Translations under genes and position numbers: made by a program
The notes under the pieces: generated by a model
Seen by the model: only the letters and a program-made list of their open reading frames with translations
What the model was told of the DNA's origin: nothing
Database searches by the model: none
Part shown: in pieces, positions 1 through 35,919 of the stretch
How positions within the stretch are numbered: position 1 is the first letter of the stretch
How the letters are laid out: each line of letters begins with the position of its first letter
NCBI RefSeq assembly: GCF_003334305.1
Contig: NZ_QOWS01000032.1
Length of the DNA stretch: 35,919 bases
Source of the DNA: Escherichia coli
GTDB lineage: Bacteria > Pseudomonadota > Gammaproteobacteria > Enterobacterales > Enterobacteriaceae
Direction: 5' to 3' (one strand)

Positions 1-10519: not shown

Positions 10520-11800
10520 ATGAGCAGCAATAAAGAGTTAATGCAGCGCCGCAGTCAGGCAGTTCCTCGTGGCGTTGGGCAAATTCACCCGATTTTCGCT
10601 GACCGCGCGGAAAACTGCCGGGTGTGGGACGTTGAAGGCCGTGAGTATCTTGATTTCGCGGGCGGGATTGCGGTGCTCAATACCGGGCACCTGCATCCGA
10701 AGGTGGTTGCGGCGGTGGAAGCGCAGTTGAAAAAACTGTCGCACACCTGCTTCCAGGTGCTGGCCTACGAGCCGTATCTAGAGCTGTGCGAGATTATGAA
10801 TCAGAAGGTGCCAGGCGATTTCGCCAAGAAAACGCTGCTGGTTACGACCGGTTCCGAAGCGGTGGAAAACGCGGTGAAAATCGCCCGCGCCGCCACAAAA
10901 CGTAGCGGCACCATCGCTTTTAGCGGCGCGTACCACGGGCGCACGCATTACACGCTGGCGCTGACCGGCAAGGTGAATCCGTACTCTGCGGGCATGGGGC
11001 TGATGCCTGGGCACGTTTATCGCGCGCTTTATCCTTGCCCGCTGCACGGCATCAGTGAAGATGACGCTATCGCCAGCATTCACCGAATTTTTAAAAATGA
11101 CGCTGCGCCGGAAGATATCGCCGCCATCGTGATTGAACCGGTTCAGGGCGAAGGCGGTTTCTACGCCGCTACGCCTGCTTTTATGCAGCGTTTACGCGCG
11201 CTGTGTGACGAGCACGGGATCATGCTGATTGCCGATGAAGTGCAGAGCGGCGCGGGGCGTACCGGCACGCTGTTTGCGATGGAGCAGATGGGCGTTGCGC
11301 CGGATCTCACCACCTTTGCGAAATCCATCGCGGGCGGCTTCCCGCTGGCGGGTGTCACCGGGCGCGCGGAAGTGATGGATGCCGTCGCTCCAGGCGGGCT
11401 GGGCGGCACCTATGCCGGTAACCCGATTGCCTGCGTGGCGGCGCTGGAAGTGTTGAAGGTGTTCGAGCAGGAAAATCTGCTGCAAAAAGCCAACGATCTG
11501 GGGCAGAAGCTGAAAGATGGACTGCTGGCGATTGCCGAAAAACACCCGGAGATCGGCGACGTACGCGGGCTGGGAGCGATGATCGCCATCGAGCTGTTTG
11601 AAGATGGCGATCACAGCAAACCGGACGCAAAACTCACCGCCGGGATCGTGGCGCGCGCCCGCGATAAAGGCCTGATTCTTCTCTCCTGCGGCCCGTATTA
11701 CAACGTGCTGCGCATCCTTGTACCGCTCACCATTGAAGACGCTCAGATCCGTCAGGGTCTGGAGATCATCAACCAGTGTTTTGCTGAGGCGAAGCAGTAG
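10520..11800 (+). CDS. gabT: 4-aminobutyrate aminotransferase (PLP-dependent class III), 426 aa
   Basis: Class III aminotransferase features (LIADEVQSGAGRTG, with the PLP lysine in TFAKSIAGG). Follows gabD by 13 nt. Confidence 0.95.
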   Translation: MSSNKELMQRRSQAVPRGVGQIHPIFADRAENCRVWDVEGREYLDFAGGIAVLNTGHLHPKVVAAVEAQLKKLSHTCFQVLAYEPYLELCEIMNQKVPGDFAKKTLLVTTGSEAVENAVKIARAATKRSGTIAFSGAYHGRTHYTLALTGKVNPYSAGMGLMPGHVYRALYPCPLHGISEDDAIASIHRIFKNDAAPEDIAAIVIEPVQGEGGFYAATPAFMQRLRALCDEHGIMLIADEVQSGAGRTGTLFAMEQMGVAPDLTTFAKSIAGGFPLAGVTGRAEVMDAVAPGGLGGTYAGNPIACVAALEVLKVFEQENLLQKANDLGQKLKDGLLAIAEKHPEIGDVRGLGAMIAIELFEDGDHSKPDAKLTAGIVARARDKGLILLSCGPYYNVLRILVPLTIEDAQIRQGLEIINQCFAEAKQ

Positions 11801-11811
11801 CACCGCACCAT

Positions 11812-11948
11812 GCCGGAGGCGACGCTGCGCGTCTTGTCCGGCCTACGGTGATCCAGGTCGGATAAGGCGTTTACGCCGCATCCGACAATCTGTACGTGAA
11901 CAGGAATAAATCTATGTCGGCCGGATAAGGCGGAGCCGCTCTCCGGCA
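11812..11948. repeat. REP/BIME cluster (about three REP units)
   Basis: Three imperfect palindromic units of the GCCGGATAAGGCG...GCATCCGAC type: gccggaggcgacgctgcgcgtcttgtccggcctac, ggtcggataaggcgtttacgccgcatccgaca and tcggccggataaggcggagccgctctccggc, in the gabT-gabP spacer. Confidence 0.6.
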
Positions 11949-12036
11949 AAAAGAATCAATAACAATTAAACGCGTGACCCGACGCGGGAAATGTCGGGGC
12001 GCTCTCCCAAGTGACACACTTTCGAGAGGATTCAGG

Positions 12037-13437
12037 ATGGGGCAATCATCGCAACCACATGAGTTAGGCGGCGGGCTGAAATCACGCCACGTCACCATGT
12101 TGTCTATTGCCGGTGTTATCGGCGCAAGTCTGTTTGTCGGTTCAAGCGTCGCCATCGCCGAAGCGGGCCCGGCGGTATTACTGGCCTATCTGTTCGCCGG
12201 ATTACTGGTGGTTATGATTATGCGGATGTTGGCGGAAATGGCAGTTGCCACGCCCGATACCGGTTCGTTTTCCACCTATGCCGACAAGGCAATTGGCCGC
12301 TGGGCGGGTTATACCATCGGCTGGCTGTACTGGTGGTTTTGGGTACTGGTTATCCCGCTGGAAGCCAACATCGCCGCTATGATCCTGCACTCGTGGGTTC
12401 CAGGCATTCCCATCTGGTTATTTTCCCTCGTCATTACCCTCGCCTTAACTGGCAGTAATTTATTAAGCGTTAAAAACTACGGCGAATTTGAGTTCTGGCT
12501 GGCGCTGTGCAAAGTCATCGCTATCCTGGCCTTTATTTTCCTTGGTGCAGTCGCAATTAGCGGTTTTTACCCTTATGCCGAAGTGAGCGGGATCTCAAGA
12601 TTGTGGGATAGCGGCGGCTTTATGCCCAACGGTTTCGGTGCGGTATTAAGCGCGATGTTGATCACCATGTTCTCGTTTATGGGCGCAGAAATTGTCACCA
12701 TTGCCGCCGCGGAATCCGACACGCCGGAAAAACATATTGTCCGCGCCACCAACTCGGTTATCTGGCGTATTTCTATCTTCTATTTGTGCTCTATTTTTGT
12801 CGTAGTGGCGTTAATACCGTGGAATATGCCGGGGCTGAAAGCCGTTGGTTCTTATCGCTCGGTACTGGAATTGCTCAATATTCCCCATGCGAAATTAATC
12901 ATGGACTGCGTGATATTACTTTCCGTAACCAGTTGCCTGAACTCGGCGCTGTATACCGCCTCAAGGATGCTCTACTCCTTAAGCCGTCGCGGAGATGCGC
13001 CTGCGGTAATGGGTAAAATCAACCGCAGTAAAACCCCGTACGTGGCGGTGTTACTCTCCACCGGCGCGGCATTCTTAACGGTGGTGGTGAACTATTACGC
13101 GCCTGCGAAGGTATTTAAATTTCTGATCGACAGCTCCGGCGCTATCGCCCTGCTGGTTTATTTAGTCATCGCCGTTTCACAGTTGCGGATGCGCAAAATT
13201 CTGCGAGCAGAAGGAAGCGAAATTCGCTTGCGAATGTGGCTTTATCCGTGGCTCACCTGGCTGGTCATCGGCTTTATTACCTTTGTGTTGGTAGTGATGC
13301 TATTCCGTCCGGCGCAACAGTTAGAAGTGATCTCCACCGGCTTATTAGCGATAGGGATTATCTGTACCGTGCCGATTATGGCGCGCTGGAAAAAGCTGGT
13401 ATTGTGGCAAAAAACACCCGTTCATAATACGCGCTGA
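12037..13437 (+). CDS. gabP: GABA permease (APC family), 466 aa
   Basis: Start chosen at ATG 12037 (MGQSSQPHELGGGLKSRHVTMLSIAG...) with AGGA Shine-Dalgarno at about 12027..12030. Multi-pass membrane protein of the amino acid permease type. The ORF track's extension from 11974 is rejected. Confidence 0.9.
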   Translation: MGQSSQPHELGGGLKSRHVTMLSIAGVIGASLFVGSSVAIAEAGPAVLLAYLFAGLLVVMIMRMLAEMAVATPDTGSFSTYADKAIGRWAGYTIGWLYWWFWVLVIPLEANIAAMILHSWVPGIPIWLFSLVITLALTGSNLLSVKNYGEFEFWLALCKVIAILAFIFLGAVAISGFYPYAEVSGISRLWDSGGFMPNGFGAVLSAMLITMFSFMGAEIVTIAAAESDTPEKHIVRATNSVIWRISIFYLCSIFVVVALIPWNMPGLKAVGSYRSVLELLNIPHAKLIMDCVILLSVTSCLNSALYTASRMLYSLSRRGDAPAVMGKINRSKTPYVAVLLSTGAAFLTVVVNYYAPAKVFKFLIDSSGAIALLVYLVIAVSQLRMRKILRAEGSEIRLRMWLYPWLTWLVIGFITFVLVVMLFRPAQQLEVISTGLLAIGIICTVPIMARWKKLVLWQKTPVHNTR

Positions 13438-13457
13438 TAATGATCAGGAGTCACACC

Positions 13458-14120
13458 ATGACCATTACGTCTCTGGATGGCTATCGCTGGCTGAAGAACG
13501 ATATTATTCGCGGTAATTTTCAACCGGATGAAAAATTACGAATGAGTTTGCTGACATCGCGTTATGCACTTGGCGTTGGGCCGTTACGGGAAGCTCTTTC
13601 GCAACTGGTGGCGGAACGGCTGGTCACGGTGGTGAATCAAAAAGGGTATCGGGTGGCGTCTATGTCAGAGCAGGAGCTGCTCGATATTTTCGACGCCCGC
13701 GCCAATATGGAAGCGATGCTGGTCAGTCTGGCGATTGCCCGCGGTGGCGATGAATGGGAGGCAGACGTTCTCGCAAAAGCGCATCTGCTGAGTAAGCTGG
13801 AAGCCTGTGACGCCAGCGAGAAAATGCTTGATGAGTGGGATCTGCGTCATCAGGCGTTTCATACAGCAATTGTGGCGGGCTGTGGTTCTCACTATTTGCT
13901 GCAAATGCGTGAACGGTTGTTTGATCTGGCGGCGCGCTATCGATTTATCTGGCTGCGGCGAACGGTGCTTTCGGTAGAAATGCTGGAGGATAAACACGAT
14001 CAGCACCAGACCCTGACTGCGGCGGTACTGGCGCGAGATACCGCGCGCGCCAGTGAGTTAATGCGCCAGCATTTACTGACGCCAATTCCCATTATCCAGC
14101 AGGCGATGGCTGGCAATTAA
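13458..14120 (+). CDS. csiR: GntR-family transcriptional repressor of the csiD-gab operon, 220 aa
   Basis: ATG 13458 with CAGGAG Shine-Dalgarno at 13445..13450. N-terminal winged helix-turn-helix and FadR-like C-terminal domain. Position immediately after gabP. Confidence 0.85.
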   Translation: MTITSLDGYRWLKNDIIRGNFQPDEKLRMSLLTSRYALGVGPLREALSQLVAERLVTVVNQKGYRVASMSEQELLDIFDARANMEAMLVSLAIARGGDEWEADVLAKAHLLSKLEACDASEKMLDEWDLRHQAFHTAIVAGCGSHYLLQMRERLFDLAARYRFIWLRRTVLSVEMLEDKHDQHQTLTAAVLARDTARASELMRQHLLTPIPIIQQAMAGN

Positions 14121-14570
14121 CTACTCTTCCGGAATACGCAACACTTGCCCCGGATAAATTTTATCCGGGCTTTTTAGCATCGGTTTATTCGCTTCGAAGA
14201 TTTTATTGTACAGATTAGCGTTACCGTAGACCTGTTTGGAAATGGCACTCAGAGTGTCGCCAGACTTAACGGTATAAAACTGGCTGGCAGTGGCTGGTGT
14301 CGCCGTTTTCACCTGATCATCGACACTGGCAATACCGGAAATATTCCCAACCGCAACAAGGATTTTCTCCTTCGCCTCCTGACTCAGGCCGTCACCAGTG
14401 ACCGTCGCTTTGCCGTCGGCAATTTGAATGTTCACTTTATCGGCATCAGGTATACCGGTTTTGCTCAGATGCTCCTGCACCTTCTTCGCCTGATCGTCTT
14501 TATCGTGCTGACCTGTAACCGCGTCCCAGAGTTTTTCTCCGGCATCTTTCACAAAATTGAACAGACCCAT
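14121..14570 (-). CDS. ygaU: BON/LysM-domain potassium-binding protein, 149 aa
   Basis: Start at 14570 ([18 protein letters not shown]...) with GAGGT Shine-Dalgarno. C-terminal LysM motif ([47 protein letters not shown]). Confidence 0.85.
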
Positions 14571-14653
14571 AGCTACCTCATTCGTTAACGGAAACACTCA
14601 GAAAGTGTAGCAGAGGAACGCGGCGCGTTAACGCCGCGGGGGTGAGCACAGGT

Positions 14654-14812
14654 TTAATCGCGGGTTTGCACCCAGAACGCGTGAATCAAACCGGGGATAT
14701 ACCCAAGCAGTGTCAGCAGAATATTAATAATGAACGCCCAACCGAACCCTTTACCGAGCAGCACGCCGAGCGGCGGCAGAATGATGGTGATGACGATTCT
14801 CCAGAAACCCAT
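14654..14812 (-). CDS. yqaE: Small Pmp3/UPF0057-family membrane protein, 52 aa (absent from the ORF track because it is under 60 aa)
   Basis: Reverse complement of 14654..14812 translates MGFWRIVITIILPPLGVLLGKGFGWAFIINILLTLLGYIPGLIHAFWVQTRD*, two predicted transmembrane helices. The plus-strand ORF 14642..14827 on the opposite strand is taken as an antisense artefact. Confidence 0.8.
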   Translation of the reverse strand: MGFWRIVITIILPPLGVLLGKGFGWAFIINILLTLLGYIPGLIHAFWVQTRD

Positions 14813-14994
14813 ATGTACTCCCTATAAGAAAATTACTCATTGTTTAAAAAGAGATTTTATCTCTTAAGCGTAGTAATTTTAGCGGAGCCTGCCAGTTTCA
14901 GCTTACGCTTTTACTCTCATTTACGCTGCTGAGGCTGGTATATGTTGCATTTTTAGTTTAGAGTTTACTTAATTTAGAAAATACTTAAATAAAT

Positions 14995-15294
14995 ATGACT
15001 GAACTCGCGCAATTACAGGCCAGTGCCGAACAGGCAGCGGCCTTATTGAAAGCAATGAGCCATCCTAAACGATTGCTGATTCTGTGCATGCTTAGCGGTT
15101 CCCCCGGCACCAGCGCGGGAGAGCTGACGCGCATTACCGGACTGAGTGCCTCTGCGACATCACAGCATCTCGCTCGTATGCGGGACGAAGGGCTTATCGA
15201 CAGCCAACGGGATGCCCAACGCATTCTATATTCCATTAAAAATGAGGCGGTAAATGCCATTATCGCCACCCTGAAAAATGTCTATTGTCCGTAA
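14995..15294 (+). CDS. ygaV: ArsR/SmtB-family helix-turn-helix transcriptional regulator, 99 aa
   Basis: Translation contains an ArsR-type HTH (HPKRLLILCMLSG...ELTRITGLSASATSQHLARMRDEGLI). Immediately upstream of the rhodanese gene. Confidence 0.85.
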   Translation: MTELAQLQASAEQAAALLKAMSHPKRLLILCMLSGSPGTSAGELTRITGLSASATSQHLARMRDEGLIDSQRDAQRILYSIKNEAVNAIIATLKNVYCP

Positions 15295-15303
15295 GGAGTC
15301 ACT

Positions 15304-15828
15304 ATGGCTTTGACAACCATTTCGCCGCATGATGCACAAGAATTAATCGCACGCGGCGCAAAGTTAATCGATATTCGTGACGCTGATGAATATCTTCGTG
15401 AACATATTCCTGAAGCAGATCTGGCTCCATTATCCGTGCTGGAACAGTCAGGTCTTCCACCTAAATTACGTCGCGAGCAAATTATATTCCACTGCCAGGC
15501 AGGTAAACGCACCAGTAATAACGCCGATAAATTAGCAGCGATTGCCGCCCCCGCAGAAATATTTTTACTCGAAGATGGGATTGATGGCTGGAAAAGAGCT
15601 GGATTGCCAGTAGCGGTAAATAAATCTCAACCCTTGCCGTTAATGCGCCAGGTGCAGATCGCTGCGGGTGGTTTAATATTAATCGGCGTTGTACTGGGTT
15701 ATACCGTAAATAGCGGTTTCTTCTTATTAAGTGGCTTTGTTGGTGCCGGGTTACTGTTTGCAGGAATCAGCGGTTTTTGTGGAATGGCAAGGTTGTTAGA
15801 TAAGATGCCGTGGAACCAACGAACTTGA
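15304..15828 (+). CDS. ygaP: Rhodanese-domain inner-membrane sulfurtransferase, 174 aa
   Basis: N-terminal rhodanese domain with active-site Cys in FHCQAGKRT, and C-terminal hydrophobic transmembrane segments. 9 nt after ygaV. Confidence 0.85.
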
Positions 15829-15874
15829 GAAGCGACGCCGGACGCGCCCTAGCAGCGACATCCGGCCTCAGTAA

Positions 15875-16279
15875 TTAGATCAGGAAATCGTCGAGAGATT
15901 TACCTTCTGCCAGCGCCTGAGCAATTGGCTTCGGTGTACGGCCCTGACCGGTCCAGGTTTTAGTTTCACCGTTAACATCGGTGAATTTATATTTCGCCGG
16001 ACGCGGCTGGCGTTTTTTACCAGCGCGTGGTGCAGCAGCAGAGCTATTACCTAATAACTCTTCCGGGTTAATTCCGTCAGCCTTCATCAGCTCCAGCCAG
16101 GTGCTAATTTTTTCCTGACGCTCAGCCAGTTCACGCTGCTGCTGTTCTTCTTCTTCACGTCTTTCTTTAGTGACAACCCTGAATTTTTCGAGCATTTCTT
16201 CAAGAACGTCAATGGAGAATTCGCGAGCCATCGCACGGAGAGTGCGAATGTTATTTAAACTTTGTAACATTACGGACAT
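15875..16279 (-). CDS. stpA: H-NS paralog, nucleoid-associated DNA-binding protein StpA, 134 aa
   Basis: Translation [36 protein letters not shown]... with C-terminal DNA-binding motif [16 protein letters not shown]. Recognized as StpA. Confidence 0.95.
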
Positions 16280-16946
16280 AATAAAGAAAACCTTTTAACG
16301 CCAAAACAAAAAAGTATTTCGTCGCGTAGTGTAAGCGATCACTTATTATATTTCCACAAAATTTAATCTATTTACAGTCCTGCGCGAGATTATTTCAGCT
16401 GTTATTTTCTGAAACTCTCAGAATAATTTCAAGATTATATATTAGCCATTTTGATGAGTAATTTAGATTATTGGTGAACAGAACGGCGCTCTCTGCTCGC
16501 TAATTCCGCAAGCCTGACAAAACCGAAGTGAATAAAAATGCAATATAACAGAATAAAAGAAAACACCCCTCACTGGTGCTTTCTGCTGTTAATGTACATT
16601 TTCTGACATAAAAAATACTGTAAATGACACGGTCACGACATACACCGAATTCTCTACGCTTATAGCGTTACCTCACCCCCAAACTTTCATTAGTGAAATT
16701 AAAGGAAATGTCATATCTAATTGATTTAATTGAAAATAAATCATATCGGCATGTAAAAATCCACAATGTACAAAAAACGAGCCGTTACGGAATATTTTAT
16801 CTACAAAAACTGACTAAATAAAAATTTTTCACTAATTGATTAGTCATAGCCAGCGATATACGCTATGCGAAAATGCAGATGGCAATGAGATCCACTGTTT
16901 TCATCTCCATTAACATCCCATTACGCTTTTATTAAGGAGCATTAGC

Positions 16947-17396
16947 ATGTTCTCACCGCAGTCACGCTTGCGTCATGCAGTTGCAGATACGTTCGCGATG
17001 GTTGTTTACTGTTCTGTCGTGAACATGTGTATTGAAGTTTTCCTCTCCGGAATGAGCTTCGAACAGTCTTTTTATTCCAGATTGGTAGCGATTCCGGTGA
17101 ACATCTTAATTGCATGGCCATACGGTATGTACCGTGATCTGTTTATGCGCGCGGCACGCAAAGTTAGCCCGTCGGGCTGGATAAAAAATCTGGCTGATAT
17201 CCTGGCTTATGTGACGTTCCAGTCACCGGTGTATGTGGCGATCTTGTTAGTGGTGGGCGCAGACTGGCATCAGATTATGGCGGCGGTCAGTTCAAACATC
17301 GTTGTTTCGATGTTGATGGGGGCGGTTTATGGCTACTTCCTCGATTATTGCCGCCGACTGTTTAAAGTCAGCCGTTACCAGCAGGTAAAAGCCTGA
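16947..17396 (+). CDS. alaE: L-alanine exporter, 149 aa
   Basis: Small hydrophobic membrane protein. ATG 16947 preceded by AAGGAG at about 16934..16939. Translation recognized as AlaE/YgaW. Confidence 0.85.
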
Positions 17397-17406
17397 CTCT
17401 TCTTTT

Positions 17407-17435
17407 CGCGACTGGCATCGCCAGTCGCGTCTTTA
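17407..17435. terminator. Hairpin between convergent alaE and ygaC (probable bidirectional terminator)
   Basis: Perfect 10-bp stem CGCGACTGGC / GCCAGTCGCG (17407..17416 and 17420..17429) with loop ATC, flanked by T-rich stretches (tcttttcg upstream, tcttt downstream). Confidence 0.5.
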
Positions 17436-17777
17436 ACTGGCTTCGCCAAATAAACCATTCAAATAACGTTCAAGCGCAACACGCGAACTGAAGCCATGCG
17501 GGATACCGTAATGCTCGTGTCGCTCGCCTGCTAAATAGAGCGGAAATTGCTGGTAATGATCGCAAGTTTTAATATCGGAAGCGGGTTCAGCCAGTGTTGA
17601 ACTGCGTTCTTTTAATGTTGGATGAATTACCAGAGCGGTACGTCCCATTCGCGCTTCGCGATTAACATAGACATAATTTTCCCCACGGCGGTAACCATAC
17701 GCTTTCTGGGTTACCACATCGACAGTAAAACCGACTTTTTCAAGTACGCGCGCCACCTCGTCTGGTCGTAAATACAT
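17433..17777 (-). CDS. ygaC: Conserved protein of unknown function, 114 aa
   Basis: ORF track 17433..17777 on the minus strand ([22 protein letters not shown]...). GAGGA Shine-Dalgarno upstream (reverse complement of 17785..17789). Confidence 0.8.
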
Positions 17778-17928
17778 ATTTGATCCTCGTTATTATCAAC
17801 CGCGGGCCTACCTTACCTGATTGCGCATTCACAACGCTTTCAGAAAAGTCCATAAAGCCGCGATGAACCTCAGTTAAGAAAATTATGGTCTACACTGAAA
17901 ATTACATCGAATTCTAATGGGGGATCAT

Positions 17929-18257
17929 ATGTTTAACCGACCGAACCGCAACGACGTTGATGATGGCGTGCAGGATATCCAGAATGATGTCAATCAATTA
18001 GCTGACAGCCTCGAATCTGTATTAAAGTCCTGGGCAGCGACGCCAAAGGGGAAGCTGAAGCCGCACGCAGTAAAGCTCAGGCATTGCTGAAAGAAACCAG
18101 GGCGCGAATGCATGGTCGTACTCGCGTCCAGCAAGCCGCACGCGATGCCGTTGGCTGCGCGGATTCTTTTGTTCGTGAAAGACCCTGGTGTAGCGTGGGT
18201 ACAGCAGCTGCGGTAGGTATTTTTATCGGCGCACTGTTAAGCATGCGCAAATCGTAG
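17929..18257 (+). pseudogene. ygaM: ElaB/YqjD-family (DUF883) ribosome- and membrane-associated protein, interrupted by an apparent 1-nt frameshift in this sequence
   Basis: ATG 17929 with GGGGGA Shine-Dalgarno. N-terminal frame reads MFNRPNRNDVDDGVQDIQNDVNQLADSLESVLKSW, then runs into TGA at 18088..18090. A second frame reads GSDAKGEAEAARSKAQALLKETRARMHGRTRVQQAARDAVGCADSFVRERPWCSVGTAAAVGIFIGALLSMRKS* to TAG at 18255..18257. The frames meet at the GGG run at 18032..18034. Confidence 0.7.
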
Positions 18258-18287
18258 TGCAAAAATGATAATAAATACGCGTCTTTG

Positions 18288-18319
18288 ACCCCGAAGCCTG
18301 TCTTCGGGGTTTCTTTTTG
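18288..18319 (+). terminator. Rho-independent terminator downstream of ygaM
   Basis: Stem ACCCCGAAG / CTTCGGGGT (18288..18296 and 18302..18310) with a short loop, followed by TTCTTTTTG. Confidence 0.65.
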
Positions 18320-18384
18320 CCTGGTGAATCACAAAAATTCCCCTACCCCGTCACGCTCATATCCAGGGTAATTTCGACCACTAT

Positions 18385-18400
18385 TTGCTATATATTGTGT
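18385..18400. promoter_or_regulatory. Candidate NrdR box upstream of nrdHIEF
   Basis: ttgctatatattgtgt resembles the NrdR-box palindrome (acaCwAtATaTwGtgt) as recalled. Right half matches well, left half is weaker. About 105 nt upstream of the nrdH ATG. Confidence 0.35.
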
Positions 18401-18504
18401 GGTTGAATCTTTTTTCAACTACATCTAGTATCTCTGTATCAACAGAGAAACAACCCGACGCGTATCATCGCGCCGTATCTTCATTTTAAACGGAAATACG
18501 AATC

Positions 18505-18750
18505 ATGCGCATTACTATTTACACTCGTAACGATTGCGTTCAGTGCCACGCCACCAAACGGGCGATGGAAAACCGGGGCTTTGATTTTGAAATGATTAAT
18601 GTCGATCGCGTTCCTGAAGCGGCGGAAGCGCTGCGTGCTCAGGGCTTTCGTCAGTTGCCGGTAGTGATTGCTGGCGATCTTAGCTGGTCTGGTTTCCGCC
18701 CGGACATGATCAATCGTCTGCATCCAGCGCCACACGCGGCCAGTGCATGA
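18505..18750 (+). CDS. nrdH: Glutaredoxin-like protein NrdH, 81 aa
   Basis: Translation [26 protein letters not shown]..., redox motif CVQC. Confidence 0.95.
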
Positions 18751-19157
18751 GCCAGCTCGTCTACTTTTCCAGTAGCTCCGAAAATACGCAGCGTTTTATC
18801 GAACGTTTAGGACTGCCCGCGGTGCGCATCCCGCTCAATGAGCGGGAACGGATTCAGGTAGACGAGCCTTACATCCTGATCGTGCCCTCTTACGGCGGCG
18901 GCGGTACGGCTGGCGCGGTGCCACGACAGGTAATTCGCTTTTTAAACGACGAGCACAACCGGGCGTTGCTTCGCGGCGTTATTGCTTCGGGTAATCGCAA
19001 CTTTGGTGAGGCGTATGGCCGCGCCGGAGATGTGATTGCCCGGAAATGCGGCGTGCCGTGGCTGTACCGTTTTGAACTCATGGGTACGCAAAGCGATATC
19101 GAAAACGTTCGTAAAGGAGTAACCGAATTTTGGCAACGACAACCGCAGAATGCCTGA
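18747..19157 (+). CDS. nrdI: Flavodoxin-like protein NrdI, 136 aa
   Basis: Translation [21 protein letters not shown]... Start overlaps the nrdH stop (ATGA). Confidence 0.95.
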
Positions 19158-21274
19158 CGCAGGAAACGATGGATTACCACGCGCTGAATGCGATGCTTAA
19201 CCTCTACGATAGCGCAGGTCGCATTCAGTTCGATAAAGACCGCCAGGCCGTTGACGCCTTTATTGCGACGCATGTGCGTCCGAACAGTGTGACCTTCAGT
19301 AGCCAGCAGCAGCGCCTGAACTGGCTGGTCAACGAAGGTTACTATGATGAAAGCGTTCTTAATCGCTACTCTCGCGACTTTGTCATTACGCTGTTTGCCC
19401 ACGCACACACCAGCGGTTTTCGTTTCCAGACATTCCTCGGGGCATGGAAGTTTTACACCAGCTATACGTTGAAGACATTCGACGGTAAACGTTATCTGGA
19501 AGATTTTGCCGATCGAGTCACGATGGTGGCGCTGACGCTGGCACAAGGCGATGAGACGCTGGCGTTGCAACTGACCGATGAAATGCTGTCAGGACGCTTT
19601 CAGCCAGCCACGCCAACATTCCTCAACTGCGGTAAGCAGCAGCGCGGCGAACTGGTTTCCTGTTTTTTGCTGCGTATTGAAGACAATATGGAGTCGATTG
19701 GTCGGGCGGTAAATTCCGCACTGCAGCTGTCGAAACGCGGCGGCGGCGTAGCATTTTTGCTGTCGAATCTGCGAGAAGCGGGCGCGCCAATTAAACGTAT
19801 TGAAAATCAATCTTCTGGCGTAATTCCGGTGATGAAAATGCTGGAAGACGCATTTTCCTATGCCAACCAACTCGGCGCTCGTCAGGGGGCTGGTGCAGTC
19901 TATTTACATGCTCATCATCCCGATATTCTGCGTTTTCTCGACACGAAACGGGAAAATGCCGACGAAAAAATCCGCATTAAAACACTGTCGCTTGGCGTGG
20001 TGATCCCGGATATCACTTTCCATCTGGCAAAAGAGAATGCGCAGATGGCGCTGTTTTCGCCTTATGACGTAGAGCGAGTTTATGGCAAGCCGTTTGCCGA
20101 TGTGGCCATCAGCCAACACTATGACGAACTGGTTGCCGATGAACGCATCCGCAAAAAATACCTCAACGCCCGTGATTTCTTCCAGCGGCTGGCAGAAATC
20201 CAGTTTGAGTCCGGCTATCCCTACATCATGTATGAAGACACGGTAAACCGTGCTAACCCTGTCGCCGGGCGCATAAATATGAGTAATCTCTGCTCAGAAA
20301 TTTTGCAGGTTAACAGCGCCTCAGAGTATGACGAGAATCTCGACTATGCCCGTACAGGCCATGATATTTCCTGCAATTTAGGTTCGTTGAATATTGCCCA
20401 CACCATGGATTCCCCCAACTTTGCCCGCACGGTAGAGACTGCCGTACGCGGTTTAACGGCGGTGTCAGATATGAGTCATATCCGCAGCGTGCCGTCCATC
20501 GAAGCCGGAAATGCCGCCTCACACGCCATCGGGCTGGGGCAGATGAATTTACACGGTTATCTGGCGCGAGAAGGCATCGCTTATGGTTCGCCGGAAGCCC
20601 TGGATTTCACCAATCTCTATTTCTATACCATCACCTGGCACGCACTGCGTACCTCGATGTTGCTGGCGCGCGAACGCGGTGAAACCTTCGCCGGGTTCAA
20701 ACAGTCACGCTATGCCAGTGGTGAATATTTCAGCCAATATCTGCAAGGTAACTGGCAGCCGAAAACGGCGAAAGTTGGCGAACTGTTTGCCCGCAGCGGT
20801 ATTACGTTACCTACCCGTGAGATGTGGGCGCAACTGCGCGACGACGTGATGCGCTACGGCATATACAACCAGAATCTCCAGGCGGTGCCGCCAACCGGTT
20901 CTATCTCTTATATCAACCATGCTACGTCGAGTATTCATCCGATTGTGGCGAAAGTAGAGATACGCAAAGAGGGCAAAACAGGACGCGTTTACTACCCTGC
21001 CCCGTTTATGACTAACGAGAATCTGGCGCTGTATCAGGATGCTTACGAAATCGGCGCAGAAAAGATCATCGACACCTACGCGGAAGCGACTCGCCATGTC
21101 GATCAGGGTTTGTCGCTGACGCTGTTTTTCCCCGATACCGCCACCACTCGCGATATCAACAAAGCGCAGATTTACGCCTGGCGCAAAGGTATCAAAACGC
21201 TCTATTACATTCGCCTGCGTCAGATGGCGCTGGAAGGCACTGAAATTGAAGGCTGCGTCTCCTGTGCACTTTAA
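19130..21274 (+). CDS. nrdE: Class Ib ribonucleotide reductase alpha subunit, 714 aa
   Basis: Large ORF with RNR catalytic-core motifs (NLCSEI, C-terminal CVSCAL). Overlaps the nrdI 3' end by 28 nt. Confidence 0.95.
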
Positions 21275-22243
<969 letters not shown>

Positions 22244-22502
22244 GGGTGTTATTTTCAAAAATATCACTACCCGCAGCAGGGAAATAATTCCCGCCAAATA
22301 GCTTTTTATCACGCAAATATTCTGTAGTGATCTACACTGATACTCTGTTGCATTATTCGCCTGAAACTACAATATTCAGGCGTTTTTTCGCTATCTATGA
22401 CAAAAAATATCAACTTTTCTCGATTTGCTCTCAGCCCTTATATCACGGGAAATTCCGGCGATTTGCTCGCATCAATATTCATGCCACATTTGCCCTCAGG
22501 GG

Positions 22503-22530
22503 TTGCCTCAGATTCTCAGTATGTTAGGGT
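22503..22530 (+). promoter_or_regulatory. proU sigma70 promoter (-35 TTGCCT, 16-bp spacer, -10 TAGGGT)
   Basis: TTGCCT at 22503..22508 and TAGGGT at 22525..22530. This would give a leader of about 60 nt to the proV ATG at 22598, consistent with the known proU P2 arrangement as recalled. Confidence 0.5.
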
Positions 22531-22597
22531 AGAGAAAAGTGACTATTTCCATTGGGTAATATATCGACATAAACAAATAAAGGAATCTTTCTATTGC

Positions 22598-23800
22598 ATG
22601 GCAATTAAATTAGAAATTAAAAATCTTTATAAAATATTTGGCGAGCATCCACAGCGAGCGTTCAAATATATCGAACAAGGACTTTCGAAAGAACAAATTC
22701 TGGAAAAAACTGGGCTATCGCTTGGCGTAAAAGACGCCAGTCTGGCCATTGAAGAAGGCGAGATATTTGTCATCATGGGATTATCCGGCTCGGGTAAATC
22801 CACAATGGTACGCCTTCTCAATCGCCTGATTGAACCCACCCGCGGGCAAGTGCTGATTGATGGTGTGGATATTGCCAAAATATCCGATGCCGAACTCCGT
22901 GAGGTGCGCAGAAAAAAGATTGCGATGGTCTTCCAGTCCTTTGCCTTAATGCCGCATATGACCGTGCTGGACAATACTGCGTTCGGTATGGAATTGGCCG
23001 GAATTAATGCCGAAGAACGCCGGGAAAAAGCCCTTGATGCACTGCGTCAGGTCGGGCTGGAAAATTATGCCCACAGCTACCCGGATGAACTCTCTGGCGG
23101 GATGCGTCAACGTGTGGGATTAGCCCGCGCGTTAGCGATTAATCCGGATATATTATTAATGGACGAAGCCTTCTCGGCGCTCGATCCATTAATTCGCACC
23201 GAGATGCAGGATGAGCTGGTAAAATTACAGGCGAAACATCAGCGCACCATTGTCTTTATTTCCCACGATCTCGATGAGGCTATGCGTATTGGCGACCGAA
23301 TTGCCATTATGCAAAATGGTGAAGTGGTACAGGTCGGCACACCGGATGAAATTCTCAATAATCCGGCGAATGATTATGTCCGTACCTTCTTCCGTGGCGT
23401 TGATATTAGTCAGGTATTCAGTGCGAAAGATATTGCCCGCCGGACACCGAATGGCTTAATTCGTAAAACCCCTGGCTTCGGCCCACGTTCGGCACTGAAA
23501 TTATTGCAGGATGAAGATCGCGAATATGGCTACGTTATCGAACGCGGTAATAAGTTTGTCGGCGCAGTTTCCATCGATTCGCTTAAAACCGCGTTAACGC
23601 AGCAGCAAGGTCTTGATGCGGCGCTGATTGATGCGCCGTTAGCAGTCGATGCACAAACGCCTCTTAGCGAGTTGCTCTCTCATGTCGGACAGGCACCCTG
23701 TGCGGTGCCCGTGGTCGACGAGGACCAACAGTATGTCGGCATCATTTCGAAAGGAATGCTGCTGCGCGCTTTAGATCGTGAGGGGGTAAATAATGGCTGA
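22598..23800 (+). CDS. proV: Glycine betaine/proline ABC transporter ATPase with C-terminal CBS domains, 400 aa
   Basis: Start at ATG 22598 ([14 protein letters not shown]...) with AAGGAA Shine-Dalgarno at 22580..22585. Walker [13 protein letters not shown] signature LSGGMRQR, Walker [13 protein letters not shown]. The ORF track's N-terminal extension from 22397 is rejected. Confidence 0.95.
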
Positions 23801-24857
23801 TCAAAATAATCCGTGGGATACCACGCCAGCGGCGGACAGTGCCGTGCAATCCGCAGACGCCTGGGGTACACCGGCGACTGCACCGACTGACGGCGGTGGT
23901 GCTGACTGGCTGACCAGTACGCCTGCGCCAAACGTCGAGCATTTTAATATTCTCGATCCGTTCCATAAAACGCTGATCCCGCTCGACAGTTGGGTCACTG
24001 AAGGGATCGACTGGGTTGTTACCCATTTCCGTCCCGTCTTCCAGGGCGTGCGCGTTCCGGTTGATTACATTCTCAACGGTTTCCAGCAATTGCTGCTGGG
24101 TATGCCCGCACCGGTGGCGATTATCGTTTTCGCTCTCATCGCCTGGCAGATTTCCGGGGTCGGAATGGGCGTGGCGACGCTGGTTTCGCTGATTGCCATC
24201 GGCGCAATCGGTGCCTGGTCGCAGGCCATGGTTACCCTGGCGCTGGTGTTAACCGCCCTGCTGTTCTGTATCGTCATTGGTTTGCCGCTGGGGATCTGGC
24301 TGGCGAGAAGTCCGCGAGCGGCGAAAATTATTCGTCCACTGCTTGATGCCATGCAGACCACGCCAGCGTTTGTTTATCTGGTGCCAATCGTCATGCTATT
24401 TGGTATCGGTAACGTGCCGGGCGTGGTGGTGACGATCATCTTTGCTCTGCCGCCGATTATCCGTCTGACCATTCTGGGGATTAACCAGGTTCCGGCGGAT
24501 CTGATTGAAGCCTCGCGCTCATTCGGTGCCAGCCCGCGCCAGATGCTGTTCAAAGTTCAGTTACCGCTGGCGATGCCGACCATTATGGCGGGCGTTAACC
24601 AGACGCTGATGCTGGCCCTTTCTATGGTGGTCATTGCCTCGATGATTGCCGTCGGCGGGCTGGGTCAGATGGTACTTCGCGGTATCGGTCGTCTGGATAT
24701 GGGGCTTGCCACCGTTGGCGGCGTCGGGATTGTGATCCTCGCCATTATCCTCGATCGCCTGACGCAGGCCGTTGGGCGCGACTCACGCAGTCGCGGCAAC
24801 CGTCGCTGGTACACCACTGGCCCTGTTGGTCTGCTGACCCGCCCATTCATTAAGTAA
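23793..24857 (+). CDS. proW: Glycine betaine/proline ABC transporter permease, 354 aa
   Basis: Multi-pass membrane protein. Overlaps the proV stop by 8 nt. Recognized as ProW. Confidence 0.95.
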
Positions 24858-24914
24858 CTCTGCACTTGCCCGGTGACGCCGGGCATTATCACCCTGCCAA
24901 AAAAAGGAATAACA

Positions 24915-25907
24915 ATGCGACATAGCGTACTTTTTGCGACAGCGTTTGCCACGCTTATCTCTACACAAACTTTTGCTGCCGATCTGCCGGGCAAAGGTAT
25001 TACTGTAAATCCAGTTCAAAGCACCATCACCGAAGAAACCTTCCAGACGCTGCTGGTCAGCCGTGCGCTGGAGAAATTAGGCTATACCGTCAACAAACCC
25101 AGCGAAGTAGATTACAACGTTGGCTACACCTCGCTTGCTTCCGGCGATGCAACCTTCACCGCCGTGAACTGGACGCCACTGCATGACAACATGTACGAAG
25201 CTGCCGGTGGCGATAAGAAATTTTATCGTGAAGGGGTATTTGTTAACGGCGCGGCACAGGGTTACCTGATCGATAAGAAAACCGCCGACCAGTACAAAAT
25301 CACCAACATCGCACAACTGAAAGATCCGAAGATCGCCAAACTGTTCGATACCAACGGCGACGGAAAAGCGGATTTAACCGGTTGTAACCCTGGCTGGGGC
25401 TGCGAAGGTGCCATCAACCACCAGCTTGCCGCGTATGAACTGACCCATACCGTGACGCATAATCAGGGGAACTACGCGGCGATGATGGCCGACACCATCA
25501 GTCGCTACAAAGAGGGCAAACCGGTGTTTTACTACACCTGGACGCCGTACTGGGTGAGTAATGAGCTGAAGCCAGGGAAAGATGTGGTCTGGTTGCAGGT
25601 GCCGTTCTCCGCACTGCCGGGCGATAAAAACGCCGATACCAAACTGCCGAATGGTGCGAATTATGGCTTCCCGGTCAGCACCATGCATATCGTTGCCAAC
25701 AAAGCCTGGGCCGAGAAAAACCCGGCAGCAGCGAAACTGTTTGCCATTATGCAGTTGCCAGTGGCAGATATTAACGCCCAGAACGCCATTATGCATGACG
25801 GCAAAGCCTCAGAAGGCGATATTCAGGGCCATGTTGATGGCTGGATCAAAGCCCACCAGCAGCAGTTCGATGGCTGGGTGAATGAGGCGCTGGCAGCGCA
25901 GAAGTAA
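24915..25907 (+). CDS. proX: Glycine betaine/proline periplasmic substrate-binding protein, 330 aa
   Basis: ATG 24915 with AAAGGAA Shine-Dalgarno. Signal peptide [21 protein letters not shown] followed by [10 protein letters not shown]... The GTG at 24873 used by the ORF track is rejected. Confidence 0.9.
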
Positions 25908-25916
25908 TTTTTATTC

Positions 25917-25998
25917 GGGCGGATAAGGCGTTTTTGCCTCATCCGCCGCTCTGTACACAATGCCTGATGCGACGCTGACGCGTCTTATCATGCCTACA
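25917..25998. repeat. REP/BIME element downstream of proX (two REP units)
   Basis: gggcggataaggcgtttttgcctcatccgcc and tgcctgatgcgacgctgacgcgtcttatcatgcctaca, imperfect palindromes of REP type. Confidence 0.55.
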
Positions 25999-26098
25999 AA
26001 CCACATCGCACATTTCAACAAGCTATCTTTCATCCCATATTCATCAACATCCGCTATTATTGATTTCCAGCTTAATCATCACCTGATGAACAAAAATA

Positions 26099-27283
26099 AT
26101 GACTAAACCTAATCATGAGCTTAGCCCGGCGCTGATCGTGCTGATGTCTATCGCCACCGGTCTGGCGGTCGCCAGTAACTATTACGCCCAGCCGCTACTC
26201 GACACCATCGCGCGTAACTTTTCCCTTTCCGCCAGTTCGGCAGGCTTTATTGTTACCGCCGCGCAATTGGGCTATGCAGCAGGTCTGCTGTTTCTTGTTC
26301 CCCTCGGTGATATGTTTGAACGCCGCCGCCTGATTGTCTCGATGACCTTACTGGCAGCGGGCGGTATGTTGATTACCGCCAGCAGTCAGTCGCTGGCGAT
26401 GATGCTCCTCGGTACGGCATTAACCGGTTTATTCTCTGTCGTGGCACAAATTCTGGTTCCGCTGGCAGCGACGCTGGCTTCACCGGATAAACGCGGCAAA
26501 GTGGTTGGCACCATTATGAGCGGTCTGCTGTTGGGGATATTGCTGGCACGAACCGTTGCCGGGTTACTGGCAAACCTCGGCGGCTGGCGCACCGTCTTTT
26601 GGGTTGCCTCGGTGTTAATGGCTCTGATGGCGCTAGCATTATGGCGTGGTCTGCCACAAATGAAATCAGAAACCCACCTCAACTACCCACAGTTGTTAGG
26701 TTCCGTTTTCAGCATGTTTATCAGCGATAAGATCCTGCGCACCCGCGCATTGCTGGGCTGCCTGACCTTTGCCAACTTCAGCATTCTCTGGACCTCAATG
26801 GCCTTTTTGCTTGCCGCTCCACCTTTTAACTACAGCGATGGTGTCATTGGTCTGTTTGGACTTGCGGGAGCTGCCGGAGCGTTGGGCGCTCGTCCGGCGG
26901 GCGGTTTTGCCGATAAGGGTAAATCGCACCACACCACAACTTTCGGTCTGCTGCTGCTATTACTTTCATGGCTGGCGATCTGGTTTGGTCACACTTCCGT
27001 ACTGGCGCTGATTATCGGCATCCTGGTGCTGGATCTCACCGTACAGGGCGTGCATATCACTAACCAGACGGTAATTTATCGAATACACCCTGATGCGCGT
27101 AATCGCCTGACCGCAGGTTACATGACCAGCTACTTTATTGGCGGTGCCGCCGGTTCGCTAATTTCAGCCTCAGCCTGGCAACATGGCGGTTGGGCTGGCG
27201 TTTGTCTGGCTGGCGCGACGATTGCCCTGGTTAACTTACTGGTCTGGTGGCGAGGTTTTCATCGTCAGGAAGCCGCAAATTAA
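26099..27283 (+). CDS. ygaY: MFS-family transporter, 394 aa, intact in this sequence
   Basis: Uninterrupted ORF with about 12 hydrophobic segments and MFS-like loop motifs (GDMFERRR). Confidence 0.75.
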   Translation: MTKPNHELSPALIVLMSIATGLAVASNYYAQPLLDTIARNFSLSASSAGFIVTAAQLGYAAGLLFLVPLGDMFERRRLIVSMTLLAAGGMLITASSQSLAMMLLGTALTGLFSVVAQILVPLAATLASPDKRGKVVGTIMSGLLLGILLARTVAGLLANLGGWRTVFWVASVLMALMALALWRGLPQMKSETHLNYPQLLGSVFSMFISDKILRTRALLGCLTFANFSILWTSMAFLLAAPPFNYSDGVIGLFGLAGAAGALGARPAGGFADKGKSHHTTTFGLLLLLLSWLAIWFGHTSVLALIIGILVLDLTVQGVHITNQTVIYRIHPDARNRLTAGYMTSYFIGGAAGSLISASAWQHGGWAGVCLAGATIALVNLLVWWRGFHRQEAAN

Positions 27284-27406
27284 GCAATCAGCAACCGTTT
27301 TCGTGGCTTTACACTTATAAGGGTGTTAAGAAGCCCATCAGTCTGATAAGGTTAAGATATTCATTCAGTCTATTTATAATATTAACAATCGTTAAGCGTA
27401 CACTCT

Positions 27407-28144
27407 ATGGAAAGCCCTACTCCACAGCCTGCTCCTGGTTCGGCGACCTTCATGGAAGGATGCAAAGACAGTTTACCGATTGTTATTAGTTATATTCCGG
27501 TGGCCTTTGCGTTCGGTCTGAATGCGACCCGTCTGGGATTCTCTCCTCTCGAAAGCGTTTTTTTCTCCTGCATCATTTATGCAGGCGCGAGCCAGTTCGT
27601 CATTACCGCGATGCTGGCAGCCGGGAGTAGTTTGTGGGTTGCTGCACTGACCGTCATGGCAATGGATGTTCGCCATGTGTTGTATGGCCCGTCACTGCGT
27701 AGCCGTATTATTCAGCGTCTGCAAAAATCGAAAACCGCCCTGTGGGCATTTGGCCTGACGGATGAGGTTTTTGCCGCCGCAACCGCAAAACTGGTACGCA
27801 ATAATCGCCGCTGGAGCGAGAACTGGATGATCGGCATTGCCTTCAGTTCATGGTCATCGTGGGTATTTGGTACGGTAATAGGGGCATTCTCCGGCAGCGG
27901 CTTGCTGCAAGGTTATCCCGCCGTTGAAGCTGCATTAGGTTTTATGCTTCCGGCACTCTTTATGAGTTTCCTGCTCGCCTCTTTCCAGCGCAAACAATCT
28001 CTTTGCGTTACCGCAGCGTTAGTTGGTGCCCTTGCAGGCGTAACGCTATTTTCTATTCCCGTCGCCATTCTGGCAGGCATTGTCTGTGGCTGCCTCACTG
28101 CGTTAATCCAGGCATTCTGGCAAGGAGCGCCCGATGAGCTATGA
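27407..28144 (+). CDS. ygaZ: AzlC-family branched-chain amino acid (valine) exporter, large subunit, 245 aa
   Basis: Hydrophobic AzlC-like protein ([26 protein letters not shown]...). Forms an overlapping pair with ygaH. Confidence 0.85.
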
Positions 28145-28469
28145 GGTTCTGCTGCTTGGGTTACTGGTTGGCGTGGCGAATTATTGCTTCCGCTATTTGC
28201 CGCTGCGCCTGCGTGTGGGTAATGCCCGCCCAACCAAACGTGGCGCGGTAGGTATTTTGCTCGACACCATTGGCATCGCCTCGATATGCGCTCTGCTGGT
28301 TGTCTCTACCGCACCAGAAGTGATGCACGATACACGCCGTTTCGTGCCCACGCTGGTCGGCTTCGCGGTACTGGGTGCCAGTTTCTATAAAACACGCAGC
28401 ATTATCATCCCAACACTGCTTAGTGCGCTGGCCTATGGGCTCGCCTGGAAAGTGATGGCGATTATATAA
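28134..28469 (+). CDS. ygaH: AzlD-family exporter small subunit, 111 aa
   Basis: Small hydrophobic protein whose start overlaps the ygaZ 3' end by 11 nt. Confidence 0.85.
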
Positions 28470-28559
28470 CCCACAAGAATCATTTTTCTAAAACAATACA
28501 TTTACTTTATTTGTCACTGTCGTTACTATATCGGCTGAAATTAATGAGGTCATACCCAA

Positions 28560-29090
28560 ATGGATAGTTCGTTTACGCCCATTGAACAAATGCTAAAATT
28601 TCGCGCCAGCCGCCACGAAGATTTTCCTTATCAGGAGATCCTTCTGACTCGTCTTTGCATGCACATGCAAAGCAAGCTGCTGGAGAACCGCAATAAAATG
28701 CTGAAGGCTCAGGGGATTAACGAGACGTTGTTTATGGCGTTGATTACGCTGGAGTCTCAGGAAAACCACAGTATTCAGCCTTCTGAATTAAGTTGTGCTC
28801 TTGGATCATCCCGTACCAACGCGACGCGTATTGCCGATGAACTGGAAAAACGCGGTTGGATCGAACGTCGTGAAAGCGATAACGATCGCCGCTGCCTGCA
28901 TCTGCAATTAACGGAAAAAGGTCACGAGTTTTTGCGCGAGGTTTTACCACCGCAGCATAACTGCCTGCATCAACTCTGGTCCGCGCTCAGCACAACAGAA
29001 AAAGATCAGCTCGAGCAAATCACCCGCAAATTGCTCTCCCGTCTCGACCAGATGGAACAAGACGGTGTGGTTCTCGAAGCGATGAGCTAA
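28560..29090 (+). CDS. mprA: MarR-family transcriptional repressor of emrAB, 176 aa
   Basis: MarR-type winged helix. Translation [52 protein letters not shown]... recognized as MprA/EmrR. Sits directly upstream of emrAB. Confidence 0.9.
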
Positions 29091-29137
29091 CGCGTCATCT
29101 CGCTCAAAAATCCAGATTTATAAAAGAAAAAATGACC

Positions 29138-29166
29138 GGCCAGCATCGCAACATGCTGGCCTTTTT
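29138..29166 (+). terminator. Hairpin plus T-run between mprA and emrA (attenuator or partial terminator)
   Basis: Stem GGCCAGCAT / ATGCTGGCC (29138..29146 and 29153..29161) with loop CGCAAC, followed by TTTTT at 29162..29166. Confidence 0.5.
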
Positions 29167-29216
29167 GGCAAGCAGGTCGGCTCAGCCGATGAGTTAAGAA
29201 GATCGTGGAGAACAAT

Positions 29217-30389
29217 ATGAGCGCAAATGCGGAGACTCAAACCCCGCAGCAACCGGTAAAGAAGAGCGGCAAACGTAAGCGTCTGCTCCTCCTTCTCACC
29301 TTGCTCTTTATAATTATTGCCGTAGCGATAGGGATTTATTGGTTTTTGGTACTGCGTCATTTCGAAGAAACCGATGACGCATACGTGGCAGGGAATCAGA
29401 TTCAAATTATGTCTCAGGTGTCTGGCAGCGTGACGAAAGTCTGGGCCGATAACACCGATTTTGTAAAAGAAGGCGATGTTCTGGTCACTCTCGACCCGAC
29501 AGATGCTCGCCAGGCGTTTGAAAAAGCCAAAACTGCACTGGCTTCCAGCGTTCGCCAAACCCACCAGCTGATGATTAACAGCAAACAGTTGCAGGCGAAT
29601 ATTGAGGTGCAAAAAATCGCCCTCGCGAAAGCACAAAGCGACTACAACCGCCGTGTGCCGCTGGGCAATGCCAACCTGATTGGTCGCGAAGAGCTGCAAC
29701 ACGCCCGCGACGCCGTCACCAGTGCCCAGGCGCAACTGGACGTCGCTATTCAACAATACAATGCCAATCAGGCGATGATTCTGGGGACTAAACTGGAAGA
29801 TCAGCCTGCCGTGCAACAGGCTGCCACCGAAGTACGTAACGCCTGGCTGGCGCTGGAGCGTACCCGTATTGTCAGTCCGATGACCGGTTATGTCTCCCGC
29901 CGCGCGGTACAGCCTGGGGCGCAAATTAGCCCAACGACGCCGCTGATGGCGGTCGTTCCAGCCACCAATATGTGGGTGGATGCCAACTTTAAAGAGACGC
30001 AGATTGCCAATATGCGTATCGGTCAGCCGGTCACTATCACCACGGATATTTACGGCGATGATGTGAAATACACCGGTAAAGTGGTTGGTCTGGATATGGG
30101 CACAGGTAGCGCATTCTCACTGCTTCCGGCGCAAAATGCGACCGGTAACTGGATCAAAGTCGTTCAGCGTCTACCTGTGCGTATCGAACTGGACCAGAAA
30201 CAGCTGGAGCAATACCCGCTGCGCATTGGTTTGTCCACGCTGGTGAGCGTCAATACCACTAACCGTGACGGTCAGGTACTGGCAAATAAAGTACGTTCAA
30301 CACCGGTCGCGGTAAGTACCGCGCGTGAAATCAGCCTGGCACCTGTCAATAAACTGATCGACGATATCGTAAAAGCTAACGCTGGCTAA
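29217..30389 (+). CDS. emrA: Multidrug efflux membrane-fusion protein (HlyD family), 390 aa
   Basis: Start at ATG 29217 (MSANAETQTPQQPVKKSGKRKRLLLLLTLLFIIIAV...). N-terminal transmembrane anchor and coiled-coil periplasmic domain. Confidence 0.9.
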   Translation: MSANAETQTPQQPVKKSGKRKRLLLLLTLLFIIIAVAIGIYWFLVLRHFEETDDAYVAGNQIQIMSQVSGSVTKVWADNTDFVKEGDVLVTLDPTDARQAFEKAKTALASSVRQTHQLMINSKQLQANIEVQKIALAKAQSDYNRRVPLGNANLIGREELQHARDAVTSAQAQLDVAIQQYNANQAMILGTKLEDQPAVQQAATEVRNAWLALERTRIVSPMTGYVSRRAVQPGAQISPTTPLMAVVPATNMWVDANFKETQIANMRIGQPVTITTDIYGDDVKYTGKVVGLDMGTGSAFSLLPAQNATGNWIKVVQRLPVRIELDQKQLEQYPLRIGLSTLVSVNTTNRDGQVLANKVRSTPVAVSTAREISLAPVNKLIDDIVKANAG

Positions 30390-30405
30390 TCCAGAGGTGC
30401 GTGTG

Positions 30406-31944
30406 ATGCAACAGCAAAAACCGCTGGAAGGCGCGCAACTGGTCATTATGACGATTGCGCTGTCACTGGCGACATTCATGCAGGTGCTGGACTCCACCAT
30501 TGCTAACGTGGCGATCCCCACTATCGCCGGGAATCTGGGCTCATCGCTCAGCCAGGGAACGTGGGTAATCACTTCTTTCGGGGTGGCGAATGCCATCTCG
30601 ATCCCGCTTACCGGCTGGCTGGCAAAGCGCGTCGGGGAAGTGAAACTGTTCCTTTGGTCCACCATCGCCTTTGCTATTGCGTCGTGGGCGTGTGGTGTCT
30701 CCAGCAGCCTGAATATGCTGATCTTCTTCCGCGTGATTCAGGGGATTGTCGCCGGGCCGTTGATCCCGCTTTCGCAAAGTCTATTGCTGAATAACTACCC
30801 GCCAGCCAAACGCTCGATCGCGCTGGCGTTGTGGTCGATGACGGTGATTGTCGCGCCAATTTGCGGCCCGATCCTCGGCGGTTATATCAGCGATAATTAC
30901 CACTGGGGCTGGATATTCTTCATCAACGTGCCGATTGGCGTGGCGGTGGTGTTGATGACACTGCAAACTCTGCGCGGACGTGAAACCCGCACCGAACGGC
31001 GGCGGATTGATGCCGTGGGGCTGGCACTGCTGGTTATTGGTATCGGCAGCCTGCAGATTATGCTCGACCGCGGTAAAGAGCTGGACTGGTTTTCATCACA
31101 GGAAATTATCATCCTTACCGTGGTGGCGGTGGTGGCTATCTGCTTCCTGATTGTCTGGGAGCTGACCGACGATAACCCGATAGTCGATCTGTCGTTGTTT
31201 AAGTCGCGCAACTTCACCATCGGCTGCTTGTGTATCAGCCTCGCGTATATGCTCTACTTCGGCGCTATTGTTCTGCTGCCGCAGTTGTTGCAGGAGGTCT
31301 ACGGTTACACGGCGACCTGGGCAGGTTTGGCCTCTGCGCCGGTAGGGATTATTCCGGTGATCCTGTCGCCGATTATCGGCCGCTTCGCGCATAAACTGGA
31401 TATGCGGCGGCTGGTAACCTTCAGCTTTATTATGTATGCCGTCTGCTTCTACTGGCGTGCCTATACCTTTGAACCAGGTATGGATTTTGGCGCGTCGGCC
31501 TGGCCGCAGTTTATCCAGGGGTTTGCGGTGGCCTGCTTCTTTATGCCGCTGACCACCATTACGCTGTCTGGTTTGCCACCGGAACGACTGGCGGCGGCAT
31601 CGAGCCTCTCTAACTTTACGCGAACGCTGGCGGGGTCTATCGGCACGTCGATAACCACGACCATGTGGACCAACCGCGAGTCGATGCACCATGCGCAGTT
31701 GACTGAGTCGGTAAACCCGTTCAACCCGAATGCCCAGGCGATGTACAGTCAACTGGAAGGGCTTGGGATGACGCAACAGCAGGCATCAGGCTGGATTGCC
31801 CAGCAGATCACCAATCAGGGGCTGATTATTTCCGCCAATGAGATCTTCTGGATGTCAGCCGGGATATTCCTCGTACTGCTGGGGCTGGTGTGGTTTGCTA
31901 AACCGCCATTTGGCGCAGGTGGCGGCGGAGGCGGTGCGCACTAA
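30406..31944 (+). CDS. emrB: MFS multidrug efflux pump (14-TMS DHA2 family), 512 aa
   Basis: Start at ATG 30406 (MQQQKPLEGAQLVIMTIALSLATFMQVLDSTIANVAIPTIAG...) with AGAGG Shine-Dalgarno. Ends ...GAGGGGGGAH. Confidence 0.9.
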   Translation: MQQQKPLEGAQLVIMTIALSLATFMQVLDSTIANVAIPTIAGNLGSSLSQGTWVITSFGVANAISIPLTGWLAKRVGEVKLFLWSTIAFAIASWACGVSSSLNMLIFFRVIQGIVAGPLIPLSQSLLLNNYPPAKRSIALALWSMTVIVAPICGPILGGYISDNYHWGWIFFINVPIGVAVVLMTLQTLRGRETRTERRRIDAVGLALLVIGIGSLQIMLDRGKELDWFSSQEIIILTVVAVVAICFLIVWELTDDNPIVDLSLFKSRNFTIGCLCISLAYMLYFGAIVLLPQLLQEVYGYTATWAGLASAPVGIIPVILSPIIGRFAHKLDMRRLVTFSFIMYAVCFYWRAYTFEPGMDFGASAWPQFIQGFAVACFFMPLTTITLSGLPPERLAAASSLSNFTRTLAGSIGTSITTTMWTNRESMHHAQLTESVNPFNPNAQAMYSQLEGLGMTQQQASGWIAQQITNQGLIISANEIFWMSAGIFLVLLGLVWFAKPPFGAGGGGGGAH

Positions 31945-31953
31945 GTACAACTA

Positions 31954-31981
31954 AGCCAGTTCATTTGAACTGGCTTTTTTC
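31954..31981. terminator. Bidirectional rho-independent terminator between convergent emrB and luxS
   Basis: Perfect 10-bp stem AGCCAGTTCA / TGAACTGGCT (31954..31963 and 31967..31976) with 3-nt loop, followed by TTTTTT on the plus strand. Confidence 0.65.
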
Positions 31982-32007
31982 AATTAATTGTGAAGATAGT
32001 TTACTGA

Positions 32008-35919: not shown

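Follow-up and report, generated by a model that had tools for sequence, protein, structure and literature searches.

The DNA analysed here (the window, 35,919 nucleotides) is an Escherichia coli chromosomal segment carrying csiD-gabDTP-csiR and, further along, proVWX-ygaY. Five palindromic units of the REP family lie in two of its spacers, three between gabT and gabP (U1 to U3, 11811-11948) and two 3' of proX (U4 and U5, 25914-25997). The stop codon of gabT, TAG, occupies 11798-11800 and the gabP ATG stands at 12037, leaving a spacer of 236 nt; the TAA of proX occupies 25905-25907, with the start of the following gene at 26099. Compared with RefSeq E. coli, a 261-nt query from the first spacer matched the annotated gabT/gabP junction at up to 100% identity, and a 226-nt query from the second led to the junction between proX and a downstream MFS-transporter gene (ygaY). 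Both loci are extragenic, lying between annotated coding sequences, and the RefSeq feature table consulted for the gabT/gabP junction has the two CDSs as its only entries. No credible open reading frame runs over either spacer, and small-ORF genes were rejected in both, the small ORFs seen there being mechanical, made up of REP sequence. In a scan of the window with all Rfam models, matches to the REP model (naRNA4) were found at the gab and proX loci only. The same scan recovered the MicA sRNA (32592-32663, + strand, 83.9 bits) and three tRNA genes on the - strand (3549-3621, 35577-35650 and 35852-35919, the last cut by the window end); an RtT-like match on the - strand between two of the tRNAs (35714-35841) is sub-threshold, at 31 bits against a gathering score of 45.

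A REP is an imperfect palindrome of 30-40 nt, able to fold as a stem-loop, with a conserved GTAG 5' of its foot and conserved mismatches in its stem (PMC3333891; family definitions also in PMC8266576). When the 35,919 bases were scanned with the 17-mer half-consensus CGYCTTATCMGGCCTAC, allowing up to three mismatches, five matches were obtained, all at U1 to U5 and none elsewhere in the window, against 0.19 expected by chance; none of 100 shuffled controls reached five. A search of 5,426 complete E. coli genomes with the 85-nt proX pair found at least 37 places per genome in every one of the 5,426, the count being capped at 40 per record. A sequence-only reading of this DNA had called REP/BIME clusters at operon-internal and operon-end positions, with three units between gabT and gabP and two after proX, and its identification, counts and positions were all correct: its 11812-11948 opens on the first base of the U1 stem and closes on the last base of U3, and 25917..25998 matches U4 and U5. 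The search for REP consensus matches that it had proposed gave the significant result just described, and its view that such repeats explain hairpin-rich DNA for which no CDS accounts agrees with what is found, as the REPs do explain the non-coding structure and there is no credible ORF in their place. To that reading the present analysis adds the short distance from stop codon to first hairpin (10-11 nt), the decay of GTAG in three units and the orientation of U3, which is the same as that of U2.

The Rfam model, completed with the GTAG of published REPs, supplied y and z2 consensus sequences against which the units were typed. U1 (11811-11846, - strand, TGCCGGAGGCGACGCTGCGCGTCTTGTCCGGCCTAC) is a z2-type REP with one mismatch to the 17-mer. 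Its stem covers 11812-11842, and the CTAC at 11843-11846 on the + strand reads as an undamaged GTAG on the - strand; it is thus the inverted form (iREP) that appears in the gab mRNA, with ...GGCCUAC at its end. It is identical to z2 at 32 of 37 positions, versus 28 of 35 for y, is predicted to form a local hairpin of -20.3 kcal/mol and scores 24.6 bits against naRNA4 in a partial match that covers the z2 half. A linker of 6 nt (11847-11852, GGTGAT) joins it head-to-head to U2, and the spacing is identical where E. albertii and Escherichia sp. E1V33 have the pair in tandem. U2 (11853-11887, + strand, CCAGGTCGGATAAGGCGTTTACGCCGCATCCGACA) is a y-type REP (31/35 identity) in which GTAG has decayed to CCAG; its stem (11857-11886) contains an AA/GC internal bulge, its hairpin is predicted at -18.8 kcal/mol (z = -5.3), and it matches the y half of naRNA4 with 40.1 bits (E = 7e-6 within 401 nt). 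Beyond a 28-nt linker (11888-11915), which holds a small hairpin, CTGTACGTGAACAG, at 11890-11903, lies U3 (11916-11948, + strand, GTCGGCCGGATAAGGCGGAGCCGCTCTCCGGCA), a degenerate y-like REP with one mismatch to the 17-mer, 29/35 identity to y and a predicted hairpin of -16.3 kcal/mol. In this unit GTCG replaces GTAG, the loop is GGAG and the 3' arm is decayed.

Downstream of proX, U4 (25914-25948, + strand) is a y-like REP with TTCG for GTAG, three mismatches to the 17-mer and 27/35 identity to y. Its stem spans 25918-25947 (-21.2 kcal/mol, z = -4.5), and of its bulge there remains a 1x1 mismatch in this strain, which has GCCTCATCC where K-12 has GCCGCATCC. A tail-to-tail linker of about 12-13 nt (25949-25960) separates it from U5 (25961-25997, - strand), a z2-type REP with 34/37 identity to z2, one mismatch to the 17-mer and an intact GTAG (CTAC at 25994-25997 on the + strand); the U5 hairpin is predicted at -14.8 kcal/mol (z = -4.7). 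U4 and U5 form the first and second halves, respectively, of an naRNA4 match. U2, U3 and U4, which have no GTAG, are REP members decayed by descent rather than non-members, because GTAG is carried by the U2 orthologues of E. albertii, E1V33 and Escherichia sp. MOD1-EC7003 and by the U3 orthologues of Citrobacter.

Each of the five units folds as a single bulged hairpin (-14.8 to -21.2 kcal/mol), with internal loops predicted in U1, U2, U3 and U5. RNA folding of the gabT-gabP spacer, which the sequence-only reading had suggested as a check, gave -75.9 kcal/mol (z = -5.7), a stability reached by none of 200 shuffles; the region 3' of proX folds at -36 kcal/mol (z = -4.9). In the global fold of the gab spacer, U1 pairs with U3 over about 30 bp around the U2 hairpin, and this arrangement is more stable than three local hairpins (-75.9 versus -59.2 kcal/mol), as it is in the orthologues from K-12, E. 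whittamii and E. albertii. An alignment of six orthologous 143-nt gab clusters contains no double changes, and both folds are 97-99% paired in it, so that covariation does not discriminate between them.

Both clusters vary between strains and species, with copy numbers from zero to at least six. The U1-U2 pair is present once in the window, in K-12 and in E. whittamii, twice in E. albertii, three times in Escherichia sp. E1V33 and at least six times in Escherichia sp. MOD1-EC7003, and one divergent E. coli lineage retains about half a unit. The tandem arrays of E. albertii, E1V33 and MOD1-EC7003 have a period of about 90-95 nt, their loop and linker differ among copies, and the GTAG of U2 is intact in them. 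The proX-ygaY spacer (25908-26098 in the window) is likewise polymorphic among E. coli strains: the window and K-12 have one copy of the proX unit, strains FAHZZU6014 and 99-3165 have two in tandem with a 100-nt period, and FDAARGOS_1281 has none, carrying instead an unrelated REP-less spacer of 452 nt. U3 has another history. Judging from its sequence, it is an older unit, orthologous to the single REP found after gabT in several Citrobacter species: it shares with C. werkmanii, C. amalonaticus and C. youngae the core GGCGGAGCCGC and, downstream, CAATAACAAT, and the Citrobacter copies retain GTAG.

The gabT-gabP spacer of E. coli is in fact dimorphic over window positions 11801-11962, which were compared with positions 365-605 of the O26:H11 record. 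The REP allele is found in 4,091 of the 5,426 genomes, and a non-homologous REP-less allele of 310 nt in 1,304 (about 24%), among them O26:H11 and O111:H8 strains. The two alleles part abruptly, once directly behind the stop codon of gabT and again at CAATTAAACGCGTG. In its 5' part the REP-less allele looks like the short spacer, also free of REPs, of Citrobacter sp. R56, Awk4 and NCU1, and the remainder is an imperfect palindrome of about 170 nt that folds at -107 kcal/mol (z = -7.7). This palindrome has a G-rich core, GGGGAGAGGG...CCCTCTCCC, with about three occurrences per genome, and we take that core to resemble the 'box C' repeat. Searching the REP-less allele with Rfam returned only sub-threshold microRNA noise. 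Some Citrobacter gabT-gabP spacers have no large structure. As about a quarter of E. coli carry the REP-less spacer, the gab REP cluster is dispensable and cannot be required for the function of the operon.

Two further observations concern the same spacer. An element of about 57 nt in the gabP 5' leader (window 11968-12024) is almost invariant in Escherichia and part of Citrobacter and is kept in both spacer alleles. C. amalonaticus, C. koseri, C. portucalensis and a Klebsiella MAG lack it altogether, the difference being a clean indel between CAATAACAATAA and CGAGG. The element folds into a first hairpin with one compensatory pair (CCCGAC/GTCGGG to CCCGGC/GCCGGG) and a second in which CUCUC is paired to GAGAG in the Shine-Dalgarno region of gabP; it could serve to control translation or could be a small insertion. 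In addition, records labelled Pseudocitrobacter vendiensis and P. faecalis have gabT-gabP spacers nearly identical to E. coli alleles, one REP and one REP-less, a likeness that could reflect close relatedness, horizontal transfer or mislabelling.

The identity of U1 to U5 as REPs follows from the consensus matches, the Rfam model, the bulged palindromes, the extragenic location, the high copy number and the variation of that number among strains, and nothing was found to contradict it. They are ordinary copies of the long-known, high-copy REP/BIME repeats of E. coli, with nothing new about them; REP and BIME types, variation in copy number between strains and effects at the RNA level are textbook matter for this species, and the finding is one already known. 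The three REPs between gabT and gabP were reportedly described with the original gab sequence by Niegemann et al. in 1993, those after proX are said to have been described by Gowrishankar in 1989, and both clusters are presumably entered as numbered REP elements in the K-12 GenBank record. Our literature search found no paper tying gabT/gabP to REPs and no experiment on these particular copies; a paper on proVWX chromatin contained no REP data.

All five REPs are in DNA that is transcribed but not translated, U1 to U3 within the csiD-lhgO-gabDTP mRNA and U4 and U5 in the 3' UTR of proVWX, and published RNA 3' ends bear on what they may do there. The primary 3' end of proX in K-12 Term-seq data is at NC_000913.3 position 2808169 (Adams et al. 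2021, supplementary file 1, PMC7815308). Aligned by eye, this corresponds to window base 25962, which lies at the U5 foot, immediately beyond the linker and 15 nt after the U4 stem. Its place is consistent with a REP hairpin shielding the proVWX mRNA on the 3' side or fixing where that mRNA ends, and its distance of 15 nt past the hairpin, in sequence that is not U-rich, suggests processing or non-canonical termination. Neither a 3' end nor a Rho-termination region is entered for gabT-gabP in the K-12 Term-seq tables, in which the lhgO end and the DNA behind csiR do have weak 3' ends on the + strand (PMC7815308). A role as terminator or attenuator at gabT-gabP is thus unsupported and a barrier effect there unproven, although expression was low in the conditions used. 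The sequence-only reading had suggested that the palindromes can act as mRNA stabilizers or partial terminators, which holds in part at proX, where the K-12 3' end lies 15 nt past the first hairpin, and not at gabT-gabP, with neither a 3' end nor a Rho region there; none of the units has a U-tract. For these copies the suggestion would be a general property of the family extended to them by analogy.

Term-seq also touches the neighbouring csiR region (window about 13440-14120 and downstream). In K-12 a very abundant 3' end lies antisense to csiR, at 2796240 on the - strand, and a + strand 3' end at 2796391 follows shortly after csiR, within ygaU, a gene of the opposite strand (PMC7815308). The latter suggests read-through of the gab operon across csiR.

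Several other accounts of the palindromes have to be weighed. G+C-rich hairpins at operon-internal and operon-end sites might be intrinsic (Rho-independent) terminators, partial between gabT and gabP and terminating the operon after proX, where the primary K-12 3' end falls inside the BIME and no other terminator-like site was found on the + strand before ygaY. We regard this as highly improbable: no T/U run follows any of the units, a terminator scan of the + strand was empty at both loci (11700-12100 and 25800-26150), the proX end lies 15 nt beyond the hairpin in non-U-rich sequence, and the Term-seq tables have none at gabT-gabP. The 3' end after proX bears also on the idea that the proX pair, and perhaps the gab cluster, gives rise to a stand-alone sRNA of the naRNA4 type, which would bind HU and bridge cruciform DNA. 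The proX pair passes the gathering score of RF02564 (naRNA4, the REP325 unit), with 65.2 bits against 59.5 at 25917-25994 on the + strand, and naRNA4 is itself one y-linker-z2 unit of REP325, in a genome most of whose annotated REPs are transcribed (PMC4550694). The model, however, in effect fits any y+z2 BIME-2 unit, which makes the match one of family resemblance, not of function; the gab units stay below the gathering score at no more than 40 bits (the best, U2, at 40.1), a promoter scan found no promoter-like site in either spacer, and with its K-12 3' end between the two hairpins the dominant RNA would contain the y hairpin only. Such an sRNA is, in our estimation, very unlikely. The palindromes might even be operators for a regulator of gab or proU, such as CsiR, H-NS or IHF, since palindromic DNA in regulatory-looking spacers invites that reading and BIME-1 elements are known to carry IHF sites (PMC3333891). 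But they belong to a repeat found at at least 37 places per genome, they lie downstream of coding regions rather than at promoters, with no promoter-like site nearby in either spacer, and the IHF consensus WATCAANNNNTTR has no match with up to one mismatch in either spacer, the linkers included; we find this account scarcely credible.

The remaining alternative concerns the gab cluster only, which might be a locus-specific, selected RNA structure, with U1 paired to U3 around U2, serving as an RNase III-type processing site or as an insulator that uncouples gabP from gabDT, with the REPs as its raw material instead of bystanders. In its favour are the greater stability of the global fold over the local one (-75.9 and -59.2 kcal/mol) in the window and in K-12, E. 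whittamii and E. albertii, and the unrelated REP-less allele, equally placed and very stable (-107 kcal/mol, z = -7.7). Such pairing is open to any two inverted REPs, however, and co-transcriptional folding favours local hairpins; covariation is uninformative, copy number and content are free to vary among lineages, some Citrobacter spacers are without large structure, and the Term-seq tables contain no 3' or processing end at this place. A selected structure of this kind therefore seems improbable to us. A broader version, in which the gabT-gabP junction is selected for very stable RNA whatever its source, two unrelated alleles (about 75% and about 24%) being kept non-neutrally and either of them setting the GabT:GabP ratio by insulation or processing, is likewise unlikely.

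We hold with high confidence that both clusters are copies of y and z2 REPs, arranged as single BIME-2-type pairs together with an older solitary y unit at gab; their effects on RNA and DNA would be modulatory. Following what is known of the family, they would be palindromic repeats that are not autonomous and that owe their spread and amplification to TnpA_REP, the REP-associated Y1 transposase. In RNA, each unit would form a G+C-rich hairpin that blocks 3'-to-5' exonucleases, in keeping with the protection of upstream mRNA from 3' exonucleases by REPs that is cited in PMC3184786 and PMC12306157. The upstream message of gabT and of proX might then outlive the RNA downstream, and the mature proVWX mRNA would end just past its first REP.

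A second effect might be exerted on translation. The first stem begins 11 nt after the stop codon of gabT (TAG ending at 11800, stem from 11812) and 10 nt after that of proX (TAA ending at 25907, stem from 25918), and both first REPs fall within the class lying less than 16 nt from a stop codon. According to Liang, Rudd and Deutscher (2015), as summarised in PMC12306157, a REP less than 16 nt after the stop codon dampens translation; the class is marked by stalled ribosomes and a loss of the upstream protein that depends on tmRNA. Because it begins 10-11 nt after the stop codon, the first hairpin would be expected from the behaviour of the family to impede the terminating ribosome, and the output of GabT and ProX may be modestly lowered. 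At the level of DNA, gyrase is known to prefer the y units of BIME-2 (PMC6379681), and HU and naRNA take part in bridging (PMC4550694); by the same family likeness the y units would be potential targets of gyrase and HU. The gab and proX loci are absent from the supplements listing gyrase sites. All of these effects would be modulatory and not essential, because a quarter of E. coli have no REPs at gab and some strains have none at proX.

The value of recognizing these units is mostly one of annotation. It accounts for structured non-coding DNA, guards against the entry of spurious small ORFs or sRNA genes (the naRNA4 match being a family match only), and explains why strains differ in the length and content of both spacers. 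If the mechanisms established at the level of the family apply here, the REPs would trim the output of GabT and ProX and shape the 3' end of the proVWX mRNA; natural REP-less alleles show any such effect to be dispensable.

Among known systems, the closest is the E. coli REP family itself, whose hallmarks the units share: they are 33-37 nt long, are bulged imperfect palindromes, agree with the consensus at 27-34 of 35-37 positions, are extragenic and exist in high copy. They differ from typical members in the loss of GTAG from U2 (CCAG), U3 (GTCG) and U4 (TTCG), and in the 1x1 bulge of U4. Only REPs that bear GTAG and are bulged are bound and cleaved by TnpA_REP, which acts on single-stranded DNA (PMC3333891, PMC8266576). 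By analogy, U2, U3 and U4 are probably no longer substrates of TnpA_REP and would be fossils, and U1 and U5, the only two units on which activity is predicted, may still be mobilisable.

At the next level of organization, BIME-1 elements consist of z1+y with an L linker containing an IHF site, BIME-2 elements consist of z2+y with a short linker in tandem and variable number, and atypical BIMEs are chimeras (Ton-Hoang et al., PMC3333891). BIME-1 was rejected for both loci, as their linkers are without the IHF consensus and the partner units are z2-like. Each locus does have one inversely oriented z2+y pair with a short linker (U1/U2 and U4/U5), as in BIME-2, and other strains and species have tandem arrays of the same units at these two loci, repeating every 90-100 nt or so. 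In the window there is, in contrast, a single copy per locus, the gab pair being head-to-head and the proX pair tail-to-tail, and the gab locus has the extra y unit U3 in direct orientation to U2. From these arrangements both loci would be classed as a single-copy BIME-2 building block, and the gab cluster as a whole as atypical, because U3 is extra and has the same orientation as U2.

The comparison with naRNA4 and REP325 is closest for the proX pair, in which y, linker and z2 follow one another on the transcribed strand. Between yjdM and yjdN, REP325 forms an array of six units with demonstrated HU binding (PMC4550694), whereas proX has one unit, located in a 3' UTR, with the K-12 mRNA 3' end between its hairpins and a match at the level of the sequence model. 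The first hairpins at gabT and proX, 10-11 nt 3' of the stop codon, are placed like the nrdAB-type REPs, which lie less than 16 nt from a stop codon; no mRNA half-lives, tmRNA tagging or protein ratios for gabT/gabP or proX came up in the sources searched. The REP at malE-malF is a stabiliser within a polycistronic mRNA, and the gab cluster resembles REPs of this type in being intercistronic, between a gene for a soluble enzyme and a gene for a membrane permease.

Follow-up and report, generated by a model that had tools for sequence, protein, structure and literature searches.

The AT-rich interval between stpA and alaE in Escherichia coli: a probable shared control region with conserved ends and a rapidly changing center

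What occupies the long interval from which the stpA and alaE genes of Escherichia coli are read outward in opposite directions? The DNA analyzed here (the window) is a 35,919-nt stretch of contig NZ_QOWS01000032.1 (assembly GCF_003334305.1), in which stpA lies on the minus strand at positions 15875-16279 and alaE on the plus strand at 16947-17396. The gap between the two divergent genes, at 16280-16946, measures 667 bp. The original prediction, made from the letters alone, described this gap as AT-rich, as lacking any open reading frame of at least 60 aa and as the longest non-coding stretch in the core part of the window. All of this proved accurate. The GC content is 33.7%, against 51.8% in the core part of the window, and just 4% of 667-bp segments are equally AT-rich. 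In the core part, which runs from glaH onward, the intergenic stretches that come next in length measure 354 bp and 335 bp; comparable or greater lengths, of 559 and 751 bp, occur in two gaps of the accessory 5' part. The longest open reading frame within the gap encodes 42 aa. RefSeq annotates no feature in the gap, either in K-12 MG1655 or in strain H15, whose sequence is identical to that of the window across the gap.

The abundance of A and T tracts had been read as typical of curved DNA bound by H-NS and StpA. The excess of tracts is genuine: the gap contains 23 homopolymer runs of A or T of at least 4 nt, a number that none of 1000 mononucleotide shuffles attained (10.8 ± 3.0). Curvature fared less well: at lags close to 10 and 20 the autocorrelation of AA/TT is 0.05-0.09, a weak helical phasing, and curved DNA is not demonstrable for the gap from sequence alone.

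Of 5426 complete E. coli genomes, 5420 have the region, each in a single copy. Compared to K-12 MG1655, the gap is 97% identical and differs by 20 substitutions and one 1-bp indel, with K-12 having one extra A in the A-run at 16307/16308. Nearly all of these differences fall in the unconstrained center, leaving the promoter hexamers and the conserved alaE block described below unaffected. Differences in the flanking genes amount to 5 in 405 bp for stpA and 1 in 450 bp for alaE. The K-12 differences are clustered, with nine in 37 bp (16601-16637) and four in 15 bp (16697-16711), a distribution that suggests a putative mosaic or recombined patch within the center.

Altogether, the data presented below make it highly probable that the gap is the shared divergent control region of stpA, which encodes a paralogue of H-NS, and alaE, which encodes the L-alanine exporter. 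It is an ordinary regulatory region, already known and characterized.

In K-12, SMRT-Cappable-seq (PMC6131387, supplement) lists a single full-length transcript for either gene: b2669 (stpA), from 2798537 to 2798047 on the reverse strand, and b2670 (alaE), from 2799086 to 2799651 on the forward strand. Converted through the K-12/window alignment, these coordinates correspond to starts at about 16320 for stpA and at 16869/16870 for alaE. The 3' end of the stpA transcript is 1 nt off the Term-seq position, which suggests that starts are numbered from zero and hence that the alaE start is 16870. A core sigma-70 promoter precedes each start. On the minus strand, the stpA promoter (16328..16356) has the -35 hexamer TGGAAA (16356..16351) and the -10 hexamer TACACT (16333..16328), the latter sitting 8 nt upstream of the mapped start. 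On the plus strand, the alaE promoter (16836..16864) has TTGATT as the -35 (16836-16841) and TACGCT as the -10 (16859-16864), with the mapped start 5-6 nt further downstream. Both promoters have a 17-bp spacer, lie 5-8 nt upstream of a mapped start and are conserved in 58 species. The stpA hexamers are conserved columns of a 58-species alignment (AGTGTA and TTTCCA on the plus strand), and the TTG of the alaE -35 and the TA..CT of its -10 are invariant across genera. The claim that the gap holds both promoters is thus supported by mapped starts as well as by conserved elements. From the positions of the two starts, about 550 bp lie between them and outside both mRNAs. Promoters predicted by pattern for this spacer by Shimada et al. 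(TTTACA-17-TTTAAT and GTGATA-17-TCTAAT; PMC3946193) are off the mapped starts and were not adopted.

The 5' untranslated leader of stpA (16280..16320, minus strand) is 41 nt long (42 nt in K-12) and includes a motif, AAAACCTTTTAACG, kept across genera. That of alaE (16869..16946, plus strand) is 78 nt long, with the Shine-Dalgarno (SD) sequence AAGGAG at 16934-16939, and shows low conservation (0.37) except for the SD and a CACT motif around 16893. When the two leaders were considered as structured RNA elements, their folds were unremarkable (z = -1.1 for stpA and z = -1.7 for alaE), and the sequence of the alaE leader is not conserved. The CACT/CGCT motif (16890-16897), some 25 nt from the 5' end of that leader, is kept across genera and may act as a protein site downstream of the start or pair with a small RNA. 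Citrobacter amalonaticus, alone among the species compared, has a GC-rich insertion of about 130 bp in the alaE leader, just upstream of the SD, which may be a small mobile repeat. Inside the stpA coding sequence, Term-seq (PMC7815308, supplement) lists internal RNA 3' ends at K-12 positions 2798243 and 2798385 (about 16027 and 16169 in the window, minus strand), hinting at stable 5' fragments of the stpA mRNA.

The alaE locus was taken from 80 species of Enterobacteriaceae, 58 of which have stpA as the divergent neighbor and 22 of which do not. In the former group the gap measures 475-789 bp with a GC content of 31-43%, and the alignment shows conservation at both ends and none in the middle. 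On the stpA side, conservation is limited to the core promoter and the leader. On the alaE side, a block at 16790..16835 (plus strand; GAATATTTTATCTACAAAAAC ... AAATAAAAATTTTT), spanning about -34 to -80 from the start, follows the pattern ATTTTATC.ACAAAAA ... AAATAAAAATTT and has a mean identity of 0.75 to 53 non-Escherichia species, similar to that of adjacent coding DNA. It is kept in 80 of 80 species. Within it lie the motifs ATTTTATCTAC (16794-16804, plus strand) and AAATAAAAAT (16817-16826, plus strand), the second of which is exact in 20 of the 22 species in which stpA is not the neighbor and is present as one-base variants in the other two. Since the block is found also in these 22 species, it belongs to alaE. 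We propose that it acts as an Lrp activator site, as an UP element, or as both. Further upstream, a distal island (16715..16789, plus strand) has a mean identity of 0.51 to non-Escherichia species and contains near-invariant short motifs: ATTGATTTAA at about 16720, a ACAACGAAAAT-like element at about 16750 and CAAAAAAC at about 16770. It probably comprises distal activator sites, which we tentatively assign to Lrp.

Ihara et al. are said to have described, in 2017, an Lrp footprint upstream of alaE, from -161 to -83, and reportedly found that induction was supported by 240 nt of upstream DNA and not by 180 nt. If these figures are counted from the ATG, as we presume, the footprint corresponds to 16786-16864 and coincides with the conserved block. 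The 240- and 180-nt limits would then fall at 16707 and 16767 and, together with the footprint, presumably match both conserved islands. A repeat search of the gap yielded merely short two-copy matches. The sole noteworthy one, CTAATTGATT, occurs at 16717-16726 and 16832-16841, 115 bp apart, with one copy in each island upstream of alaE; the second copy includes the alaE -35 hexamer, and the TTGAT core of both copies is kept across genera.

Regulatory sites had also been predicted for the gap, and published Lrp ChIP, reporter assays, AFM bridging and H-NS genomic SELEX support their presence; all binding and transcript data for the gap come from K-12. Ziegler and Freddolino (2023; PMC10127797) describe the "stpA-alaE region" as an example of a double Lrp ChIP-seq peak. 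Removal of the upstream peak, internal to ygaP, reduces the Lrp-dependent activation of stpA more than 5-fold (PMC10127797). In the same study, AFM showed the purified stpA-alaE fragment to be bridged by Lrp, with bridging abolished by leucine, and data on this fragment also include a PalaE-lacZ reporter and qRT-PCR. In minimal medium alaE is slightly repressed by Lrp, and it is strongly activated with leucine, isoleucine and valine (PMC10127797); L-alanine or L-leucine induces alaE through Lrp (PMC6801825). For its part, stpA is Lrp-dependent in minimal medium and silenced by H-NS (PMC4668568). Genomic SELEX, performed in vitro with K-12 DNA, assigns to the spacer an H-NS site and sites for the RpoD holoenzyme (Shimada et al. 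2014; PMC3946193).

Matching to consensus sequences did not localize these sites. The 15-bp Lrp consensus YAGHAWATTWTDCTR has 63 matches in the window, compared to 56 ± 8.5 expected, and is not enriched; three matches fall in the gap and two of these in the conserved block. Taken singly, the Lrp-like matches at 16802-16816 and 16851-16865 do not exceed chance. Lrp motifs are known as poor predictors of binding. Similarly, the high-affinity H-NS motif TCGATAAATT has one match in the gap, with two mismatches, which is no better than chance. With both scans not above shuffles, sequence alone cannot place the sites.

Between the conserved ends lies an AT-rich spacer (16361..16714) without any conserved sequence element, presumed to be a platform for H-NS/StpA and Lrp. 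Aligned to the 53 non-Escherichia species, this center has a mean identity of 0.23 and numerous indels. BLAST found no similarity to the E. coli center beyond E. coli and its closest clade, apart from about 90 bp at the stpA-side edge that are alignable in E. albertii. Identity to other Escherichia lineages is 0.55-0.58, whereas six flanking genes, at their third codon positions, reach 0.77-0.82. When center divergence is expressed as Jukes-Cantor distance relative to third codon positions, the ratio is 1.0-1.5 inside the cryptic-clade/E. whittamii group and 1.6 between E. coli and its closest clade; it is 1.9-2.4 when E. albertii is one member of the pair, and 3.0-4.0 when E. coli (or its closest clade) is compared to the cryptic-clade/E. 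whittamii group. Among E. coli genomes, 36% are merely 90-95% identical in the center, while the flanking genes are essentially never below 95%. Composition is kept: in all 58 species the GC content of the homologous spacer is 0.32-0.50 (median 0.38), against about 0.51 in the surrounding loci.

The sole mildly unusual point of the locus is the very fast, length-preserving turnover of the center on the E. coli branch. It is a general trend that H-NS-bound upstream intergenic regions, those of core genes included, evolve faster than others (PMC4720273), and the turnover seen here is compatible with the known behavior of H-NS-bound regulatory DNA. The divergence could reflect accelerated drift of such DNA or an old exchange of non-coding DNA. 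A replacement or radical remodeling of the center (about 16380-16750) in the E. coli lineage would be in line with these divergence ratios, with the BLAST result and with the steady total length of the gap (661-669 bp), and is improbable; if it took place, it could amount to a lineage-specific rewiring of stpA or alaE control through exchange of non-coding DNA. Alternatively, the center could hide an E. coli-specific transcript, ending for instance at the hairpin at 16558-16584 (see below), that is silenced by H-NS and missed by K-12 maps made under standard conditions. In one urinary isolate, E. coli A1.S1.18 (locus L089, NZ_CP146595.1), an IS1 element (799-1485) lies inside the center, at the equivalent of about 16445, and sets the two promoters about 0.8 kb further apart. 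The possibility that the center is a remnant of a mobile element or phage was considered and rejected, the phage and plasmid matches being host chromosomes mislabeled as plasmids and one host fragment, and the region being single-copy.

The question then arises of whether the center has any role, or whether the gap has a product of its own. The central 350 bp or so might be functionless filler or a decayed remnant, leaving about 80 bp at the stpA end and about 230 bp at the alaE end as the parts that matter. Divergence at or above the rate of third codon positions and the tolerance of IS1 in one natural isolate also fit filler drifting toward an AT-rich mutational equilibrium; a GC content near 0.35 is where unconstrained E. 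coli DNA would drift, and indels are frequent between genera, the spacer ranging from 158 to 473 bp. However, despite the deletion bias of bacteria, the AT-rich spacer between the conserved ends never falls below 158 bp in any of the 58 species, and across Escherichia the total length of the gap stays within 661-669 bp despite about 45% substitution. The spacer is, moreover, occupied by Lrp and H-NS, Lrp bridging affects stpA, and a remnant is opposed by the lack of similarity to phage, plasmid or other genomic DNA. We regard filler as unlikely. Considerably weaker is the case for an unannotated small RNA encoded in the gap in addition to its control elements, the likeliest form of which would be a minus-strand transcript ending upstream of the stpA promoter. 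Contrary to the original prediction, which saw no clear terminator hairpin, there is a terminator-like structure on the minus strand at 16584..16558, made of a 10-bp stem followed by a U-rich tail UUUUAUUCUGUU (-15.5 kcal/mol, z = -2.9), and the AT-rich DNA offers many weak promoter-like sites. The hairpin is kept in the K-12 and O10:H32 alleles (-14.0), but three B2-type alleles have lost it (-7 to -9) and other Escherichia species lack it; the sequence around it diverges faster than third codon positions, and a promoter scan gave no passing site upstream of it on the minus strand. Curated Term-seq 3' ends from K-12 in three growth conditions, together with Rho regions (Adams et al.; PMC7815308), include none between 2798385 and 2799705. 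Lacking conservation and a Term-seq 3' end, the hairpin was rejected as a small-RNA terminator and judged to be a chance, lineage-specific feature. A search of the gap against Rfam 15 returned nothing above noise even at E <= 10. The only starts in the gap on the thresholded SMRT-Cappable-seq list of K-12 are those of stpA and alaE, and the Cappable-seq supplement has no coordinates in the gap within the files searched, which may not include its table of starts. The published start and 3'-end lists are thresholded and sample few growth conditions, which leaves some room for such a transcript; within these lists just the two 5' UTRs are seen, the outcome that the original prediction had named as speaking against independent transcripts. 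Altogether, its suggestion of a small RNA finds no support in Rfam, Term-seq, SMRT-Cappable-seq or conservation, and we consider such an RNA exceedingly improbable.

Very improbable, too, is a translated micro-ORF, the other product for which the original prediction had seen room. The best candidate is a 20-codon upstream ORF (uORF) in the alaE leader (16873..16935, plus strand), which lies wholly inside the mapped leader and is intact in all seven E. coli alleles compared. Its start codon is 3-4 nt from the transcription start, making leaderless-type initiation conceivable, and it ends at TAAGGAG, where the overlap of its stop with the alaE SD could tune alaE translation. It has, however, no SD of its own; of five further Escherichia lineages just two have it intact (that of E. 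whittamii stops after 5 codons), and all other genera lack the ATG. Neither does the peptide contain a run of alanine or leucine that would suggest attenuation. In a ribosome-profiling supplement (Stringer et al.; bioRxiv 10.1101/2021.07.02.450978), nothing is listed at 27985xx-27990xx, the uORF belonging to 27990xx. We conclude that the uORF is probably not functional. Nor do the other 19 of the 20 ORFs of at least 10 codons in the gap have an SD; in most of the five non-E. coli lineages, or in all of them, 18 of these 19 are broken, and none of the 20 is intact in all five. The best kept (16251-16304, minus strand; antisense across the stpA start codon) is intact in four. The suggestion of a micro-ORF has, in short, no backing in SD sequences, conservation or the supplement of Stringer et al.

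The evidence is best accommodated by a shared control region that would operate as follows. A sigma-70 promoter at each end of the gap fires outward, from about 16320 for stpA and from 16869/16870 for alaE. On the alaE side, an array of sites conserved over 150 bp (16715-16864) would allow promoter activation by Lrp carrying L-alanine or L-leucine. At the stpA end, activation by Lrp involves DNA bridging from the spacer to another Lrp site, located within ygaP at a distance of more than 1 kb, and H-NS (and StpA itself) would repress by coating the AT-rich DNA. The central 350 bp or so has no sequence-specific content, the properties kept being AT-richness and sheer presence (at least 158 bp in every species); it may be a platform on which nucleoid proteins land and spread with low specificity, and may insulate the two promoters from each other. 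The mapped starts, the conservation of the promoters, Lrp binding and bridging, the H-NS site and the unconserved center are established parts of this scheme; which of the conserved motifs binds Lrp, and that the center is functionally needed rather than tolerated, we infer.

The locus is the same as the stpA-alaE (ygaW) region studied in K-12 (PMC10127797; PMC3946193), and its promoters and conserved blocks are identical to those of K-12. It resembles the H-NS-bound ("type-A") spacers of csgD-csgB and of the proU upstream region in having a long AT-rich spacer with outward sigma-70 promoters, in the silencing by nucleoid proteins countered by a specific activator, and in evolving faster than unbound intergenic regions. 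Unlike these spacers, the gap is flanked by core genes conserved across Enterobacteriaceae, the product of one of them, a paralogue of H-NS, exerts feedback on the spacer itself, and the activator is the global regulator Lrp, working partly by long-range bridging to the ygaP site. The Lrp-activated exporter genes leuE/yeaS and ygaZH are similar to alaE in relying on amino-acid-loaded Lrp and on sites upstream of a weak sigma-70 promoter. In contrast to these, the Lrp sites of alaE are not placeable by consensus matching, and its upstream block is unusually invariant over 80 species.

The stpA-alaE locus is an established model for DNA bridging by Lrp and for cross-regulation between H-NS and StpA. 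Added here is a base-level map of constraint across Enterobacteriaceae, which delimits two core promoters, an alaE activator array of about 150 bp kept in all 80 species and a center of about 350 bp that is free to evolve and yet remains AT-rich, in line with the trend toward rapid diversification of H-NS-bound upstream regions. The gap drops out as a likely site of an undiscovered small RNA or small protein gene; beyond good annotation, the significance of the gap is slight.

Some features were noted elsewhere in the window. Rfam at gathering thresholds returned, over the whole window, MicA, naRNA4 and tRNAs alone, all outside the gap. The MicA small RNA, at 32592-32663 on the plus strand (83.9 bits), is situated in the interval separating luxS from gshA and is unannotated in the RefSeq record of the identical strain. 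The naRNA4 match (CssrE, a nucleoid-associated RNA/REP-type element), at 25917-25994 on the plus strand just downstream of proX, scores 65.2 bits against a gathering score of 59.5. At the other end, positions 1-6435 consist of accessory or decayed DNA: the end of an IS3 transposase, a truncated ypjA/ehaD autotransporter gene, a recombinase fragment, a frameshifted ypjCB, a tRNA-Ile gene and a frameshifted gene of the alpha-amylase family.

Follow-up and report, generated by a model that had tools for sequence, protein, structure and literature searches.

In Escherichia coli K-12, YgaM was shown to be a C-tail-anchored inner-membrane protein that tethers 50S ribosomal subunits (10.1101/2024.08.16.608256). 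For its family, a C-terminal membrane anchor, a Pro-Trp motif preceding it and an Arg-Lys motif at the C-terminus were described, and upon over-production of YgaM the 50S protein uL2 was enriched in inner-membrane vesicles (10.1101/2024.08.16.608256). In the related protein YqjD, removal of either the N-terminus or the transmembrane segment abolished ribosome inactivation, with the transmembrane segment driving the dimerisation that is needed (10.1101/2024.08.16.608256). Native YgaM is of low abundance, and deletion of ygaM in K-12 led to slightly slower growth and an earlier loss of viability in stationary phase (10.1101/2024.08.16.608256). Acting indirectly, CsrA represses ygaM expression in exponential phase and activates it in stationary phase (PMC10746276).

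Here, an interrupted ygaM gene was analysed within a stretch of 35,919 nucleotides of E. coli DNA (the window, meaning the whole stretch that was analysed). The window corresponds to positions 3618587-3654505 of the chromosome of strain A7 (NZ_CP028767.1; source: orangutan faeces, USA), the first 25 kb being 100% identical. According to the annotation, the gene order ygaC - ygaM - nrdHIEF is kept in A7 as well as in six other genomes.

The two reading frames of ygaM

The features of the locus are given below with their positions in the window.

17929..18257, plus strand: ygaM pseudogene (ElaB/YqjD/YgaM, DUF883 family), 329 nt compared with the normal 330; RefSeq AOY58_RS17255, pseudo, with the note 'frameshifted'
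18032..18034, plus strand: GGG run, which is GGGG in other E. coli; site of the probable 1-bp deletion in codons 35/36 (TGG GGC), from the alignment with strain 504838 and five near-identical relatives
18029..18033, plus strand: CCTGG, a Dcm motif (CCWGG) overlapping the G-run and the Trp-35 codon, read from the sequence
17929..18090, plus strand: predicted truncated product of 35 native and 18 out-of-frame residues followed by TGA, from translation
18109..18257, plus strand: orphaned C-terminal coding part, M61 to S109 and stop, which carries the Pro-Trp motif and the transmembrane anchor, from translation
17917..17923, plus strand: Shine-Dalgarno-like GGGGGAT 5' of ATG 17929, unchanged and the same in relatives
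18287..18321, plus strand: intrinsic terminator-like hairpin and T-run 3' of ygaM, from a terminator scan and the same in relatives

Translation from ATG 17929 yields MFNRPNRNDVDDGVQDIQNDVNQLADSLESVLKSW, followed by 18 out-of-frame residues (AATPKGKLKPHAVKLRHC), before the TGA at 18088-18090 closes the frame after 53 codons. The neighbouring frame, which reads GSDAKGEAEAARSKAQALLKETRARMHGRTRVQQAARDAVGCADSFVRERPWCSVGTAAAVGIFIGALLSMRKS through to the stop at 18255-18257, contains the remainder of the protein (...GSDAKGEAEAARSKAQALLKETRARMHGRT...PWCSVGTAAAVGIFIGALLSMRKS), and the two frames meet at TCC TGG GCA, with the GGG at 18032-18034. The motifs RERPWCSVGTAAAVGIFIGALLSMRKS, representing the C-terminal anchor, Pro-Trp and Arg-Lys, are still encoded but out of frame with the N-terminus, and the product of the normal start ends at residue 53. 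In a base-by-base alignment, the absence of one G from the GGGG run was the sole difference from the intact allele. With one G inserted, the ORF measured 330 nt and matched ygaM of strain 41 at every nucleotide; the encoded protein is WP_001295174.1 (109 aa).

The two frames were scored with the YgaM equivalog model NF007523, which has a curated cut-off of 157 bits. The repaired protein reached 227.3 bits over positions 1-108 of 108, whereas the 53-aa fragment (68.8 bits, positions 1-43) and the 49-aa C-terminal fragment (96.2 bits, positions 61-108) both remained below the cut-off. The scores of the repaired protein compared with those of the fragments demonstrate that the two-frame pattern is not due to chance. 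Since the full-length match was obtained only after repair, ygaM of the window is a member of the family by descent and not an intact member. Both halves align to one orthologue in two different frames and a single indel explains the break, as is characteristic of a frameshift pseudogene. The 49-aa ORF, containing the DUF883_C domain (PF19029), was called in a draft assembly of the A7 clone, while the N-terminal fragment was called in neither A7 nor the draft. In an exact look-up, a 57-aa form (MGDH start) and a TTG-started 57-aa C-terminal fragment were absent from the protein collection.

The initial annotation of this DNA had described an N-terminal frame with a ribosome-binding signal that runs into TGA at 18088..18090 after 53 codons, and had placed the rest of an ElaB/YqjD-family protein, including the anchor, one frame over. 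Translation, the GGGGGAT upstream of the start and the fragment scores bear this out, and the extra G at 18032..18034, predicted to restore an ORF of about 109 aa, did so exactly. The alignment to reference ygaM that it had proposed likewise returned one missing G and nothing else.

Occurrence in E. coli genomes and in the A7 clone

The frameshift in A7 is already public, as RefSeq marks the gene as a 'frameshifted' pseudogene. A 481-nt query around ygaM had matches in 5422 of 5426 complete E. coli genomes, and a match of 100% over 481 nt was obtained only for strain A7 (NZ_CP028767.1); the other matches listed all span 482 nt. Similarly, a 61-mer centred on the GGG was found exactly in one of the 5426 complete genomes, and in the other 3611 with the same flanks the fourth G is present or further changes occur. 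Against the second common ygaM background, none of 1656 complete genomes had the deletion. Among the approximately 5,270 complete E. coli genomes that were assessable, the deletion is present in A7 alone. Reference alleles with the same GGG and another intact reading frame, which the initial annotation had named as an observation that would speak against a broken gene, did not occur in complete genomes on either common background, and the near-identical relatives A28, 41, FCI51, H15 and WL164 have GGGG and an intact ygaM in five of five cases.

To find further assemblies of the A7 clone, the exact LhgO protein carrying the change at position 8272 was used as a clone marker. It was detected in five places, namely in A7, in GCA_002476345.1, in GCA_012531235.1 and in the Logan assemblies SRR3951469 and SRR3951615. 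The contigs of the two Logan assemblies contain the LhgO variant and end about 6 kb before ygaM. Contig NWPZ01000033.1 of GCA_002476345.1 comprises 35,924 nt, its base 1 equals position 1 of the window, and its end falls on an IS3 copy and a tRNA-Arg repeat, a kind of break seen in short-read contigs. This contig and DABAWS010000041.1 of GCA_012531235.1 are 100% identical to the window over 19,035 and 18,957 bases, respectively, with GGG in both; records with the DAB prefix are presumably third-party reassemblies of SRA reads. CP028767.1, NWPZ01000033.1 and DABAWS010000041.1 agree in all clone-private SNPs and in the GGG, as three assemblies that may derive from the same DNA preparation or even from the same reads. 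The strain-specific proteins of A7 have the consecutive accessions WP_097343981-987, plus WP_097344039, and the consecutive numbers suggest a joint first registration from one earlier genome of the same clone. No mention of CP028767, NWPZ01, the SRR numbers or the assembly accessions was found in the literature.

Comparison of the window with the five relatives over 35.9 kb revealed six clone-private sites, consisting of five substitutions (at 3687, 4811, 8272, 10780 and 18449) and one indel, the ygaM deletion. Five private SNPs in 36 kb would indicate that the A7 clone is more than trivially diverged from its nearest sequenced relatives. Four of the five substitutions are G:C to A:T transitions. 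The C to T change at 8272 alters LhgO (lhgO, 7767-9035), giving WP_097344039.1 compared with WP_000271964.1 in all five relatives. The clone-private G to A change at 18449 is located 56 nt upstream of the nrdH start codon, where it falls in the spacer of the only sigma-70-like promoter match (18439-18468) in the ygaM-nrdH intergenic region.

It had also been proposed that ygaM is the only disrupted gene. This holds true among the genes that are intact in the relatives, but not for the window as a whole, in which a ypjC-like gene (DUF5507/YpjCB; 1422-2794) and a ygaQ-like alpha-amylase gene (4181-6434) are also annotated as frameshifted, in A7 as well as in every close relative examined. Since their frameshifts are common to all relatives, these two genes appear to be old, ancestral pseudogenes of the lineage and not clone-specific.

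Genuine deletion or sequencing error

The change from GGGG to GGG is very probably a genuine, clone-private 1-bp deletion that makes ygaM a pseudogene in the A7 lineage, and its origin probably lies in the strain itself, not in a laboratory stock. The balance is shifted towards a real mutation because the three assemblies are concordant, no other private indel is present and an excess of frameshifts was not observed. Furthermore, natural ygaM null alleles (W35, TGG to TAG) exist independently, and therefore the gene can be lost in nature. A real mutation and a homopolymer error had both been offered as explanations from the outset; both were reasonable, and the assembly evidence favours the former.

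If the missing G were an artefact, the strain would have GGGG and an intact ygaM, and an under-call of the homopolymer in the consensus would have been passed to the other assemblies if data were shared. We consider this unlikely, although the run behaves as such an explanation requires in other assemblies. The G-run overlaps a Dcm motif, and Dcm context is known to disturb some long-read basecallers. An exact look-up detected the 53-aa product on one NCBI contig only, which belongs to GCA_046575725.1, an error-ridden assembly of a different strain that has the identical deletion and, within 6.2 kb, a further six 1-bp indels, of which two are at GATC. In this assembly stpA, alaE, ygaC and nrdE are also broken. 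Two of its 1-bp deletions (window-equivalent 17139 and 17243) drop the C of GATC (Dam) sites, and its ygaM deletion lies in the G-run directly adjoining the CCTGG (Dcm) site. The indel pattern of this assembly looks like that expected from methylation-sensitive long-read basecalling errors.

Other assemblies that bear extra G-run indels nearby had also lost or gained a G at this run or at the G4 run that follows. When ten long contigs on which only the 49-aa C-terminal fragment had been called were inspected, three had a G deleted from this run, one had a G inserted and four had a G deleted from the next G4 run, and most of the ten had further G-run indels within 150 nt. CP026823.1 carries a clean single deletion at the same ygaM run. 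In error-prone assemblies of other strains, indels recur at the ygaM G-run, a site liable to errors on some platforms. In A28, which was sequenced in the same project as A7, two possible 1-bp homopolymer deletions relative to H15 were found in 10.5 kb of accessory DNA. They are located at 2409 and 8678 of the compared A28 segment, an accessory island upstream of the window, and through one of them a hypothetical gene is broken up into two CDS.

The A7 clone nevertheless differs from such assemblies, as those of the artefact type have about one indel per kb and several broken neighbours, whereas the A7 clone has a single indel. Against an artefact it also speaks that the three assemblies of the clone are concordant at every base, one of them showing breaks of the short-read type and one being separately accessioned. 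Homopolymers of 4 or more bases occur 543 times in the window (5 or more, 175 times; 6 or more, 47 times), and in the comparison with the five relatives the 542 besides the ygaM run all lacked a clone-private change in length, C7 at 6558 and A8 at 34375 included. In addition, no CDS annotated as frameshifted was found in two further 50-kb stretches of the A7 chromosome (100 kb). In an assembly that is prone to homopolymer errors, the longer runs should suffer first; with C7 and A8 both correct, a wrong consensus at a tract as short as four G would be surprising, and this weighs against an artefact.

The same two runs vary among the relatives. Between ygaQ and glaH, FCI51 and H15 have C6 in place of the C7 at 6558, and the A8 run at 34375 is shortened to seven A in FCI51, where it frameshifts yqaA. 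Probably these variants reflect homopolymer errors in the assemblies of FCI51 and H15 and not in the window.

Expected loss of function and other ygaM null alleles

Replication slippage in the short G run would be the simplest origin of a genuine deletion. From the normal start, a product of 53 residues would be synthesized that has neither the transmembrane anchor at the C-terminus nor the Pro-Trp hinge. As this separates the ribosome-binding N-terminus from its membrane anchor, a loss of YgaM function is expected. YgaM is one of three stationary-phase ribosome-hibernation factors that are tethered to the membrane and partly redundant. The orphaned C-terminal part could be expressed through internal initiation only, and a start at ATG 18109 could at best yield the anchor without the ribosome-binding end. 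By analogy with YqjD, the phenotype of a null allele of one of the three paralogues would be expected to be mild at most. Polarity on nrdHIEF is unlikely, since ygaM has kept its terminator and the nrdHIEF cluster, annotated separately, lies 248 nt downstream.

Loss of ygaM is not unique to A7, whose allele is one of several natural null alleles. Two of ten sampled contigs had no indel, but a change of codon 35 from TGG to TAG. This W35* allele (codon 35 = window 18031-18033) has exact matches in 15 of 5426 complete genomes, which stem from many laboratories and include WCHEC005784, AR_0137 and 5CRE51, and it is annotated by RefSeq as an 'internal stop' pseudogene. The affected base (window 18032) pairs with the inner cytosine of CCAGG, which is the classical deamination position of Dcm-methylated cytosine, so that a hotspot for deamination of 5-methylcytosine may lie just one base away from the G-run deletion.

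The 49-aa remnant ORF is present on at least 846 contigs of all contig-size classes, and these contigs are a mixture of real null alleles and artefacts. Based on the two independent nulls in the same two codons (W35* and the G-run deletion) and on the at least 846 contigs, it could be proposed that inactivation has hit ygaM repeatedly among commensal and clinical E. coli, and that favoured loss in some niches or a function of the anchor ORF, rather than neutral decay at a hotspot, accounts for this. We regard this proposal as very unlikely to be correct. If many of the remnant ORFs were indeed real, loss of a ribosome-hibernation paralogue would possibly be selected, or the anchor ORF would be functional.

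There is next to no likelihood that the broken gene still works, whether by ribosomal frameshifting at the G-run, by a 53-aa soluble peptide and a re-initiated 49-aa anchor acting together, or as a phase-variation switch. An ATG at 18109, in the same frame as the C-terminal part, is present 18 nt past the TGA, with a weak AGGG as the sole upstream ribosome-binding signal, the 49-aa ORF is often predicted by gene callers, and YqjD without its transmembrane segment retains some ribosome binding (10.1101/2024.08.16.608256). However, in YqjD the N-terminus and the transmembrane-driven dimerisation are needed on the same molecule for ribosome inactivation, and the N-terminal fragment keeps merely 35 native residues. 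Rescue of the frame would need a -1 slip of tRNA-Trp from UGG onto CUG, and a programmed frameshift was rejected, as no slippery X XXY YYZ heptamer is present at UCC UGG GCA and the orthologues are encoded in a single frame. Phase variation was rejected as well, since a tract of four G (three here) is far below known contingency tracts and is constant in the five closest relatives as well as, with a single exception, across about 5,270 complete genomes.

Taking the G-run deletion as genuine, the A7 allele is most likely an ordinary strain-private knockout of a known gene that is flagged in public annotation, and it is of little import beyond correct annotation. Users of A7 in stationary-phase, persistence or ribosome-hibernation work are most likely working with a natural ygaM null in which elaB and yqjD are presumably intact. 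The locus further provides a worked example of how sister assemblies and the indel profile of relatives separate a real homopolymer frameshift from an assembly artefact, and CCTGGGG in ygaM is a site where real mutations and basecalling errors both recur.

Compared with the gene for intact E. coli YgaM (WP_001295174.1, K-12 b2672), the A7 allele lies in the same ygaC/nrdHIEF locus and has the same promoter-proximal region, ribosome-binding site and terminator, whereas its frame is broken at codon 35/36, which severs the N-terminal 35 residues from the hinge and the anchor. GCA_046575725.1, the example of a long-read artefact, has the same change from GGGG to GGG and the same predicted 53-aa product. 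The W35* allele truncates the protein at virtually the same residue as the A7 deletion (34 compared with 35 native residues), leaves the same 49-aa C-terminal ORF and is also a pseudogene in RefSeq; it is a substitution in a multi-genome lineage, whereas the A7 allele is an indel in one clone.

Follow-up and report, generated by a model that had tools for sequence, protein, structure and literature searches.

The stretch of DNA analysed here (the window, 35,919 nt) carries the gene order ygaM-nrdHIEF-proVWX, as read from its list of open reading frames and from the RefSeq annotation of E. coli strain A7, in which the whole window occurs in identical form (NZ_CP028767.1, 3618587-3654505). The spacer between ygaM and nrdH is 247 nt long and contains both elements under study, i.e. 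an operator for NrdR and a short inverted repeat; a strong terminator-like hairpin (18287-18311) lies at the end of ygaM, and the ATG of nrdH is found at 18505. The 251 nt around the elements upstream of nrdH have a match in 5,422 of 5,426 complete E. coli genomes, with 100% identity in strain A7.

18505..18750, plus strand: nrdH, the first gene of nrdHIEF (open reading frame list; RefSeq annotation of the identical strain A7)

As to the wider surroundings, ygaM (17929-18257) is a pseudogene here: a single G is missing near 18034-18037 (tcctgggcagc), the frame is split over two open reading frames (17917-18090 and 18084-18257), and the gene carries the label 'frameshifted' in the RefSeq annotation of the identical strain A7. 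Positions 1-6434 of the window have the look of a decayed island beside tRNA-Ile (3546-3621), in which the RefSeq annotation of strain A7 places the end of an IS3 transposase, a truncated ypjA/ehaD autotransporter, a recombinase fragment, and frameshifted DUF5507 and alpha-amylase-family genes.

The spacer holds two NrdR boxes, of which the earlier note had recognised the first on the basis of its resemblance to an NrdR box and had overlooked the second:

18385..18400, no strand assigned: NrdR box 1, TTGCTATATATTGTGT, identical to box 1 of the probe of PMC12176259; matrix rank 1
18416..18431, no strand assigned: NrdR box 2, CAACTACATCTAGTAT, the one that actually pairs with box 1 (probe of PMC12176259); matrix rank 3

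E. coli NrdR binds a 57-bp nrdHIEF probe with a KD of 138 nM in the presence of ATP and dATP and of 187 nM in the presence of ADP and dATP; the probe reads ACTAT-TTGCTATATATTGTGT-GGTTGAATCTTTTTT-CAACTACATCTAGTAT-CTCTG, that is two 16-bp boxes joined by a 15-bp linker and flanked by 5 nt on either side (PMC12176259). Positions 18380-18436 of the window equal this probe base for base and consequently the site at 18385-18400 is the published box 1 of nrdHIEF, so that the initial identification held. The centres of the two boxes (18392.5 and 18423.5) are 31 bp apart with a linker of 15 bp (18401-18415), and the stated rule for NrdR box pairs is a distance of 31-32 bp from centre to centre, i.e. 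three helical turns.

To score the boxes in a non-circular manner, an NrdR matrix was built from the four boxes of nrdAB and nrdDG only, leaving out those of nrdHIEF, and all 35,904 16-mers of the window were scanned with it. Box 1 obtained the highest score of all (12.25, rank 1 of 35,904) and box 2 ranked third (11.39). The comparative set for the box scores consisted of 82 Enterobacteriaceae loci, namely 80 that were fetched via NrdH, the window itself and an allele from UPEC. At the fixed 31-bp spacing, box 1 reached at least the window's 99.9th percentile in 81 of the 82 loci and box 2 did so in all 82; the two-box layout with the same spacing was present in 82/82, and AACTACATCTAGTAT of box 2 is nearly invariant across genera. 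The window thus has palindromic 16-bp boxes, a 31-bp spacing and a promoter location ahead of ribonucleotide reductase genes, as expected of an NrdR operator, and 18385-18400 together with 18416-18431 is the standard, already characterised bipartite NrdR operator of the nrdHIEF promoter. Both boxes are without any difference from those of the operator described for E. coli nrdHIEF, which overlaps the RNA polymerase site (PMC12176259). The combination of NrdR box and promoter is textbook-level regulation of E. coli ribonucleotide reductase, and what is recovered here beyond the earlier observation is the second box.

About 1,400 of the 5,422 E. coli genomes have a different allele upstream of nrdH (about 18300-18390; e.g. 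UPEC129), as has E2348/69 according to the literature, and this alternative allele adds two genes, one of the PLP-dependent aminotransferase family and one of the carboxymuconolactone decarboxylase family. Homology between the alternative and the K-12-type allele resumes within NrdR box 1, near 18390, and from the right half of box 1 onward the sequence is unchanged despite the allele swap, which implies that the functional promoter lies downstream of 18390. Box 1 of the alternative allele reads TTCCCATATCTTGTGT and scores 7.5 in the matrix versus 12.3 for the K-12-type form; the same variant is found in E. albertii and in the two Citrobacter loci that were inspected for box 1.

A core promoter is predicted within the operator:

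18403..18408, plus strand: putative -35 hexamer TTGAAT, in the 15-bp NrdR linker, deduced from the conserved TTGNNN-17-TAGTAT
18426..18431, plus strand: putative -10 hexamer TAGTAT, with which box 2 ends, invariant in 81/81 sequences
18438, plus strand: predicted transcription start, an A located 7 nt past the -10, giving a 67-nt leader; deduced from the conserved -35/-10 pair

Promoter and leader were compared in 81 sequences; the loci from outside Escherichia number 75. A TTGNNN is located exactly 17 bp 5' of the invariant TAGTAT in all 81, in the form TTGAAx in 69 of them, and the segments GGTTGAA and CTACATCTAGTAT are essentially invariant across the compared loci. It is because of this conserved -35/-10 pair that we place +1 near A18438. 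We take the RegulonDB start nrdHp to lie at 2800656, which via MG1655 coordinates would correspond to 18438 of the window (the nrdH ATG is at 2800723 in NC_000913.3). Counted from the equivalent predicted start of Salmonella enterica subsp. diarizonae, the 19-mer that most resembles a Fur site ends at -309, and the Salmonella Fur box is quoted at -309 as well (PMC2892513); this agreement between sequence and literature supports a start near 18438. No usable nrdH entry is present in the supplementary data of Kim 2012, Ettwiller 2016, Conway 2014 or Beauchene 2015.

The predicted layout fits two published arrangements, namely the overlap of the NrdR boxes with the polymerase site (PMC12176259) and the embedding of the -35 in an activating IscR type II site (PMC8561392). 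From the geometry of boxes and promoter we infer that NrdR occludes the RNA polymerase site, its binding as such being published (PMC12176259): when bound to boxes 1 and 2 in its ATP- and dATP-loaded form, the NrdR tetramer would cover the -35 and -10 and repress the operon.

A generic promoter scan returned as its sole match TCAACA-18-TATCAT (18439-18468) and missed TTGAAT-17-TAGTAT because the latter agrees at 8/12 positions, below the cut-off of 9. The match that was returned was discounted as a promoter; its TATCAT corresponds to the variable loop of a leader hairpin in other genera. The promoter region contains, besides the repeat discussed below, a second perfect 6-bp inverted repeat, GTTGAA-N6-TTCAAC (18402-18407 / 18414-18419), extendable to TGTGGTTGAA / TTCAACTACA (10 nt, 90%), which covers the -35 hexamer together with the left edge of box 2 and of which both halves are highly conserved. 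It might be related to the IscR site over the -35; the pattern CCxYA-N7-TRxGG is not matched.

The second element under study is the palindrome immediately downstream of the -10. It had been described as a perfect TCTCTG-N6-CAGAGA, and this sequence is indeed present (TCTCTGTATCAACAGAGA, 18431-18448), but the repeat is better described with arms of 7 bp and a spacer of 4 nt, as TCTCTGT-ATCA-ACAGAGA:

18431..18437, no strand assigned: left arm TCTCTGT, position -7 to -1, in the discriminator region; pyrimidine-rich in the outgroups too
18442..18448, no strand assigned: right arm ACAGAGA, position +5 to +11; variants G18446T and G18447A are known

The repeat ends 56 nt ahead of the nrdH ATG, in line with the distance of about 55 nt given before, and can be extended to 10 nt at 90% complementarity (18428-18437 / 18442-18451). 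The window contains 37 perfect inverted repeats with 7-bp arms and a spacer of 3-8 nt, i.e. about one per kb, and when the 247-nt intergenic region was simulated with a Markov-1 model, at least one such repeat turned up in 8.9% of the runs (P = 0.09). The inverted repeat is therefore statistically unremarkable for a region of this size. The exact repeat pattern, with at most 2 mismatches allowed, was found once in the window where 0.06 occurrences are expected, and a BLAST search of E. coli with queries of at least 30 nt (longer than the dyad) had the nrdH locus as its sole match. Just outside the right arm, position 18449 is an A in the window versus a G in MG1655, UPEC129, the other E. coli loci fetched and the other Escherichia loci sampled (CAGAGAaAC vs CAGAGAgAC).

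A palindrome next to a genuine NrdR box, upstream of an operon that is regulated by NrdR and Fur, invites the idea that it is itself a box for one of these two regulators, which is among the readings given in the earlier note, where scans with both matrices were proposed. For NrdR the outcome was negative: all 16-mers that start between 18426 and 18439 score below zero (-3.6 to -23.9), and for the symmetric one, 18432-18447, the score is -21.2, which is the 7th percentile. Nor does the distance fit, as the spacing of about 46 nt that had been put forward for a pairing with box 1 amounts to 47 bp between centres (16 bp from box 2), whereas pairs are spaced by 31-32 bp, and the position of second box is already taken by 18416-18431. 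The repeat in fact lies outside the nrdHIEF NrdR operator and has just the last base of box 2 in common with it; that base and the CTCTG flank, i.e. the first 6 bases of the repeat, fall within the NrdR probe. The nrdAB operator offers a precedent for an NrdR box that can be overlooked downstream of the core promoter, in the form of its non-canonical box 2, which lies beyond the promoter and was newly assigned in PMC12176259; that box, however, keeps the 15-bp linker and a recognisable sequence (GTACTACAGGTAGTCT; PMC12176259), and the repeat has neither.

The case for Fur is similar in that the operon is Fur-repressed and Fur binds the intergenic region, yet the repeat itself matches the Fur consensus (GATAATGATAATCATTATC) at no more than 8 of 19 positions and the 7-1-7 motif at no more than 7 of 14. 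Published ChIP-exo peaks were placed on the window by subtracting 2780240 from the U00096.2 coordinate; in doing so we assumed an offset of 1978 bp between NC_000913.3 and U00096.2, and likewise assumed the position of csrB that served as a check. The three peaks (2798593-2798627, 2798743-2798772 and 2798753-2798761 in U00096.2; PMC10164565) then take the following positions:

18353..18387, no strand assigned: upstream Fur-bound region, peak P87 of MG1655 under iron-replete conditions, abutting box 1 (PMC10164565 Dataset 2)
18503..18532, no strand assigned: peak P88, over the nrdH start codon (PMC10164565 Dataset 2)
18513..18521, no strand assigned: peak P89 (PMC10164565 Dataset 2)

None of these peaks, obtained with iron-replete MG1655, touches 18431-18448. 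Weak Fur-like matches (11/19) lie under P87 (18367-18385) and under P88 (18492-18510 and 18501-18519), and a Fur box has been described at the position that corresponds to 18366-18373 (PMC3458845). Taken together, the negative NrdR scores, the 47-bp spacing, the presence of the proper box 2, the poor Fur match and the location of the peaks elsewhere leave next to no probability for the notion that the repeat is a box for Fur or a further one for NrdR, and we regard this notion as effectively refuted. The best match to the Fur consensus in the intergenic region is a different sequence, AAAAATGATAATAAATACG (13/19, 18261-18279), which directly follows the stop codon of ygaM, ahead of the terminator of that gene, and is absent from the published MG1655 Fur ChIP-exo peaks.

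The repeat was compared with the patterns of other DNA-binding proteins as well. Its match to the IscR type II pattern (CCxYA-N7-TRxGG within AxxxCCxxAxxxxxxxTAxGGxxxT) is at most 5-6 of 9, which is not above background, and the 8 top-ranking matches listed are all centred elsewhere; an IscR-like match of 6/9 at 18450-18474 starts just past the repeat and lies over the leader hairpin, in a window that contains 379 matches of this quality. The LexA SOS box has the form CTGT-N8-ACAG. With CTGT and ACAG in dyad symmetry near an operon for DNA precursors the repeat bears some likeness to it, but the spacing at 18434 is N4 instead of N8 and the flanks are unlike TACTGTATATATATACAGTA; instances with N8 number zero in the window, and LexA was rejected as a candidate. 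A DnaA box was likewise rejected: GTATCAACA (18436-18444) agrees with TTATCCACA at 7 of 9 positions, and about 0.7 chance matches of this kind are expected in 250 nt when both strands are counted.

Comparison between species separates the repeat from the elements around it. Nowhere in promoter and leader is conservation lower than just past the -10. When the 30 nt from the -10 are searched in the 75 non-Escherichia loci, perfect inverted repeats reach 2-4 bp at most in every one of them, as they do in shuffled sequences; in the alignment of 81 sequences the seven pairs of the repeat are formed in 46% of the cells, and three of the seven are unpaired in 56-65 of 80 sequences. The 7-bp repeat is common to E. 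coli and two further Escherichia species, E. whittamii has a mismatch in one arm (TCACTG), and E. albertii has a perfect repeat of 10 bp, TATCTCTCTG-GTAA-CAGAGAGATA, with five substitutions relative to E. coli and the symmetry axis shifted by one base. Taken at face value, the longer repeat of E. albertii could indicate selection for dyad symmetry; the hint is weakened because the arms are of the type (TC)n/(GA)n, which are complementary in shifted registers, and because the axis is shifted too.

Within E. coli, 18419-18448 is identical in 5,055 of 5,421 genomes (93%). Ten variant loci were fetched, of which eight have changes in the arms and none has a compensating change: G18446T occurs five times, including in O104:H4 HUSEC2011, and T18433C, G18447A and the double change G18436A+G18446T once each. 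The remaining two differ solely at the first base of box 2. The alleles G18446T, T18433C and G18447A thus represent natural, uncompensated variants in sequenced strains.

These observations bear directly on the possibility that the repeat is the operator of an Escherichia-specific dimeric repressor, which, seated over the start (-7 to +11), would prevent initiation or promoter escape. A perfect dyad centred around +2 lies at a position over the transcription start that is classic for repressors, it is kept in E. coli, two further Escherichia species and (with 10 bp) E. albertii, and the large majority of E. coli genomes are identical at the repeat. Against this, the dyad is absent in each of the 75 non-Escherichia loci although the operon and the other promoter elements are conserved there, the natural arm variants go uncompensated, the sequence matches none of the NrdR, Fur, IscR and LexA patterns, the only regulators of nrdHIEF named in the literature found are NrdR, Fur and IscR, and the chance expectation of such a repeat is not small. 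We consider such an operator quite unlikely. The broader proposition that TCTCTGT-N4-ACAGAGA is a functional element gained in Escherichia, be it a repressor operator or a structure that modulates initiation or promoter escape, we hold to be quite unlikely; if true, the dyad would have been retained, and even lengthened in E. albertii, since the genus diverged, and it would constitute a fourth input to a promoter that integrates NrdR, Fur and IscR.

It is also conceivable that the sequence tunes the promoter without a protein partner, by way of the discriminator (-6 to -1) and the initially transcribed sequence. The position relative to the putative -10 and +1 would allow an effect on the stability of the open complex or on promoter escape, and the discriminator is CTCTGT in Escherichia versus mostly TCCTTT-like in other genera. 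Nothing observed points to the dyad symmetry, as opposed to the base composition, as the feature that matters, and the region is the least constrained of the promoter, which makes us judge tuning of this kind very unlikely.

The relatives do suggest how the repeat may have come about. They have a pyrimidine-rich segment after the -10 (e.g. TTCTCTCTATCA) followed by a CA-rich tract: ACACA is found within 26 nt past the -10, a span that covers the right arm, in 35 of the 75 non-Escherichia loci, and Escherichia has AGAGAGA where many relatives have ACACACA. Clustered C-to-G changes would have turned the ACACACA tract into AGAGAGA, complementary to the older left segment. Clusters of same-type substitutions are a product of templated quasi-palindrome (template-switch) mutation. 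The likeness to such products lies in a cluster of substitutions that perfects the complementarity to a pre-existing neighbouring segment, and it stems from the comparison of extant sequences only; on that basis it is plausible that the repeat arose by templated quasi-palindrome mutation, without the need for selection.

A further option is that the repeat acts in the RNA. The earlier note had listed a 5'-UTR hairpin among the possibilities, which has become unlikely, as the predicted +1 (about 18438) falls inside the repeat and the hairpin finds no support outside Escherichia. With a start near 18438 the left arm would not be transcribed from this promoter and only the right arm would be present in the RNA, so a stem-loop governing stability or translation would have to be made on transcripts that begin ahead of 18431 or on read-through from ygaM. 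The repeat does have a predicted RNA fold, a hairpin with 7 bp at -8.5 kcal/mol (z = -3.7), and a transcript from 18403 is more structured than shuffled sequences (z = -3.0). Yet the only conserved sigma-70 promoter is the one that puts +1 within the repeat, a leader that begins at 18438 shows no more structure than its shuffles (z = +0.34), and read-through transcripts with both arms should be rare because of the strong terminator-like hairpin that ends ygaM. Covariation was not seen and pairing is absent outside Escherichia; RNAalifold predicted no consensus structure for the 81 leaders, and an Rfam scan of 18200-18800 at a permissive E-value gave no match over threshold and none over the repeat. 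Sub-threshold Rfam hits fall at the 3' end of ygaM, its terminator or just downstream, except for snoR9_plant (minus strand, 18478-18547). A leader stem-loop formed by the repeat is accordingly most improbable in our assessment.

The reading we favour, with good confidence, is that 18385-18448 is the core promoter of nrdHIEF with its known NrdR operator, plus an incidental palindrome that is confined to Escherichia. In all likelihood the palindrome serves no dedicated regulatory purpose, a judgement that follows from the lack of a match to NrdR, Fur, IscR or LexA, the lack of conservation outside Escherichia, the uncompensated variants and the chance expectation of P = 0.09. In the favoured reading, control of the promoter would be exerted by NrdR as set out above, by Fur, whose published binding regions abut box 1 on its upstream side and cover the start codon of nrdH, and by IscR, for which activation via the -35 region is published; TCTCTGT-ATCA-ACAGAGA, spanning about -7 to +11, stands outside all three systems. 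Overall, one of the two elements was already known and the other is unsupported as a regulatory site, so the finding matters little.

The leader downstream of the repeat contains a further hairpin-like element:

18456..18475, plus strand: GC-rich hairpin-like element in the leader, CGACGCG-tatcat-CGCGCCG (with an A-C mismatch); -7.3 kcal/mol, z = -2.0

For this hairpin 76% of the cells are paired across 80 distinct sequences, mostly by invariant pairs and with few double changes; no Rfam family matches it. GACGC and GCGCC are retained in most genera and covariation is weak overall, the double changes being CGATG/CATCG in two of the compared loci (L040 and L075) and ACGT/ACGT in a third (L078). 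The pentamer GTATC occurs four times in 52 nt, namely after the -10 (18428), at the predicted start (18436), in the loop of the leader hairpin (18462) and just past that hairpin (18475). Four copies of any non-trivial 5-mer per 55-nt span were seen in 6 of 1,000 Markov simulations of the region, and neither in E. albertii nor in other genera are the copies conserved. The 25 nt ahead of the nrdH ATG (18480-18504; CATTTTAAAyGGAAATACGAATCATG) are almost invariant in about 80 Enterobacteriaceae species and far more conserved than the other parts of the leader. They are overlapped by P88 and by weak Fur-like matches, and this segment may combine the ribosome-binding site with a downstream Fur site.

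Follow-up and report, generated by a model that had tools for sequence, protein, structure and literature searches.

The gene ygaY, carried by the stretch of Escherichia coli DNA analyzed here (35,919 nucleotides, hereafter the window), is very probably present at 26099-27283 as an ancestral, intact and almost certainly functional allele, encoding an MFS protein of the YnfM family whose function is predicted; the reference strain K-12 carries a derived null allele of the same gene. It is also an ordinary, already annotated allele of a known gene. The pseudogene status of ygaY in K-12 is already known: RefSeq records it, and published work makes routine use of it, treating the K-12 gene as cryptic or as a pseudogene and its locus as a site for control deletions or neutral integration.

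An uninterrupted ygaY frame had been proposed in the initial annotation, and it is borne out by the ORF listing and by direct reading of the sequence: a single ORF of 394 codons runs from ATG to TAA on the + strand. As the chance of such an open run is about 6e-9 per start at a stop frequency of about 3/64, this is not a chance ORF. It occupies the known position of ygaY, flanked by proX on one side and by ygaZ-ygaH-emrR(mprA)-emrAB on the other, within a window that is collinear as a whole with K-12 MG1655 2782288-2818129 (98.2% identity). Furthermore, strain A7 (orangutan faeces, USA) matches the window base for base at NZ_CP028767.1 3618587-3654505, where RefSeq names the product of the same coordinates “MFS transporter” (WP_000165724.1), a protein that is also that of the window. 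Strain H15, in which ygaY is 100% identical to the window gene, carries the WP_000165724.1 protein too. The ygaY of the window is the gene that RefSeq already annotates in A7 and H15, with no difference. The features of the locus, of the protein model and of the rest of the window are collected in Table 1.

Table 1. Features of the ygaY locus, of the predicted YgaY structure (residue numbers) and of other parts of the window (nucleotide positions).
Feature	Position	Strand	Basis or remark
ygaY CDS, intact, 394 codons + TAA	26099..27283	+	ORF, Pfam, AF2, Foldseek, RefSeq WP_000165724.1
7 bases absent from K-12 MG1655: GGCAGCG (MAFFT placement)	26353..26359	+	alignment, BLAST indel list
proX, upstream neighbour, last gene of proVWX	24915..25907	+	annotation of the identical A7 record
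REP-type palindromic element, proX-ygaY spacer	25917..25994	+	Rfam naRNA4 (RF02564), 65.2 bits vs gathering 59.5
AT-rich 5′ region of ygaY, 35% GC	25995..26098	+	composition, allele alignment
Promoter-like site before ygaZ, TTAAGA-17-TATAAT, 10/12 matches	27352-27380		promoter scan
ygaZ-ygaH (L-valine exporter), downstream neighbours	27407..28469	+	annotation
N-half helices, YgaY model	10-40, 45-71, 75-94, 99-126, 129-161, 163-184		AF2
Short helix in the cytoplasmic loop joining the YgaY halves	196-209		AF2
C-half helices, YgaY model	211-239, 247-272, 276-298, 301-329		AF2
TM11 + TM12, YgaY model, one continuous helical stretch	331-393		AF2
tRNA-Ile (ileY position)	3546..3621		ordinary, K-12 position
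MicA sRNA	32592..32663		ordinary, K-12 position
tRNA-Arg array, genes 1 and 2, the latter truncated at the end of the window	35574..35919		ordinary, K-12 position

In MG1655 (NC_000913.3), ygaY (b2681, previously split as b2680/b2681) lies in the same place between proX and ygaZ and is annotated as a pseudogene at 2808316-2809493, with 1178 bp against the 1185 bp of the window; in a K-12 derivative annotated by PGAP it is noted as “frameshifted”. The pairwise alignment of the two alleles contains a single gap, of 7 bp in K-12 at gene positions 255-261 (its placement being ambiguous within about 26351-26365), and all the other differences are substitutions. The missing bases cover codons 85-87 in the third transmembrane helix (TM3, residues 75-94 of the model). 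The window frame stays open across them, with all 1185 bp present, and does not have the K-12-type pseudogene lesion. The K-12 frame splits into ORFs of 88 and 305 aa and, the lesion being inside TM3, neither fragment would be able to form a 12-TM transporter. The statement, made with some reserve in the initial annotation, that ygaY is interrupted in the K-12 reference was accurate, and K-12 does not have the same intact 394-codon ORF.

The comparison of alleles also gives some indication of how the 7 bp were lost. The intact allele nearest to that of K-12 is found in AR435; apart from the 7 bp, a single SNP separates the two. Where K-12 has its lesion, AR435 reads CTGGCGGCATGCGGCATGTTG, a perfect 7-bp tandem duplication of GCGGCAT of which K-12 keeps one unit; the window allele reads CTGGCAGCGGGCGGTATG at the same site, with no perfect repeat. 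Given two units in the nearest intact allele and one in K-12, replication slippage is probably the simplest explanation of the lesion: K-12 would have lost one GCGGCAT unit, with a resulting frameshift in TM3 after 87 codons. The tandem-repeat alleles represent about 1 in 7 genomes, as the match to the K-12 junction extends to base 49 in 9 of 60 rows taken at even spacing, and 772 genomes fall within the 95-99% identity band of the 200-bp junction query described below, which was used for the repeat-allele estimate. This class of alleles was exposed by a shorter, 56-bp query over the K-12 junction, which was rejected as a coverage-based counter because intact tandem-repeat alleles match it to base 49 (88% coverage). 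On a small scale, the lesion illustrates how a sequence variant at the synonymous level gives rise to a frameshift hotspot. We did not find the tandem-repeat origin or the population counts stated elsewhere; they are minor details.

Intact ygaY is the norm in the species, and K-12 the exception. Of 5426 complete E. coli genomes, 5419 have a match to the gene, always chromosomal, and the match is full-length in 5414. A 200-bp query across the K-12 deletion junction, read through identity bands, found the K-12 junction in 353 of 5418 genomes (about 6.5%), at >=99% identity over a span of 200 bp; all 56 of the other rows that were sampled had a span of 207 bp and an identity of at most 96.6%, the value that 7 gap columns would give. 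The K-12 lesion is absent from about 93% of complete E. coli genomes, in a census that counts the K-12 junction and no other, rare lesions. The junction carriers sampled by name (ER1709, AML001_par, K1508, PS200 and 11202) have genomes of 4.53-4.69 Mb, K-12-sized or smaller. In turn, an intact 1185-bp ygaY is annotated in the five non-K-12 alleles that were fetched (A7, H15, WP4-S18-ESBL-09, AR435 and BAP1), and orthologues of 394 aa, likewise intact, exist in Shigella, E. marmotae, E. fergusonii (97-98% identity), E. albertii (95-96%) and Citrobacter (93%). The reading of the window gene as an intact allele is correct with respect to K-12, but the allele is not special to the window, since most E. 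coli genomes and the related species have it likewise.

The substitutions that separate these alleles are almost all silent. Leaving the lesion aside, the window and K-12 genes differ by 34 synonymous codons and 1 non-synonymous codon, and the dN/dS of the window gene is 0.017 against AR435 and 0.032 against WP4-S18-ESBL-09. These ratios indicate that ygaY is under strong purifying selection in E. coli and that its loss in K-12 is recent. A further loss was observed in strain PCP06021 (seawater isolate, NZ_CM129877.1; L008 3001..3463), where an independent deletion extends from ygaY codon 53 into ygaH, fusing the first 158 bp of ygaY to ygaH, with the remaining ygaY and the whole of ygaZ gone.

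At the protein level, YgaY matches the Pfam family MFS_1 (PF07690) twice, over residues 17-289 (E 2.4e-32) and 218-385 (E 3.7e-11), and a match in each half constitutes the two-halves signature of an MFS protein. A search of the PDB by sequence returned weak matches limited to the N-terminal half, the best of them being the glucose/H+ symporter GlcP (4lds, E 5.7e-8), which made a comparison of folds necessary. An exhaustive HMMER search gave 1145 cluster representatives at E <= 1e-30, and the structure was predicted from an alignment of YgaY with 101 full-length homologues (102 sequences). The resulting AlphaFold2 (AF2) model, a predicted and not a solved structure, has a mean pLDDT of 95.5 and a pTM of 0.93, and presents 12 long helices in two groups of six. 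A crude Kyte-Doolittle scan reveals 9-10 clear hydrophobic peaks, an under-count due to adjacent or glycine-rich helices that merge or fall under the threshold, and it was set aside in favor of the 12 TM helices of the model. Over the whole chain, Foldseek aligns the model with SotB (6kkk), MdfA (6euq/4zp0) and NorA (8tte), with TM-scores of 0.80-0.85 and rmsd values of 2.3-4.4 A. The 12-TMS architecture that the initial annotation had read from hydrophobic periodicity is well supported by the model and by a Foldseek TM-score of 0.84 to SotB/MdfA.

Profile searches are less informative about function. No NCBIfam model matches YgaY above its curated cut-off, all scores being far below, so that there is no characterised equivalog from which a functional name could be taken. 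The best of these matches is TIGR00895 (aromatic acid/H+ symport; E 6.9e-22, N-terminal half, far under the cut-off). Membership of the DHA1 drug:H+ antiporters (TCDB 2.A.1.2) by profile score was considered and rejected, YgaY lying far below every cut-off: 50.4 bits for TIGR00710 Bcr/CflA (cut-off 200.9), 37.2 for EmrD NF008654 (479) and 53.1 for Cmx/CmrA (400). MFS antiporters carry in TM5 the antiporter motif C, G-x8-G-x3-G-P-x2-G-G. In YgaY TM5 the G133-x8-G142-x3-G146 portion is present, followed by I147 in place of P and by A150-R151 in place of GG, i.e., half of the motif. The TM2-TM3 loop reads P68-L-G70-D71-M-F-E-R-R-R-L, with a spacing off that of the canonical motif A (G-x3-D-[RK]-x-G-R-[RK]); among the 102 homologues P68 is invariant and G70 and D71 are at least 90% conserved. 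A copy nearer to motif A, G-G-F-A-D272-K-G-K, is found in the TM8-TM9 loop.

The family assignment comes from full-length homology. According to PMC5417439, the TCDB number of E. coli YgaY (P76628) is 2.A.1.36.3, which belongs to the YnfM family, and BLASTP aligns YgaY with K-12 YnfM over the full length (394 of 417 residues) at 26% identity (E 1e-20). Judged by its sequence, YgaY is a 394-residue MFS protein of the YnfM family (TCDB 2.A.1.36), with a predicted location in the inner membrane.

The regions flanking the gene were also analyzed. Inverted repeats at 25918-25947 lie within the REP-type element that separates ygaY from proVWX. Closer to the gene, the last 91 bp before the start codon contain one variable column in an alignment of four divergent alleles whose coding regions differ by dS 0.13-0.18; this near-invariance of the AT-rich 5′ region suggests a constrained regulatory or nucleoid-protein binding region. 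The promoter scan found no consensus sigma-70 promoter upstream of ygaY, and the terminator scan found no terminator after it, three terminator-like matches not exceeding the shuffled expectation. The 123-bp gap between ygaY and ygaZ contains a promoter-like site. In addition, a six-codon mini-ORF (ATG AAC AAA AAT AAT GAC TAA; 26086..26106) overlaps the ygaY start in another frame; the stretch is identical in the four aligned alleles, which may be a coincidence.

Regarding expression, in the study of proVWX regulation by H-NS and StpA, K-12 ygaY transcripts were detectable and went up after hyperosmotic shock, by 11-fold in an stpA mutant, and ygaY DNA was described as an anchor for H-NS bridging with the downstream regulatory element of proVWX. 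The latter role is independent of the reading frame. Considering that ygaY is directly downstream of the osmotically induced proVWX, that its transcript rises after hyperosmotic shock and that its upstream region is unusually conserved, it could be proposed, as a long shot, that YgaY has a real role as a stress-linked exporter of a small organic solute, which may have gone unstudied given the K-12 defect. If this were true, wild-type alleles like that of the window would be the reagent needed for finding the substrate.

Irrespective of any link with stress, YgaY would act by alternating access as a proton-coupled secondary transporter and most likely exports a small organic solute. This proposal of a proton-coupled exporter, our best guess, is based on the nearest structural relatives, SotB, MdfA and NorA, all of them exporters, and on the paralogue YnfM. 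It is possible, if rather doubtful, that the same gene and fold work in the opposite direction, YgaY being an importer (a solute/H+ symporter), as would be in line with the symport model TIGR00895 as best NCBIfam match, with the symporter GlcP as best PDB sequence match and with the incomplete motif C in TM5. Nevertheless, those symporter matches extend over no more than the generic N-terminal half of an MFS protein, DHA1 exporters come first in the whole-structure comparison, and YnfM, from which the family takes its name, is reported in PMC12622518 to export glutarate by proton coupling in both Corynebacterium and E. coli BL21(DE3). Export of glutarate itself by YgaY, suggested by the analogy with YnfM and by the nearby glaH-lhgO-gabDTP-csiR cluster, was set aside: the cluster is about 12-19 kb from ygaY, and deletion of ynfM alone abolished glutarate export in BL21(DE3) (PMC12622518), despite the intact ygaY found in the BL21 derivative BAP1, which makes glutarate an unlikely YgaY substrate there. 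A functional or transport study of intact YgaY was not found in the searchable literature. The neighborhoods of two distant homologues (57% and 49% identity) differ entirely from one another and from the E. coli locus, and they offer no substrate clue.

Leaving aside the direction of transport, two further readings were weighed. The difference between the two alleles could be an artefact, the K-12 reference being missequenced or misassembled, or the window containing an error. This was considered because the nearby ygaM has a singleton homopolymer frameshift, and nothing was found in its favor: 353 independent assemblies agree on the K-12 junction and the other ~5065 on the 207-bp form, the window gene is 100% identical to that of H15, and the lesion measures 7 bp in a non-homopolymer context. 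The probability of an artefact is negligible, the H15 identity and the junction census having already refuted it. Alternatively, ygaY could be open yet functionless or silent in the species, a cryptic gene drifting to loss of which K-12 would be the first to show a lesion. K-12 indeed grows normally without ygaY, the locus is used as a neutral site or control deletion, a consensus promoter was not found upstream, and PCP06021 has independently lost most of ygaY, together with ygaZ. However, such a drift is very improbable in the face of a dN/dS of 0.017-0.032 among E. coli alleles, a synonymous to non-synonymous ratio of 34:1, a 394-aa length conserved, with proteins 93-98% identical, in Citrobacter and in five Escherichia species, the absence of the K-12 lesion from about 93% of complete genomes, and transcripts that are detectable even in K-12. 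An intact, selected transporter gene, tentatively of an exporter, is the reading that we retain.

Several other differences were observed elsewhere in the window. In ygaM (17929..18257), which encodes a tail-anchored membrane protein of the DUF883 family, one G is lost from a GGGG run at about 18031, and the resulting frameshift leaves ORFs of 57 + 57 aa. The gene is intact in K-12 (113-aa ORF; 330-bp annotated CDS of 109 codons) and in H15, a strain 99.98% identical, and the exact 80-mer of the window ygaM occurs in 1 of 5426 complete genomes, that of strain A7. Either the mutation is private to this strain or the homopolymer was misread in sequencing. The gene ygaQ (alpha-amylase family; 4181..6434) is a pseudogene both in the window and in K-12, by different lesions: in the window one extra T is present at about 5821, whose removal restores an ORF of 750 codons, and in K-12 there is no frameshift but three in-frame TAG (codons 111, 346 and 614), each of them TGG (Trp) in the window. 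Three independent TGG-to-TAG changes make a curious pattern.

At the start of the window, the end of an IS3-family transposase gene occupies the first 69 bases and abuts a truncated ypjA/ehaD autotransporter gene (69..509) whose C-terminus is missing; ypjA is full-length in K-12, and the alignment with MG1655 ends here. Finally, the region 1422..2794 is one frameshifted DUF5507 gene in RefSeq, where K-12 annotates two, ypjB and ypjC. At about position 2186 of the window, a G inside a T-run differs in this region, with TTTTTTTT in the window versus TTTTGTTTT in K-12.

As thousands of genomes already have ygaY annotated and the pseudogene of K-12 is on record, the finding of an intact allele matters very little in itself. 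Its consequences are rather of a practical order. Results obtained in K-12 say nothing on the function of YgaY, and the practice of treating the “ygaY pseudogene” as neutral ground for integration does not transfer to B strains or wild isolates, which have an intact gene that is under strong purifying selection.

Compared with known transporters, YgaY shares the 12-TM MFS architecture and the TCDB family with YnfM (E. coli b1596). YnfM is a distant paralogue at another locus, where it adjoins the LysR-type regulator gene ynfL, whereas ygaY is without an adjacent regulator. The likeness to SotB, MdfA and NorA, DHA1 drug/sugar:H+ antiporters, is one of fold, the sequence identity of these proteins to YgaY being just 15-18%.

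Follow-up and report, generated by a model that had tools for sequence, protein, structure and literature searches.

Background

In the rplKAJL-rpoBC operon, a partial terminator separates rplL from rpoB, and another terminator separates rpsU from dnaG; both are constitutive intrinsic terminators that set gene-dosage ratios. In these two systems a hairpin and a U-tract stand between cistrons, some polymerases stop there and others continue, the upstream genes give more mRNA, and no sensor takes part. Terminator hairpins with U-tracts are also found upstream of the regulated genes in the trp and his leaders, in T-box elements and in riboswitch terminators. A further class, the protective stem-loops, has been described by Dar and Sorek (2018, PMC6061677). 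Rho-dependent transcripts were shown there to end just 3' of stable stem-loops that block exonucleases; the stem-loop sets a precise steady-state 3' end and shields the mRNA.

The gene mprA (emrR) encodes a MarR-family repressor, MprA/EmrR, which also acts on genes for capsule, motility and microcins. Its neighbour emrA codes for the membrane fusion protein of EmrAB-TolC, an efflux pump for multiple drugs; the repressor:pump ratio therefore bears on the regulation of virulence and on drug tolerance. Between mprA and emrA, a terminator, its RNA 3' end and the mprA-only isoform are already known, with data published in 2018 and 2021 and an explicit statement in 2025. Chen et al. (2025, PNAS, PMC12704781) name a Rho-independent terminator between the two genes, citing the Term-seq signal of Adams et al. 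(2021, eLife, PMC7815308). The element studied here is the same in locus, hairpin, U-tail and 3' end, with no structural difference. In those papers the terminator served only to define the mprA transcript, and they contain no treatment of read-through, no stoichiometry and no comparison between species. A literature search for a stem-loop in emrRAB gave no relevant match.

The mprA-emrA site resembles the rplL/rpoB and rpsU/dnaG sites in having a hairpin and a U-tract between cistrons, with more mRNA from the upstream side and no sensor. Unlike those sites, the upstream gene here is the operon's own repressor, and leakage would set the ratio of the repressor to its target. It resembles the trp and his leaders, the T-box elements and the riboswitch terminators in that a terminator hairpin and a U-tract precede the regulated genes. 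Unlike all of these, it lacks a conserved leader peptide, an antiterminator pairing and an Rfam match; it works like a fixed valve and not like a switch. With the protective stem-loops it shares a stable stem-loop that sets a precise 3' end and shields the mRNA; it differs from them in that the E. coli copy carries an uninterrupted U5 and has no reported Rho region.

In the present study, we examined the element in an E. coli sequence and in related species, and compared it with published RNA data. The element is very probably a leaky intrinsic (Rho-independent) terminator inside the mprA-emrAB operon. As such, the site is an ordinary intra-operon terminator and belongs to textbook operon architecture. 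What is new is the cross-species picture of a conserved stem with a lineage-specific U-tract, the absence of an antiterminator, and a lead towards masking of the ribosome-binding site (RBS) of emrA.

Methods

The sequence analysed, here called the window, is a stretch of 35,919 nucleotides from E. coli (assembly GCF_003334305.1, contig NZ_QOWS01000032.1), and all positions refer to it unless MG1655 is named. The window comes from the E. coli chromosome: over 801 bases around the site it matches many E. coli chromosomes with 100% identity, and the annotation there is emrR (= mprA) and emrA. Window positions were converted to MG1655 positions by adding 2,782,210.

For the comparison between species, species-representative genomes were scanned with MprA, which gave 80 loci from the closest 80 species, in about 25 genera of Enterobacteriaceae. 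Alignment A1 consists of 79 mprA-emrA spacers, one per species, all from Enterobacteriaceae. As a neutral yardstick, we took the four-fold degenerate sites of the mprA genes from these species. A strict terminator-like site was defined as at least 9 Watson-Crick pairs, a loop of 3-8 nt, and T5 immediately 3' of the stem.

Results and discussion

The mprA-emrA spacer and its hairpins

The gene order in MG1655 is ygaZ-ygaH-mprA-emrA-emrB, followed by the convergent luxS. In the window, mprA occupies 28560..29090 on the plus strand (ORF list; RefSeq annotation of the identical E. coli sequence and of K-12 b2684), with its TAA stop at 29088-29090, and emrA occupies 29217..30389 on the same strand (ORF list and annotation), with its ATG at 29217-29219. 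The start site of the mprA promoter is at about 28535, and that of a promoter inside ygaH is at about 28278. The spacer between the two genes is 126 nt long (29091-29216, plus strand), as the earlier note had it. It differs from that of K-12 at a single position, 29137, which has C in place of T and is one base outside the stem described below. The intergenic region was found at 95% identity or more in 5418 of 5426 complete E. coli genomes.

The hairpin, identified from sequence, folding and conservation, lies at 29138..29161 on the plus strand and has a perfect 9-bp stem and a 6-nt loop. Its 5' arm is GGCCAGCAT (29138-29146), its loop is CGCAAC (29147-29152), and its 3' arm is ATGCTGGCC (29153-29161). 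A run of five T's (29162..29166) directly abuts the stem and is followed by GGCAAG. The earlier note had described a hairpin with a CGCAAC loop followed by TTTTT, which is present exactly as given, and its distance of 50 nt from the end of T5 to the emrA start is correct. Its distance of 48 nt from the mprA stop needs a small adjustment; 47 nt intervene, and the first base of the stem is the 48th. Six of the nine pairs are G-C, and the isolated hairpin folds at -15.5 kcal/mol. The mean pair probability of the hairpin was about 0.98 with 70 or 460 nt of upstream RNA and with 0-134 nt of downstream RNA. A second hairpin, GGTCGGC-TCA-GCCGATG (29175..29191, plus strand; -7.8 kcal/mol), begins 8 nt after the U-tract, belongs to the emrA leader of the read-through RNA only, and is nearly invariant in 79 Enterobacteriaceae species.

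In a terminator scan of a 6-kb region, the mprA-emrA hairpin ranked first among terminator-like sites. Under the strict definition, both strands of the 35.9-kb window hold two sites, this hairpin and the emrB/luxS terminator, compared with a mean of 0.01 per window over 200 dinucleotide shuffles; the mprA-emrA hairpin is far beyond chance. The other site, the emrB/luxS hairpin AAGCCAGTTCATTTGAACTGGCTT (31953-31976), has A's and T's on its flanks and looks bidirectional. On the minus strand, the Term-seq end of luxS at MG1655 2814159 is very strong, with over 200,000 reads (PMC7815308). On the plus strand, no 3' end after emrB is present in any of the condition sheets of Adams et al. (PMC7815308), which fits with few transcripts extending as far as the end of emrB.

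Terminated and read-through transcripts

The earlier note had predicted transcript 3' ends at about 29166, and a published end lies at exactly that position. Term-seq of cells grown in LB to OD 0.4 gave a curated 3' end at MG1655 2811376 on the plus strand (Adams et al. 2021, Supp. file 1, PMC7815308), which converts to window 29166, the last T of T5. The end has an average of 861 reads, a modest peak, and its flank reads GGCCAGCATCGCAACATGCTGGCCTTTTT up to the end and GGC beyond it (PMC7815308). The LB OD 2.0 and M63 sheets of the same file do not contain it. It was classed as 'orphan' because it is 76 nt past the mprA stop and the 'primary' class needs less than 50 bp (PMC7815308); these 76 nt (29091..29166, plus strand) form the 3'UTR of the terminated mprA transcript. 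The supplements of the TERMITe paper have no mprA entry, so they provide no second data set for this end.

The predicted mprA-only transcript has likewise been seen. By Northern blotting, the main mprA RNA is about 900 nt long, in place of the 3.5-kb operon RNA given in the annotation (Chen et al. 2025, PMC12704781). The same authors mapped a new start site at ygaH codon 49 and predicted an 888-nt ygaH'-mprA transcript (PMC12704781). The end of such a transcript can be calculated: from the ygaH ATG at 28134, the addition of 144 gives 28278-28280, and the addition of a further 887 gives 29165-29167. By the same arithmetic, the terminated message from the mprA promoter is about 632 nt long.

Molecules that cross the site are documented by SMRT-Cappable-seq (2018), a method that reads capped RNAs of more than 1 kb over their full length (PMC6131387, Supplementary Data 2). 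Its operon list contains b2684|b2685|b2686 (mprA-emrA-emrB) from a start site at 2810745 and b2682|b2683|b2684|b2685 (ygaZ-ygaH-mprA-emrA) from a start site at 2809568, and the mprA locus is the example shown in Figure 1b of that paper (PMC6131387). Terminated RNAs (Term-seq and Northern) and read-through RNAs (SMRT-Cappable-seq) thus both exist and arise from the same promoter, as at a leaky terminator. The 'partial terminator' of the earlier note is borne out by the 3' end and the short main isoform on the one side and the long-read molecules on the other.

The site has the features of an intrinsic terminator, namely a GC-rich stem within the usual range of about 5-14 bp, with a short loop, an adjacent U-rich tract, and an in vivo 3' end in that tract. 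The distal part after T5 (GGC) is not U-rich, and the short U-tract, five U's and then GGC, may make termination only moderately efficient.

Conservation of the stem and variation of the U-tract

In every locus long enough to tell, emrA lies 3' of mprA, and the spacer is 114-133 nt long with one exception of 189 nt. All 16 of the 16 core stem positions are 91-100% conserved in the 79 species, compared with 38-80% for the loop columns, and the loop also varies in length. At the four-fold degenerate sites of mprA, the mean majority frequency is 66%, and only 9% of the sites reach 95%. The stem is nearly invariant, and the loop drifts like neutral sites.

The sequence that follows the stem is less constant. 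The uninterrupted tail, TTTTTG, occurs in 8 of the 79 species: the window strain, four other Escherichia, and three Kosakonia-like genomes, Kosakonia quasisacchari, K. oryzendophytica and Enterobacter sp. Bisph1 (the non-Escherichia T5 loci being L076, L079 and L080). Most genera have TTTCTG (65/79), and two loci (L066 and L078) have TTTCTA, so that the U-tract is interrupted in 67 species. In the remaining four (L014, L037, L039 and L043), which are Citrobacter braakii, Klebsiella indica, Raoultella planticola and Enterobacter sp. JUb54, the tail is TGTCTG; the stem has grown to 11-13 bp and there is no U-tract. Because the stem is kept where the U-run is interrupted or lost, the hairpin is older and more constrained than the U-run. 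The Escherichia version would be the best terminator of the set. The deeply conserved hairpin may have a role other than, or beyond, termination, such as RNA stabilisation or processing, since most genera have UUUCUGA and four species have no U-tract.

These tails bear on the most serious of the alternative explanations, in which the end at 29166 is a product of processing: polymerase would continue into emrA and be stopped elsewhere, through Rho or through RNase E cleavage, and 3'-5' exonucleases would trim the RNA back to a protective hairpin. Ends of this kind, just 3' of stable stem-loops, were shown for Rho-dependent transcripts by Dar and Sorek (2018, PMC6061677), and retention of the hairpin without a U-tract in 4/79 species and with an interrupted tract in 67/79 fits a role that does not need the U's. 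The versions of R. planticola, K. indica, C. braakii and Enterobacter sp. JUb54 resemble this protective class. The E. coli end, however, coincides with the final U of a U5 that is uninterrupted and adjoins the stem, which is the canonical position of release. The bicyclomycin data of Adams et al. (Supp. file 2, PMC7815308) contain no Rho-termination region at 28112xx-28115xx, a negative result that is weak for a lowly expressed operon, and Chen et al. found no terminator inside emrA that could account for the 900-nt RNA (PMC12704781). We infer that the 3' end of the E. coli transcript arises by termination rather than by trimming, and we regard processing as improbable.

Is the terminator regulated?

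The earlier note had spoken of attenuation. The term holds in the sense of constitutive partial termination; it fails in the sense of a regulated attenuator, for which an alternative structure and a conserved leader ORF are missing. In a regulated attenuator, a ligand, a protein, an sRNA or a ribosome would disable the hairpin, and emrAB would be induced by read-through. Three observations could be read in this way. An ATG-initiated ORF of 21 codons spans both hairpins in the window strain and in K-12, the A-rich tract AAAAGAAAAAA before the hairpin resembles the (ARN)n sites of Hfq, and of three growth conditions only one gave a called Term-seq peak. On the other side, no competitive antiterminator pairing was found when 290 nt upstream and 130 nt downstream of the hairpin were searched; the best match to either arm is 6 nt with wobbles, and the hairpin remains at about 0.98 in all contexts. 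The 21-codon ORF (MTGQHRNMLAFLASRSAQPMS, 29132-29197) was considered as a leader peptide and rejected, for it has no Shine-Dalgarno (SD) sequence and its ATG is CTG in E. albertii and E. whittamii as well as in nearly all other genera; starting in the A-rich tract, it is probably not translated. An Rfam scan of 28300-29500 with E up to 10 gave two noise hits, none of them in the spacer. EmrR mediates the induction of emrAB at the promoter (Lomovskaya 1995; Xiong 2000; both as cited in PMC5654933). Regulated attenuation is even less probable than processing at this site. Because there is no competing structure, conserved leader ORF or Rfam match, the partial termination appears to be constitutive and unregulated.

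The pattern of substitutions in the two hairpins is that of paired RNA. The apical pair of the terminator stem alternates between U-A, C-G, G-C and U-G, and the outer pairs swap G-C with A-U and A-U with U-A. The second hairpin shows a few compensatory changes, from U-A to C-G and from G-U to G-C or C-G. Taken jointly, hairpins 1 and 2 have 96.6% of cells paired, and the terminator stem alone has 95.4%, compared with 13-54% in slid registers. Compensatory (double) changes occur in five pairs over the two hairpins, three of them in the terminator stem, and none of 500 column shuffles reached the observed score. In the aligned sequences, this pattern reads as the signature of a selected RNA hairpin and not of a DNA operator. 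Another idea is that a dimeric regulator binds the palindrome as DNA, which could then be, for instance, a second operator of EmrR. In favour of this idea, the inverted repeat is perfect, its half-sites are highly conserved, and it precedes a regulated gene. The idea has hardly any chance of being correct and was dropped, since the spacer between the arms varies in sequence and in length, which a rigid dimer site would not tolerate, the pairing is kept through G-U wobbles that are relevant only in RNA, an RNA 3' end maps precisely to the palindrome, and PMC5654933 places the published EmrR site in the promoter region of the operon.

Proposed mechanism

With a leaky intrinsic terminator as the preferred reading, expression of the operon would proceed as follows. 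RNA polymerase would start at the mprA promoter or at the promoter inside ygaH and transcribe mprA, and the GC-rich 9-bp hairpin would form as the RNA emerges. A large proportion of the complexes, on reaching the five U's, would release the RNA at 29166. The released mprA-only messages, about 632 nt long when started at the mprA promoter and 888 nt when started inside ygaH, would be stable, the hairpin protecting their 3' ends. The remaining polymerases would read through and produce the 3.5-kb mprA-emrAB message; no other source of emrAB mRNA is documented. The transcription that gets to emrAB, whether derived from the promoter or from ygaZH, would be scaled by a fixed factor, and emrAB would be partly insulated from transcription entering from ygaZH.

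A partial stop before emrA means that each initiation event would give more repressor message than pump message. The suggestion of the earlier note that the site decouples repressor and pump levels is a reasonable one on these grounds, and setting the repressor:pump ratio may be the physiological purpose of the site. A leaky terminator would also explain why the mprA-only RNA is dominant and why emrAB responds weakly to upstream transcription.

A possible larger structure over the spacer

Further conserved elements flank the hairpins. In alignment A1, the mprA 3'UTR contains two conserved boxes, CGCTCA (29101-29106, plus strand) and ATCCAGATT (29110-29118, plus strand). On the emrA side, the box AAGATCGTGGAGAA (29199..29212, plus strand) holds the emrA Shine-Dalgarno sequence GGAG (29207-29210); 9 of its 14 columns are identical in all 79 species, and the others are conserved at 97% or more. 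The two sides are complementary. CGCUCA (29101-29106) can pair with UGAGCG of the emrA start region (29218-29223), and UCCAGAUU (29111-29118) can pair with AGAUC-G-UGGA (29200-29209) within the SD box; RNAfold predicts both pairings.

It is possible, and we put this forward tentatively, that the terminator hairpin is one arm of a larger conserved RNA structure that extends over the whole spacer and masks the emrA RBS. The predicted long-range helix is present in both the MFE and the centroid folds. Its probability is about 0.95 in E. coli, Salmonella, Enterobacter, Citrobacter and Kosakonia (five of the seven genera tested); in Klebsiella it is about 0.35-0.39 per register, split over two registers. 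Pairing between the SD and the 5' segment exceeds a probability of 0.5 in 60 of 80 sequences, compared with 20% when the segment was shuffled, and pairing between the start-codon region and this segment does so in 47 of 80, compared with 6%. In the alignment, 93.9% of the cells of the helix are paired, compared with 39-64% in slid registers, the species being related, and 40 of 500 shuffles reached its score. Covariation cannot confirm the helix because its 3' partner never varies, and RNAalifold did not recover it. In a TRIC-seq preprint, emrA mRNA is depleted of rRNA contacts, i.e. poorly translated; this is compatible with RBS masking and not specific to it.

If such a helix exists, it would enclose hairpins 1 and 2 on the read-through RNA and add translational damping to the partial termination. 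The ancestral role of hairpin 1 would then be structural or stabilising, and the change from UUUCUG to UUUUUG would be a lineage-specific improvement of the terminator.

The mprA 3'UTR as a possible Hfq ligand

RNA 3' ends that bind Hfq have a pattern of (ARN)n plus a U-tail. The tract AAAAGAAAAAA (29122-29132, plus strand), just upstream of the hairpin, is A-rich, and its A/G-rich character is conserved across genera. With this tract, the terminator hairpin and the U-tail, the end of mprA carries sequence hints of the type of sRNA that derives from 3'UTRs, and binding of Hfq by the mprA 3'UTR is a possibility that these features raise.

The ygaZH neighbourhood and an insertion in the terminator

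In all eight sequences with T5, ygaZH lies directly upstream of mprA. It also lies upstream in 24 species without T5, which have tails of the TTTCTG type. A causal association between T5 and ygaZH was considered and dropped, given these 24 species and the fact that only two lineages are involved. Over the whole set, ygaZ-ygaH adjoins mprA in 32 of the 79 loci, in Escherichia, many Citrobacter, Klebsiella, Raoultella, Trabulsiella and Kosakonia, at about 950-1700 bp upstream of mprA (loci L009-L080), and it is missing in Salmonella and most Enterobacter. This patchy distribution is wider than the Escherichia-only acquisition emphasised in PMC12704781.

One natural isolate has an interrupted terminator. 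In E. coli AF57, a blood-culture isolate from the UK (NZ_OZ546943.1; L082, 1007-2570), an IS4 element has inserted into the terminator hairpin and produced a 12-bp duplication of its target, CGCAACATGCTG, equivalent to window 29147-29158; its transposase is on the opposite strand. The insertion destroys the terminator and puts emrAB about 1.4 kb from mprA.
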